A stretch of 62,895 nt of DNA, filler included, from Ministeria vibrans ATCC 50519 (GCA_943704425.1; 6 parts of 6 records of this genome joined end to end with filler, not necessarily neighbours in it), one strand, 5' to 3'; positions 1 through 62,895 are shown, numbered from the whole stretch's first letter. Program-made: numbers and translations. The notes: generated from the sequence alone by a model not told the origin.

Positions 1-147
1 GATTATGCTCTCTGGGGAACTCGATTAGGCGGCGGCGGCGACAATATTATACTCCCAACTCATGGCTACTCGAATCTCGCCACTTTTTTCACCGTTGCGA
101 GTGTGGCGACGAAGTGACCCCGACTCTGATACCACTTGCAAAAATTG

Positions 148-177
148 AAATTGGCCTCTTCGACAAGGGGACAAGGA
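148..177 (+). repeat. ~30-bp direct repeat, copy 1 (copy 2 at 5832-5860), bracketing the P-like transposase
   Basis: aaattggcctcttcgacaaggggacaagga vs aaattggcctcccgacaaggagacaagga. Confidence 0.75.
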
Positions 178-348
178 GGGGTTTCACAAAAAGAGCCTTT
201 ATGCTCCTAAAAATGGACTGTACAGTGTATATTTGCCCTGGGGTGGTGTCGACGGGGTGAATAGGATGGGTTGGTGAACGTCGAAGCGAAATAAAAGTGA
301 CAGAATTATTTACTATATTTAATCACCAAAATACAACTTCTATACAGT

Positions 349-3300
349 CTAGTTATGTGCTAAGTCCGAATCCAGATCGTCAATGAACCTGTTCGCCTCG
401 ACAGTGTCCACAAGCAAAGCGGCGGCCGCATGTCGAGCCCGTCCTGAGCGAACTGGCCTTGTGCTTGTTGACAATGTCGCTGGTATTTCAAGTTGACCGC
501 GCACTTCAGCTTCACCGCCGGCTTCAGGCGTGAGCCTGGCACTTGGCATCGTTGGTGCAGGTGCGCGCTTCTTCGTAGCTTTCGTTGCTGGTCTTCCCAG
601 TCGCCGTTTCTCACGCTCGTTTGCCATCAGAACCCTGATGGATTCCTCGGCAGTGACGAGAATGAGCTTCAACTCCGGCTCTGCCAGAAACCAGCCTGCT
701 GGCCTCTGGGGCTCGACATTGCAAAGCTTGACGACGTGGGCCATCTGAACAGTGCGAATACGGGGAGGGCTGCAAATTGGCACAAGCAACATGTCGTCGC
801 AGCCCGTGTCCATGTCGGCGGCACCGTCCGTTGGAGCGCCAAACCCTTGACGAAGCCAAACGAGACGCCCATCGTGTTCAGCTGCCGCATCAGCGTCAAC
901 TGCATCATACACTGTTGCGAGCAATTCGGCCGCGCCTTCCATCGTGCGTATGCCAATGCGCTCGCTGTTCGCCGCACTCAAAGAAGCCTCTTGAAGCGCC
1001 ATCCTGCGTGAGCGTGTTGCGGACGGGTTCTTCTTTGACCGAGCAGGATACTGAACTGTCAAGCTGAGCACAACACCGAAACTGACACTCCATGTCTCAT
1101 TGACCGTTGCTGGAGCAGCGTCGTTCACGTGCTGGTTGAGTACGGCCACAACGGCCCCGGGACGCAACGTGGATGTGTTTGTGCCACAAGAGTTGTCGGC
1201 GAGTCGAACTGAGCCTTGGACACGCGTTTTCCGCTCTGCTCCCGTCTCCAATGTCATCGCAGACAACAACCTCTTCGTGAGCTTGGCGCCAAATACGGCC
1301 TTCTGTGTACCTCGTCGTCCCTTCTCGTTTACTTGATACGCGCCGCCTCGCGCGTCGTGATCGGTGAGATGTCTCGGGTCATGCACGTCAGCAGGGATTA
1401 CATCGGCAGACACTTCGGTTGCGAACGAAGCGGCTGACGAGTCGGACTCCCCGGTACGCGCGGTGTGACTCACGGACGTCTTCAGCTCCGCGATGTCGTC
1501 CATGCTTCCCACGGCCTCGTGGCGCTGCTGGGCCAACTGAGAGGCCACATCAAAGACCGCGCCAACTGCACAGGGCGTCATTTGCGCCAATTCGGCATCG
1601 GCTGAGCACGCGTCTGCATCAGCCACGTCCGGCTCCATGCTCTGCACGAGAAACTCGGGTAGCTCGTCAAAATCAGAGTCATCCTCCTCAACGTCTGCGG
1701 CATCAACGGCCTCCAGCAGGTCGTTCACGCCAGCGTCATCTGCGTCAAGATCCACGCCGGCGGTCGGCTGTTTGACATGGTCATCGTCGTGATCGTGCAG
1801 GAGCTCCGTGTGCAGCGTCATTGCGCTGGTTGCTGAGGTGCGCATGTTTCTGATGTGAGCGGCAAGTTCGACCGCATCGCCCTGTTCGCCACACAGGAAG
1901 GCAGCGTGACGCCCGTGCTCTGCGCCAGTGAGGAACCCGGTGCTAAGTTCATGTGCAAGGCGTTGCACAAAGTCACTCTTTTCCTCGATAGCGCCACCAA
2001 AGGTCGACGGGGTATAGAGCGACTCATCAAAGCTGGCCATCCCCCACTCATTGATTTCAAAATGCAGCGCCCCATGCATTTGAGACGCTGCGAGACGATC
2101 GCATTTCTGCTGCCACTCATTTGCTCGTACCGTGTTGCGTCCTCGTTGCTCGCTCATTTGCACGCCAGTACCACCGTCGCCGCCTGACAGCGCCTGAAAT
2201 CTCTCTTGGAGTATCCCGAGGCGCACATTGAGAGTGTGCAGTGCCTCGGAAGCACTCACATCAGGCGTGTTTCGGTTGCTCTGACGAATGCCCCTGAACT
2301 CCTGCTCGCACATGTCGCTGTCGTACATGCGGTTAGGGTCAAAGTAGCGCACGGCAGTCTGCCCACAGGCAACAGCAATGTGGAGCATGCTGACCGGCAT
2401 CGAGCCGACCGTGCGAAGAACGTCTTCATAGGTTTGTGCGGTGTAGAACGCATTTGCTGAGTCTGACAACGCACGCAGCTTCTTCAGCGCACCCCAGACG
2501 AAGCCACAGCGGTAAGCGCGCCCTCTCCAGCTCATGGAAAGTCGCCCAAAGGCGTCCGCAAAGTTGAAGTGGATTGCGACAAATAGAAGCAGAGCACAGA
2601 TTGGAAGCCCGCCAATGAAGGCTCCCTCCTCACTGGCGGTCAGCTCCAGCAGTCGGTGCAGCAGTGCCGGTGACGAGCGACCCATGGCTCGACTCACACT
2701 TTGCTTATCGCCGTTGCCTGGCAGAAGGCTAGGGGTGACAACTTGTTTGTGCAGAGGAACACCAACCACTGTGTCGGCGGCCGCGATGGCATTGAGCACG
2801 CCAGGACAAACAGGCTGAACACCGAAAAAGTGGAGCTTGTGCGAGTCGAGCATGTTGCTGCAGCGCTTGACCATATGGGCAATGTCCTGTCGGTGTATGA
2901 CACCACGTACCAGAGCGACTGGGTCCACGCGGGCTCCAGGTGCGTCGTTGCAAAGAGGGACAAGCAGGCCGACAAGGTGATGGAGCTCTCGAGGCGCGTC
3001 TAGAGCTTGTAATCGTTGCTGGCATTAGTCAACCGACCACTTTGCGCGACGCAGAGGCGAGCCGACGGCACACCCTGGGAAGTTTAGGTCGATCTGAGCC
3101 TTGGCGGCGTGCACGGCGCGCGGATCGCCATCTGTGTGGATGCCTTGCAGAACAACATCGCCTCCCAAGGCAGCTTGCAAATGTTTCATGGCGTTGGTGA
3201 ACACGCGCAGTTGAGAGAGAGCGTCAAAGTTGTTGCTGCTGAAGGTCGCAAACAGGGGCACCGACGAGGCGAGTCGCTGGCGCGCAAGGGTGGGAGATGT

Positions 3301-5600
3301 CAGCAGGACTTGACACGTGAAAAGGGTGAGATGGGAGCTGAGCGCAAGCTCTGGAGACTGACCGTCGTTGCCAACACGCGCACGGACCTCCATGGCACTC
3401 GCTGCCACGTGTGTCCAAGGCACCTCGATAAGCGGCTCGCCGTAGGTCGTGCCACCGACATGCTTCTGCATGCCGTGCGGCTGAACACCGGCGAGAAAGT
3501 AGCGCGCCACCGTGTTCCCAGGCGCCGACGCGAAGCGCAGAACGTAAACTTGGATGCAACCCCGCACGTTTGTCTGGTCTGTCGCTATAGACACCGGAAT
3601 GTGCGCATTTCCGTCGATGCGCATACCTTGTAGAAGTGTGTCGCTTGCGTTGTCACGCTGCAGCTGCGCAACAATCGCCTTCAGCTGTGTCATCAGCAGC
3701 GGCGCCACGACGCTCATCTGCTCTACAGAGACACCTGGAATAATCTACAAATGCGGGTACGTAAGCTGCCAAATGAAAACAATAATGATCTGCCGTTAAT
3801 TGTTGTGAAATGGTACCTGCTGTCTGCCGAGAGTTTGTCGATAGCGGGCGATAGTAGACTCGGCCATATCGCCCACAAATGTTTTGACGGCCGTCATGCC
3901 AGCACGACGGCCCATCAGATCCAAGAGGTGAGAGGCGAGTTGTTGGATGTGTGGTGGATAGCGCCGGCCCTTCGCTGCCTTGCTAGCGTTCGCCGTGCAC
4001 ATCTTCAGCAGGCGCTGAAGCAACTCGAGCCTCACGTGTTCGTTGGCAAAGGCTCGGTCATCACCGCGCGCAGAGCTGTGGCGAGTGCAAGGCGTCGAGC
4101 CGATTGACGTGCCTTCGCACTGTGCTTCGCCGCTTGCATCGTCTTCAGGGTACCTTCATTGCGGTCCTTGACGAGGGTCACAACAGCTGCACGGACATAT
4201 TGCAGTAAGCCCGCGTCCTTGTTTTTCGGGTTCTTGTACGTTAACAAAAGGTTGCAAGCAGTGCAGGTGCTGCGCTTGCGCCTCCCTAGCTCGTTCACCG
4301 GTACCTCGTGGCAACAGTCGGCGTGGTAGAGTGCCGCCGAGTCGTAGATCGAGCCGTCCCAGTCGCAAAGCGCCGCGCTGTGGACTTTGTAGCTGAACAG
4401 CGCCGTCCCATCCTTTCGATTAAACGAGTGGCTTGCCAAAGGCTTGTCGTCGACCAATCCGTCTCGTAGCACGCTTGATAGCCGCTCGCCGCCTTTGCCC
4501 AATGTCAGTTGCGCCATAGCCACGCCAAGACATGGTTGGGGCGCGACTGGTCGCGCTGGCAAGTCAGAATGCGGGCGTGATTGTGGGGCCGTCACGATCG
4601 CACGCGTCTCGTTCGTAGTTGTCGACGAGACACTCATGGCACCCGTGAGCGCAGAGGCGGTGCTGCTGGAGGTGCTGCTCTGCCCGCGCATGAAGTACGC
4701 ACGGAATCCCAACTGCTGCTCCGTTGGAGGAGTGGGTGGCGGTGCGGAGACAGGGACGTGTTGTGTGCTGATGTGCTTCCTCACCCAGCCCAACAACAGG
4801 TTAAAATCGAGCCCGACAAACTGTTTGGGACACATCCCGCACGCTGCCCGAATGCGTCCGGTTGCGTCGCAGTCAACAATGCGGGCGGCACAGGTTTCGG
4901 GCTTTAGTTTCCGTTGCTTGAGGCCCAGCACCGTGGCGTAGGCAAGGCTGGTCGAGAGACGCAAGGTGAGTTGATCGACGGTGTTGACGTCGATGACGAG
5001 CTCAGCTTCACTAGGGCTATCAGCCGACGTGTTCCCGTCGTCCTCGGCCTCCTCAGAGCTCTCCTCGTTTTCAAAGTCATCGTCAGCTACGTGGGGCTCT
5101 TTGAGGCCACTGGAGCGTGCGCGCTTGCTTCCTTGGCCGCCGCTCTCGCTTGCAGCAGGGCCAGTAGCGGGCTTCTCTGCGACGTCGACGTTGCGCGCGC
5201 GTTTTTTTGTCAACACGATTGTAAAGACGAATGACGGAAGGTCGTCGTCGCGGCCGCACACTCTCTGCCAGCGCAGCATCTCGCTGCAAGTGACGGCCTC
5301 AAATGGGACGCTCCGGGAGGGCGGTGGCGACAGGACTTGCAGAGATAAAAGAGTTGCTCGGCCGCCAAATACGGTTTGTGCGTGGGAAGTAAAATCCGCA
5401 ATGGCTTGACTCGCTCGCACTGGAATCTGGAACTGCTTCTTATCTACTATAAATAGACAACATGCCACAGAGGCCACAGTTAGGTGACGTTCGCCAACAA
5501 GGGAAACAAGTCGAACTTCAGTCGAACCTCCCGTCACGTTGTCCTCTTGAACTGTATATAGTACCAGGACCTGAACAAGTTCGTCTGCCAGGTTCGACAT
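349..5600 (-). pseudogene. P-element/THAP9-superfamily-like DDE transposase, disrupted (one frameshift, one in-frame stop, one intron)
   Basis: Four consecutive minus-strand ORFs give P-type motifs in order: C2H2-like CGMC..RKHISTQH; GRRY...LAS..L...ESTIARY; VSIATDQT (D1); IHTDGD (D2); QDIAHMVKRCSN (DxxHxxK); DKQSV; SDMCEQEFRGIRQ (E). GT-AG intron 3816-3745 joins LGRQQ to IIPGVS in frame. Frameshift between 4155 and 4035. In-frame TAA at 3027-3025. Confidence 0.75.
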
Positions 5601-5831
5601 GCTCTGTGTTGCACGGACAACAGGTTCAGGGAGAGAATGAGAGGGAGATGAGTGTGCCCGAATCGAGAAAAACTGAATCTCGAAATATACTTGTAAAACC
5701 GTATCCAGTTCGTAACCAAGCCTCGAAACTGTGTCGTAAACGTCTGTCCTTCCCTACGCACACGACTGAGTGGCGCGACTCCGCGCGAGGCACTGATTGC
5801 GACGGGTTTCAGACCCACTTGATCTTTTGAA

Positions 5832-5860
5832 AAATTGGCCTCCCGACAAGGAGACAAGGA
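5832..5860 (+). repeat. ~30-bp direct repeat, copy 2
   Basis: Near-identical to 148-177. Confidence 0.75.
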
Positions 5861-6222
5861 ATCGAGGCCTTTGCAATTTTTTTTGAGTGTGACAGATTAC
5901 TTAGTGAGTCGGGGTCACTTCGGTCCCACATCAGCCATTTTCTTCTAGCGCTGGAAGAGCCACGCAAAATCCCCGCGCCCGGCCACCGTGCCGTTTGCAC
6001 CACTGGAATCACACACCACACACACACACCCCTACATAAACACGGCAGGCGATGGCAAGCGCCGATAAAGAAATGGAACAATCGCGAACAAAAAAAAAGA
6101 AATATTAAGCGAGGATACCCGCCACACAAATTCCTCGCCAACTCACGACGCGCCGTTTGCTCACCCTCAGACTTCAACTGGACAATTTTTCACCAATAAT
6201 AAAATCTACTATGAAATATTTA

Positions 6223-6298
6223 CGAGTAAAATGGTAAAATGGTAATTACTTTACTCGAGGTTTCAGCGCCGAGCGTAATTACTCTTTTACTTTTACTC
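6223..6298. repeat. Imperfect inverted repeat/hairpin, probable transposon end or MITE remnant
   Basis: gagtaaaatggtaaaatggtaattac ... gtaattactcttttacttttactc; both arms contain the palindrome gtaattac. Confidence 0.55.
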
Positions 6299-6314
6299 CC
6301 TCTTTTGAAACCAG

Positions 6315-7046
6315 TTACATAGTAATTTGGAGCCTTAGGCCAATGCGGTGGTCGATATCGATATCGCTCGAGGAAATGGGAAGTGGCTGTTCGGGTGCTG
6401 GGACTTCAGCGGGCACACGCTGCTGAGCAGTACTAGCATCGACTTGAGCGAGTGCAGGAGCAGCTGATTCGGTTGCACAGGCCTGCACAGCTGGGCGTGG
6501 GCGTGCGCGTGGGGCAGGCGGTGCTGGTGGCACGTCGACGTCGAGAAGACCACCAATAACTCGCGCCAGTGGTAGCTCGTCGTCAGGCACGCGCTCAGCG
6601 ATAATGGTGGCGCCAGTAGTGGCACTGCGCGTTCGCAAGCGAGCAATCTCGGCGACGATGGAGCGGTCTTCGGACTCGGGGAGCGGGAGATCAAGGAAGG
6701 CGTGCTTGAGCGACGACTTCCCAGCGCCGCTCGCGCCAACCAAGATCACCTTGAGGCTTGGGCAGGGAACGGTGCCGTGACGACGCGCGAGTGAGAGGGC
6801 GCGTTCGTAATCCGCAAGTCGGCTGTTGACTCTCAGAACCAAATGCAGAACGGTTTCGGTTTGGACATTGTATGCCGCCAGCGTACGTTCGTCGAGCAAC
6901 ATCTTACCTTCGAAAATGAGACGCTGCTGGGCTGGCGAGATGTCCTCGCTGGCATGGATCTTCTCCTTCACGGCGCCTATCGTGTCTCTCGGCTGAACAT
7001 GGACCGTGATAGTTTTGCCAGCCAAGGTCTTCACGAAAATTTTCAT
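6315..7046 (-). CDS. Ubiquitin-like domain fused to the N-terminal part of a Roc-type P-loop GTPase; apparently 3'-truncated
   Basis: [15 protein letters not shown]...QQRLIFEGK...LHLVLRV (ubiquitin fold, no GG), then [25 protein letters not shown] (Roc-like G1). No G3/G4 or COR before the ORF runs into the AT-rich hairpin. Confidence 0.7.
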
Positions 7047-7344
7047 GTATATATATATATCTATATATTACTTATTTTATTTTAATAGTTATACTTTTTT
7101 AATATTTGGGTGCCAACGGTGCCACTTAAGATATATTACACTCTAACACTGGCGCTCACTGACGCCTCATGACGCCCTAAACCTCCTTTTTTTAACCCTT
7201 TCTCCTCCTAGACTTCCTTCACTCTAATACTCCTGTTTTATTGATGAGGTTGTCCCTTTTTGCGGTTGTTGCTTTCACGCTACATACCTACCAATACTTC
7301 AGTAACCACTTTCACTTTCACTTTTATGTCTTTCGACCGATTTT

Positions 7345-9021
7345 CTATAGTAAGGTTTCCAATACAGTAACGGTAGTGTGGTCCACGGGCTGTGCAGAAG
7401 CTTCATCGTCAGAATGCTCGTCTGAGTCAGAGTAGGCGTCAAAGTTTGGATAACGCTGTTTAGACACTGCTTGGAGTGCTTGGAGGAAATTCTCGAAGAG
7501 AGACCTGCCGAATAATTTCAGCTCAAGATGCGAAGTTCTGATACCCAAATCATTGAGGCGGTGGAAGTCGGAGTCGATTTTTTCAAAGAGCGACTGAAAC
7601 TTTGCTGGAATGTCCACAAAAGCGCATGAGATGTTCAAGCTCTGCGCACGATTACTTATCTGCACCAAATTTCTCAATGAGAAGATGGACTCCTGCCACT
7701 CAGACGAGTGTTCATCGATCATTGAAGACATCTTCTCAATGTAAGGGCTCAGTTTCACCTTCGCTGAAGACAATAAAGAAGTGATACGAGAGTAGCAACT
7801 CATAGACAACCCGTTGCTAATCCGCAGAAGTTCATTACGACTAGCTTCGCAAGAACTGAGTGTCTCGAGTAAGCTACTGTGCATGCTGAGGAGGTGGTCC
7901 TTGTCCTGCGTTTCTTGAAGCAGGTTTTGACTCTGCTCACGAAATTCCGCAAACTTGAATAGTTGGTTCGTACATTGCATGTCAAGGAAAAACTTTTCCC
8001 CGACTATCGTGTCCAGTTCCTTAAGTAATTCCTCCATCGCCTGCGCATACTTCTGATGAGTCATCTCGAAATCGTTCATCCAAGTCCTCATAGAATGAAA
8101 CACGAACAGTCCCTTCAGATTCAATCCAAACGCATCGAGATTGTCGGAGTCATGGCGTGAATAAAGGGTCATCAGAGTGGATTCCAGTGCTACTGGATAC
8201 CAATTAGAGGGCTTTATATACGCTCCAAAGGAAACCGACCAATACAGCACTCGTACGAAACATAGCACGAGTAGAATGGCTGCAATAAAAAGCGCCGCCA
8301 AACGAAAAGGCATAATATGATCGACACTGCATAAAGCTTGTACGTAGATAAATGTCGTGCTGTTTAGCGTCGGACTTCCATAGAGGAAATGAGAACGATA
8401 CGTATCGCACTGTTCGTTTTTCAATTCAAATTGGCTTGTGTTAAAGTCAGCACATACCGTGCAGTCGAAACTGGTATTTTTCGTCAAAGGGATACCATAG
8501 ACAAGTAATAGCACTATATATATGATAGAGACCAGACAGAGAATAACCGAAAGAAGAAAAGCAGTATACGAACGGCGGACAGCACCAGCAGACATGTTTG
8601 CAATCGGGTTCGAGAGAACAGACTCCAAATCGCTCAACTTCTTCTCCTTGATATACTTCTCAGTTAAGGCGACGATATTACGCACGTTCTCGAAATGGGG
8701 TGCAAGGGTAATGAAGAAAAGAAGAGCCACAAGAAGCGAAATGGCAATGAACACGGCTGCATTCAAAGCCTCAAAATTGCTGCGATTCTCACCGAATTCG
8801 GTTGCGACATTGCACCGGGTGTTCAGCCATCCACTTGTAGAGGAGAGGTTCGTAGATGAGAGAACTGGAACGCATGAGATTTCGGCAGGGAAGAACAGGG
8901 AAAGCGCGTTCAAAATAATCAGAAAACCACTCGTGTACAGAAGCAAACGCAAAAACCACGGCAACGGGATACCCAATAGCGAGTTGAAGTATTGACGGTC
9001 GACAAGACTTTCCATTATCAC
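7345..9021 (-). CDS. Pannexin/LRRC8/innexin-like four-TM large-pore channel with a helical C-terminal domain (no LRRs)
   Basis: 558 aa, intronless. PW before TM1; loop-1 Cys pair EISCVP...WLNTRC; TM2; Y-initiated TM3; loop-2 SFDCTV...ALCSV..PFRLAALF into TM4 ending LYW. This matches the Cys/TM layout of pannexin and LRRC8. Confidence 0.65.
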   Translation of the reverse strand: MIMESLVDRQYFNSLLGIPLPWFLRLLLYTSGFLIILNALSLFFPAEISCVPVLSSTNLSSTSGWLNTRCNVATEFGENRSNFEALNAAVFIAISLLVALLFFITLAPHFENVRNIVALTEKYIKEKKLSDLESVLSNPIANMSAGAVRRSYTAFLLSVILCLVSIIYIVLLLVYGIPLTKNTSFDCTVCADFNTSQFELKNEQCDTYRSHFLYGSPTLNSTTFIYVQALCSVDHIMPFRLAALFIAAILLVLCFVRVLYWSVSFGAYIKPSNWYPVALESTLMTLYSRHDSDNLDAFGLNLKGLFVFHSMRTWMNDFEMTHQKYAQAMEELLKELDTIVGEKFFLDMQCTNQLFKFAEFREQSQNLLQETQDKDHLLSMHSSLLETLSSCEASRNELLRISNGLSMSCYSRITSLLSSAKVKLSPYIEKMSSMIDEHSSEWQESIFSLRNLVQISNRAQSLNISCAFVDIPAKFQSLFEKIDSDFHRLNDLGIRTSHLELKLFGRSLFENFLQALQAVSKQRYPNFDAYSDSDEHSDDEASAQPVDHTTVTVLETLL

Positions 9022-9194
9022 AACGAAGGGAGAAGAGAACGGAACAGCAGTAAATTTTCTCTCATTTCAGAGCGAATATCTTTTTTGTTAAGTTTCATCG
9101 AGATTCTCAAAAAAGTTTTATCAGTTTCCTCGATTTTTAAGTAGTTTTTCATTCATTCGCCTTCAGGCATATACAGATTGTGATACATTCGTCT

Positions 9195-9401
9195 TCAGAC
9201 ATTTCCCATGAAGCCAAATGGGAGCATAGACGCACGCATTGCTGCACGCTGTGTGTTATTGACTGGACAACGACACATCGCACACTCATCGGACTGTTCG
9301 TTCCACTCTCCAGCACATGCCCAATGAAAGAAATGTCCGCAGGTGACGAATTGGATGACAAGACATGTGTCTTCAATGTCTTCATGGCATATTGGACACA
9401 T
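9195..9401 (-). CDS. Small RING-H2 zinc-finger protein (E3 ligase-like)
   Basis: CPIC-x15-CGHFFHWAC-x10-CAMC, canonical C3H2C3 spacing. Confidence 0.8.
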   Translation of the reverse strand: MCPICHEDIEDTCLVIQFVTCGHFFHWACAGEWNEQSDECAMCRCPVNNTQRAAMRASMLPFGFMGNV

Positions 9402-9967
9402 ATCGTCAAAGGGGGGCTACGTCAACCCAGAATGAGTGCATGAAAAAACTAAAGACACCACGTCACCTTTACCACCACACTATGCACACCACGAACATAC
9501 CTGAAACACAAACAGCATGCCCCATTTGCAGACGATAGCGAGTGAAGTTTTTTTTTTCTATCCAGAAGAAACACATCGCACCAAGCAGCCGACATCGGCC
9601 ACAACAAACCCCATACACACACATGTAAATTGGGGCGTACCTTACGTGCTCAGGAAGTCAGTGTTGAATTTCTGGTGTTATGGTGATCGTCGTGCGCTGT
9701 CTGAGGGTTGTGAATTCGTGCGTGAGCTGTTCTTTTTTTGTTTTTTTGTTGAATGAATCTATCGCCCCGCTTGTTTGCGCCTGCAAAATGGTGTGTGGCT
9801 GTGTAGACTACGTGGTGGCTCTTCTGTACCTCCGTTTCTTTTTTGCTCACCATAACTGCTGCGGCTGCGCAATTTGTAAGGCTTCCCTGATTCTCTCCGT
9901 AGGCCCTCCCCCTATCGCCTGGTAGATTATTACATATCAGACTGTCCAATAGACGAGCCGTCCAACT

Positions 9968-12111
9968 ATGTCCTCGTCTACCTTCCTCTACACAGGTACG
10001 AGCCTTTTGTTTTGATGTAGTGAGTGAAATTTGTATGGCATGACTGCTTAAAACGGGCCGTTTCCGTTTCGTTTCCCACAGGCTGCTTCCACCAAGTCGC
10101 CGTCCTCGTGGCTCGTTCGACGTACCAAAACGATAACAAACTCGTCGGTCTTGCTGACCTCCCTGACGTGAAGACATCCATCGTCCGCCTCGCAAACAAG
10201 CTTTGTGAAGCCGGTCAGCTCGTCGTTGTCACTGCAGACTTCCCCCTTGATGACACGTACCCTGACGCTGACCTCCTTAAGAAGTCTCTCCAACAGAAGA
10301 GCCTATTTTGGCGGGACAGCAACCTCACACGTGACGACATTCAGAACGCCATTGACTCTGCCCGTAACCTTGACGCACAAGGCGGCTCTACTCGACATTC
10401 TCCCATCGAGACCGACCAACTCCTCGTCTACATGATGGGCCATGGCGGTAGCGGTAAACTCGTCTTTGGCGATGCCCATTGGCAGAGCGAACTGTTGCAC
10501 AGCGATCTCTTCGGTCTGGACGAGGTCGAGGCGATGCTTTTACCAGGCCACGACGGCGACGGCTGGCACCGAGTTCTTGTTGCCCTTGACTGTTGCCACT
10601 CAGGTGATGCCATCACTCCTGGCACACCCCCCAGTCCCTCCAGAAGCGGCTCCGTCATCGACCTTCCCACTTCTCTCTCTTACGCGAAGTGCTTCCAACT
10701 CCTCACGTCTACAGTTAGACGGGATGCCGCGTGGATCTTCGACGATCGCGCCCTCCTGCAAATCGCCGTGTGTGACGTCATTCTCAACCCCTCCATGTAC
10801 ATCAGCGACTGGGCGACCTGTGGGAGCTTTGAGACGCTCGCGAGCGTCGCTATGTCGAAGCGTGTGAGCCAAAGTCCTCTCGACTCTGGCGTGGTCAACG
10901 TCGGTTGCAAAGTCTCGCGTCTGCCCTGGTGCCCTCTCGACAACTCTGGAGAGTTCATCTTCTTCAACCCTCAAATTCCGTATTTTGAGATGGACGACGG
11001 CAACCGTTTCGCCGTCGTGGTCGGCCGCGGCTCTGGCTCTGCGGGGCTTATTGTCCATCATCTCGGTCTGTCGCCGCTCCTCAACGAGGCTCCCGCACTC
11101 CATGCATGGAAGCATAGAGTCAACGACCGAATCAAGGTGCCCTGCTCTCTGCATATCACGAAAGCATCTCCATCCCGTCAGCTCGTTGTACTTGTCGTTG
11201 AGGCACCCACAGCAAGCGTTGACTATGAGCAAGTGGTGGTCAACATTACCAAGGAGTACTGGCCCAGTTTACTTCTGACGTTCGCACGAATTTCATACTG
11301 CGATGGTGCCGCTGGCAGTGTATTCATACCCTCTGGCTTCGGCGATGATCCGCTCACAAATCAGCGCATGCCCCCATACGTGCGTGATGAGGACCTTGTA
11401 CTGGCCGCACGGAATTGGGATTTGTACCGAGAATTACCCCCCGTCTCCAAGACGCATCTGGAAAAGCTCCAGGTTCGCTTCGCTCCAGTTACCATTCAAC
11501 ACCCTGGTTCATCTGCAACTGAGCGAACCGCATGGCGCATGTTCCAACCTCTCTTGCATTCCGAGCACCCAACCGTGGCGGACATGGACTGCGAATGGTG
11601 TTGCACCACCCCTTTGTGTGTGTTTGTCCCGGACACTCCCGCCGCTGGCAACATCTCAGAGGACACGACTTCCGTCTGGCCCGAATCCGGTATCAAACTT
11701 GTTGCTACCTGTGGCTCACGTGCCCTCGCCCACTTCTTCAGCGGCTCGTTTGCGAGCACGATTCCAACCAAGGCTGTCTGCTTCAGCCTTCACCTCAACA
11801 CGGATCACGTTAATCTCTCTCGGGTCATGGTCGCGCTCAAACAGCTCCATTGGAAAGCATTCCGTGGCATCAGTCCGCACAGATTGCGCTGCATCGGCGC
11901 TCGCAGGGGTTCCGTGATCTTTGACTTTATTGGCTCTTTGGCTTTTCCGTGGCTTTTACGGACACATCTCGCGAGGTCTGGTGGCAATCTGGACGGACTG
12001 GGTATTGTTGACCTTGCGATCGTCGATAGCCCTGAAAAACTTGGTTCGAGAAACATTTGTAAGTTAGTATTCATAGTTTCTTGTCTTACATTCGTCATGC
12101 GACCTGCTTAA
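9968..12111 (+). CDS. Caspase/metacaspase-like (clan CD, C14) protease with a C-terminal extension resembling a degenerate PNP/MTA-nucleosidase fold
   Basis: VAVLV..STY...LADL first strand; catalytic YMMGHGG and ALDCCHSG. Inferred first exon 9968-9995, intron 9996-10081 (phase fits). Possible further intron at ~12059 with last exon 12212-12267. C-terminal LVVLV...YWPSLLL..GSVFIP...VADMDCE pattern. Confidence 0.7.
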
Positions 12112-12568
12112 TCCGTGCGCCGAACCGCTTTCTTTCGCTTCCAAACTTTATGAGCCTCTCTCTTTCTCGTTTCCTTTCATTCGTGTTGATGGGATGGCGT
12201 CAACGGCACAGATAAAAATATTGCCCTTCCTTTTCAATACCCAATCGCGCCTAAATTGAAAACGTAATCGAGACACTCACACTCAGTCCCTGTTGGGTGC
12301 TTCTTGGATTTTAGCATTTGGCGACCAGATCGCCTGGTCTCCTGTACCGCAGTGCGGTGGCGGAACTGCGCTTCAGAGTGAAACATGGGTCGAGAAGTCT
12401 GCCGGTAAGATTAACAACAAGTACAAGTTCTGACCATTAATTCATTTAGACACTCTATTTCTTGGTGATTCAGAGATTGACCTGACTGTTGGAGTTGAGA
12501 GCAAGGCAAATGAGCACCAGAAAGTATTCGACACTCATGTTGGCATCTCAAGCCAGAGCGAAGTACGG

Positions 12569-14115
12569 GTGACAGAATCTGTTCGTAAGAAACCCAGCCG
12601 CACCACCCTCACCAAACTCTCTTCTGATCACATCTATTCTATTCACACGATAGCAACTCGGAGTTTTGTCGACTCATCGATTGCTGCGACGCTTGGAGTT
12701 GCACCTGCATTGGCTGCCTCAGTATCGACTGATGATGCTGATGCGGATACGCCGGCAGCGATTGCCTCAGTGCACACTGATAATGATTTTACGGCCATGG
12801 ATACGGGGCCCGAAGCGGCTCTGCGGTGGAACGCGATGGCGTTCGACGATGTTTTTACGGCCATGGATACGGCGCCCGAAGAGGCACTGCGGTCGAACGT
12901 GGTGGCGCGTGACGATGTTTTTACGGCCATGGATACGGCGCCCGAAGAGGCACTGCGGTCGGACGTGGTGGCGCGCGACGAAGTCCCTGTGAGTTACCTT
13001 AATGAGGACGCTATCTCTCAGATGCTCATTGATGAGCGACTCTTCATGGTACGATCTACTAGTTTCCTCTTATGCGGCGGGTTACCATGTCTTGCCCCGA
13101 GGACGCTTCGAGAAAAACAACGCTTTACCATGTTTCGTGTCTCATTCCCTATTGGCTGTATCTTAGGCGGATTCTCAGTACCTGACCACTGTTCAGGGTA
13201 ACAAACTCCGTCCGTGGATGCGACAGGAACTTTGTGAATGGATGTTGGAGGTAAGACCGTTTTTTTCCTTTTACCCTTTTTTGTTGGTTTTTGTGCTGTC
13301 TTTCTTTAATATCCCATCTCCTTTTTCTGAAGACTGTTGATCTGTACCGGGTGAGTACGGATGTTTATGGGTTGGCAGTGAACCTGCTGGATCAATGTTT
13401 GTCACGATTTCCTTTGGAAATGAGCCATGTCCAACTGTTGGGCGCAACGTGTCTTCAAATTGCGTGCAAGCTCAAGGAGTCTACTGCTCTCAGCGTAAGC
13501 CATACGTGTGCATATGTCACCGTTTTGCTTACTCTTTTTGTTTGGTAGACGGCCGAATTGATTTCGTTCTCAGACAATGCGTTTACGTTTGAGCAAATGC
13601 GCAGCATGGAACACTCTGTGCTTGAGCGTCTGGACTGGCGACTGTCGGCCGTGACGCCGCACGACTGGCTGGAAGTGATGTTGTACCGCAGTCAGTTTTT
13701 CCCCGAGGTGTCGCATGCGCTGCGTCATAAGGCGCGTCACTTTATCGACATGGCACTCACGCGCTATGTGTCGTTGGGGTTCCGTCCGTCGCTCATTGCC
13801 GGTGCGGCGCTGCTCAATGCGGCCGACTATGCGGCGCCTACATTGCCTCTCGCGCTCGTTGGTCGTCTTCCCGCCATCATTGTGCAGCTGCTGCGTCGCC
13901 ATAGCGACCGCCGACTGTTCGAATGCACACGCATGCTCAGACGCATCATTGTCGCCCTCACGCAGCCACAACAGTCAGAGAGAGAAGAGGAAGACAACGA
14001 CAACACTGACAGCCACGCAACACACACTGACAACACCAACAGCAACAGTGAGCAGCCATCCGCCATCATAAATCATCCTTCACCGACGCACCCAAACCAA
14101 TACGTGCGCCCATAA
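12569..14115 (+). CDS. Cyclin D-like G1 cyclin, spliced, 5' end uncertain
   Basis: Spliced cyclin box PWMRQELCEWMLE...AVNLLDQCLS...QLLGATCLQIACKLKE...SDNAFT...ME..VLERLDWRLSAVTPHDWL; introns 13049-13166, 13251-13332, 13495-13548. Confidence 0.85.
12779..12976 (+). repeat. Coding tandem repeat, 3 x 66 bp (22 aa DDVFTAMDTAPEEALRSNVVAR)
   Basis: Direct inspection; copies 2 and 3 nearly identical. Confidence 0.9.
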
Positions 14116-14472
14116 ACAATAAACATACCGCGATTTAAGCGTGTTAATTGTTGAATAAAGACTCACGCAATACTTTTCTCCGATTCCTCGTTTTATTGAC
14201 TTGATCACAGCGCCGCAAAGCAAGGGATAACATCCAGGCTAAAAAAGACAAACAAGGACAACCGGTCCATTCTAGAAGAAGTAATGTGGTCGGGCGGGAA
14301 CATTCTGGTCGTGTGCGACTTCTGCAACTGTGGCGCACTGATTGAGGTGGACGAGCTGACGATGGGCGCGAGCAGTGAGCTTGTACAAGTTGACTGGACG
14401 AAGTTAATTGAAACAATGAGAAGCCCAGATTCGTGCTCAGATTCGCATTTTTTTCCCTGAAAAGTGAAAACT

Positions 14473-14613
14473 ACGAAAAAAAAAACACCAACTTCGTTGC
14501 CAAACCCCATTTTCAAGATTTTGTAGGCTAAAAAACACCTTTCGCCAGAAGGCATTTTCAGCACCGTCTGAACAACTTTCGTTTGTGGTACGTTAGACGT
14601 CAGGCCAAACCGG
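14473..14613 (+). repeat. Dispersed repeat A, copy 1 (direct copy at 20496-20634)
   Basis: Shared cccattttcaa.attttgtaggctaaaaaaca...aaggcatttt...ctgaacaac...tgtggtacgttag...tcaggcc. Confidence 0.85.
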
Positions 14614-14640
14614 ACAGCCTTCTACTGACCTACGGAGTAC

Positions 14641-14854
14641 TCACTGCTTTTCTAAGTTCTCTGTGTGACCTCTTTAGAGAAATCACAAAGCCTAATCGTA
14701 CGTTCATAGGGTATAGGGTGTACAGTTGAGTGTGCGTGGTGCCTGCTTTGTTGATGTTATCAACACGAAACACTGCTAACCCCTGCAAATGGGGTCGTTT
14801 CTGTGGGCACAGCGTTGGAGTGTATGTGTTTAGTGTGTTTGTGAAGGATGTATG
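14641..14854 (+). repeat. Dispersed repeat B, copy 1 (diverged inverted copy at 22885-23096)
   Basis: tcactgcttttct vs agaaaagcagtga; gtgtatgtgtttagtgtgtt vs aacacactaaacatatacac; colinear in between. Confidence 0.7.
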
Positions 14855-15245
14855 ATGGTGGAGGGCGGTGATTTCATGTGAGAGCCACTCTCACTTAATT
14901 TTTTTTTCTTTGAGAGCCTCCCTGCTCACTAGCGCTTGCAAAACATAGAATGTATTATGGGTGCAGGGATTGAGTGTTGGATATCTGGTGTGGTTTTGTA
15001 GGCTGCGTGTTGGCTAAGAGTGGAAAATTTCTTGTGGGAGCCGTTCTCTTTTTTTTTCGTGAACCGCAACATTTGCCGTGCTTTGCTAGCGCCATCAATT
15101 CGGGGTGTATCTTATGCAATTTAGCGATTACAGTAAGCACCAGCGATGTGTGGGGTTAACGTTGTATGTCAGAGAGAGAGTTTGATGCAGCTTCTGTGGT
15201 CGCTGACACACTTCTTGCTTAGAAATCCTTTCTATCGTTTAAATT

Positions 15246-16744
15246 ATGGCTGCCCAGGTGGTAACAACCGAGGTTGTGTACCGCACCGTACGACCTTCGG
15301 AGCGTATCATGCATCGCGAGGGCGACAGCCTCCAATGCCCGATCGTTTGCGATGTTCATGGTGCTTTTCGTACAAAAGGAAATGAAGCCACGTACAACCC
15401 GCGCAACCCCGACGATGCGGCGTCCGTGGCTACGTTTCAACGTCACGGAACCTCCGGCATGTCTCTCTCAGACCGCGCGAACATTGGTCGTCCGCAGCGT
15501 ACCAGACGCAGTCTGGACTTGCCTCTTGTTGCAAAGAATGACATTTCCGAGCTCCTGAACGACAGTCCCGACAGTAATTCCAGACCTGCTGTGCTTTTCT
15601 ACGATGCCAGCGGTGCTAGCTCTGCCGAACACTATGCCTCATTTCCCGAACCGTTGAAGAGTGTCCTTCGCGATCATGGCAACAAGCTGAAGGAAGATGA
15701 CGAGCCCAAGAAGAGCCTGGAGCCGTGCTACGTATACCGACTGCCCAGCGGCACCAGCCTCCCTGCAGGCTACGAACTTGCTCTCAATGACGGCGGAGGC
15801 AACGATGGACACCACACCCTGCAACCCCCGTGGCCCCCAAGTCGACCGGTCCACTCCACCGCAACGGGACTTGCAACGAGTTCCACATCGTCGTCGATCC
15901 TGATGTCGGCGCTCTCGACTGGGAGTACGCTGGTATGCTGTTTAGAGCGAGTGCCCTGCAACCTAAACCAGACGAGAGCGCCGACGACGACACGTACGAG
16001 TTTGCTTTGCTCCTGTTCGATTACGCTGCCAGTCTGGACGCGGACGACGCGTACGACGCCATCACCATGGCCGAGCAACTGAGCTACGCCGGCTACCCGA
16101 GTCCGGATCACCTGTGGCAGGCTCACTTCCAGCTGGGCTTGTCGCTGTGCGAGAAACTCTTCGATGTGGCGGAAGACTACAACTACGATGCGATTGACCG
16201 GATGCGAGAGAAGGTAAAAGTGTATATGCGTATGCACTGCACTTCACTGCCTCATGCATTCTCTTTCCGTCCACCCTAGACCGAAATTGCCTTGTCGTCC
16301 AACCATATGACATACGTGGCTTTTGGTGATGATGTTTCGGATGCCGATGTTGAGGCACTCGGACAGCAATTGGAGCACGAATTGAATATCCTCCAACCGG
16401 TTCCGGTTGCGCACTCGGTCAATTTCCTTGTGCCTGGCACATACACTGGCCCAATACCGATCACTCTCGGCGATCGCGTCGCCTCAGGAACAGCGCGGGG
16501 TGTCGTTGATTACGACTTTGAGGTTGCCGAGAACGGGACGGACGCTGAGGTGAGCCTGTTGCTCGAGGGTGCCTCATCCAAAATCGTCGGGCGATGCAAA
16601 GTTGCTGACATCGAAACGACCATCCTTCCCTGCGGCATGAGTCGCACTTGCGAGGGTGTCCGAAAGGACAAAAAGCCATGCAACAACAAGTCCCTGCGCC
16701 TGTGTGGAGGTAAAGTCCTCTGCTGGCGCCACAAAGATCAATGA
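15246..16744 (+). CDS. Tse2-like ADP-ribosyltransferase domain + acidic helical domain + C-terminal CCCH-type zinc motif; one frameshift in a C-run
   Basis: N-terminal YR; GMSL; YVYRLPSGTSLPAGYEL...GHHTLQP. Adding one C at 15825-15829 fuses ORF 15246 to ORF 15830. Intron 16214-16279 joins in frame to the exon ending CEGVRKDKKPC...LCWRH. Confidence 0.6.
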
Positions 16745-17169
16745 AGAAGCAAAGAGGGACATTTTAACTTCGTCAGTGGCAGGAAAGAGGAAAAAAATCG
16801 AAAAATTACCACAGTGTCCAAAAACAAAACTCCTATGTTAGATGTCGATAAAATTCATGTTCATACCGTTCATAATGACTTCACTACACTTATTTCTCAG
16901 CAAATGGTCGCAAAAAAAGAACCAAGGGGGGCGAGGGGCACCACTGAAATTTCGTGCACGATGTGCACGAAATCGACACCGTCGTGTGACGCCTCATCGG
17001 CGATGATACGAAGCCATTTCTGTTTCTAAATTATGTAACTACCTGTAAATGTACCAACGAATAGGTCTTACGTCAAGAAATATAGATGGCCCAAGTCGCT
17101 TGGTTCGACCTTCGAGTTTTTTTTCTCGTCAACGACGAGACCGACGACCACAGGAAAAAACAGACATGA

Positions 17170-17345
17170 AATCACTCTCACCTGCCTCGTCCGAGCTCCC
17201 AACATGACACACAATACCGACGTGGGAGAGGGCAGGGAAAAGGAATGACTCGCCAGGAAGGAGATAGACACGTTGTCTGACGTTGAATAGGCTCTTGTAT
17301 TTCACATTATGACGGAATTTCACATTATGACGGGAAGCTCCGTAC
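17170..17345 (-). repeat. Dispersed repeat C, copy 1 (inverted copy at 27521-27686); probable transposon terminus
   Basis: Both copies share aatcactctcacctgcct...ctcccaacatgacac...aaaaggaatgact... and twin atttcacatt.tgac motifs, ending gctccgtac. Confidence 0.8.
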
Positions 17346-17631
17346 GGACACAGTTTGAATTGTACAAGGACCACGAGCTGGGGTTCGTGCTTCGACATTT
17401 CGTCCTACCGTCAAAAGGCGTGCATCGACTTCCGACCGTTGTTTTGTGGCACAATTACATGCCGCGTAATCCAGCGTCGTTGAACAGCAATGTGAGCCAA
17501 AGGTGTTTGTAAGCCCAAAGCCAAGGCCGCACCGAAACCAAAAGCACGCCCTGCACCCAAGCCCAAAACCAAGGCCGCACCGACTTCAAAACGAAAGTAG
17601 TCAGGCACATTCAATCAATACACACTTTATT

Positions 17632-18511
17632 TCATACTTCTCCAAAATGGATGCATTCATTACCGAGTTCCTCAATGAAACGGATTACGTGAGCGGACAG
17701 AGCGGTACTTCTGAAAATACGTACAGCTTCAATGCTCGCGCATTCGACCATTCGACGTGTGAGTGTCAGGTTGGTATTCTCAGAACACGCTGGTCGAATG
17801 TATTGGGAGTTTGATTTTGACTTTAACATATACGCGATCAAGCCAGTGCCGTATACAAAATAATGCTGAGTGTCGAACACGCATGGAACGAAGGAGATAC
17901 TGTGTTGAGTACAGAGGAGTAGGGTTGATCGCTGTAGACAGGGCCCGGTTATCGAACACAGGGAAAGGGTGCTAAAGGGTGCTTGTTGTAGTTCGTAGTG
18001 GGGCGACGAGTCATCAAGATAGTCAGCTTCCACCCCCCTTATTCTCTGTCCGAGGAAGCGTGGCAAGATTGCCAAAGAGCAAGTGTGGCAAGCTGCGACG
18101 ATCGCGGTCCTTGTTCAGCTCGGCGAACAAGTTGTCAGTGGTGATGGTGGCGCCGGCTTGACCGACGGTGTAAAGATAGAGGAAGCCGGCGACAACATCG
18201 CCACCGGTGCGCAGCGCTTTTTTGGTCGATTTAATGGAGTTCGGCATTGACGGTGGCGCCTCCTCCGTCAGAACACGAGCGTACGCACCAATCAGACAGA
18301 GAACAAAGCTGGCACGGACGTCAGGGTCCTTGCCGATCGGGGCCGGGTTGAACGTGAGCTTGTGCGCAAACTGAAACGGAACGAGGCGCTCGAAAAATGC
18401 AGAGCGACAGCCGGGGTTGGCGCGAAGAGGCTTCAAGCAAGCGTTCACAGCAGATGTTGCGCGCGGACGCCAGGATTGAGGCGGCGATAAATGACCCACT
18501 CGATGTCCCAA
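17632..18511 (-). pseudogene. Frameshifted gene of unknown function
   Basis: Overlapping ORFs 18023-18511 and 17632-18075 with protein-like composition; no recognisable motif. Confidence 0.3.
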
Positions 18512-18808
18512 TCACGTACACTGCAGTAGAGAGAGGCGAGTAGAGAGAGAGGAAAAGCACCTGCGAGGTGCAAGATCTTGTAGATCTCTCACTGACCACC
18601 ACGGAGGAGGTAGAGGGTGAGAGTGATGGGTGCCTTGAGTGCCTTGAGTCTTCTTGGTCAGCAGGGTTGCTATCGATACGCAGCGCTGAAATCTAGATTG
18701 AGAGTCTTATGTTGGCTTGTATCAATGAAAGGTTACCTGAAAGTTTAATTAAAAAGGTGTCTTCGTCACTTCGTGAAGTTGAAAATAACAATTTCTTCTT
18801 CAATTCTC

Positions 18809-19649
18809 CTAACATGTGTCTTCAATGACATCGATTGTCTGCAGGTTAGTGGCAAGTCCCTTTAGGCGGTTCAGGAGAGACAGGCAGATGTGCGCAAGCG
18901 GTTGGTTAAGATTAAGAGATGACTCGATATGCGTCACGCTCGCAAGGCCGTTGATATCAGTCAACACGGCGTTACTGTGTATGGAAATATGACCGCCGAT
19001 GGTCGTGAGGTTGGCAAGGCCATTGAGATCAGTCAACACGTTGTTTGAGGTGACAAGAAGCGGTCCGCCGATGGACGTGACGCTCGAAAGTCCATCAAGA
19101 CTGACGAGTTTGCTGTTGGAACTGAACTGAATCGACCCACCAAAGAAAGTGATTCCGGACAATGCAGCCGTATTGGTAATATAAGTCTCGCGAATGGTGA
19201 GAGACCCTCCAATAAAAGTGACGCCCGCTAAACCATCAAGGTTTGTGATGTTACCGCCTGCGGAAATGGTGACAACGGTCAAAACTTTGATATTTTGAAT
19301 GCCCTTCATAGCATCCACCACTTCTTGACGGCTGGCTGCAAGGCTATTGATCAGGTGACTGCCACTCGCAGCAAAACATTCGCATTTCTCAACGATTTTT
19401 TCGTCCACCGTGTTTTCCGTTGCCAGTTTCGCCCCGTCGGCGTAAACGTCGCCGTGAACCATGAGGGAGCCGTTCACAGACGGTGTCATCACGATGTCGC
19501 CGCCCACATTCATTCTAGGGCGCGGAGATGAGCAAAATAAACACAGCATATTCTTGTCACACTCACATTTCCGTATTCTGGGCGTTCGAACCGATACAGA
19601 GGATGGTCATGAAGACAACGTGGACAAAGGGGCGAGAGAAAACCTTCAT
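18809..19649 (-). CDS. Secreted receptor-L-domain/LRR-like beta-solenoid protein, paralog 1
   Basis: Signal-peptide exon 19649-19567, intron 19566-19515; repeats IGGxLxIxxNxxLxxLxGLxxLTx. Confidence 0.8.
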
Positions 19650-20495
19650 CTCGTATTTGAATGAAAAATCTGAAGTGATTCTGAACTCTGAAGGAAGAAG
19701 TGGTGAAAAAGTGAAGACGCGCGACGGCGAGCCCGTGGTGGAGGCCGGCCCGGCGCCCGGCGGCGCGGGACACCCGCTGTGTGCGGCGCTGCCTCAGAAA
19801 CTATTTTCTTCCCCACACTGTTCGGTCGATGGCGGTGTCTTTACCATCTCCCGTTCTTGCCGGCGACGTATTGGACATCCGCATAACAGCCCAACAAAGT
19901 CCTGGACCCTCTACCGGTAACAACTCGGTCCTACGTCTATCCACGAGCTCAGTTCCCCAGTTATTCGACGATCCCTCCATGGCTGTATTTCATATGTCGG
20001 CCGGCTCTGTCGTCATCTCGGTGAATTGGCCTGCACGCTCTGAGCGAGGGAATGCATGCTGCGGTGCGGGCTCGCACACTCCCACTGGAGTATGTGTGCT
20101 CAGAGGATCTGGTGGGCCGGTGGTCGCGCATGTCTCATCCCAATCCAGCCGCCACTGTGTCTGCAGTGTGGCGTATGTTCTCGTTTCTCAAACACTCTCA
20201 TCCCGACCACTCTGCACAGTCCTCGACGTCGGCTACGGCATCGTGTCCCACATTGTGACATCATCCCTGTGTGTACTCCAAAGAACAGCACAATATTGTG
20301 ATCCAAATCAAACCATGAATTTTCAATCAGTCAATGTATGGACTTTGGTATGACAGTTCTTTACAGGGCCAGTGCCCAGTAGTGACTACCTAGTGACTAG
20401 TGACTATTGACTCAGTAGTGAGGCCAGTATTGCGTCTAGCGCGTTGAGCGGGGCTGGGATCAATAAAAATAAAATAAAACGGGCTGTCGGCGAAA

Positions 20496-20634
20496 ACGAA
20501 AAAACAACACATCTTCGTCCCCAACGCCCATTTTCAACATTTTGTAGGCTAAAAAACAACATTCACCTAAAGGCATTTTTATCACATTCTGAACAACCTT
20601 TCTCTGTGGTACGTTAGGGTTCAGGCCGAAACGG
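20496..20634 (+). repeat. Dispersed repeat A, copy 2
   Basis: Colinear with 14473-14613. Confidence 0.85.
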
Positions 20635-21169
20635 GTGGGTAGGATAGAATGGCCAAAATTGTATCGCTTTGAGGGATTTTCTGTTTTGTTTTTTGGGATT
20701 CACAATTGGATTCGTTTTTACTTCAACTTAAGTTTAAATTTCTTTCTCCCCATTTACGAATCGTACACGGGGTCCGTCATTTCATGGAGTGGCACAGACA
20801 CATGTGCTCCCTGGCGCTTCCGACGATAGTACAGGACTGCACTCACGATGCCTGCCATCCAGTCCGTTACGACTCACCCAATGTTGTGCCTCGACGAGCG
20901 TCTGCGCCTGCAGCCCATCACGCCTGAGCACAAGCAGCGCATCGACGACATGATTGGACGAAACGACGACAAGGGCACGACGCGTCCATGTCGCTCAAGG
21001 AGCTCATCTACCTGTGCGTCGCTGGCTGGCAGATGCTCTACGGCCCCGCCGGCGTCAAGTCCGGGCGCATGGCGGAGCTGATGGAGCTGGTTGATATTTC
21101 CCGATGAACGAAGAACTTCTTCTACACAATCTTCTTGCTTTCAAAGTAGCCATTTCTTTCATTATGGCG

Positions 21170-22032
21170 TTAGCAGGGGTCTTCACGCACGTCCAAAACG
21201 CCCGGCGATGATACAAATGATTTCAGACGGGTCATTACGCTTGAGCAGATGAAGGCATTAGGATTTCGGTCAATATCCAATAGTGTTCCCCCTGTTATGT
21301 TTTGAATTCCTGAGAGTCCGTTGAGGTCTCCAAGTAGCGGATTGCTGACAATTGATACACCACCGACAGTCGTTAGATTACGAAACCCATTCAAGTCTTG
21401 GAGATTGGCGTTCGACTTCACAACCAGCGTTCCCTCAATTTTTCGGAGACTTGGAAACGACCCATTCAGCGTCAGGAGAGAGTCAACACTGTTAAACTCT
21501 AGTGCGTTTCCCACAGCAGAAAGTCCAGAAAACAAATCCAGAGCATAGAGAAAATTAACTCTTACTGACGTATCGAAGACCTGAAGGGTTCTGCCAACAG
21601 ATGTAATCTTGGTGAACAGTGGAGAATCGATTTGAGTGTTGAGATTGAGACTACCGATGGTTTCAACGGTTGAAAATCGAGAAAAAATTTCTAAGGACGT
21701 TTGAGAGTCGATATGCAAATCTGCAAACACAGCACTGACAGCAGTGCCACCAGAAGGGGCAGAACAGTCACAGTTTTGCGTGATTTTTTCGTCAACGACA
21801 TTTTCCGTGGCCAGTTTTTGCCCACGAACATAGACATCGCCACCAGTCATCACAGAACCATTCGCAGTAGGGGTCATGACGATGTCACCGTCCACATTCA
21901 TACTACAGTAGACCAAGGCGTGAGAAAATCATGCGTGGCGTTTTTTGCTTACATTTCAGCGTTATTGGCATTGGCATGGCCACAGAGAAGGCTCACAAGG
22001 ACCAGAACGAGGAGCACAGCAGTAGCGTTCAT
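21170..22032 (-). CDS. Secreted receptor-L-domain protein, paralog 2
   Basis: Signal exon 22032-21953, intron 21952-21903 at the same position and phase as paralog 1; shared MNV.GDIVMTP..NGS.M..GDVY..G.KLATEN.VDEKI and terminal EDxC. Confidence 0.8.
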
Positions 22033-22607
22033 TTTTCAGTCGATTTTGTGAATAAAAAACTGAATTCTTCTAAAAAAAATCAACAATAAGAAAAGAAATA
22101 GAGAGGGGAGCGTTAAAAAAATCAGCCCCAGCAACACGCGAGTGACAAGAGTACACATTTGCTGCCTCGTAGAACGCTCAGGAGAGACTGAAAAACAGAG
22201 TCAGGAGACAGTTGAACCCTTTCTTTTGAAGTTTTTTCGGGGGCCGACGAACGACATTCCTTGCTTAAGCTGAGTCACACAACTAAATATGGGTACACCC
22301 TGTCGTAACATGACTATGCACTGCGGACTGCGGACTGCGGAGGATCGCAGCCGTAATATTGATGTCAAATTCAAGAAACCAGACGCTCACAAGGATTGAG
22401 TGGGCTCTTGATAAGGAAATAGACGTTCATATTCGGACATTTCCCTCTTTCACCCACTCTCCAATTCTCTCCCTCAGGCCCATTATAGCAAGGGTGCACT
22501 GGTGCTAACGATCGCAGAAAAGTCGAAAAAATGGGAAAATCCCGTGACGTGACGTGGCGCTTTGACTTTCCTTATTGTGTTTGCCGAATAGCGGGTGCTG
22601 GGTAAGG

Positions 22608-22844
22608 CACAGTCCAGGCAGATCATACGACCCTCTTGCAGACCGGGAATCGAACACGCAATAGAAATCCAGGGTTTGCAAAAAAAAAACGAAAAAAGGA
22701 CGCTCAGGACATCACGCGAAACGCAGGGCCTTCAGCACCCCCCGTTCACACTATCAGTTTACCACAGTCCAGGCAGATCATACGACCCTCTTGCGGACCG
22801 GGAATCGAACAGGCAATAGAAATCCAGGGTTAGCAAAAAAAAAA
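22608..22844. repeat. Two ~82-bp direct repeats (22608-22689, 22763-22844) ending in poly-A, with a tRNA T-arm-like motif on the minus strand
   Basis: cacagtccaggcagatcatacgaccctcttgc.gaccgggaatcgaaca.gcaatagaaatccagggtt.gcaaaaaaaaaa x2. Confidence 0.9.
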
Positions 22845-22884
22845 CCGAGGACAGCACCCACACGGAATCACAGCTCTTCGGCGT

Positions 22885-23096
22885 CGTACACCCTTCCCCA
22901 ACACACTAAACATATACACACCTAACGCGTGCACGCAGAAAACAGCCCTCCAAATTGCATTGCTAACATTTGGTCATGCATGCCTCACGAACACAGCGAA
23001 GGGAACACGCGCACTGAATCAATGTTACACGCTATAGGTACGTACTATTCGGTAATCTTCTCTGCAGAACGGGAACTGAGAACAGAAAAGCAGTGA
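22885..23096 (-). repeat. Dispersed repeat B, copy 2; contains the 115-bp segment 22928-23042 duplicated at 27411-27525
   Basis: Direct comparison. Confidence 0.75.
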
Positions 23097-23886
23097 CTTG
23101 AGCGTCAGGATTGTGAGGATTCCCCCCTCACTGCAGGGTTGTTACGTTCAAAACATGGTTTGAACGTGTTTTGATCTTTCAAAACATGTTTTGTTTTGTT
23201 TTGGTTTGTTTTGAAACCCCTTGCGGACCTTTCGATTCTGCTAAAAATTCTGAGAATCGATTTTAGAATTCTACTTTTTTCTCTAATTAACTTTGGAGGC
23301 TCGCAGAATCTTAGGCACGCCTCCCCAAGCGGCGTCGCGTGTCACACACCCATAGGTGACCTTATGTACACCATGTCGCATCGCAGTCTACTCGAAAATT
23401 GAACATGGCGAGCGGTGAGTGGGTGTTGAAATTCCAAATTCTACAATTTCATTGTGACAGAATTCCACCATCTGACACTCACATCCGACCAATACGGTAA
23501 TTTCATGTGGGGTGCAGGAAGATGCAGTCTTTTAATGAATGATTCTGTTGTTTTTGAGACCGATTCTAGAATTTGGTGATCTCCTCTCAATTCTGCTGTT
23601 TAACAGTTATTCTTGCCATTCCTCTTGGAAGTGAGTTCAGTACACAAAATAATCCCTGTACCATGGCAGAAACACGCGAGAAAGTAGGTCTTTTACGAGT
23701 TTTCGGGTTTAGGTTTTCGTTTTTTGGCGCGCTCTGTAGTTCTCAATCGTTTACGTGTTTCTGCTGCTTGCGTGACCCACTGTCTCTCTCGAATAGGATG
23801 CATCGAGTGGGGTCGCGTCGTGTTCGGGCGGAGAAACGTGTGTTGAAGAGGACAACACTGCGTTTGGCGTTGAAATCTTTCCAACT

Positions 23887-25683
23887 GTGTTTGGACCTCT
23901 TTTTCTTCCCGAAACACAGCCACAAGACGATGTCGAAGAGATAAGGTCGATCATGAAGAATGTAAAGAAGATGAATAAGCACTTCGCGCGGCGAATGACG
24001 AGTTCGGTGCTCACGGACATCTACACGGCGACGAAACGTCCGTTTACGACGGTCTGGGCATCGCGTCTTGTTAGCGAAGGCCGCGGCAAAGGTCGCGGCC
24101 TCATGCCCGCTCCATACACCAGCTACATCGAGAGGCCAGCCTATGTGCTCGCGGACGACACGGAATCGCGCATGAACAGCGACGAATATCTCTATCAAAC
24201 GCTGAAAATCAGCAGGCAACATTTTGATGAGATTGTAGAGGCTGTAGAACGGTATTTGCAAAATGTTATGCATTTAGCGACACGTCCATATACGCAGGAC
24301 TTCTGATGAACTATTATTTATTTTAGAATGGACGATTTGCGTCGAAAGAGTGGCTCTCTGCCGCCAAGAAGAGGGAAGTCGAAGTATACTTTCGCGGAGC
24401 AGGTAAAACAATATAAAATATTCTTGTTGCTTACTCTGTTTCATATCCCCAGGTCTTTATCTCTCTGCATCACTTTCAAAAGGTGTCGTATCCTCAGTTG
24501 GGCGCGAGATTTAATATTCAGGTCAGTACTGTCTCCTCTTACTTTCTTCGGACGGTTTTGGCTCTCGCCTCACTCAAGTCGGCGTATATTGTGTGGCCCA
24601 CTCGAGATCAACGAAATGATGCTCACCGAGCACTGGCTGCAACGACGAATAGTGATAGGTTGAGGGAGTTTGGGGTGTGGGGATTCTTGGACGGTACACT
24701 GACAAAGGTAATTTCATCAATTATTATTGTAGCAACGTACTGCTAATTGATTTTGCCTCTCAGATTGGGCAGCCTGGTTGGTGTGATGCGTCGCACGACG
24801 TGACGTACACCAACTACTTAACTGTTCATCACCTCAAAGGGAGCGGATTTTTTCTTGGATCTATGGTTGTTGTGATGCCAGACGGCTCCATTGTGTAAGC
24901 TATCAGCAGTACCTTGCAGTTGCAATTGCAATTTGTTTCCTTGTCTCTCAGAATATATTATTTATTCTTTATAATAATATATTATTATTAGGTTTTCGTC
25001 GACGGGATTCCATGGCTCAATGCACGATCGGACAATTGTCAAGCAACTCCTTCATGTGTTCGAGCGAGGTGCGGTGAACCCATCGACGAATGAGCGATAT
25101 TTTGAGGATGACGAAAACATTTTGGGGGACAAAGGTAACTTTCTATTCTACTCTGTTCTATTACCATACCAGATTTACTTCGAATTCGCGCAACCGTAAT
25201 ATATTCCTGGTTAATCATGTAGGATTTTACACCAAGTTTGATGAGGTCACCAGTCTCGAAACGCTGCAACAGAAGAGAGACGCGGTAGGTTACTCAAACT
25301 CGACATGATTATGAGAGAATTTGAAGCCCTTGGGCTCGACCGTACCCTTCAAATTTAAACGTGTTATGTTAATTTAGGCGAACGACTTCCAAACGAGTAT
25401 TATCGGCATGTTGAAAGGGAATGTTCGCACAACCGATTTTTCTCCTCACGTTGCGGCAGATTATGAAGAGGAAGAAGGACTTCTTTGTCCTGCTCGACTC
25501 GCTGTAGAGCAGACATTTGGACAGTGTGGTTCTTTGTTTCCTTTGTTGAGGAACATGAAACAGACATGCCATTCAGTTGGTATGACAGGTGACATTGTGG
25601 GCGCTATTTTCGTCTTGTTTATGATGTGGTTCGAGGACTTGAAACAAACAAATGAGACCCTACTCGCGCACGTCGAAAAATGA
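23887..25683 (+). CDS. Harbinger (DDE_Tnp_4/HARBI1-like) transposase, multi-intron, start uncertain
   Basis: Spliced motifs ISRQHFDEI; SYPQLGARFN; IVWP; WGFLDGT; YTNY; VVVMPDGSI; GSMHDRTI; LGDKGF; RLAVEQTFG...LFPLL. Confidence 0.85.
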
Positions 25684-25765
25684 AAAAAAAACTATTATTA
25701 TTGTCATGAGACAGTCAGAGACACTTGATCAGAACAATAACACACAGTAAAGAAAGTTTACTTGA

Positions 25766-27058
25766 TCACTCGTCTGTGGATGAACGTTTCGACACCCATT
25801 CTGACTGCAACATATCAAAAAAACGCCCGAGTTGGCCGCTCAGCTCACTCAAAGCATCTGCGGTCCTCTCAAACGCCACTGCGGAGCGCTCTTGTGCAAC
25901 TGCAGTCCTCTCCTGCGCCACGACGCTCTTCGCTAGTTGCGCACCCGTCACTTTTGCGTGTGCTTCTTGCAACTCCGTTGATTTTGTGTTTCTCTCGACA
26001 ATGCTTGCAGCGGCATCCTCCGTGGCAGCAGCAGCCTTCAGTTTTGCTTTGGCAGCAGCCTCACGTCGTTGAAGTGTCACGGCAAGCTTTGCGCTTGTAT
26101 TCTTCTTCTTCGTCGTGTCGGTCGCTTCGGCTTGCCTCTTTCTCTTGTTTGCCTCCCGCGCAACAACGTCTTCCATTGTCTCCATGCTATCCATCATGCT
26201 CACTCCCTCTAAGGTGATATCATCCACTACATAAAAGTACTCTTAAAAAGAAAAGGTTCGATTGATCATTGATCTCTTACTCTCACAAAGTTTGTCGTAA
26301 AGTAAGATATTAGAATCTCCCTTTTTCGTCTTTGAAATCTTCTCTCGCTCCACCGCGCGCTTCTCCGGCGACTTTGGCCTCTTCCAAGTGTACACAGACG
26401 AGCCTCGAATCGACGACCGTTGGTTGCGTACTCGACTGTCGTTGATACTCTGATGTTTCGATCGAATATCCACATAACTGTCATCAAAGCGAAGGAGACA
26501 CCTAAGAAAGTGCGCAACTGAAGCAGAAACATAAAATTAATGTCTGATACATCTTCCTCTATGTTACGTACTTTGAAGATCGCGCTTTGAGTCGATGTCG
26601 ATCACACTCTCTAGCTCCCACCGCGCCACGCAATCGTTGAACGTTGAGACTCTGAGAGTGAGGTTTGCAGCCTCGAGCAGGGCTACTTTGCTCAAGGTGC
26701 ACCAAGCCATATTACCGACAGTTTCATACGGCCACTTGAAATGCGCGATCCCGGTTGCCGCTTCGCTCTCCATTTGCAATGTGCTCGCGGTCTTTGTTGT
26801 TGTCGTTGTTGTTGTCGTTTGAGTAGGTTTCGTCGTGGAAGCGGCCCGTGTCGGTGGAGAAGAGGTAGAATTTGTTGTTTTGGCGCGCTTTTTGGTGTGA
26901 TGAGTGAACTCTTCCTCCTCTTCATCCTCTTCACCCTCGTATTCGTCCTCTTCTTCCTCTTCGTCTACATCTTCGTATTCTTCGTCATTGATATCCTCGT
27001 CGCTGTGAATACTGAGCGTTTCTTGTCGGTGTGGCGTTGTTTCTGATGTAAATGACAT
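25766..27058 (-). CDS. Harbinger second protein (Myb/SANT-like position), spliced, acidic N-terminus and coiled-coil C-terminus
   Basis: ORFs 26564-27073, ~26243-26530 and 25766-26227 lie inside the TIRs, convergent with the transposase; spaced Trp residues (KWP, AW, ARW, TWK). Confidence 0.6.
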
Positions 27059-27520
27059 TGTCCTCTCAGGCAAGTTTTTGTCCCGTTCATCTCGACGAGT
27101 TGATGCCAGTACCGCCGCAGACAGACCAACTTCGCCTATTTCATCACTATGAAGGCGCGCGGGGGCAAGGCGACGGCCACGAGCGCTGGCAGAGGCGGCC
27201 GGGGCACTTTGAAAAAAAAAAACCGTTACTAAACCCTTCTCTCTTTGTATGTTTCACTTTTCTGATGCCGCACGAGGATGTTGGTGCTACCATCGTCGTG
27301 AAAGGGCACGAAGAAGAAAACAGAATTTTTTGTAGAATCGAAAGGCTGAATTTGCTCAGAATCGATTTCGAGAAGTGTGATTTTAGAATTTTTAGCAGAA
27401 TCGAAAGGTTCGTGCACGCAGAAAACAGCCCTCCAAATTGCATTGCTAACATTTGGTCATGCATGCCTCACGAACACAGCGAAGGGAACACGCGCACTGA
27501 ATCAATGTTACACGCTATAG

Positions 27521-27686
27521 GTACGGAGCCTTAGGTCAAAATGTGAAAAAAGGTCAAAATGTGAAATGCCATGGCTTATTCATCTTGTCTACCAAACTGC
27601 GAGCTAGTCATTCCTTTTTCCCGCCCCCTTCTACGCTGGTATTGAGTGTCATGTTGGGAGCACAGAGAAGGCAGGTGAGAGTGATT
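27521..27686 (+). repeat. Dispersed repeat C, copy 2
   Basis: Reverse complement of 17170-17345, diverged. Confidence 0.8.
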
Positions 27687-27716
27687 AGGGTTAGGGTTAG
27701 GGTTAGGGTTAGGGTT
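27685..27716 (+). repeat. Interstitial telomeric repeat (TTAGGG)5
   Basis: Direct; degenerate copies also at ~39115-39142 and ~46208-46230 inside introns. Confidence 0.95.
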
Positions 27717-27872
27717 CAGTTTTATTCATTTCTTCCTTCCCCAGCAAACTCCTGTGCGTACTGCCGGGCGTTCGTTGATCAATCTGATCGACTTTTTCAA
27801 ATTTGAAAAAGCAAAAAGAGGAAAAACATTTCGCGACTAAAGTCTCTCTTCTTCCCGGCCCCGGCGGGCTGG

Positions 27873-28378
27873 ATGCCTCCCGGGAAGGCAGCTCTAACTG
27901 CGCTGGTGAAGGAGGGCCTCGGCTCTGCGGCGGGTGACGTGATATCTGTGGGAACGAGGGTCGACGTGCAGCGGTCACCCGAGAGCCCCATTGCGCCGGT
28001 TCCGGTCCGCGTGCTGGCCGACGCGCGCCCCGGAGTGGTAGTCACGGTGCGTTCGGACCGTGTGGACGCGGTGATGAACCATATCGGCCGCTGGGGGTTG
28101 ACCATCGGACGATCGATTTTCAAATATGCGGACATCTCGATGCAGTTTGAAGTCTTTCATTCCGAATCCCTGAAACGCGTTGAGGTGACCGCCGCGATCA
28201 AGGCCCAGCTGCAGGCCTTGGACGTGTGCCACTCGACCCGTGAGCCGTCGTACGCTGAGGCACTGAGGGGCGCCGGACAGCGGCATTTTGTCTCAGTAAA
28301 GTGGAACGGCGACCAGCGCGCGCTCCACTTTCTGCCCCAGAGCGCCAACGAGCTACGTCACCACTCAGGCAACGTTCA
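27873..28378 (+). CDS. GC-rich ORF cut by the contig end, possibly non-LTR retrotransposon ORF1
   Basis: Open to the gap, intronless, SYAEAL motif; no RT visible. Confidence 0.35.
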
Positions 28379-28478
28379 NNNNNNNNNNNNNNNNNNNNNN
28401 NNNNNNNNNNNNNNNNNNNNNNTTAATTAATTAANNNNNNNNNNNNNNNNNNNNNNNNNNNNNNNNNNNNNNNNNNNN
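28379..28478. other. Artificial contig linker N-TTAATTAATTAA-N (also 39846-39945, 55269-55368, 56802-56901, 58640-58739)
   Basis: Identical six-frame stop cassette between N runs, five times. Confidence 0.97.
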
Positions 28479-28597
28479 AACTCTCTCTCTCTCTCTCTCT
28501 CTCTTGAACTCTCTCTCTTGAACTCTCTCTCTCTCTCTTGAACTCTCTCTTGAACTCTCTCTTGAACTCTCTCTCTCTCTCTCTTGAACTCTCTCTT

Positions 28598-28652
<55 letters not shown>

Positions 28653-28697
28653 AACTCTCTCTTGAACTCTCTCTTCTTTCTCTATCATTTGTGTATA

Positions 28698-29764
28698 CCT
28701 TGATGAGCAGGCGGGCTGAGACAGCCTCACCGGCGGCATCCTCTGCGGCAACAAACGCCTCAAAGGCCTCGCGAAGGAGTGCAGTGTCACTCGCACTCTC
28801 AGCAAGCGCACTCAGACACTCCCCCCGCCCCAAATGCGCCTCCCACGGTGCTTTTGAGTCACTGTGTGACGTTGCTGCCAGTAGGCCTGTAAAGTGCTCT
28901 AGTGCTCGGCGCACCGCTGCTTCGTCAATATCATCGGTGTCTACGAATGGTTTAGCGTGTAAGCTGGAGCGTTTCGTCGTTGTTGGTCGTGCGTACCAAC
29001 TGTTGCAGCTTCAAGAAGCGCGTTTGAAAATGAAATACAATGATGTACATACTCGGGTCCGTCGCTTTTCTACATCATCATGTAATCATGTACATATTAG
29101 CTGGGCAAAAGGCTGAGAAAACGACAATGCACCTACCACATGCTCGGCAAAGAGCCTCTCTGCAGCTTTGATGGTTTCTGTGCGCGACGACTTGTTGCCC
29201 TCCTTTTGCTCGACTGTGGCCTTTAGCAGTGTGCTCTGTGCGGCTCCTAGCCAGCAGGCGGCCTCCGATGGGCCCTCTGCCTGCGATGATCCAGACGCGC
29301 CAGAGACTGCTTGAGAGAACTTTTCGACAGCCTCATCAAAGAAGACATTCAACCCAATGACACGACCAAGCTCCATCAGCACCGTCGCCCACGCGTACAC
29401 ATAGCTCCTGTCGGTGTTGTCTGGCGCCGACGTGAACCGCTGAAGGGAAATCTCGAGGAGTTTCTAAGCAAACACGAGAGAACACATTGAGAAGGGAAAG
29501 GAGACGCGACGCCTCCTATACCTGTGCCGTTGATCGACTGCCGCTGCGGAGCTCGTCCAAGGCGCTCGTCAGGATCGTTGGACCATCCACGCCCTCGTCG
29601 ACCTCAATCACGTCGTCGTCATCGTCGTCGTCGTCCCCCGAGGAGTGGGAGGCAGATGGCGACGGAGGCTCAGCCTGGTCCGCCTCCGCCTCCGTGCGCT
29701 GCCGCTTCGTTTCAGGCTCGACCATAGACGACGTTGCCTCCTCCGGTGAGGTGGCACGCTTCAT
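28698..29764 (-). CDS. Helical-repeat nuclear protein, possibly Ett1/Nro1-like; 3' partial
   Basis: Spliced exons; NLS-like KRQR, acidic tract, YAWATVLMELG...FFDEAVEKF, TPR-like helices. Confidence 0.45.
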
Positions 29765-29858
29765 TTCAAAAATATTATAAAATAGGAAAATTAATTTGAT
29801 TAGAGAGATGTACAAAGAATGTAAGAGTGAATATTAAATTATTAATGATTGTACTTAT

Positions 29859-32102
29859 TCATAAAAACATTTCCATCATCTCGTCGATAGTGATTCGAGC
29901 AGTCTCGTAAAAGGACTCGGCGTGAATCGGCAGTCGGCTCTGCTTGAACAGAAACACGACCGACTGATGAGTCACACACACAAACACATATTCGTTCTTC
30001 TGCCACGCTTTGCCTCGCAGAATCAGCCCTGGCATTTTGCGACGGGTGTCCGCCTGCACTTCATACATCTTTCCGCAGATCATAATAGCGCGAGGCGGAA
30101 GCTACACGTACAAAAAGAATCGGTTTATCTCTTTGTTGTTGTTGACTGAGCGCTTACAGGAAAGTCTGTTGAACAAGTGGCATTGAAAATGACATTGAAA
30201 TCGACAGGCTCAAGCTCCCGACCGGAACGTACAACCTTGGAAATGATATTCATCGAGGGCTGCTCAAAGAAAATAACATCGTCAAACTTGGCCTGGAAGC
30301 GTTGCATGAAGGGCGCACACCACTCGTTGCCAGTCCCACGGATGGTTGGCGCCGGAACGTACTCGTCAGTCTCCGCTACAGAAGCACAGAGAGTGACAGA
30401 GACAGAGAAAGAAGAAAATAGCAAAATGACAGAGAGGAGGAAGAAAGAAAGAAAGTGAAGGAGAGGAACAGACAGACAGAGAAGAGTGAGGTATGTCACA
30501 TTAGCGCGAGTGTGCCTCAATGGAATGTGTGTTTGCGTTGGTGTGTGCAAAGATATATATATATGTATGTGTATGTGTGTGTGTGGATGTGTATGTGTGG
30601 GTGGGTGGTACCTTCCTGGAGTTGGAAGTCGCGCATGGCCGCCATGACCACATCCCCTGAGATGATGTTTGCCTTGAGCTTCCCCGGCTTCTTTGCCCCA
30701 TTTGACGATGCCCCACTATCCGCCTCGGGAGCAGATGCTTCTGAATCGTGCACCTACAATCATGCGTTTGTTTCTCAATGAGGCGTTCTTGCACAATTAT
30801 GATGTCTTTTGTCGGCTGTCGTACTTGAAAGCAGTTGCAGCAAAACCCCTTTGGTTTGAGAAAGTGCTGTTGGAATTCCTGGCAATTAGAGACAGGGACA
30901 GCAGCAGTGTCGCTTGGAAGTTCAATGGTGGGGGGAGGGCCAGGGCGAACGGGAGTAGCCGCAACGGCACTGGTGGGGGTGGAGAAGGCAGAAGGAGGGT
31001 TTTTGGAGGGCGCTTTGGTGGGTGCCGCAGTTGCTGGTGGTGAAGATGGTGTTATGGTGGTTGTAGTGGGTGGTTTATCGCCGATGAGATTCTGTGGGAC
31101 GGCCGTTGATTTCCGTCGGATGGCGCCACGACGCTTTTCTGCGCTGTTGAGCCAATTACGCGCACCCCGCTGAAGCACAGGCGCAATTTTAACAGCAAGA
31201 TACTTCTCACGACGCTCTTCAAGAATGCGTGTCGCCTCACTTCCCAGGAACACCTTCGTGAGCCCTACTGCCCACGGACGCACCACAGAAGCAACACTCC
31301 CCTTGGTTACCGGCACAACTTCCTCCAGCAGACGACGGCACCGCGTTGCTTCGTCGCCTGCGTCGTTTACTTTTAGTGCGGCCGACCGTGCTTCAATCTA
31401 CAGAACGACAGAGTCACAGAGAGAAAGTTGGCGCTCAGCGTTAACATGTACAAATAAGGCAATTACCTTTGGCACACTCTTCTTCCCTTTGTCCTTCTTC
31501 TTCTTCGCCTCCTTGGGTGATTCGGTGGTCACAGTGGCCTTTCCGGGCGCCTCCACAATGTCATGGCGATGAAGAAATGTCGTAAAGTCGAGGCGTTCGC
31601 CAAAGCCCGCCCGTCGAATGCGCACTGTCTCGAGAATGCCCGTGTTGAGACACTGCTGCCGCACAAAATTGCCCTCAAACACCTTTGGTTTTCCCGTCTG
31701 AGTGGGCTTCAGACAACGCACAAAGCGCGCTCGAGTCTCACCCAGTGCCGTTACAAGCAGAGTGAGACTCTGCCCAAACTGTGCCGAGACCGTCGGATGT
31801 TTGTTCTGCGGCGTCATTGCCTGGCGCGATTGCAGTTGCTGCTGCTGCTCTTGGCGCTGGCGTCGCTGCGTACGTCCCTTAAGCGTTGTTGGCGGTTCTC
31901 CCAGTGACACAGTCGTCTGACGCCGCTCAAACCCATTGCGACGCGCTACAACAACAAAAGACAGAAAAAAAACGAAAAAAAAGTAAGGCAAGAGGAGAGA
32001 GAGTATGGAATATGGTTACCTGTCGCAACAAAATCACCTTGAAAAAGCTACAACAGCAGCACACAAAGAAAAAGACCGGTTAAACACCTTTCTTGCTCTA
32101 TC

Positions 32103-32201
<99 letters not shown>

Positions 32202-33387
32202 AATTTGCTTCTCTATCCCTCTTGCTTCTTTTTCTCCCTTCTCTTACATTGGTTGCAAAGGAGAAACGACAAGCGTCACGGCCCATCATCACAAGTAAAT
32301 CATCACACAGTGCATCGCGGTTCTTCTCAAGGAAGTCTTGCGTCTGGTATGTCACTTGACCCGCATAGTGTGCTAAAGAGACCAAAACCACACAACATTT
32401 AGTCTTCTCAAAAGGTACACGCAAACATATTCAATGCAAACATATTCAATATACCAATGGCAAAGGCACTTTGCGCGTGTTTCTTGACAACCGAATAGTG
32501 CTTGTGCTTCTTCAGGCGCGCATTGAGCTTCTCAGTGAACGACTCATCGGTCGCCTGAGGAAAGCGTGTCTCATCGTCAAGCAGCGAAAAGACACCGAGT
32601 GGGCCCGACACCAACTCAATACACTCAGTGTTGTCGCCAAATGCCACCCGTTGAATCAGCACCTGCTCGCGCTCTAGCTCTTCTTGTTCCGCTCGCATCA
32701 CCACGTCAATAAAGAATTGGTGCAGTGACTCGTTCGCTACGTTGATGCACAGCTGCTCGAACGAGTTACCCGTCGCCCCGAAATCCTCAAACCCAAAAAT
32801 GTCAAGCAAACCGATAAAGTGGCAGGTCGAGTCGCCGCCACGGCCCGACGCCACACGCGCATTGATGGTGTCGACAAGGTAACGGAAAAGTCGGCCATAG
32901 AGAGTCGTGGCAAGCGAATCGCGACGCGCAAGGGCCTTTGCGCGCGTGAGGGGCGACAGAAAGTGCTCGCGCGCCACCACCGTCATCTTCATGGTCAAAC
33001 AGTCCGACACCAGCGACTCGCTCACCCCCATCAGACGGCAAAAGTGCTCCAGTGCATTTCCTCCTCGTCCTCCAACAAGACGCACCTTGTCTGTGTCTTT
33101 GCCGTCCGCTGCAACTTCAATTGATCCCAAGTGCAGAATCACCGCAATCAGTCGCAAAATATCTTCTTCTGGCATATCAAAACTCTTCAGTGCCTGGCTT
33201 GTCTCCGTGAACCATTCTGCATCTTCCACAGTGTCTACACATATAAAATTAAATAATTTATGAAGATGATTGCGTGGTTTCTCTAATTCTCTCTCTCTCT
33301 ATCACTTTGTCTCTCTATCACTTTGCCTCTCTATCACTTTGCCTCTCTATCACTTTGCCTCTCTATCACTTTGTTTCTCTCTCTACT

Positions 33388-33439
<52 letters not shown>

Positions 33440-33594
33440 GTCTCTCTNNNNNNNNNNNNNNNNNNNNNNNNNNNNNNNNNNNNNNNNNNNNNNNNNNNNN
33501 NNNNNNNNNNNNNNNNNNNNNNNNNNNNNNNNNNNNNNNNNNNNNNNNNNNNNNNNNNNNNNNNNNNNNNNNNNNNNNNNNNNNNNNNNNNNNN

Positions 33595-33673
<79 letters not shown>

Positions 33674-34772
33674 AACTCTCTCTCTTAAACTCTCTCTCTC
33701 TCTCTTGAACTCTCTCTCTTGAACTCTCTCTCTCTTGAACTCTCTCTCTCTTGATCTCTCTCTCTCTTGAACTCTTGAACTCTCTCTCTCTCTTGAAATC
33801 TCTCTTGAACTCTTTCGCTTTGGGTCCAATTTTGCAGTACCGGCAGTAAAACATTGAGACATTTGTGTGTAGGCAAAATTGGAGGGAGAGTGTCCTGCAA
33901 GACCAAGCGACTGTTTGACCATGCCTGGTGCACCCACAAGCACCTGGTAGAAGATGTGGAAGTTGCGTTGCTGTGCGTTGACATGCGCGACGCGAGACTT
34001 TTCAAGAAGGTACACAACGGTTCGTGAGCCCATCACGCGTCCTTGGAAATTGAAGAGGAGCTCATTGTAGCGAGCAAAGCGCGATGAATTGTCGTTGCGC
34101 AGCGTCTTGGCGTTGCCGAAGCTCTCCAAAAGCTGGTTGCTAGCGAGCACGAGCTGCAGAGAGACGGCCGTGAACTTTTTGTTATGATGTTTCTCGATTG
34201 TAGACCTTTTCAACTTTGGAGGAACCGCCCGAGCGGTAGAGAAGATGTTTCAGCAAGTGTCTGTTTGTTTCCGTCTTGCCACTGCCCGAGTCTCCGCTGA
34301 CGACGATGCTCTGACTGCGCGAGTCGGTGATCATATTTACGTAAGCAGCGTCGGCGACGCTAAAGACGTGCGGCGGTCCAGCAACGCCCGCAGCGACGAC
34401 CTTATCGCTCATTGCCTTGCTGTACAGCTCGGGAAAGTACTGGTACGGGTTGACGGCGATGAGGATGCCGCCTATGTACGTATAGATGATGTTGTAGCCG
34501 TGTCGGACGCGCAGCGCATCGACAATCACATCGTCTCTAAAAAGTGCATAAAGATATATTACGGTCGCGTCGTCTACGGAACGCATTCAGTAGGCATGTG
34601 TATTTGGCACGTGCTGCTGGTGCAGCGGAGGCGGCGGATAGGCGCACAAGGTTTGTTTCCCAAAAGTGATCGAGATGTTGTCTTTTTTTAGAAAAGGGGC
34701 TTACGTGAGCTTGTCTAAGCGAATGAGGTCATCGAGCTTGGTCGACGGGTGGTCCTTCTTGCTCTTGGACAT
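29859..34772 (-). CDS. Unconventional myosin with short atypical tail
   Basis: IYTYIGGILIAVNPY, PPHVF, GDSGSGKTE, LESFGNAKTLRNDNSSRF, GLLDIFGFE, NSFEQLCIN, HYAGQV, FVRCLKP, GILETVRIRRAGF; one IQ-like motif. Confidence 0.93.
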
Positions 34773-34849
34773 TGTCGTTGACGAGCGGCAAGCAAAGCCC
34801 AAAGGATTATGAAAATAATTTGAAATAGTCAAAGAGAAAAGAACTTCCT

Positions 34850-38058
<3,209 letters not shown>

Positions 38059-38104
38059 TGTGAGTGAAGAGAAGAAAATCAATTGTAAATTTGTAATTTA
38101 TTCA

Positions 38105-39540
38105 TCACAGATCGGTCTTGGCCTTCTTCTTCTTGGTCAGCTTGTGGTGGGCATTCTTCTTGAGGTAGGCAGTAAAGCCAGCCACATCGCGATCGCCTTC
38201 GTACTTGAGTGCCTTGGACTTGTCGTTGCCCGGCACAAAGTAAATCGTCGGATAGCCGGAAACGGCAAACTGGCTGCGCGGGAAATCATTGGCAGTCGCT
38301 GAAACCCAAGACAAAAAAAAAGAAGAAAAATAGTTAGAGAGAGGAGAGAAAGAGATAGAGACGGGTAGACAGAGAGACAGGTGAAAAGAGAGAAAAAAAT
38401 TGTTTGTATCATGGCAACTAACCGTCCATTTTGGCAATGCGGAGTTTGCTATTGTGCTTGAGCTTCGCGGCGAGTTCATTGTAGATGGGCTCGAGCTTCT
38501 TGCAGTGGCCACACCACGGCGCATAGAACTCAATCAGCACATCATCGTCATTCAGAAGAACCTGTGTAGTCGCAAGCACAGACAAAAAGAGAGTGTGTGT
38601 GTGAAATGAGCAATCGAGTGATGATCAACATGCATGACCAGGCACTTATGACTCTTACCTCCTCCTTAAACGTCTCCCCAACAACCACTCGCACGTCCCC
38701 CTGCGTCTCCGGCACCGCCTCACTCTTCACCGTCTCCTTCATATTCCCTCCATTGTACTCCTCCAGAAACGACCGCAGTGCGTCCATTGAGAATTCCGTC
38801 TTCATTGAGTACTTCTTCCTACAAAGAATTGTATCATTAATTTAGCTCACTCATCCACTATGCTTCCCTCTGTCTCGTTCTCTCTGTAATTCATACCCGT
38901 CGTGTTTGATTGAGATTCCGACCGTCTTTCCCTTCAAGTTGAATTCGTCCACTTCCCGCGCAAATTCTTCACTGTTGCGCACTCCAAAGACAAACGACTT
39001 CTTAAAGTCCTGCGCCACCTTCAGCACTCGATTGCGCCAGTAATTTGTACCCTACGCACGGAAATGCACAGCAGTTGAAAATAAGAGCAACATCAACCCT
39101 TCTCCAGCCCTACGCCTAACCCTAGCCATAACCCTAACCCTGATGGTCAAACACCAACCAAAACCCCAATGTCTCTCTCAACCTACATTCACACACTCCT
39201 CTTCTACTTCCCTTCCTCCCTTCCTCTCTTCCTCTCGCACCTTGGGGTTCTTGCGGTAGTCCACATCATAGTACGCAGTCACCACTGGCAGTCCCAACTG
39301 CGACACCTTTTTGTCAAATCGCTTCTGCGAGTCAGTATCCACATGCGCAACCAGAGACGATCCTGATGCGATGATAAACTGCTCAAGGCTCTTTGTGTGC
39401 GGCGATCCTTGGTAGATAGCCTATCACACAAAGACTGTCAAATGTGGTTACAGACATAATAGTGACGTACGTGTTTCTCTTCAAACTTGTTGTAGAGGTG
39501 TTTGGGCTGGTACACCACCACGTTGGAGCGGAATCCATAC
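38105..39540 (-). CDS. Protein disulfide isomerase (PDIA3/ERp57-like), 5' partial
   Basis: [48 protein letters not shown]-terminal KTDL. Confidence 0.92.
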
Positions 39541-39761
39541 TGCAGTGGAAAAGGTAAAACATGGAAATACTGTTTAGCCATCACACGCACATACACACAT
39601 ATACACATTCTTATACACATACATACACACACATACACATTCTCATACACATACATATACACACACATACACATTCTTATACACATACATATACACACAC
39701 ATACACATTCTTATATATATATATATATACCACAAAGACATACACACACACACGCCACAAA

Positions 39762-39845
<84 letters not shown>

Positions 39846-39945
39846 NNNNNNNNNNNNNNNNNNNNNNNNNNNNNNNNNNNNNNNNNNNNTTAATTAATTA
39901 ANNNNNNNNNNNNNNNNNNNNNNNNNNNNNNNNNNNNNNNNNNNN

Positions 39946-40055
<110 letters not shown>

Positions 40056-40081
40056 TATGATCCAACTGCGATGGTTATTAC

Positions 40082-40860
40082 CGTGAGTGCCAAAAGCGCC
40101 ACTGTCGGATTTTTACTGGTGACCTTCTTACGAATGCGCGTCAGTGCATCCTTTGGTCTGTCAGTGCACAAATCATATAAAATTAAACAACAGAGTATGC
40201 TTCACAGGCGTGCCCTACGCGATGTCTTTCTGTCGGATGGCGTCGCAGCACTCCATGGTGCATCCCCAGTCGGGCTCAAGCAAAAGTTCACTCGTCGCTT
40301 TGTCTGCACAAAAATGACCAAAGGTGTTTAGCGACTCATTAAGATGCTTAGAGGGCGATTTTCAAGTGCATCATGCTCTACACATGCCAACTGCACACGG
40401 CACCAACGCGCCGCAATAGGACACGTACGCAATGGTGGCAGTTGGACAAAAAAGAGCAAAAATAAAAAAAAAATCGAAAATTTCCCATCTGCCAATACAG
40501 CCAATAATGCCTTCAAATGCACAATGCTCCACATGTTCTCGACTTTGACAAGAGCATCCGCGACAATGGCGCTCCGGTGATGTCATCAAATAGGATTGTT
40601 CGAGAAGTTTTGTTGCGCTGTCGACACGACAGCTTGCACGCCCCGTGTCCAGCCCGCCGATGCCGTGGGCGGGTGTATGTACATCGGTGTGTGGGTGCAC
40701 ACGCGTAGAGGGCCCGCCAAAGACATCAGGGGAAGGGCACAACCCAAAAGGGTTCTCAACTCACATCGGCAGAGCAGAGAGAAGCAAAAAAACAAAAGGA
40801 AGAGGACGAGGCCTTACCCAGCAGCTTGTCAAAGGGAGAGCCCCATATCAGAGACGCCAT
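40082..40860 (-). CDS. HGS: VHS-domain ESCRT-0 protein (Hrs/HGS-like), 5' exons only
   Basis: MASLIWGSPFDKLL|DKATSELLLEPDW..MECCDAIRQKD|PKDALTRIRKKVTSKNPTVALLALT. Confidence 0.8.
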
Positions 40861-41163
40861 TTGAAAAAAGAATAGACGACTTCTGACTTCGCGACTTACG
40901 AAATTATTTACGATTAAGACAAAATTCGAAAAATGAAAATCTGAAGGATTCCCATAATCAACTTAGTAGAGGGCTGTATATAGACTATAATACATTAGTG
41001 TGGGGGGTGCTGTGGGTCTGGGACAACGCATTCAGCTCTTTTTGAGGGGAACAGACTACAGTATACACAGAATCAGTCTCATTGTCAAGATCTCTCTATG
41101 TTCTCTCTCAATAACCCTTTCTTCTTCTTCATCTTCTTCTTCTTCTTCTTCTTCTTCTTCTTC

Positions 41164-41208
<45 letters not shown>

Positions 41209-41238
41209 ACACACACTTTTTTTCTCTCTCTCTCCTTT

Positions 41239-41825
41239 CTAATTGAGTCCTACGACGCTGTATACCTTTGGTTGGATTGTCTGAGGCTCCTCAGTGAGTT
41301 CCTGTAACAATACAACGATAAGACGCGTCAATTTGAGGTGATTAAGAGACATAAACACGCCACGTCGACGCACACTGCACAGACTCACACTAGACACGCA
41401 CAAGAGGCACAACGGCGCGTACCTTTCGAAGAGGATCGATCAGCTTGACAACCTTGTTCTTCAACCGGATCATATCGCTTTCCATCCACTGCACCCAATC
41501 TGTCGGCCCAGTCCGGTTGATGCACGACTGTGTAAAGTGTTCTCGGGAACCGCAGGTGTAGCAGACGGGCTGTGATGTGAGAAAAAAAGAATCGTTCACA
41601 TTCTTCATCGTGTGTTTCTCAGCGTACCGTCACTCGCGCGTCCAGCGGACAACGACGAGGCGGTGCGTCTTCGACGACAACCGGCTTTGGAGGGTCCGTA
41701 GTGACTGGCGTCACAGAGGTGCGTGGCGGTGACTTGGGGGGCGGTGCAATGGTCGCAAATCGAGCAGAGATGCTCCTCATCACAGTGCTTCTCGAGCACA
41801 CCGCTGCTCTGCCTACTGGTAGCAT
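41239..41825 (-). CDS. Small CCHC zinc-knuckle protein, three exons
   Basis: CYTCGSREHFTQSC; Arg/Ser-rich N-terminus. Confidence 0.55.
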
Positions 41826-42100
41826 CACGTGTCGTCAAAGAGTATACAAACACTAACTAACAAAGGAATTAAGTAATTATGGAATATGGTACTTCTAGTA
41901 TCTGGATTTATAATCTAAGTCTTTTATTTCTTTTCTTTATCACTTATCACTTATTAGAATTCTGCCTTCTTGCGATTGCAAGTTGCTCAAACCGAGCACT
42001 TCTAACTAATCTGATATCTGATATCTGATATCTGTTATATGTAATCTCAGGTAACCCGATCCGTCGTTTTTCTTTACGTTTTTCGGATTTGGTGGTCGTC

Positions 42101-43400
42101 ATGGAAACTTGCTCTCCGGCACCTTCCCTCGAGCGCGAAGGACTCTCGGAGTTCGATAAGTACTTTACAGAGGCTCTTGCAAAGCGACTCGGGTAAGAAA
42201 TCGAAACGTTCTTACAGTCGCGATATTCATTCTAGCGTAGTGACAGCGACACAAACACATCAGACGCACCACTCCTGCTCACCACACGTCGCCTACAAGG
42301 GTGCCAAGACATCGAAGACATGGCTACGGTATGTGCATACATACCGCATACGTGCAGCATTCTTTCTCATACGACGTGTACTCTTCCGTGTATCTGTCCC
42401 CAGGGTGAAGAAACACAACAGCTGCACAACGCACAAGCGCGCCTTGCTCAACGTCGCAAGGTAAAATGCTAGCCATTATTCCTGTTTTTTTAATGTCGTG
42501 GTTTTGATATTATTAGCACCTTGAAAGACAAGATCACTCGCAGCGGGGCTACCAGGCGAGATTGGTTCGCCTTGTGGAAGAGAAAAAACGACAAGTGGAA
42601 TCGCGTACTCCGTTACAGTTGCACCCAGATTGGACTGCCTTGTCGCGCGAGCTCACCACTCTCAACCGACAAATCGAGCGAGCTCATCGAAAGGTAGCGA
42701 GGCAACGTCGGAGGCTCGAACACTTCGGGTGGGCCAAACGCTTGCTCGAGCACACATTGACCACAGGGCGCGCACAAGTTGACGACGCTCGACGGGCAAC
42801 GCATCTCACCAGCACACAGTCGCTAGTGTCTCGCGTGCGACAGCTGCGAGATGCAGAGCAGAATCTGTGTGAGCAAACGCGCACCTGTGAGAGACGCATC
42901 GGACGCGAACAAGCTCAACTCAGTCAAGCGATGCACGACAGTAACCTCCGTCGCGAGACTCTCCACTCAAAGGTATATTAATAATTATCGACGTACTTCA
43001 CTGTTTCATGCACCCAACTGGCCTACATTAAGGTTGAGGCGTTGTTGGGCACCGCCGAAAGGGTGCGACGGGACAGAGAGTCTTTGGAGCGAGACTGGAA
43101 TGTCGCTGCGGCGTGTGCGTCTAAAGCTCAAATTCTTCTTGGTCAAATTCGTGCGTACGATTCATGTTACTTTTGTTTGTGCTTGAAAAAATTAACTTTA
43201 TGTCTGTGTGTGTTTGTGTTTTTTTTGGTAATAATAGAAGCTCGCTCAGTATGTATCGCATTGTGTCGCGCGTTCGTCCAGCCCACGATTCGCTCTTCTC
43301 CACCGATCCATTGCAAGTGATGCACACCACTTGTGCCCAGCTTGACCATATCGCTCACTTCATCACTGACCACACAGGTCACCCTGACGCTCGATCATGA
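42101..43400 (+). CDS. Coiled-coil protein of unknown function, spliced
   Basis: GT-AG exons with heptad-rich translation (ORF 42562-42981). Confidence 0.55.
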
Positions 43401-43443
43401 TTGTATGAAAATAGTAATAAAATAATAAGAAAATAAATAGAGA

Positions 43444-43511
43444 ATCGAGAGCTGTACTCAATGTCAAAACAAAATCATATACAAAACAAAGAGCAGCACA
43501 ATACTTCCGCC
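43444..43511 (+). repeat. Dispersed intergenic repeat D (copy at 47933-47990)
   Basis: atcgagagctgta...aaaacaaaa..atatacaaaacaa.gagcagcacaatacttccgcc. Confidence 0.85.
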
Positions 43512-43830
43512 TTGTAATGAATAAAGATAATAAGAAAGAACTTCGAACGAACCCATATTTTAACTTAGGAGTTCCTTAGGAGAATAAAGTCGGGTGATCT
43601 TTTTAATTCACAGCCGTCGCCAGAGTTGAGAGTAGGGTACATGTCGCCGTTCCAACCGTGACCTGGCTGCCCGCAATCATTGGATTGGCAAAAATGTCCC
43701 CTACTGTGAGCGTTTCTGTTCCCGACAATGAAATCTAAGAATTATAACGTGTGAAACCCAAAAGCAATTGTAAAAGATACTCCATAATCCATACCAGGAT
43801 CAAAGGTTGGTTGCCATGGGAGATGACGAA

Positions 43831-43888
43831 GCCGGAGGTACCCTCAGCGAGCCTGCAAAGCCGGAGGTACCCTCAGCGAGCCTGCAAA
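43831..43888 (+). repeat. Perfect 2 x 29-bp tandem duplication
   Basis: gccggaggtaccctcagcgagcctgcaaa x2. Confidence 0.9.
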
Positions 43889-44042
43889 GGTCCGTATGGC
43901 AAAACCAATGGTCAGTTGAAAGTTCAGTACATCCCAAGGAACCCATATTATATATGATAGAAATATTATGGTTCCAATATATGATACAGAATAAGAAGAA
44001 GAATAGCATTGCATTAGTATTACACAAAGAGTGATCCCGCCA

Positions 44043-45025
44043 CTGATCCGCCAAAGTGCTAAGAGAACCATCGTCGTCACGGGCTCACGGCTCAAGGGAG
44101 TTGCGACACAGTTGCGAAGACAGAAGCGGAGTAACTTCCGAGTAACTAATAAATTCATAAATTTCGCTCTCCCTGACATACCAACGTCATTTGTGCCCTA
44201 TTGAACGGCCACGTAGCTATCAGCCTATCACTATGCATTTCAAGGTGAGAACACAATCAACACGTTTTTTTGGGGCAGTAGAAATTCCGCAGAAATAACC
44301 GAGGAATACGCCCTACGCTTAGATTCTTGTGTTTTTCGCTCTGTCCTTGGGCGTCGTGTGTCTAGATATCAATGCTGTTGACGACGCTTCTATTGAGAAT
44401 GTCAACGGCAACGTCGTTATATCTACTGCTGAAAACGGAAGTGTCTTTGTCAACGGCACAGATATTTTGGCTAGGATTGCCACTCTGGAGGACATCGTCA
44501 CTTCTCAATCGTCCTTAATTAACACCCTCCTGCTACGTGTTAATGATGCGAATTCATCACTGGCTCTTGAAGCCAATGTCGACGTGTTCACATGCACATT
44601 GACGTTTGCCTCGGGAGGACCTTTATTCACAGGGACATTTAGCGCGGGAGACTGTGGTGGCCATTTGCCCCCAACAAATGACTACATCCCTGTGATTGTC
44701 AGTGGAACAATCGGCAATTGTTGGGACTACCATCGCCACGACTTCTCGACATTGCCGAACTACAAAATTGAGTCACAAAGTGGTCCATGCGAAGGGCCAA
44801 TAGTGATCATAGTAAAATTTTTCAAATGAAATGCGAACTCATTGTTTTGTTTTGTTCGAGATACAAATTTGGATAGTTTATGGCAAAGAGGCACTCTTTT
44901 GCCCCTTTGGATTACAAAAAATTAAAAATTGGTTGGACTGATCCATCAACGTGCTAAGGGAACCATCGTCGTCACGGACTCACGGCTCAAAGGAGTTGCG
45001 AAGACGGAATAGGATTACTAATAAC
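44043..45025 (+). repeat. Direct repeats E (~44043-44150 and ~44938-45025) flanking an intronless gene
   Basis: gtgctaag.gaaccatcgtcgtcacgg.ctcacggctcaa.ggagttgcga in both copies. Confidence 0.85.
44329..44829 (+). CDS. Small secreted protein with cubilin-N-like beta/coiled-coil start and Cys-containing C-terminal domain; ATG not evident
   Basis: Hydrophobic leader, SIENVNGNVVIST..NGSVFVNGTDILARIATLE. Confidence 0.6.
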   Translation: MFFALSLGVVCLDINAVDDASIENVNGNVVISTAENGSVFVNGTDILARIATLEDIVTSQSSLINTLLLRVNDANSSLALEANVDVFTCTLTFASGGPLFTGTFSAGDCGGHLPPTNDYIPVIVSGTIGNCWDYHRHDFSTLPNYKIESQSGPCEGPIVIIVKFFK

Positions 45026-45053
45026 TAATTTTTCATTTTTATTTGTATTTGCA

Positions 45054-45548
45054 ATGGTGAACTTTGCAAAGTTGCTACGGCTCCCCAAACCAGCGGTCAA
45101 GGTGACGCTATGCATTTGAACTGTCCCTTTTGAACTCTTTTCGTACTCTTTGTAGGACTTGCAACTTTCACTTCGCTCCTGCACAGATGTACGCCTTTCT
45201 TTCGTCGTGTTGCTTGCAGCACATGTTGAAAGCATCCACGTGGAACCCATTTGCATTCTTTGGGTGTGCCGACACGCTTTAGGGGACTGACAAAGAGGAC
45301 TTTTGTAGGAAATTGCCGAGGACGGCCGTTCGATTGTCGCCCTTGCCGGTGTTCTCGATGGCTCTGGACCCGAATGGGCCTTGCCCGTCGTCTCTGCGTG
45401 GCTGTTTGATCTGTACCGTTCGGAGGACCAGGCTGAACAAGAGGTTGTGCTGCTTTTCATTCCGGAAATTGTCGAAGGACTGCTTTTGAAAGAAGGGCAC
45501 AAGGTGACACGGACCGAAATGCAAGAGGAAAACACGCTCACGCACCCC

Positions 45549-45608
<60 letters not shown>

Positions 45609-45649
45609 CTTTGTTTCTTTCTCCCTCCTCTGTCTGTCTCTCTCTCTGG

Positions 45650-45740
<91 letters not shown>

Positions 45741-45923
45741 CTCTCGCTCTCTCTCTCTTGCTCTCGCTCTCTCTCTCTTTCTGTATGTGTGTCCAGCTAT
45801 GATCACCAGGGGGACGATGGCACTGCGCCATGGAAGTATGAGAACGAAAATGTCGTCAACCGCACTGAGTATGCCTCCGTCGTCCACACCCTCACTCAGG
45901 CCCTTAAGAACGGTCCCTTTTAG
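45054..45923 (+). CDS. Short hyccin/FAM126-like protein, spliced
   Basis: PVVSAWLFDLYRSEDQAEQEVVLLFIPEIV resembles the hyccin LFxxYRS...LxFxPxL motif. Confidence 0.5.
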
Positions 45924-46046
45924 AGCCCATCTCTTCTCTCACACACACTCTTTCTCTCTCACTCTTTCTCGCTCTTTCTCTGTTTGCTTTTCTTTCTCGT
46001 CTTGCTTTCTCTTCTTCAATGTGAATGTAAAGAAAGAAGATGTGTT

Positions 46047-47669
46047 TTATGCGGGAAGTTTGAGCTTGCGGCCCTTAAGGACACGCGTAATGTACAGATA
46101 GAAGAAATCGCAGTACAGAATGGTCTGCACAATGCCCGCAAAAATCGCAATGTAGTCCAAATGGCCCTCCTGCACACAGAGGAACAGGAAATGGTATTCA
46201 ATGCACATTAGGGTTTTAGGGTTAGGGTTAGTACCGTAATGTATCGGTAGAGCCAGTTGACGATGTAGAGGCCGCGGTAGGAGCCCAGAGCAAAGAGGTA
46301 GTGGCTGGTGATGGTCTCGGCTTCACCAGTGCGCTGCACCATAAACAGCTGAGGCAGAATTGCAACGGACTCGAGGAAAATTGAGAAGCTCCACAGAACC
46401 TACACCCCAAAATGCAAAAAAAAATCTTCAATTCTGACTCTACCTCTCTCCGTTTCTCTTCACCTCAAGAGTAGTGAATTCGTAATTGACGACCAAAGCC
46501 AGGACCAAACAAGGGATCTATCACACACAGAGACGAACAGAATTAATACTCTCTCAATCACTTTGTCTCTCGATCACTTTCTCGCTCTCTTTGGTACTCT
46601 CTCTCTCTCTCTATCACTTTGTCTCTCTTTGTTACTCTGTATATATCACTTTGTCTCTCTCTCTCAAACTCTTTTACTCTCAAACTCTCCAACTCTCAAA
46701 CTCTCAAACTCTCAAACTCTCTCAAACTCTCTCAAACTCTCTCAAACTCTCTCAAACTCTCTCAAACTCTCTCTCTCAAACTCTCTCAAACTCTCTCTCT
46801 CTCAAACTCTCTTTGGTCTTTTCTAACCCTCTCTCCCTCTGCTGCTTACCAAAAGGAACTCATATCGAACAGCCTGATCATACGTCTTGTCGTACGTCGC
46901 GCGGAACTAAACAACACCACCCACGCATCAATCCATCGCACACTTCCCACGCACCCGCCCCGTACCTTGACCGCCATGAGGTAGACTGTGCCGGCCGACG
47001 CCACAATGAAGAAAATCTTCATGATCGTATTGTACAGCGACACAAAATGAACGAACAGATCCAAGTATCGCGTCACGTACACAAGCGTAAACAACACCTG
47101 GCTGCGCAGTGAGACGCCTGTACATGGTCAACAAACAAGTTGCAGTGATGAGAAGCAGAAGAATATTTTTCAAAAAAACGCAAATCTCTCCTCAAACACA
47201 CACACAATACTCTCAACGACCCCGCGCCCGTGTCTGGCACCCGCCCAGAGCGAGGCCAGAGCATGGTGCAAGGGGCCCTTCCACGTCAATCCGCCACGCT
47301 CGACAGTGAACAGATCAAACCCGCTTCGTTCTCTCTGCCGCCCACACGCACGCTTCCAGCCCCCCATTGCCCTCGGACACTAGGCCCGCCTCCAGCAAGT
47401 GCAGCAGCACCCGAAGCTTCCCGCGATACACCCCCACAAACGCCAGAGGGAAAGAGGAAACGTCATTGCAAAAACACACAAAATAAAAAAAAAACGCATC
47501 TCGCCAGAAGAATCGGGGAGCACCGACAGCGTAGCGCGTCTGCAGAGTGATGCAGCACCCCGGAGCCATGCAGCCTACCTGCACACGATCGCGTTGTCCA
47601 AATCTTCCACAGCAGCAGCAGAATCGCCAGCAGATGGCTCATGTCGCCAATGAGACGAAAGACATTCAT
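46047..47669 (-). CDS. ERD2: ER lumen protein-retaining (KDEL) receptor
   Basis: [70 protein letters not shown]. Confidence 0.97.
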
Positions 47670-48099
47670 CGTCGACTATGTGTGGTCTGGGCGCGTCACC
47701 AAAAAACGAAAAACAAACAAAAGAAAGTGAAAGTGATTTAGTGAAATAATAAGTTGAGTGATGAATATTATTATGACTTTAGTGGGTAACTGACACAACA
47801 GCACTTGCGCCAAATGCCGCCTCGTCAGAACGGTCTTTTGCTGTGTATCTACTTAGGGACTGGCGTCTGGCTGGTGCCTGCGCAACGTCATTTGTTCTTT
47901 TTTAAAGAAAGAAAAATAAATAATAATAATCGATCGAGAGCTGTAAAACAAAACTATATACAAAACAACGAGCAGCACAATACTTCCGCCGTAGAGTCGT
48001 AGACTGATCAATAATAGTGTATGTACATCCCATTTATTTAATAGGAATAAATGAAATTTAAATAGAAGTGTACAATTTCATTGATTGTATTGTTGCCCT

Positions 48100-51000
48100 T
48101 TACTTGCTGGCAGAGCCTGACGGACTCAAACGACGGGATGATTCGTACATGCGCTGAGCAGTGAGGGGAGAAAGTTTACCCGGCGTGGCGGAAGTTCGTG
48201 TGCGCAGGGGAGTCGTGGGAGACGCGAGTGGGGAGGCATCATGGGAGCGGGCGAGACTCGTCGAGTGTGGGCTGCAGGTGTCCTCCTGAAAGGGCGAGCC
48301 GTGTGCTGTGGTGGCGGGTGTCGACGCCGCCTGCATGCCCAGTCGGGCTTGTGACAGGCGCAAACGAGTGGAGTTGGAAAGGGTGGCGGGATGAGGCAGG
48401 GGAGAGGGGATGGAGGAGGGCGCGGGTGAGACGGCAGCAACGGCCGGGATCAAGAGAGCGCTGTTGGAGGCGACAGCCGTGTCAATGAGATCTGACGAAA
48501 TGATGGTGGCTATCTCCTGCGCATCGGACCGTAATGAGGGCGTTGAGACATGGGATGGTGGTGAGAACGGTGCGCTTGGTTGGAGAGGGGGGTGATGATG
48601 TGGCAGTGGGGAAGGAGCAGTCACCACCAGTGCCTCCTGATGACCTCTACCCTCGCTTGCACTCGGCACATCTAAATCCCCAGACAATTTGGGCGATTGA
48701 TTAGAAGGAGATACGTGAGGTGACTTACTTGTCTCCTCCTTTGCTTCCTCTCCTCCTTTCCTCTTCTCCCCTTTATCTTTCTCTGCCTCCACCTCCTCCC
48801 CCTTCTTTTCCTCTTCCTCCCTCAATTCCTCCTTCTTCTTCTTCTTTTCCTCTTTCCCCTTCTCCTCCTTCTCCTCCTCCTTCTCCTCCTTCTCCTCCTC
48901 CCTCTCCTCCTTCTCCTCCTCCTTCTCCTCCTTCTCCTCCTTCTCCTCCTTCTCCTCCTCCTTTTCCTCCTTCATCTCCTTCATCTCCTCCTTCTCCTCC
49001 TTCACCTCCTCCTTCTCCCCCTTCTCCCCCTTCTCCTCCTTCTCCTCCTCCTTCTCCTCCTCCTTCTCTTCTTCTTCTTCTTCACCGTCATTCTTGCCCA
49101 ACGAACTTAGTCGCGCCCCCTCCAGCGCGGCAATGCCACCGCCAATGTCAACAAACCGTCTGCGCGCACTCAACTCGCGCCCATTGGTGACTGCAGGTGA
49201 GCTTGACGGTCGCTGGGGCGCTACATTTACCGCTGTGCTGCTCCCGTTCTTCCGTTCTGCTGTCAGGTCTGCAATGGCCAATGATATTTGCGACTGGCGG
49301 GTTTGTGTCATGAGTGACAAAGTCGGTGTGCGATGGAGCTGTTTCGGCTCGTCGCTGTTCGCGTTCTTCTTCATCTGTTGAATTGAGCTTGAGCTCTTTT
49401 TGAGGCCCTGGCGCTGCCGGAGACTGCGCCGTCGCTTGAGCGAGTCTGCGCGCAGAGCGCGCGCCGTGTCAGCGAGCTCTGTGGTCGCCTTGAGAAGACG
49501 CACGCCGACTTCGGTGTGCCGTGCGAGCTGCTCCAGCTGGTCTATTGCGGTAGTACTCGGTGCGACATCATCAGACGAGGGCACTGCCGCAACAAGCGGA
49601 GGCAGTTGACGCGGTCGGTCGACGCGCTCAAGCAGTGTCTGACTAGAGTTCCTCTTGACCAGAGGCCGCACGCGCTGGTCATGCGCAAGAGATTGGCTAG
49701 CGTTGGTGGTGGTCCCACTCATTGCAGTCAAGTGCGCTTTAAACTCTCCCTGTTGTTCTTGTTGGTGTTGTGCGCTTTCCGAGTCGGGATGTGTCGGCCG
49801 GAAGATGCGAGGCACGATCGCATAGTCATCTGTGTCGTCACTGGTCTGTGTGCCGCGCGTAGCGTGTGTGCCGCAGTGGGTCTTGGAGTGTGGCGTGTCG
49901 CGAGTCTTCTTGCGGTAGGCAAGGGCAGAACGCGCGAGACGGGCGAGCTCGTCGTCGGTGGGTATTTGTGGGGTCTTGACAAGGCGGTCGTGGTACTGCT
50001 TCCACGCGAGAGCAAGCGAGGCGGGCGGACGCCAGTCTAGGGCAACAATCGTCTCGGAGGAGGAGAGGGGAAGAAGGGGCGGAAGAAGACGGGGTGATGA
50101 AAGGTAGAGGTGGAGGAGGCGAGTTTGAGTCTGGGTGGAAACGCAGGTGGGTGGGGCGGGCTGGGACAGCTGGAAGACGTCTTCAAAGGTGATGGAGGGG
50201 GGGAGCCAGGGCAGACGCGAAGCCTGTTTGCTGTGCCATCTGGCAAAGACGCGACGAAGTGCGTTGGTGGGTGTAGGTGGCTGGTGCGGCTGCGGTCGTT
50301 GGACTAGGGTGCTCTGGCGGTAAACTTGGGCTGCCTTGACGGGTGAGAGGATGGGGATGCGCGAGCCTCGAAAGGGCACAATGGGCGAGACGGTAATTAA
50401 AGTGGCGGGAGGAATGGCGTGGGGTGTCAAGGGAGTCGCTGGTGAGCTGACGGGAATGCGCGAGGCAGAGCGCAAGAACGACTCCTGTGCATGCTCATCT
50501 AATGGCCCTTCCTCTCGTTCTTCCACCTCCTGCTCTCCCTCTTGCTCTTGCTCTTGCTCTTGGTCTGTCGACTGGTTGTGCGAATCGCTGCCGAGTCCGT
50601 GGATGATCTGCTCCGCTCGTCCCCGTGCGGGAATTTCGGGCAATGGTGAGCCCTGCGACGACACATACCGCAACAAAAACGACTCTTGTTCTGCTTGTCC
50701 CTCTTCCTCAACCTTTTCCTCCTTCTTCTCCTCCTCGACATCGTCTTCTACTTCATGCAAGCGCTTTTGCTCTGCAAAAAACGACTGCTCGCAGTCATTT
50801 GCGTCGTGTAAGTCGTCGTCGTCTCTGTGGCCGTCGCTGCCCATGGATGAAATCGACGAGGTGTCCTGAGCACCGCGAAACTGCTCGTCGTTCAGCAGCT
50901 GAGGGTCTTCGAAAAAAGAAGATTCGGAGGCCCGCGCGGACATGTTGGCGTCGTTAGCGCAGAAGCTGTTGTGCACAGACAGCTGACTCGTCCTTGGTTG

Positions 51001-51541
51001 TATTACTTCAATGTTCTCCAAGGTTGAGTCGCGTTGGAGAGCGCGAACCATTTCACCGGTGGTAAAGCTACGCAATTAACAAGAACACAAAATCAACAAT
51101 CAAAGACGTGTTATTTGCATTATGATTGTGACAGTCCACCACCCAGCAGTTCCGCCTCTTCCTCCTCTCGCACATTTTTACTCTAAAAGCATACCTTGTG
51201 GAGCGCTCATGATTGATATCCTTGGCGTACAAGCCGGCGTCGTACAGCTCGGCAGAGTCACCCAATTCGACGACGGCCGAGTCGGGTCGCACGCAGATGT
51301 CGGTGGCTGGTGATGTTGATTGAGTGGCGCCTCGAATTGGTGTGCTCACGGCAACGGGAGTGGGTGTTGTCTGACCGATTACCATAGCCTCTGTGCTGAT
51401 TTCCACTTGAGGAATAGGACTGGCTGCGTTGCAGTCGCTCGCTGTGGTGGTGTCTGCATCGTCGACTCGCCGCGCCGCTGTACGTTTCTGTCGCTGCTTG
51501 CGTCGCCGCGCTGGTGGCGTGCCCATAGGCGGCAGAGGCAC
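48100..51541 (-). CDS. Large low-complexity/disordered protein with E/K tract
   Basis: 991-aa ORF plus upstream exon 51068-51541; no recognisable domain. Confidence 0.65.
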
Positions 51542-52375
51542 GACAACCCTCTCTGTAAGAGTAGCCTTGAGAAGCTCTCGTGCACGCTCCGCTGCCGTCT
51601 CCGCCCAAACAGCCGCCTACACACACAAAAAAAAAATTCAAAATTTGCTTCATCACCCATGGCAACACACCGCCACTGAAAATCCCCTTACCAACTCTTG
51701 TGTTTCTAACAGTTTCTCGTCGTCCTCGTCCATCTACAGTCGACAGGGTGTACATAAAGAGGAATGCAGCAACAAGAAGAAGAGGTTAGCATCACATAGC
51801 GACAGGCCAATAGAATTTTTTTTTTCGTATTTGGACCACCACACGCACGTACCTCACTCACGTCGCTCCCATCCTCCCGCAAAGTACTTGCAGCCGAATT
51901 AGGTACAGCTGAAGATGACTGAAGAGAGTCGGCAGGTGAACCAGTCGACATGTTGTGCAAAAAAAGTGTGTAACTAATATTAATTTAAGTTCATTAATGG
52001 CACATACATGGGCTGTAATTCTTCTTCTTCTTGTTATTATTACTAAAATATTCAAAATAATTTTTCCTCGTACACACTGGGAGTCTAGACCAGGCTCGAA
52101 AAATGAATAAAAAGAACGTTTTTTTTTCATAAAAATGTTTTTGTATTTTGAAACACACTGAAACTTTCTCTCGTTCATCATCCCACTCTGAAACGCCATG
52201 CACAAACACCAAAAAAAAGCCACCTTCTACATTGCCAGACGCCAGCGTTGGCAACGTGAAGGGGACATCAAGTGGAGAGAGGCAAAACGGGAAAGAGGGG
52301 AATCACAAATAAAAGAGGGGTTGAGAGAAGAACAAGAGGTCAACAAAGAGAAGAAAACGAAAACACGGGGAGTTA

Positions 52376-53607
52376 CTACTGGCCCATGTCGTTGCCACCC
52401 TCGCCGACCGCGGCGACGTTAAGCATCATCTTTTGCGATCGGTTAGAGAAGTTGTTGTTGCGTGTGCAGAGGGCACGGTAGATGCCCTGAGAGCCGGGGG
52501 TGAACTCAAGGAGCACACCGTTGACAAACGACGCAGGAGCGTTGTTGAGCAGGACGTTGAGCTCGGCCTTGGTAGACACGTCGGACATGGAGCGGTAGTA
52601 ACCCGAGGTGGCGAGCGCCAACTGGCACGGTAGGTACTTGTGGTGCTTGGAGTTGGGCGTGAAGTCAGCCATTTCTGAGCCGTCAATGTCGTAGCAGACA
52701 GTGTGGTCAAAGATGTTCTTGTGGCCAATAGGACCGTAGTCAGCGTTCTGCTTGGAGCCCATGTCGGCGGTGGCAAGACGAGGCGTGGCGTCGAGAGCCA
52801 ACGGGAAATTGGAGCCAGCGTCGAGAGCCTGCACAAAGTTGTGGCGGTCAGTGCCTCCGGTACCCTCACCAGCGTCGCCGGCCTGGCCATCACCACCACC
52901 GGGGTTGTTGTTGTGTGTGTTGGATCCGCACCACTGCACGTGCACAAGGTTGCCCTCCTCAACAGTGAACTTGTCTACAGGTTTAGAAAAAAAAGGGAAT
53001 AAGAAAGTTTTAGTTACGTCGGTTTCTTTCTCTCCATTTTTTGTTTCTTTTTTTTCTTCTTCTTCTTCTCTTCTTCTTACTGGGCATGAAGTCGTACTCG
53101 ACCGACGGGAAGGTCTGCACAATGTTTCCACGCTTGCCACGGACATTGAGGTTGTAAATGTGCTTTCCGGCAAAGTTGGAGGGACGCTCACGAACGTAGA
53201 AGACGTGCGAGCGGTCCTGGAAGGTACGACCAAACTGGTTGGTGTTGATGGCGAGCTGGAGACCGTAGAACTTGACGCCGACGTCGACAACGGGGTCCTG
53301 AGTGACCGGCGACTGGATAGGGTGAGGCTGAGCGTTCTCGTCGTCGTTCCAGGTGGCGTTGGTCTTGATGGGATCGTAATCGTCGGTGGTGATGTTGTAG
53401 CGCAGACGCAGCACACAGCGGGCGGCACGGTGGCCGGGAAGAGGCTCGTACATCTTGACACCGCTGGCAACAAGGTCGTTGATCTGGGGCAGGTGCCACT
53501 TGTAGCGAAGAGGCTCGGTTCCGACGCCGTTACCAAGAGAGTTGACCTGCAAAAATGAAAAAAAAATTATTAAAGTGGTGAGCAATACGAAAAAAGAATG
53601 ATAAAAA

Positions 53608-53664
<57 letters not shown>

Positions 53665-54875
53665 CTTTTTCTTTTTAGGGAGCTTACGCGAGTGTAACCG
53701 GAGCGCTTGCATTCGGGGGCAGGGATGTCGTGCTTGAAGCTCTTCCACTGGGCGTTGGCACCGGCGCTGGCGCACGCGGCAGGGGTGTTGGCAGCAATGA
53801 TGGCGGGGGTGAAGGCACCGGTGGTATCGACGCACTTCCACTTCTCGGCGACGTTCATCGAGTTGGCGAGGTAGATGGGACAGTAAGACTCGACCATGTC
53901 GGTGAGCATGGCAATGTCGCGCCAGGGGCTGGGGTGCCAGTAAGGCAGGTAGTCGCGCTCCTCAGGGCACTCAAGACCGTTGCGGTTGCCGTTGGGGTTC
54001 TGACGCGTGTACTTGGCTGTGGTGCCTTGGAGGTTCTGGTCGGCAAGGAAGAGACCGCGGTTGCGCTCGCGGGTGCGGCACTCAAAGTAGTACTCGACAG
54101 ACTCGTGTGTGCCACGGTTGTTGGCAGCGTTGGCAGCGACAGTGCCGACAATGCCGCCGGCGTTCGCGCAAGCAAGACCGATACAGCCACCGCCGTTGCC
54201 GCCGGGGTTGGCACCAGCCTCATCGGGAGCGTTGGTGTTGCCACCATCGTGAATGTCAACGTGCAGGGCCATGTCTCCACCGTAGTGAGGGTTCATCGGC
54301 ACGTTGGGGTCGTTACGGTCACCGTCAGTGTCGCACATGTACTACAAAAAGAGAATTAATCAATATTGTTTACACAGGATCAAATTGAAAGTATAAATTA
54401 TTAGAGATACCTGCAGTGCCATGTGGCAGTGGGTTTTGACAGGGTCGCGGCCCGAGGCACCGCCACAGCCGTGCTGGTTGGTCCATTCGACCCAGAGTTC
54501 GCTGCCCTCAAAGTAGTTGAGCTGGTACTGCTGAGCAGTGTCGACGGTCGGGTTGAACGCATGGGTCCAGTCAGTTCCAAGAGGAGCTGTTGACAACAAA
54601 ACACAAGTGAATACGACTTTTATAACACTGATAAAAAAAGAGTACCGTGCTCGTTGTATGCGGCGTCGGTCTTGTCGCACACGTTGTAGCCACCGCGGTT
54701 GTTGTTCTGCGAGTCGAACAGGCGGTTTCCGTTGGCACGAGTGGCGCCCTCTGCGAAGGGAGACACAAAGGACGGATAAGAACAAGAAACCTCACACTGA
54801 ATACTCGCGAGTGCTTACGTTCGTTCAGGCGGTTGTTCGAGCCACGGGGGTTGTGGAGGTACACATCGGCGTTGC
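52376..54875 (-). CDS. Protein DD3-3-like extracellular protein, spliced, 5' end uncertain
   Basis: DVYLHNPRGSNNRLNE, NRLFDSQNNNRGGYNV, EWTNQHGCG, ECPEERDYLPYWHPSPW, RTFQDRSH, RGNIVQTFPSVEYDF, CTRNNNFSNRSQK. Confidence 0.85.
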
Positions 54876-55368
54876 TGAGAGGAACAATGAAACAGTCAGA
54901 GTTTGGAAAGAAAAAGAGAGAAAAAAAAAAAAAAAAAAAAAAAAAAAGACCAATCGACATTCTATCGCCAATTAACGACGGCAAACCTATACACAGGTGG
55001 TTTATAACCCGTGTACAGTAAAAACGGTGCGTGTCGACGGGTAAAAGGTCCACAAGTGATAAGAAAAAAAGAGAAAAAAAGAGAGAGAAAAAAAAAGAGA
55101 GAACATTGATAGAGGCAGAGAGATGGTCGACGAGTGCCGCATCAACCATGGTGACGCTGTCGAGGTGGAAGCAGCCCGAAACACAGCGGATATGTGGCGA
55201 CAGACGATATTGCACCCTCACCGCCGTTGGACGAGATTTTGAATTCACAGAAGTTCAAATTTTCACAGNNNNNNNNNNNNNNNNNNNNNNNNNNNNNNNN
55301 NNNNNNNNNNNNTTAATTAATTAANNNNNNNNNNNNNNNNNNNNNNNNNNNNNNNNNNNNNNNNNNNN

Positions 55369-55482
<114 letters not shown>

Positions 55483-55579
55483 CTCAGTCAGTCGCTCACG
55501 CTCACATACATTAGATATCGGATTGTGGCAAACGGGAGTTTCTCGCGAATTGAAAAGTTTGACGAGCGGAATGCGTCGC

Positions 55580-55872
55580 GGGGCCCTCAGCATCTGGAGC
55601 TGTTTGGGTCGGGTGGGATCAAGTTTTTTTGGGCGTCGCGCTTTGACCAGGCAATGGTGGCGTTCTTGGACTGCCTGCAGCAGTTCAAGGAGCACATTGA
55701 GGCGGTGGACGACCACTGTCGTCTGCCGTACAAAATCGACAAGGACCGAGTGGGCGAGCTTAGTGTCAAGATGCAGTTTAACAATGAGGAGTCGTGGACC
55801 CGCGCACTCCGCAAGATGCTCTGCAACCTCAAGTGGGCCCTTGCCTGGGTTGTCAAGGCTGAGTCCCCCTAG
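55580..55872 (+). CDS. BECN1: Beclin-1/Atg6, last exon (BARA domain)
   Basis: LELFGSGGIKFFWASRFDQAMVAFLDCLQQF...LPYKI...QFNNEESWTRALRKMLCNLKWALAWV. Confidence 0.93.
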
Positions 55873-56016
55873 GTCGCACACACACACGCACACACACACA
55901 CACACACACACCCTCTCGATCGTGAGAATCGCATCGCATGTAAAATAGTATAATATCTTTTTATTCTTTATTCATCGGTATTTTGAGTTGTGGTGCGCTT
56001 GTGGATGTTCCCATGA

Positions 56017-56596
56017 TCATGACATGTAGTCGTGTTGCGATTCCCGCAATTGTCGATGAATGTGCTACAACAACAACATGAAGGTCAGTGGGTTCGTCCT
56101 TTTGTTCTCTCTCTCTCTCTCTTGCTCTCCCGCCCTCTCTTACGTCTTCGTTGAACTTGACAAAGGCGTGAAACTGCTGCGTGAGCTTAGTATGCAACGT
56201 CTGCTCGTACTCGGCTCGGAGTGCCTGCTCACGATCCTCGACGGCGTGCGCCACAATCGAGCGCACCTGTTCCAGCGTAAAGAGCACTGGCTGCTCGGCG
56301 GCCGCTGCTGCTGCTGCTGCACCACACGCACTCCCATCGTCCGTCATGGCGCTGCGGTACCCTGCATTCTCTTTCGCTGTCCTTCTTCTTTTCGTATGCT
56401 GCGCCTGGGCCATGTACTTCTCAAAAGGATCTGTGGAACGACACACCAAACCAAAGAGGCAGAAACAAGTCAGTCGACCAACACATGGACGCTCGCACGA
56501 TACGCAGATAAACCCGTCGCACACAACGACACACCCAAGAGAGAGTCCGTGCCTCTCACAATGCTGCGTCGTGCACGTGTGTTGGCGATGGGCCAT
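56017..56596 (-). CDS. AKIRIN: Akirin
   Basis: LFTLEQV..I.....E..LRAEYEQTLHTKLTQQFHAFVKFNED|HIHRQL...YMS*. Confidence 0.85.
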
Positions 56597-57113
56597 GTGA
56601 ACTTTAGAAAACGTTTCCGAGACGATTTTGCAAAAAACGTCCCTTTTCCAGCCCGAACAGCAACACATAGACATCGCCACACGACGGTACACACATAGTA
56701 CACACATATAAAGTATGTGGTGCCACCGATGCCAGAGAAGACGGCAGTGGAGCGAAGAGGTGACAAACAAATGCACAAAAAAAAAAAAAAAAAAAAACAG
56801 GNNNNNNNNNNNNNNNNNNNNNNNNNNNNNNNNNNNNNNNNNNNNTTAATTAATTAANNNNNNNNNNNNNNNNNNNNNNNNNNNNNNNNNNNNNNNNNNN
56901 NAAGAGATAGATAGAAAGAGAGAGAGGAGAAGGAAACACAGTGATAGAGAGAGAGGAGAAAGAAACAAGGTGATCGAAAGAAACACAGTGATCGAAAGAA
57001 ACACAGTGATAGAGAGAGAAGAAACAAAGTGATCGAAAGAAACAAAATGATAGAGAGAGAGAGAGAGTAAAAGGAATAGATGAGAATGTGTGCGTAAGCG
57101 GGTTATAGGACTT

Positions 57114-58532
57114 ACGAGGAGAGAGCGAGAGAGAGGAGAGGAGTGGAAGGGGAGCCAGAGGAGGCGGCCGGTGAGAGAGGCAGCAGTGGGCAAGAGGAGT
57201 GCACCGGTGACGGCACGACTGAACGCAAGGAGCGATTGCTCGCCCGTCACGTCTGCATCCAGCCCAAGCGCCTCCTCTGCTGCTTCATCATGGCTGTGGT
57301 CGTTGTCGTCGTCGTCGCCGTCGAACAGGGCATCCGTTGCGTCGTCACCGTCACCATCTGTGTCGGTGTCGGTGAAGTCGTCAAACAGACGTGAGTCTTC
57401 ACTGTGTGCAATGGAGAACTCGCTGAAGGTAGGCCCATCATCGTCGCCATCACCATCAAATCGCGGGTGCAAGTCAGCCTCAGTGTATGCGCTGCTGTTG
57501 CTGCTTCCCTCCTCGTCGCCCACCTGCCGGTTGATTCGTTGCATATGAACCAGTAGTTCCTCTCGCGCCGCGTGCATGGTGGCAGTGTCGTCGTCGTTTG
57601 CAACCATGCTGTTAATGCGTTCCAGTCGCGCCCACAAATCATCTCCAGCATGGCCGTCCACATCCTCATACATATCATCGTCATCGTCATCATCATCATC
57701 ATCATCGTCATCCTCATCGTTGCTATTGTAGTTGTTGATGCTCTGCGTTCCTCTGTCGTCTTCTATTCTGGCACTCTCGTCCATAAGAGCACTGACCGAA
57801 ACCATGGGCACACCCTCGGCATGGGCGTCCTCCTGGCCCGTTGCCTCTGCGTGATGCCTGATCAATTCTGCCACCACCTCTTGCCGTGTCATGTTCTCGA
57901 CGACGGGCTGTGGGTCGTGCACAGAGCCGTATCCAAGCTGATGGCTCTCTCGAACCCACTCTGCGTGTGTGTCTCGGTCTTGAAGCTCTTGATGTCGTCT
58001 CTGATCGCCATCACTGTCCGCACCATCGCGCGCCTGTGTCTGTGGCTGTGGCTGTGGCTGTGGCTGTGGCTGTCGACGACGCCGCCGCCGCGGTCGTCTG
58101 CGCGCCCGAGACGGCCGTCCAACGGGCACTGCGAGAAGGCGGTAGCCAACAAGAGTGAGCGGAATCGACGGAAGGGCCAACATCAAGGGCAGTGGGCGGG
58201 TGCACATGAGCAGCTCGTGTGCCGCAGAGTATCCCATCATCTATTGAACGGAGAATACAGTGAGCGTTAACCAACAATCAAGAAAGGTCGATGCTAACCT
58301 GCATAAGAGTCACGGCACCATGGCACACGGACCCAATGTAGACTACACAAGCAGTCATGGCAACGGCGGCGACGGGACTGACGTGTGTGACGTAGTAGTC
58401 GAGTGCTTCGAGGAAAGGAGCAAATCGCGGGGGTTGAGGAGCACTCACAATGTACTCCATCCGACATTGGGGACACAGCACATTGTGTGCGCCCTGTTCC
58501 CGCTCTTTGGTGACAATCCATCGCAATATGCA
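57114..58532 (-). CDS. MARCHF5: MARCH5-like RING-CH membrane E3 ligase, internal part, with long acidic insertion
   Basis: CILRWI...CPQCRMEY, VCHGAVTLMQ, LPSIPLTL, SRAVTGALLLPT. Confidence 0.8.
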
Positions 58533-58542
58533 CTCTTTGAGC

Positions 58543-58639
<97 letters not shown>

Positions 58640-58741
58640 NNNNNNNNNNNNNNNNNNNNNNNNNNNNNNNNNNNNNNNNNNNNTTAATTAATTAANNNNN
58701 NNNNNNNNNNNNNNNNNNNNNNNNNNNNNNNNNNNNNNNAC

Positions 58742-58833
<92 letters not shown>

Positions 58834-58838
58834 ATCCT

Positions 58839-59587
58839 ACTTGATGCCTCCGCCCGAGGGCTTTCCTTCGCTGAAAAGGTAGTCGATAATCTCCTGCACG
58901 CCGTGCGTGTAGCTCTCCGTCTTGGTGTACTTGCCCAGCTCGTAGAGACCGTAGCCGATGCCGGCCACTCCTCCGTGGTACAGCGACGTGTCCACCTTGC
59001 TCTCAATGAGCGCCTAAAACACGCTTCAGCGTCAACACTGCGGGGACGCGCGCGGGGGGGGAGGGGGGTGTTGGAGCATTACCGGCAAATGGGCCAGAAT
59101 GTAGTTGCCGGCACACTGCGCCGTCTCGAGGTAGTCCGCTTTGCTGCCAACGAAAACAACCGAGAAAAACATTATTACTGATGACAAAAAAAAAAAAAAA
59201 AAAAAAAAAAAACAAGAGAGAAATCGTACCCCGAGAACATGTGGGCCTCAATGAGGTACTTGATGGTGCCGCTGATGCCGCTGTACAGGTCAAAGGTGCG
59301 GTTGTAGCTCACAGACGACTGACCGATCAGACTGATAAGAAAATGAAAATTAATAACAATAAGAACAAAAAGGAATTCTCTCCGGCGCGCACTCTCGCTC
59401 TCCCCCGCGCATGCGGTGGGCCTTACTCGTCGGCCCAGTAGCAGCCCTGGGGCGTGTCAATGCGCGTCTGGACAATCCAGTTCGCTGCATTCATCGCAAT
59501 TGCACCGTAGTTGGGGGCGTCGCCCGCCGCAGCCTGGCCGGACAGCACGCTAGCCGCAGCCACAAGAACAAGAACCCACTTCATCAT
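58839..59587 (-). CDS. Secreted LanC-like (lanthionine synthetase C-like alpha/alpha toroid) protein, 5' part
   Basis: Signal MMKWVLVLVAAASVLSGQAAAG; spliced AANWI...GCYW, DLYSGISGTIKYL..., YLETA..AGNYIL, SLYHGGVAGIGYGLYEL. Confidence 0.65.
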
Positions 59588-59892
59588 GAAAGAGTAAATG
59601 AATATAATGAATTAATGATTACGGAATCAAATATCAATCATCTCCCTCAGTTTGAAATAACCTCACTGTGAGTCCGTGACCGCACCAGCTGCCGAGGTTG
59701 GTGGAGCCACTGCCAAGAAGATGACCAGTACTAAGGCCTAAGTGTCTGCCAAGTGTCAATCTGTTGATTATCGCAATGGTTGACGTCTCGCCGCTTCAGC
59801 GACAGAGATGGCGATAAGTTCGATCTCATCCCAAAACAAAAAAGACAAATACAACAAGAAAAATTGAAAAATATTTGCTTTTGTGAACCTCA

Positions 59893-61727
59893 ATGACGGA
59901 GTATGCCCACTATGGGCCCGCGGAGCTGTCGCCGCTGACGAGGCTCCGACGTGGGTTTCGAAATTGGGCGAAAACCAAAAATTGGTATTTTCTCGCTCAC
60001 CGCTACCGCGACGCTGGCGTTGTTCTTTGCCACTGCACGACGATACCCATCGAGAAGCGTGGTGATCTGGTTCCGACGGGGGGCGTTTGCCGAGGCGCAG
60101 ATCGGACTGTGAGTCCTGTCGTCACCGCTTGCCCACACGCGTCTTCCGCGCTCGCCGAATGCCCCGCGCCTGACCCCTCTTTCGCTTCCTAGGTACTTCT
60201 GGGGCAACACGTTGTTCTTGATTGGAAGCCTCCTCTATGAGGTGCAGGCGTTTATGTGGTTAGGACGACTCTTTCACACACTGCTGCAAGTGTGCTAACC
60301 ACAAACTTACGTGTCCTTAGTGTCAGTTGGGTCTCGGACATTCCCGCCGTGCCCTGCACCGTGATCAACCTGGGAGCCTCCATCCTGTACATCTTTGATG
60401 CCTTGGCATACATGCTGGCGCTTTACGTCGACACATGGCTCGCGGCGGACGAGGCGAAGAAGGCCTTCCGTGTCACTATCGATCCGCTCGACGTGCCCGA
60501 AGAGATGCTCGCCCAATCCGTAGAACTGCTCGACACAGCGGCAGCGAACACATCAGTAGAAGCAGCAGCAGCGGCGGCGGCGGCACATGAGTCAAAGAGG
60601 AAACGTGCTGCACTGCAAGAGGCAGTGGCAGACAGCGACGACGAGGGTGACGACGACGACGACGACGACGACACCGACGAGCTTGACGGGCTAGCAAGAG
60701 CCGGGCGACACGACGACGACTGGGAAATGGTTGTGGACGAGGCTGGCATGAGCGAAGACGAACTCATTGAGTACCGCTCGCACCTGCCAAAGTGGATCCC
60801 GACCTTTCTCGACGAAATGAATCACACGTTAATAGGGTAACCCATTCAAAAGTACATACAATGACATACAATGACTATGTATCTGACGCTTATGTGTATT
60901 CAACGGACGAACAGAAACGCCATGTTCCTGTGTGCAAGTGTGGGGTACTTTGTCGACGCGTGCCTGACGTTCTGGGACCCGAAGGAGGTGTCACTCTCCA
61001 GCGCAGTCGACATTTCGTCCGCCGCCATCTTCCTCGTCAATTCCATGGTCAACCTGCTCGCCTACTGGAAGAACCACATTGGCACCAAGGATACCTCTCG
61101 TCAGCGCTACATGTTTCGTTTCAACGACATTCTCAGGTGAGCAAATCAACACCCAATTCAAATCCTAATTCTAAAGACAACCCTAAATGCCAACGCCTGA
61201 TGTCAACCTGATCTCAACTTTGCTGTGTAGGGTGGACTGGTGCGGCTGGGGCGACTGGCTCTTCTTCTTCGGAAGCATTATCTATCTCGTTAATCCTTTC
61301 ATCCAAGACTACGCCCTCCCGTACAATTTGATGAATCTTGCGGCTGCTACACTCTTCATTTTTGGTATGTGTGAATGTGTGAGACATGTACTAGGTAGCT
61401 ATAACGCATTACTTTGCAGATTCGTTGTGCTATTTCATGTTCGACTGGGCGGAAGAGAAGCTCGATGCACAGGCAGAAGGAGAGGAAGAAGAAGGCAAGG
61501 AAGACAAGGAAGACGAGGGACAGGCGCGCATGCACATTGAAACCATGCGATTGAGTGAGGAGGAGGAGGAGGAGCGCGAGAGACAGCGCGAGCGCCTGAG
61601 AGAGCGACGCAAGCTGACCAAAAACCGCGATTCGTATCAGCCCGTGTCGCTCACGGACTATGCGAATGCAACGGAGGAGGGCAAGAAGAAGATTGAGGAG
61701 TCCTTTTCAGTGGACAAGCCACCGTGA
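59893..61727 (+). CDS. Multi-pass membrane protein with repeated YrhK-like GxxLFxxGS helices
   Basis: WGNTLFLIGSLLY and WGDWLFFFGSIIY halves separated by an acidic loop; GT-AG introns. Confidence 0.6.
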
Positions 61728-62504
61728 TGACTGCCGCTAGAGTCGGCTGCTGTACATATTCGTATATTACATTATACTTTATTCGCGTCATTTGATAATT
61801 CGTTTTGTGGGACATTCTGTGCTGTCTGGGTATGTACTGCATATGTGTCTGCATAATCTACGCTGGTTGGTGATATGACTGCGTGGGATGAGGGCGGGGC
61901 AGAAAAGCGTTACAGAGTGAGTGAATCACTAATGATCAATTTCTGATCGAAGAGTTGGAATGTTGGATAGTCAATTATTCTTCATCGTTTCTTCAATTGA
62001 ACCCGTCTGTCTGGTATTGTTGCGACTCGTGCAGGTATGTGTCGACGATGGGGAGCTGTGCAGTCGAGAGTGACAATTGTGCTTTCCATTGCATTAGAGA
62101 GAAACAAACCCCCCCACTGCCTTCACAGTCGGCTCACTTGCTTCATTACTTCTCCGTTGTGGTGAATAGCACGTTTTGCATAACAAGACGAAAGTTTTTT
62201 TTTCTTTGACAGTCGAAACGAATTTTTTTTTTTGTATTGTTTTGTGTCTCTGCTTTGCCTGAGGCTTCCACGCACTGGTGCCTCGTTGAGGATGGGGTTC
62301 ATAATATGTGTGTATGCTGTTCCCTACGAGGCGCGGCTGTCTTATTGCGTGGTTGTGTCGTGTGGGGGAAAATATATTTATAAAGTTCAAACTTCGACCG
62401 ACAAAACTCGACTCATTTGGGATTGTCTAATTGATCTGAAGAACGGATGTCCTGCTTTCAGTTGAGTGCACTGGGGATCACTCATGGCATGGTCTTCTTA
62501 GGAC

Positions 62505-62753
62505 ATGGTGTACGCACGCAACCCCGTTGATGGCACTCTGGTGGCTTACACTGCAGGAGGAGTAGTGTCGTTGTTTGCGGAGAGTGGAGGAGGCGAAACA
62601 CTAACAGTTGCACTGGCGACTCTTGACGATAACTCATGGGGGATTGCACTCAGCCCAGATGAACAGTGGCTTGTGAGTGCATCTGCGTTCGGTGACGTTG
62701 TTGTGTTCTCTGTGAAAGACCAAAAGCGAGTCAGGACACTTAAGGGTCACTAA
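62505..62753 (+). CDS. WD40-repeat protein fragment
   Basis: IALSPDEQWLVSAS..G.V.VF......RTLKGH. Confidence 0.6.
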   Translation: MVYARNPVDGTLVAYTAGGVVSLFAESGGGETLTVALATLDDNSWGIALSPDEQWLVSASAFGDVVVFSVKDQKRVRTLKGH

Positions 62754-62895
62754 ACGTACGTCTGAATGTGTGTGTCGAATGTTGGCTGTTCTGTTCTCTT
62801 ACTCTCGTGGATTCTACAAACGAAGAGTCCTCTATAGCTGTGATTTACCATCACAATTATGCTAATTTGTATTGATGTTCGTGTCTTCCAATAGT

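Follow-up and report, generated by a model that had tools for sequence, protein, structure and literature searches.

Pannexins, innexins and LRRC8 proteins are, to our knowledge, generally regarded as animal inventions, and pannexins and innexins possess conserved extracellular Cys pairs, two plus two per subunit. The sole proposed protist counterparts of which we are aware are the trypanosomatid unnexins, the case for which rests on topology and functional assays. Unnexin (Unx1), from Trypanosoma cruzi and other trypanosomatids, is a four-transmembrane (four-TM) protein proposed to form a large-pore channel despite lacking relevant sequence homology to connexins, pannexins and innexins (PMC10400985). 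Among fungal gasdermin genes, about 80% are clustered with a protease gene (PMC8851545).

The locus described here lies at positions 7345-12111 of a 62,895-nt stretch of DNA (the window) from the heterotrophic protist Ministeria vibrans ATCC 50519 (GCA_943704425.1), in which a first-pass annotation had called three ORFs. All three are real and transcribed; the channel-like, RING-H2 and caspase-like genes are each covered by RNA contigs from runs X6 and X7. Their features are as follows:

7345-9015, minus strand: intronless coding sequence of a four-TM, pannexin/LRRC8-like orphan membrane protein, 556 aa plus stop (ORF and RNA contigs)
7348-8145, minus strand: predicted cytosolic tail, residues 291-556, with long helices/coiled coil and a disordered end (DSSP of the full-length model)
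7381-7434, minus strand: acidic Ser/Asp-rich stretch near the C-terminus (translation)
8146-9015, minus strand: membrane domain, residues 1-290, with a short N-terminal helix, TM1-TM4 and two putative extracellular loops (hydropathy, Cys, sequons and AF2 model)
9195-9416, minus strand: terminal exon, stop included, of the small gene for a RING-H2 (C3H2C3) protein (zf-RING_2; joint 9416/9501 in X6 and X7)
9417-9500, minus strand: RING-gene intron, reading CT..AC on the plus strand and GT..AG on its own (joint in two RNA runs)
9501-9518, minus strand: 3' part of RING exon 1, in frame with exon 2 and holding the probable start ATG at 9518-9516; 5' UTR further upstream (translations)
9968-9995, plus strand: exon 1 of the caspase-like gene, 28 nt, ATG + 9 codons, phase 1 (joint 9995/10082 in X6 and X7)
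9996-10081, plus strand: first caspase-like intron, 86 nt with GT..AG ends (RNA contigs)
10082-12058, plus strand: exon 2, encoding the clan-CD domain (about 10084-11043) followed by some 340 aa of C-terminal domain (ORF, paralogues and RNA)
10441-10446, plus strand: catalytic His-Gly, assigned by motif (translation; paralogue alignment)
10588-10605, plus strand: Asp-Cys-Cys-His-Ser-Gly, with the catalytic Cys (by motif) at 10594-10596 (translation; family alignment)
12059-12314, plus strand: second caspase-like intron, 256 nt with GT..AG ends (splice joint in both runs, X6 and X7; X6 depth 0 across the intron)
12315-12433, plus strand: exon 3, stop TGA at 12431-12433 if not spliced again (sequence read)

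The channel-like (minus strand) and protease (plus strand) genes are divergent, as had been described, with their start codons (ATG 9015 and ATG 9968) 952 bp apart and the RING-H2 gene sitting inside the gap. Of the genes described as nearly intron-free, the channel-like one is intronless, its ORF spanning 7345-9021 with the true ATG at 9015 and RNA contigs (7087-9021) showing no splice joints across it; the RING gene has one intron and the protease gene at least two. The transposon debris said to flank the locus was not confirmed: a domain scan of 14 ORFs of at least 150 aa in the window returned no transposase, reverse transcriptase (RT) or integrase domain, and the three genes are immediately flanked by a ubiquitin-domain/P-loop gene and a cyclin gene. 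The RING gene, first read as an ORF at 9195-9401 (minus strand), probably begins at the ATG at 9518. Its product matches zf-RING_2 (E 2.3e-10, 41 bits, the cut-off being 27.3) with the canonical C3H2C3 spacing of zinc ligands, C-x2-C-x15-C-x-H-x2-H-x2-C-x10-C-x2-C, in agreement with the first-pass call, and at 68-79 aa it would constitute a generic small E3 ligase module.

The protease ORF was first read as 10024-12111 (plus strand); its last 17 codons are intronic because of the second intron at 12059-12314. An in-frame GT..AG candidate in exon 3 (12405-12473) would carry the reading on into the cyclin gene. The full-length paralogue on contig C2596 stops 5 aa past the homologous region, however, which argues for a short protease ending at 12431-12433. 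The C-terminal domain of about 340 aa is common to the paralogues on C2596, C334, C2854 and C2565 and belongs to no known family. The His-Gly and Asp-x-Cys-His-Ser-Gly motifs occur in the canonical order of metacaspases and orthocaspases (clan CD, C14), and an alignment of eight paralogues shows Gly121, Asp169, Cys171 and Gly174 in every sequence and the His in seven. The window protease itself reaches no Pfam cut-off (best match Peptidase_C13, 12.9-14.6 bits), and a language-model search that led to Peptidase_C14 clusters (score 0.87) provides a lead only. Its paralogues, in contrast, exceed the curated cut-off for Peptidase_C14 (L033, 39.3 bits; L032, 33.9; L035, 29.1; L013, 25.6), the top match (39 bits) having an E value of 7e-10. 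These sequence comparisons support the assignment of the window protease to a clan-CD, Peptidase_C14-related family with an intact catalytic dyad, as originally called.

This family is large. A profile (A2) that unites the Peptidase_C14-matching members with the window protease produced 78 matches in the genome, corresponding to about 70 caspase-like loci, of which about 40 encode small, apparently secreted proteins; a word search of 5.8 billion proteins gave no match to the family. Long paralogues carry NB-ARC with TPR or WD40, or LRR, and an NLR-like protein on C138 contains a Peptidase_C14 domain above cut-off (27.4 bits). In many other members the caspase-like domain would be the N-terminal effector of NB-ARC-TPR, NB-ARC-WD40 or LRR proteins resembling NLR-like STAND proteins. 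The window protease, at about 700 aa, is a short member of this metacaspase-like family, carrying its uncharacterized C-terminal domain in place of the NTPase and repeats. In metacaspases the Asp that precedes the catalytic Cys by two positions accompanies specificity for Arg/Lys, not Asp. The caspase-like family retains this residue, which suggests by analogy a preference for basic over acidic P1 residues, and so we infer that the Asp-rich tail of the channel-like protein is not an obvious substrate.

The channel-like family is small and lineage-restricted. The genome contains four intact genes and one fragment, the paralogues being located on C1426 (75% identity), C2175 (56%) and C341 (37%) and the fragment on C1288; outside the genome an exhaustive search gave a single homologue, P0001. 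Hydropathy identifies four hydrophobic segments in the window protein (residues 20-52, 79-111, 146-180 and 231-267). The putative outer loops contain two and four Cys, respectively, and five N-x-S/T sequons distributed over both loops; of two further sequons, one falls in the cytosolic loop, the other in the tail. Two Cys are present in each loop in four of five family sequences, and one Cys per loop is invariant. In the domain alignment every sequence has Cys48 in loop 1 and both Cys188 and Cys229 in loop 2; in the full-length alignment this holds for Cys48 and Cys229 only, and Cys68, the second Cys of loop 1, is found in four of the five sequences. Purifying selection acts on the membrane domain (dN/dS 0.18 against a paralogue). 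The cytosolic tail, where the protein changes fast, evolves neutrally (dN/dS about 1.0). The long tail with an Asp-rich segment near its end noted in the first-pass annotation is indeed present; the acidic stretch is partly retained in the 75% paralogue, weak in the other paralogues and poorly conserved beyond the closest one.

We consider it somewhat better than an even chance that the three genes are independent expressed neighbours and that the 556-aa protein most likely serves as a subunit in an oligomeric large-pore membrane channel of pannexin/LRRC8/innexin build. It could be argued, however, that the genes are indeed independent but that the four-TM protein is a tetraspanin-, MS4A/CD20-, sarcospan- or claudin-like scaffold, receptor or adhesion protein, its resemblance to pannexin and LRRC8 reflecting generic four-helix-bundle similarity; such an explanation strikes us as rather unlikely, although it deserves serious attention. 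It is consistent with the sequence searches, in which none of the five family members matched Innexin (PF00876) or Pannexin_like (PF12534) in Pfam even at E up to 10, and the channel-family profile found no channel among PDB sequences, matching coiled coils through its tail only. Trimer prediction also returned a score of 0.00 and no interface, which according to the tool is evidence neither way. The structural comparisons, in contrast, point towards a channel. An AF2 model of residues 1-290 (pLDDT 66, pTM 0.54) consists of four helices, two putative extracellular loops and long helical TM2-TM3 extensions into the cytosol. When it was compared with the PDB by Foldseek in 3Di+AA mode, the top ~44 rows were all chains of LRRC8A/C/D or pannexin-1/2, the best matches being 9f16_E (E 1.5e-3), 6vd7_A (E 1.8e-3) and 8b40_A (TMq 0.48). 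The LRRC8 and pannexin alignments were also the longest, covering 215-235 of the 290 residues and including the loop strands, against about 150 residues for other four-TM proteins. An independent language-model search likewise found innexin/pannexin clusters nearest (score 0.89, 186/256 features, 10/10 matches in one clan), and both the TM2-TM3 extensions and the pattern of two Cys per loop suit the large-pore families. There is moderate support from these models for a predicted fold closest to LRRC8 and pannexin; the earlier designation as pannexin/LRRC8-like has that moderate backing from the predicted fold but none from matches to the family sequence profiles.

If the protein is a large-pore channel subunit, as we infer, its likeness to pannexins, innexins and LRRC8 proteins would extend, in the predicted structure, to the four TM helices with their short N-terminal helix and long cytosolic TM2 and TM3 extensions, to one strand in loop 1 and two in loop 2, and to a cytosolic C-terminal domain, with two Cys per loop in most family members. 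The two loops may form a small disulfide-braced, glycosylated beta-sheet cap. The family differs, however, in lacking HMMER-detectable similarity to Pfam families or PDB sequences, in belonging to a non-animal protist and in its tail, a helical/coiled-coil region of ~270 aa in place of the leucine-rich-repeat domain of LRRC8 or the short disordered plug of pannexin-1. Such a tail may function in assembly or regulation. Similar to the unnexins, the protein is a four-TM product of a unicellular eukaryote for which a large pore is proposed despite absent sequence homology. Unnexins, however, reportedly lack extracellular Cys and contain the innexin motif YYQWV (PMC10400985), whereas the family described here has conserved loop Cys and no YYQWV; no sequence relationship between the two emerged from the exhaustive search, and function was shown by experiment for Unx1, whereas for the present family it is predicted.

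The first-pass annotation presented the locus as a candidate new system in which the protease cuts the cytosolic tail of the channel, leading to opening for defence or regulated cell death, with the RING E3 as regulator. We regard this mechanism as very unlikely, and the same slender probability attaches to its more specific form, a young, lineage-specific cell-death or defence module in which a channel of pannexin/LRRC8 fold is the executioner, a part taken by gasdermins in other systems, and is opened when the adjacent NLR-family caspase-like protease removes its tail; if true, this would provide the first example from outside animals of a large-pore channel gated by a protease. The locus resembles the gasdermin-protease clusters of fungi and bacteria (PMC8851545) and caspase-cleaved pannexin-1 (PDB 6wbi title) in that a candidate pore-forming membrane protein lies beside a clan-CD protease gene from a family otherwise wired into NLR-like proteins. 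The arrangement is tight and divergent, the three genes are expressed in the same RNA runs and the fold prediction is pannexin-like. Rough arithmetic (~70 loci, a genome size of 29.7 Mb and four intact channel genes) gives a chance expectation of roughly 5% for one channel/caspase-like adjacency, a low value, and thus a young, lineage-specific pairing keeps a place among the readings. It should be emphasized, however, that with about 70 caspase-like loci a single chance adjacency is unremarkable, and the channel/protease adjacency is not beyond chance. Indeed, the first-pass annotation itself had named a lack of linkage elsewhere as evidence against its proposal, and neither a caspase-like nor a RING neighbour is present at the three other intact channel paralogues, the fragment or P0001. 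The genome profile search found no caspase-like match on C1426, C341 or C1288, and on C2175 the nearest lies 65 kb from the channel paralogue. The neighbours of the paralogues are instead a D5-like helicase, HA-domain ORFs, a dynamin-like GTPase, an OHCU decarboxylase and unknowns, and P0001 adjoins an unrelated multi-TM gene. Linkage in gasdermin systems, in contrast, recurs in most homologues, against one of four intact genes here, and the present locus has neither a gasdermin fold nor a defined cleavage site. The neutral evolution of the tail is unlike that of an autoinhibitory plug with such a site, and its acidic, Ser-rich end may resemble a kinase or sorting motif more than a protease site. 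The metacaspase-type Asp suggests that the protease would favour basic P1 residues, and the enzyme lacks the sensor part (NB-ARC and repeat) of its longer relatives. The specific idea of a protease-gated pore is thus not supported; the adjacency would have arisen by chance in a compact genome densely populated by caspase-like genes.

Similarly improbable is a functional pairing of the RING-H2 gene with one neighbour, for example in ubiquitin-dependent turnover of the channel or protease, either through a bidirectional promoter region used jointly with the caspase-like gene (over 9501-9990, RNA contigs from the 5' exon of RING overlap those from the 5' UTR of the protease) or through its same-strand position upstream of the channel gene (180 bp from the RING stop at 9195 to the channel ATG at 9015): the genome has just one copy of the RING gene, no RING copy lies beside any paralogue of either neighbour, intergenic distances are mostly short throughout the window, and RNA coverage falls at 8991-9171, so that the RING and channel genes give separate transcripts.

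The repertoire of about 70 caspase-like genes, many fused to NB-ARC with TPR, WD40 or LRR, is strikingly immune-like for a protist. At the locus itself the interesting residue is the orphan channel-like family, the window member of which, being small and intronless, is handy for testing. A second protist family, unrelated in sequence and predicted to adopt the same subunit fold, would support the view either that this architecture is much older than animals or that it has been reached repeatedly.

The three open reading frames described in the first-pass annotation are present on one contig (CALSCP010002215.1) of a 29.7 Mb assembly of 2,860 contigs, as follows.

7345-9015, minus strand: channel-like protein ORF, ATG at 9015 and stop at 7345-7347, 556 amino acids
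9195-9401, minus strand: RING-H2 ORF, 68 amino acids
10024-12111, plus strand: mechanical ORF of the caspase-like (clan CD) protease, 695 amino acids

Contigs assembled from two public runs, X6 and X7, contain canonical GT..AG joints and their depth falls in intergenic and intronic stretches, indicating that they derive from RNA. As this RNA covers 7087-9021 without any joint, the channel-like gene is intronless. The RING gene contains an intron at 9417-9500, visible in the contigs of both runs, and an in-frame ATG (9518) at the end of its upstream exon gives a protein of 68-79 amino acids. The protease gene begins with a 28-nt exon (9968-9995), predicted from sequence and then seen in the RNA contigs, which is followed directly by an 86-nt intron, while a second intron of 256 nt (12059-12314) removes 17 codons from the end of the mechanical ORF. 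Exon 3 ends at a stop codon at 12431-12433 unless an in-frame GT..AG candidate at 12405-12473 is used; the RNA contig comparison at the 3′ end of the gene reached 12400. Because the closest full-length paralog stops 5 residues past the homologous region, its sequence makes the short ending more likely than further splicing, and disfavours the caspase-cyclin fusion that use of the candidate intron would create. In X7, a single contig (9340-9901, plus strand) is joined by GT..AG across a gap of 560 nt that begins within the RING exon, read antisense, and ends shortly before the protease ATG; this may be another 5′ UTR exon belonging to the protease gene, or an artefact of assembly. In the searches described below the protease was represented by exon 2 alone, with the query 10084-12111 including 17 intronic codons at its end, and the RING gene by its last exon alone. 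Genome-wide, short GT..AG introns are in use, and no light-harvesting-complex, Zn2Cys6 or elicitin matches were obtained, within the limits of the search tools.

Several other genes lie nearby. The N-terminal part of the ORF at 6315-7046 (minus strand) is a ubiquitin domain (E 1.9e-23), and the P-loop stretch after it has weak matches of the Roc/Ras type; the gene model of this ORF is uncertain because a joint seen only in X6 (7024 to 7087) would delete its ATG. On the other side, a cyclin gene at 12474-14115 (plus strand; Cyclin_C and Cyclin_N matches at 13558-14115) contains several short introns and, in its N-terminal region, three tandem copies of a ~17-residue unit (~12780-12960); its 5′ end either touches the 3′ end of the caspase-like gene or overlaps with it. 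Further along, a Receptor L domain is found in two ORFs of ~247 amino acids each, at 18809-19549 (minus strand, E 1e-6) and 21170-21916 (minus strand, E 8e-6), which look like a local duplicate pair.

The channel-like protein has four transmembrane segments by hydropathy (residues 20-52, 79-111, 146-180 and 231-267), putative outer loops containing 2 and 4 cysteines together with five N-x-S/T sequons, and a tail in which the acidic stretch singled out previously was located at residues 528-545. Pfam assigned it to no family, a word-indexed search of 5.8 billion proteins returned no match, whether queried by the sequence alone or by the family alignment or profile, and a scan of metagenome contigs with the family alignment returned no relative. 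Exhaustive HMMER searching among 1.84 billion representatives yielded a single match, P0001, at E 2.6e-9 and over residues 10-116 only. P0001, a 482-residue protein (L026:147-1595, plus strand) on a 2,301-nt Logan contig from SRR23272272, is the sole relative found outside the organism's own genome, and has the motifs of TM1 and loop 1 and the loop cysteine pattern in common with the family. The genome itself encodes three more intact paralogs, with identities of 75, 56 and 37%, as well as a fragment. Since all five channel-family sequences share motifs near TM1 and within loop 1, one cysteine per loop is kept in 5/5 and two per loop in 4/5, and dN/dS against the 75% paralog is 0.18 in the membrane domain (residues 1-290) and ~1.0 in the tail, the sequences indicate a real family whose constraint is confined to the membrane part. 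A D5-like primase-helicase ORF (DUF5906, Pox_D5, D5_N; L023:5039-6439, minus strand, corresponding to G000:C1426:33379-34779), possibly left behind by a large DNA virus or mobile element, lies immediately upstream of the 75%-identical paralog on contig C1426, and HA-domain ORFs flank that paralog on its other side.

The proposed likeness of the channel protein to pannexin/LRRC8 gained support from two methods that differ in kind; a third is undiscriminating, and sequence comparison gives no signal. In a language-model search the nearest clusters were innexin/pannexin (score 0.89, 186/256 features shared), and the best ten matches all belonged to one clan (10/10). The full-length AF2 model was poor (pLDDT 53.6) and, as the helical tail swamped its fold searches, the membrane domain was refolded alone (pLDDT 66, pTM 0.54). 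The resulting model runs from a short N-terminal helix through TM1, a strand, TM2, TM3 and a strand-helix-strand unit to TM4, with the long TM2 and TM3 helices reaching into the cytosol. In Foldseek against the PDB, the top ~44 rows consisted entirely of chains from LRRC8A/C/D and pannexin-1/2 (best E 1.5e-3, probabilities mostly 0.9-1.0, TMq up to 0.48). A fold search of the BFVD viral library turned up nothing significant, vinnexin-like or otherwise, and a three-copy complex prediction of the membrane domain scored 0.00, a value with no bearing for or against oligomerization. The family profile retrieved only coiled-coil matches from PDB sequences, and the channel protein does not qualify by sequence as a pannexin, innexin or LRRC8. 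A pannexin/LRRC8-like fold is moderately probable.

The channel family shares its predicted subunit architecture with the pannexin/innexin/LRRC8 superfamily, but differs in having no sequence relationship to it, another type of tail and a non-animal host, and its kinship to large-pore families is conditional on the predicted fold. A claim of the same kind has been made for trypanosomatid unnexins, which are reported to lack loop cysteines and to carry an innexin motif, and which have been functionally tested (PMC10400985). Most likely the channel protein would be one subunit of an oligomeric channel whose outer cap is glycosylated and braced by disulfides, the fast-evolving coiled-coil tail may serve assembly or regulation, and the acidic, serine-rich tail end could be a phosphorylation or sorting signal.

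It had been suggested that the pore and the protease, with a RING E3 between them, may form a protease-gated module, a reading held to fall if their homologs proved unlinked at every other locus. This is the situation observed: channel-caspase linkage was found at none of the other paralogs, the fragment or the foreign homolog. For the channel copies on C1426, C341 and C1288, a profile search returned no caspase-like match anywhere on the contig, and on C2175, the remaining paralog contig, the nearest match is 65 kb away. The paralogs' neighbours are instead the D5-like primase-helicase, HA-domain ORFs, a dynamin-like GTPase, an OHCU decarboxylase and family-less ORFs; the downstream neighbour of P0001 is an unrelated multi-TM protein, and the RING gene is single copy in the genome. 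In fungi, around 80% of gasdermin genes sit in a cluster with a protease gene (PMC8851545). The locus shares the pore/protease layout of these clusters but not their recurrent linkage. With ~70 caspase-like loci spread over 29.7 Mb and four intact genes of the channel family, the chance of one neighbourhood this tight is ~5%, an order-of-magnitude figure for an adjacency picked post hoc out of a very large scan. All three genes are represented in X6 and X7 RNA, a co-expression that is undiscriminating because contig depth cannot rank genes. Given the missing linkage, the chance estimate and the undiscriminating co-expression, a protease-gated pore module is very improbable. The three genes would be plain neighbours in a compact genome, with the RING protein probably a generic small E3; metacaspases and the caspase-like effector domains of NLRs are among the closest known systems.

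The protease gene retains an intact His-Gly/Cys dyad, as first described, with both motifs (His-Gly, 10441-10446; Asp-Cys-Cys-His-Ser-Gly, 10588-10605) legible in the sequence. It has a sub-threshold Peptidase_C13 score in Pfam, and there was no match to it in 5.8 billion proteins by word-indexed search or to its family profile among PDB sequences. An in-genome profile of 8 paralogs, in which four motif residues are invariant (Gly in His-Gly; Asp, Cys and Gly in the second motif), made 78 matches in the genome, corresponding to ~70 loci in 29.7 Mb, and family members exceed the Peptidase_C14 cut-off, with scores of up to 39 bits. The window protease can be classed as a divergent member of a known clan. 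The conserved Asp that precedes its catalytic Cys by two positions follows the metacaspase pattern, which goes with Arg/Lys specificity and would make the Asp-rich channel tail a less likely caspase-type cleavage site. The long members are NLR-like: behind the caspase-like domain they carry NB-ARC and TPR, NB-ARC and WD40, or LRR (examples are L027:1342-7311(-), L028:889-6129(+), L029:1739-7267(-), L030:1144-5697(+) and L031:834-5237(+)). About 40 others are small ORFs of 280-300 amino acids with a Peptidase_C14 domain (up to 39 bits) and a hydrophobic, signal-peptide-like N-terminus, and may be secreted caspase-like proteins (among them L032:508-1341(-), L033:509-1375(-), L034:416-1324(+), L035:434-1339(-) and L036:453-1355(-)). 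The window protease falls in a short subfamily with an uncharacterized C-terminal domain of ~340 amino acids, shared with genes on contigs C2596, C334, C2854 and C2565. It would be one more member of an expanded caspase-like complement, probably related to immunity or cell death, and the ~70 loci constitute a large immune-receptor-like repertoire for a protist that is neither animal nor fungus.
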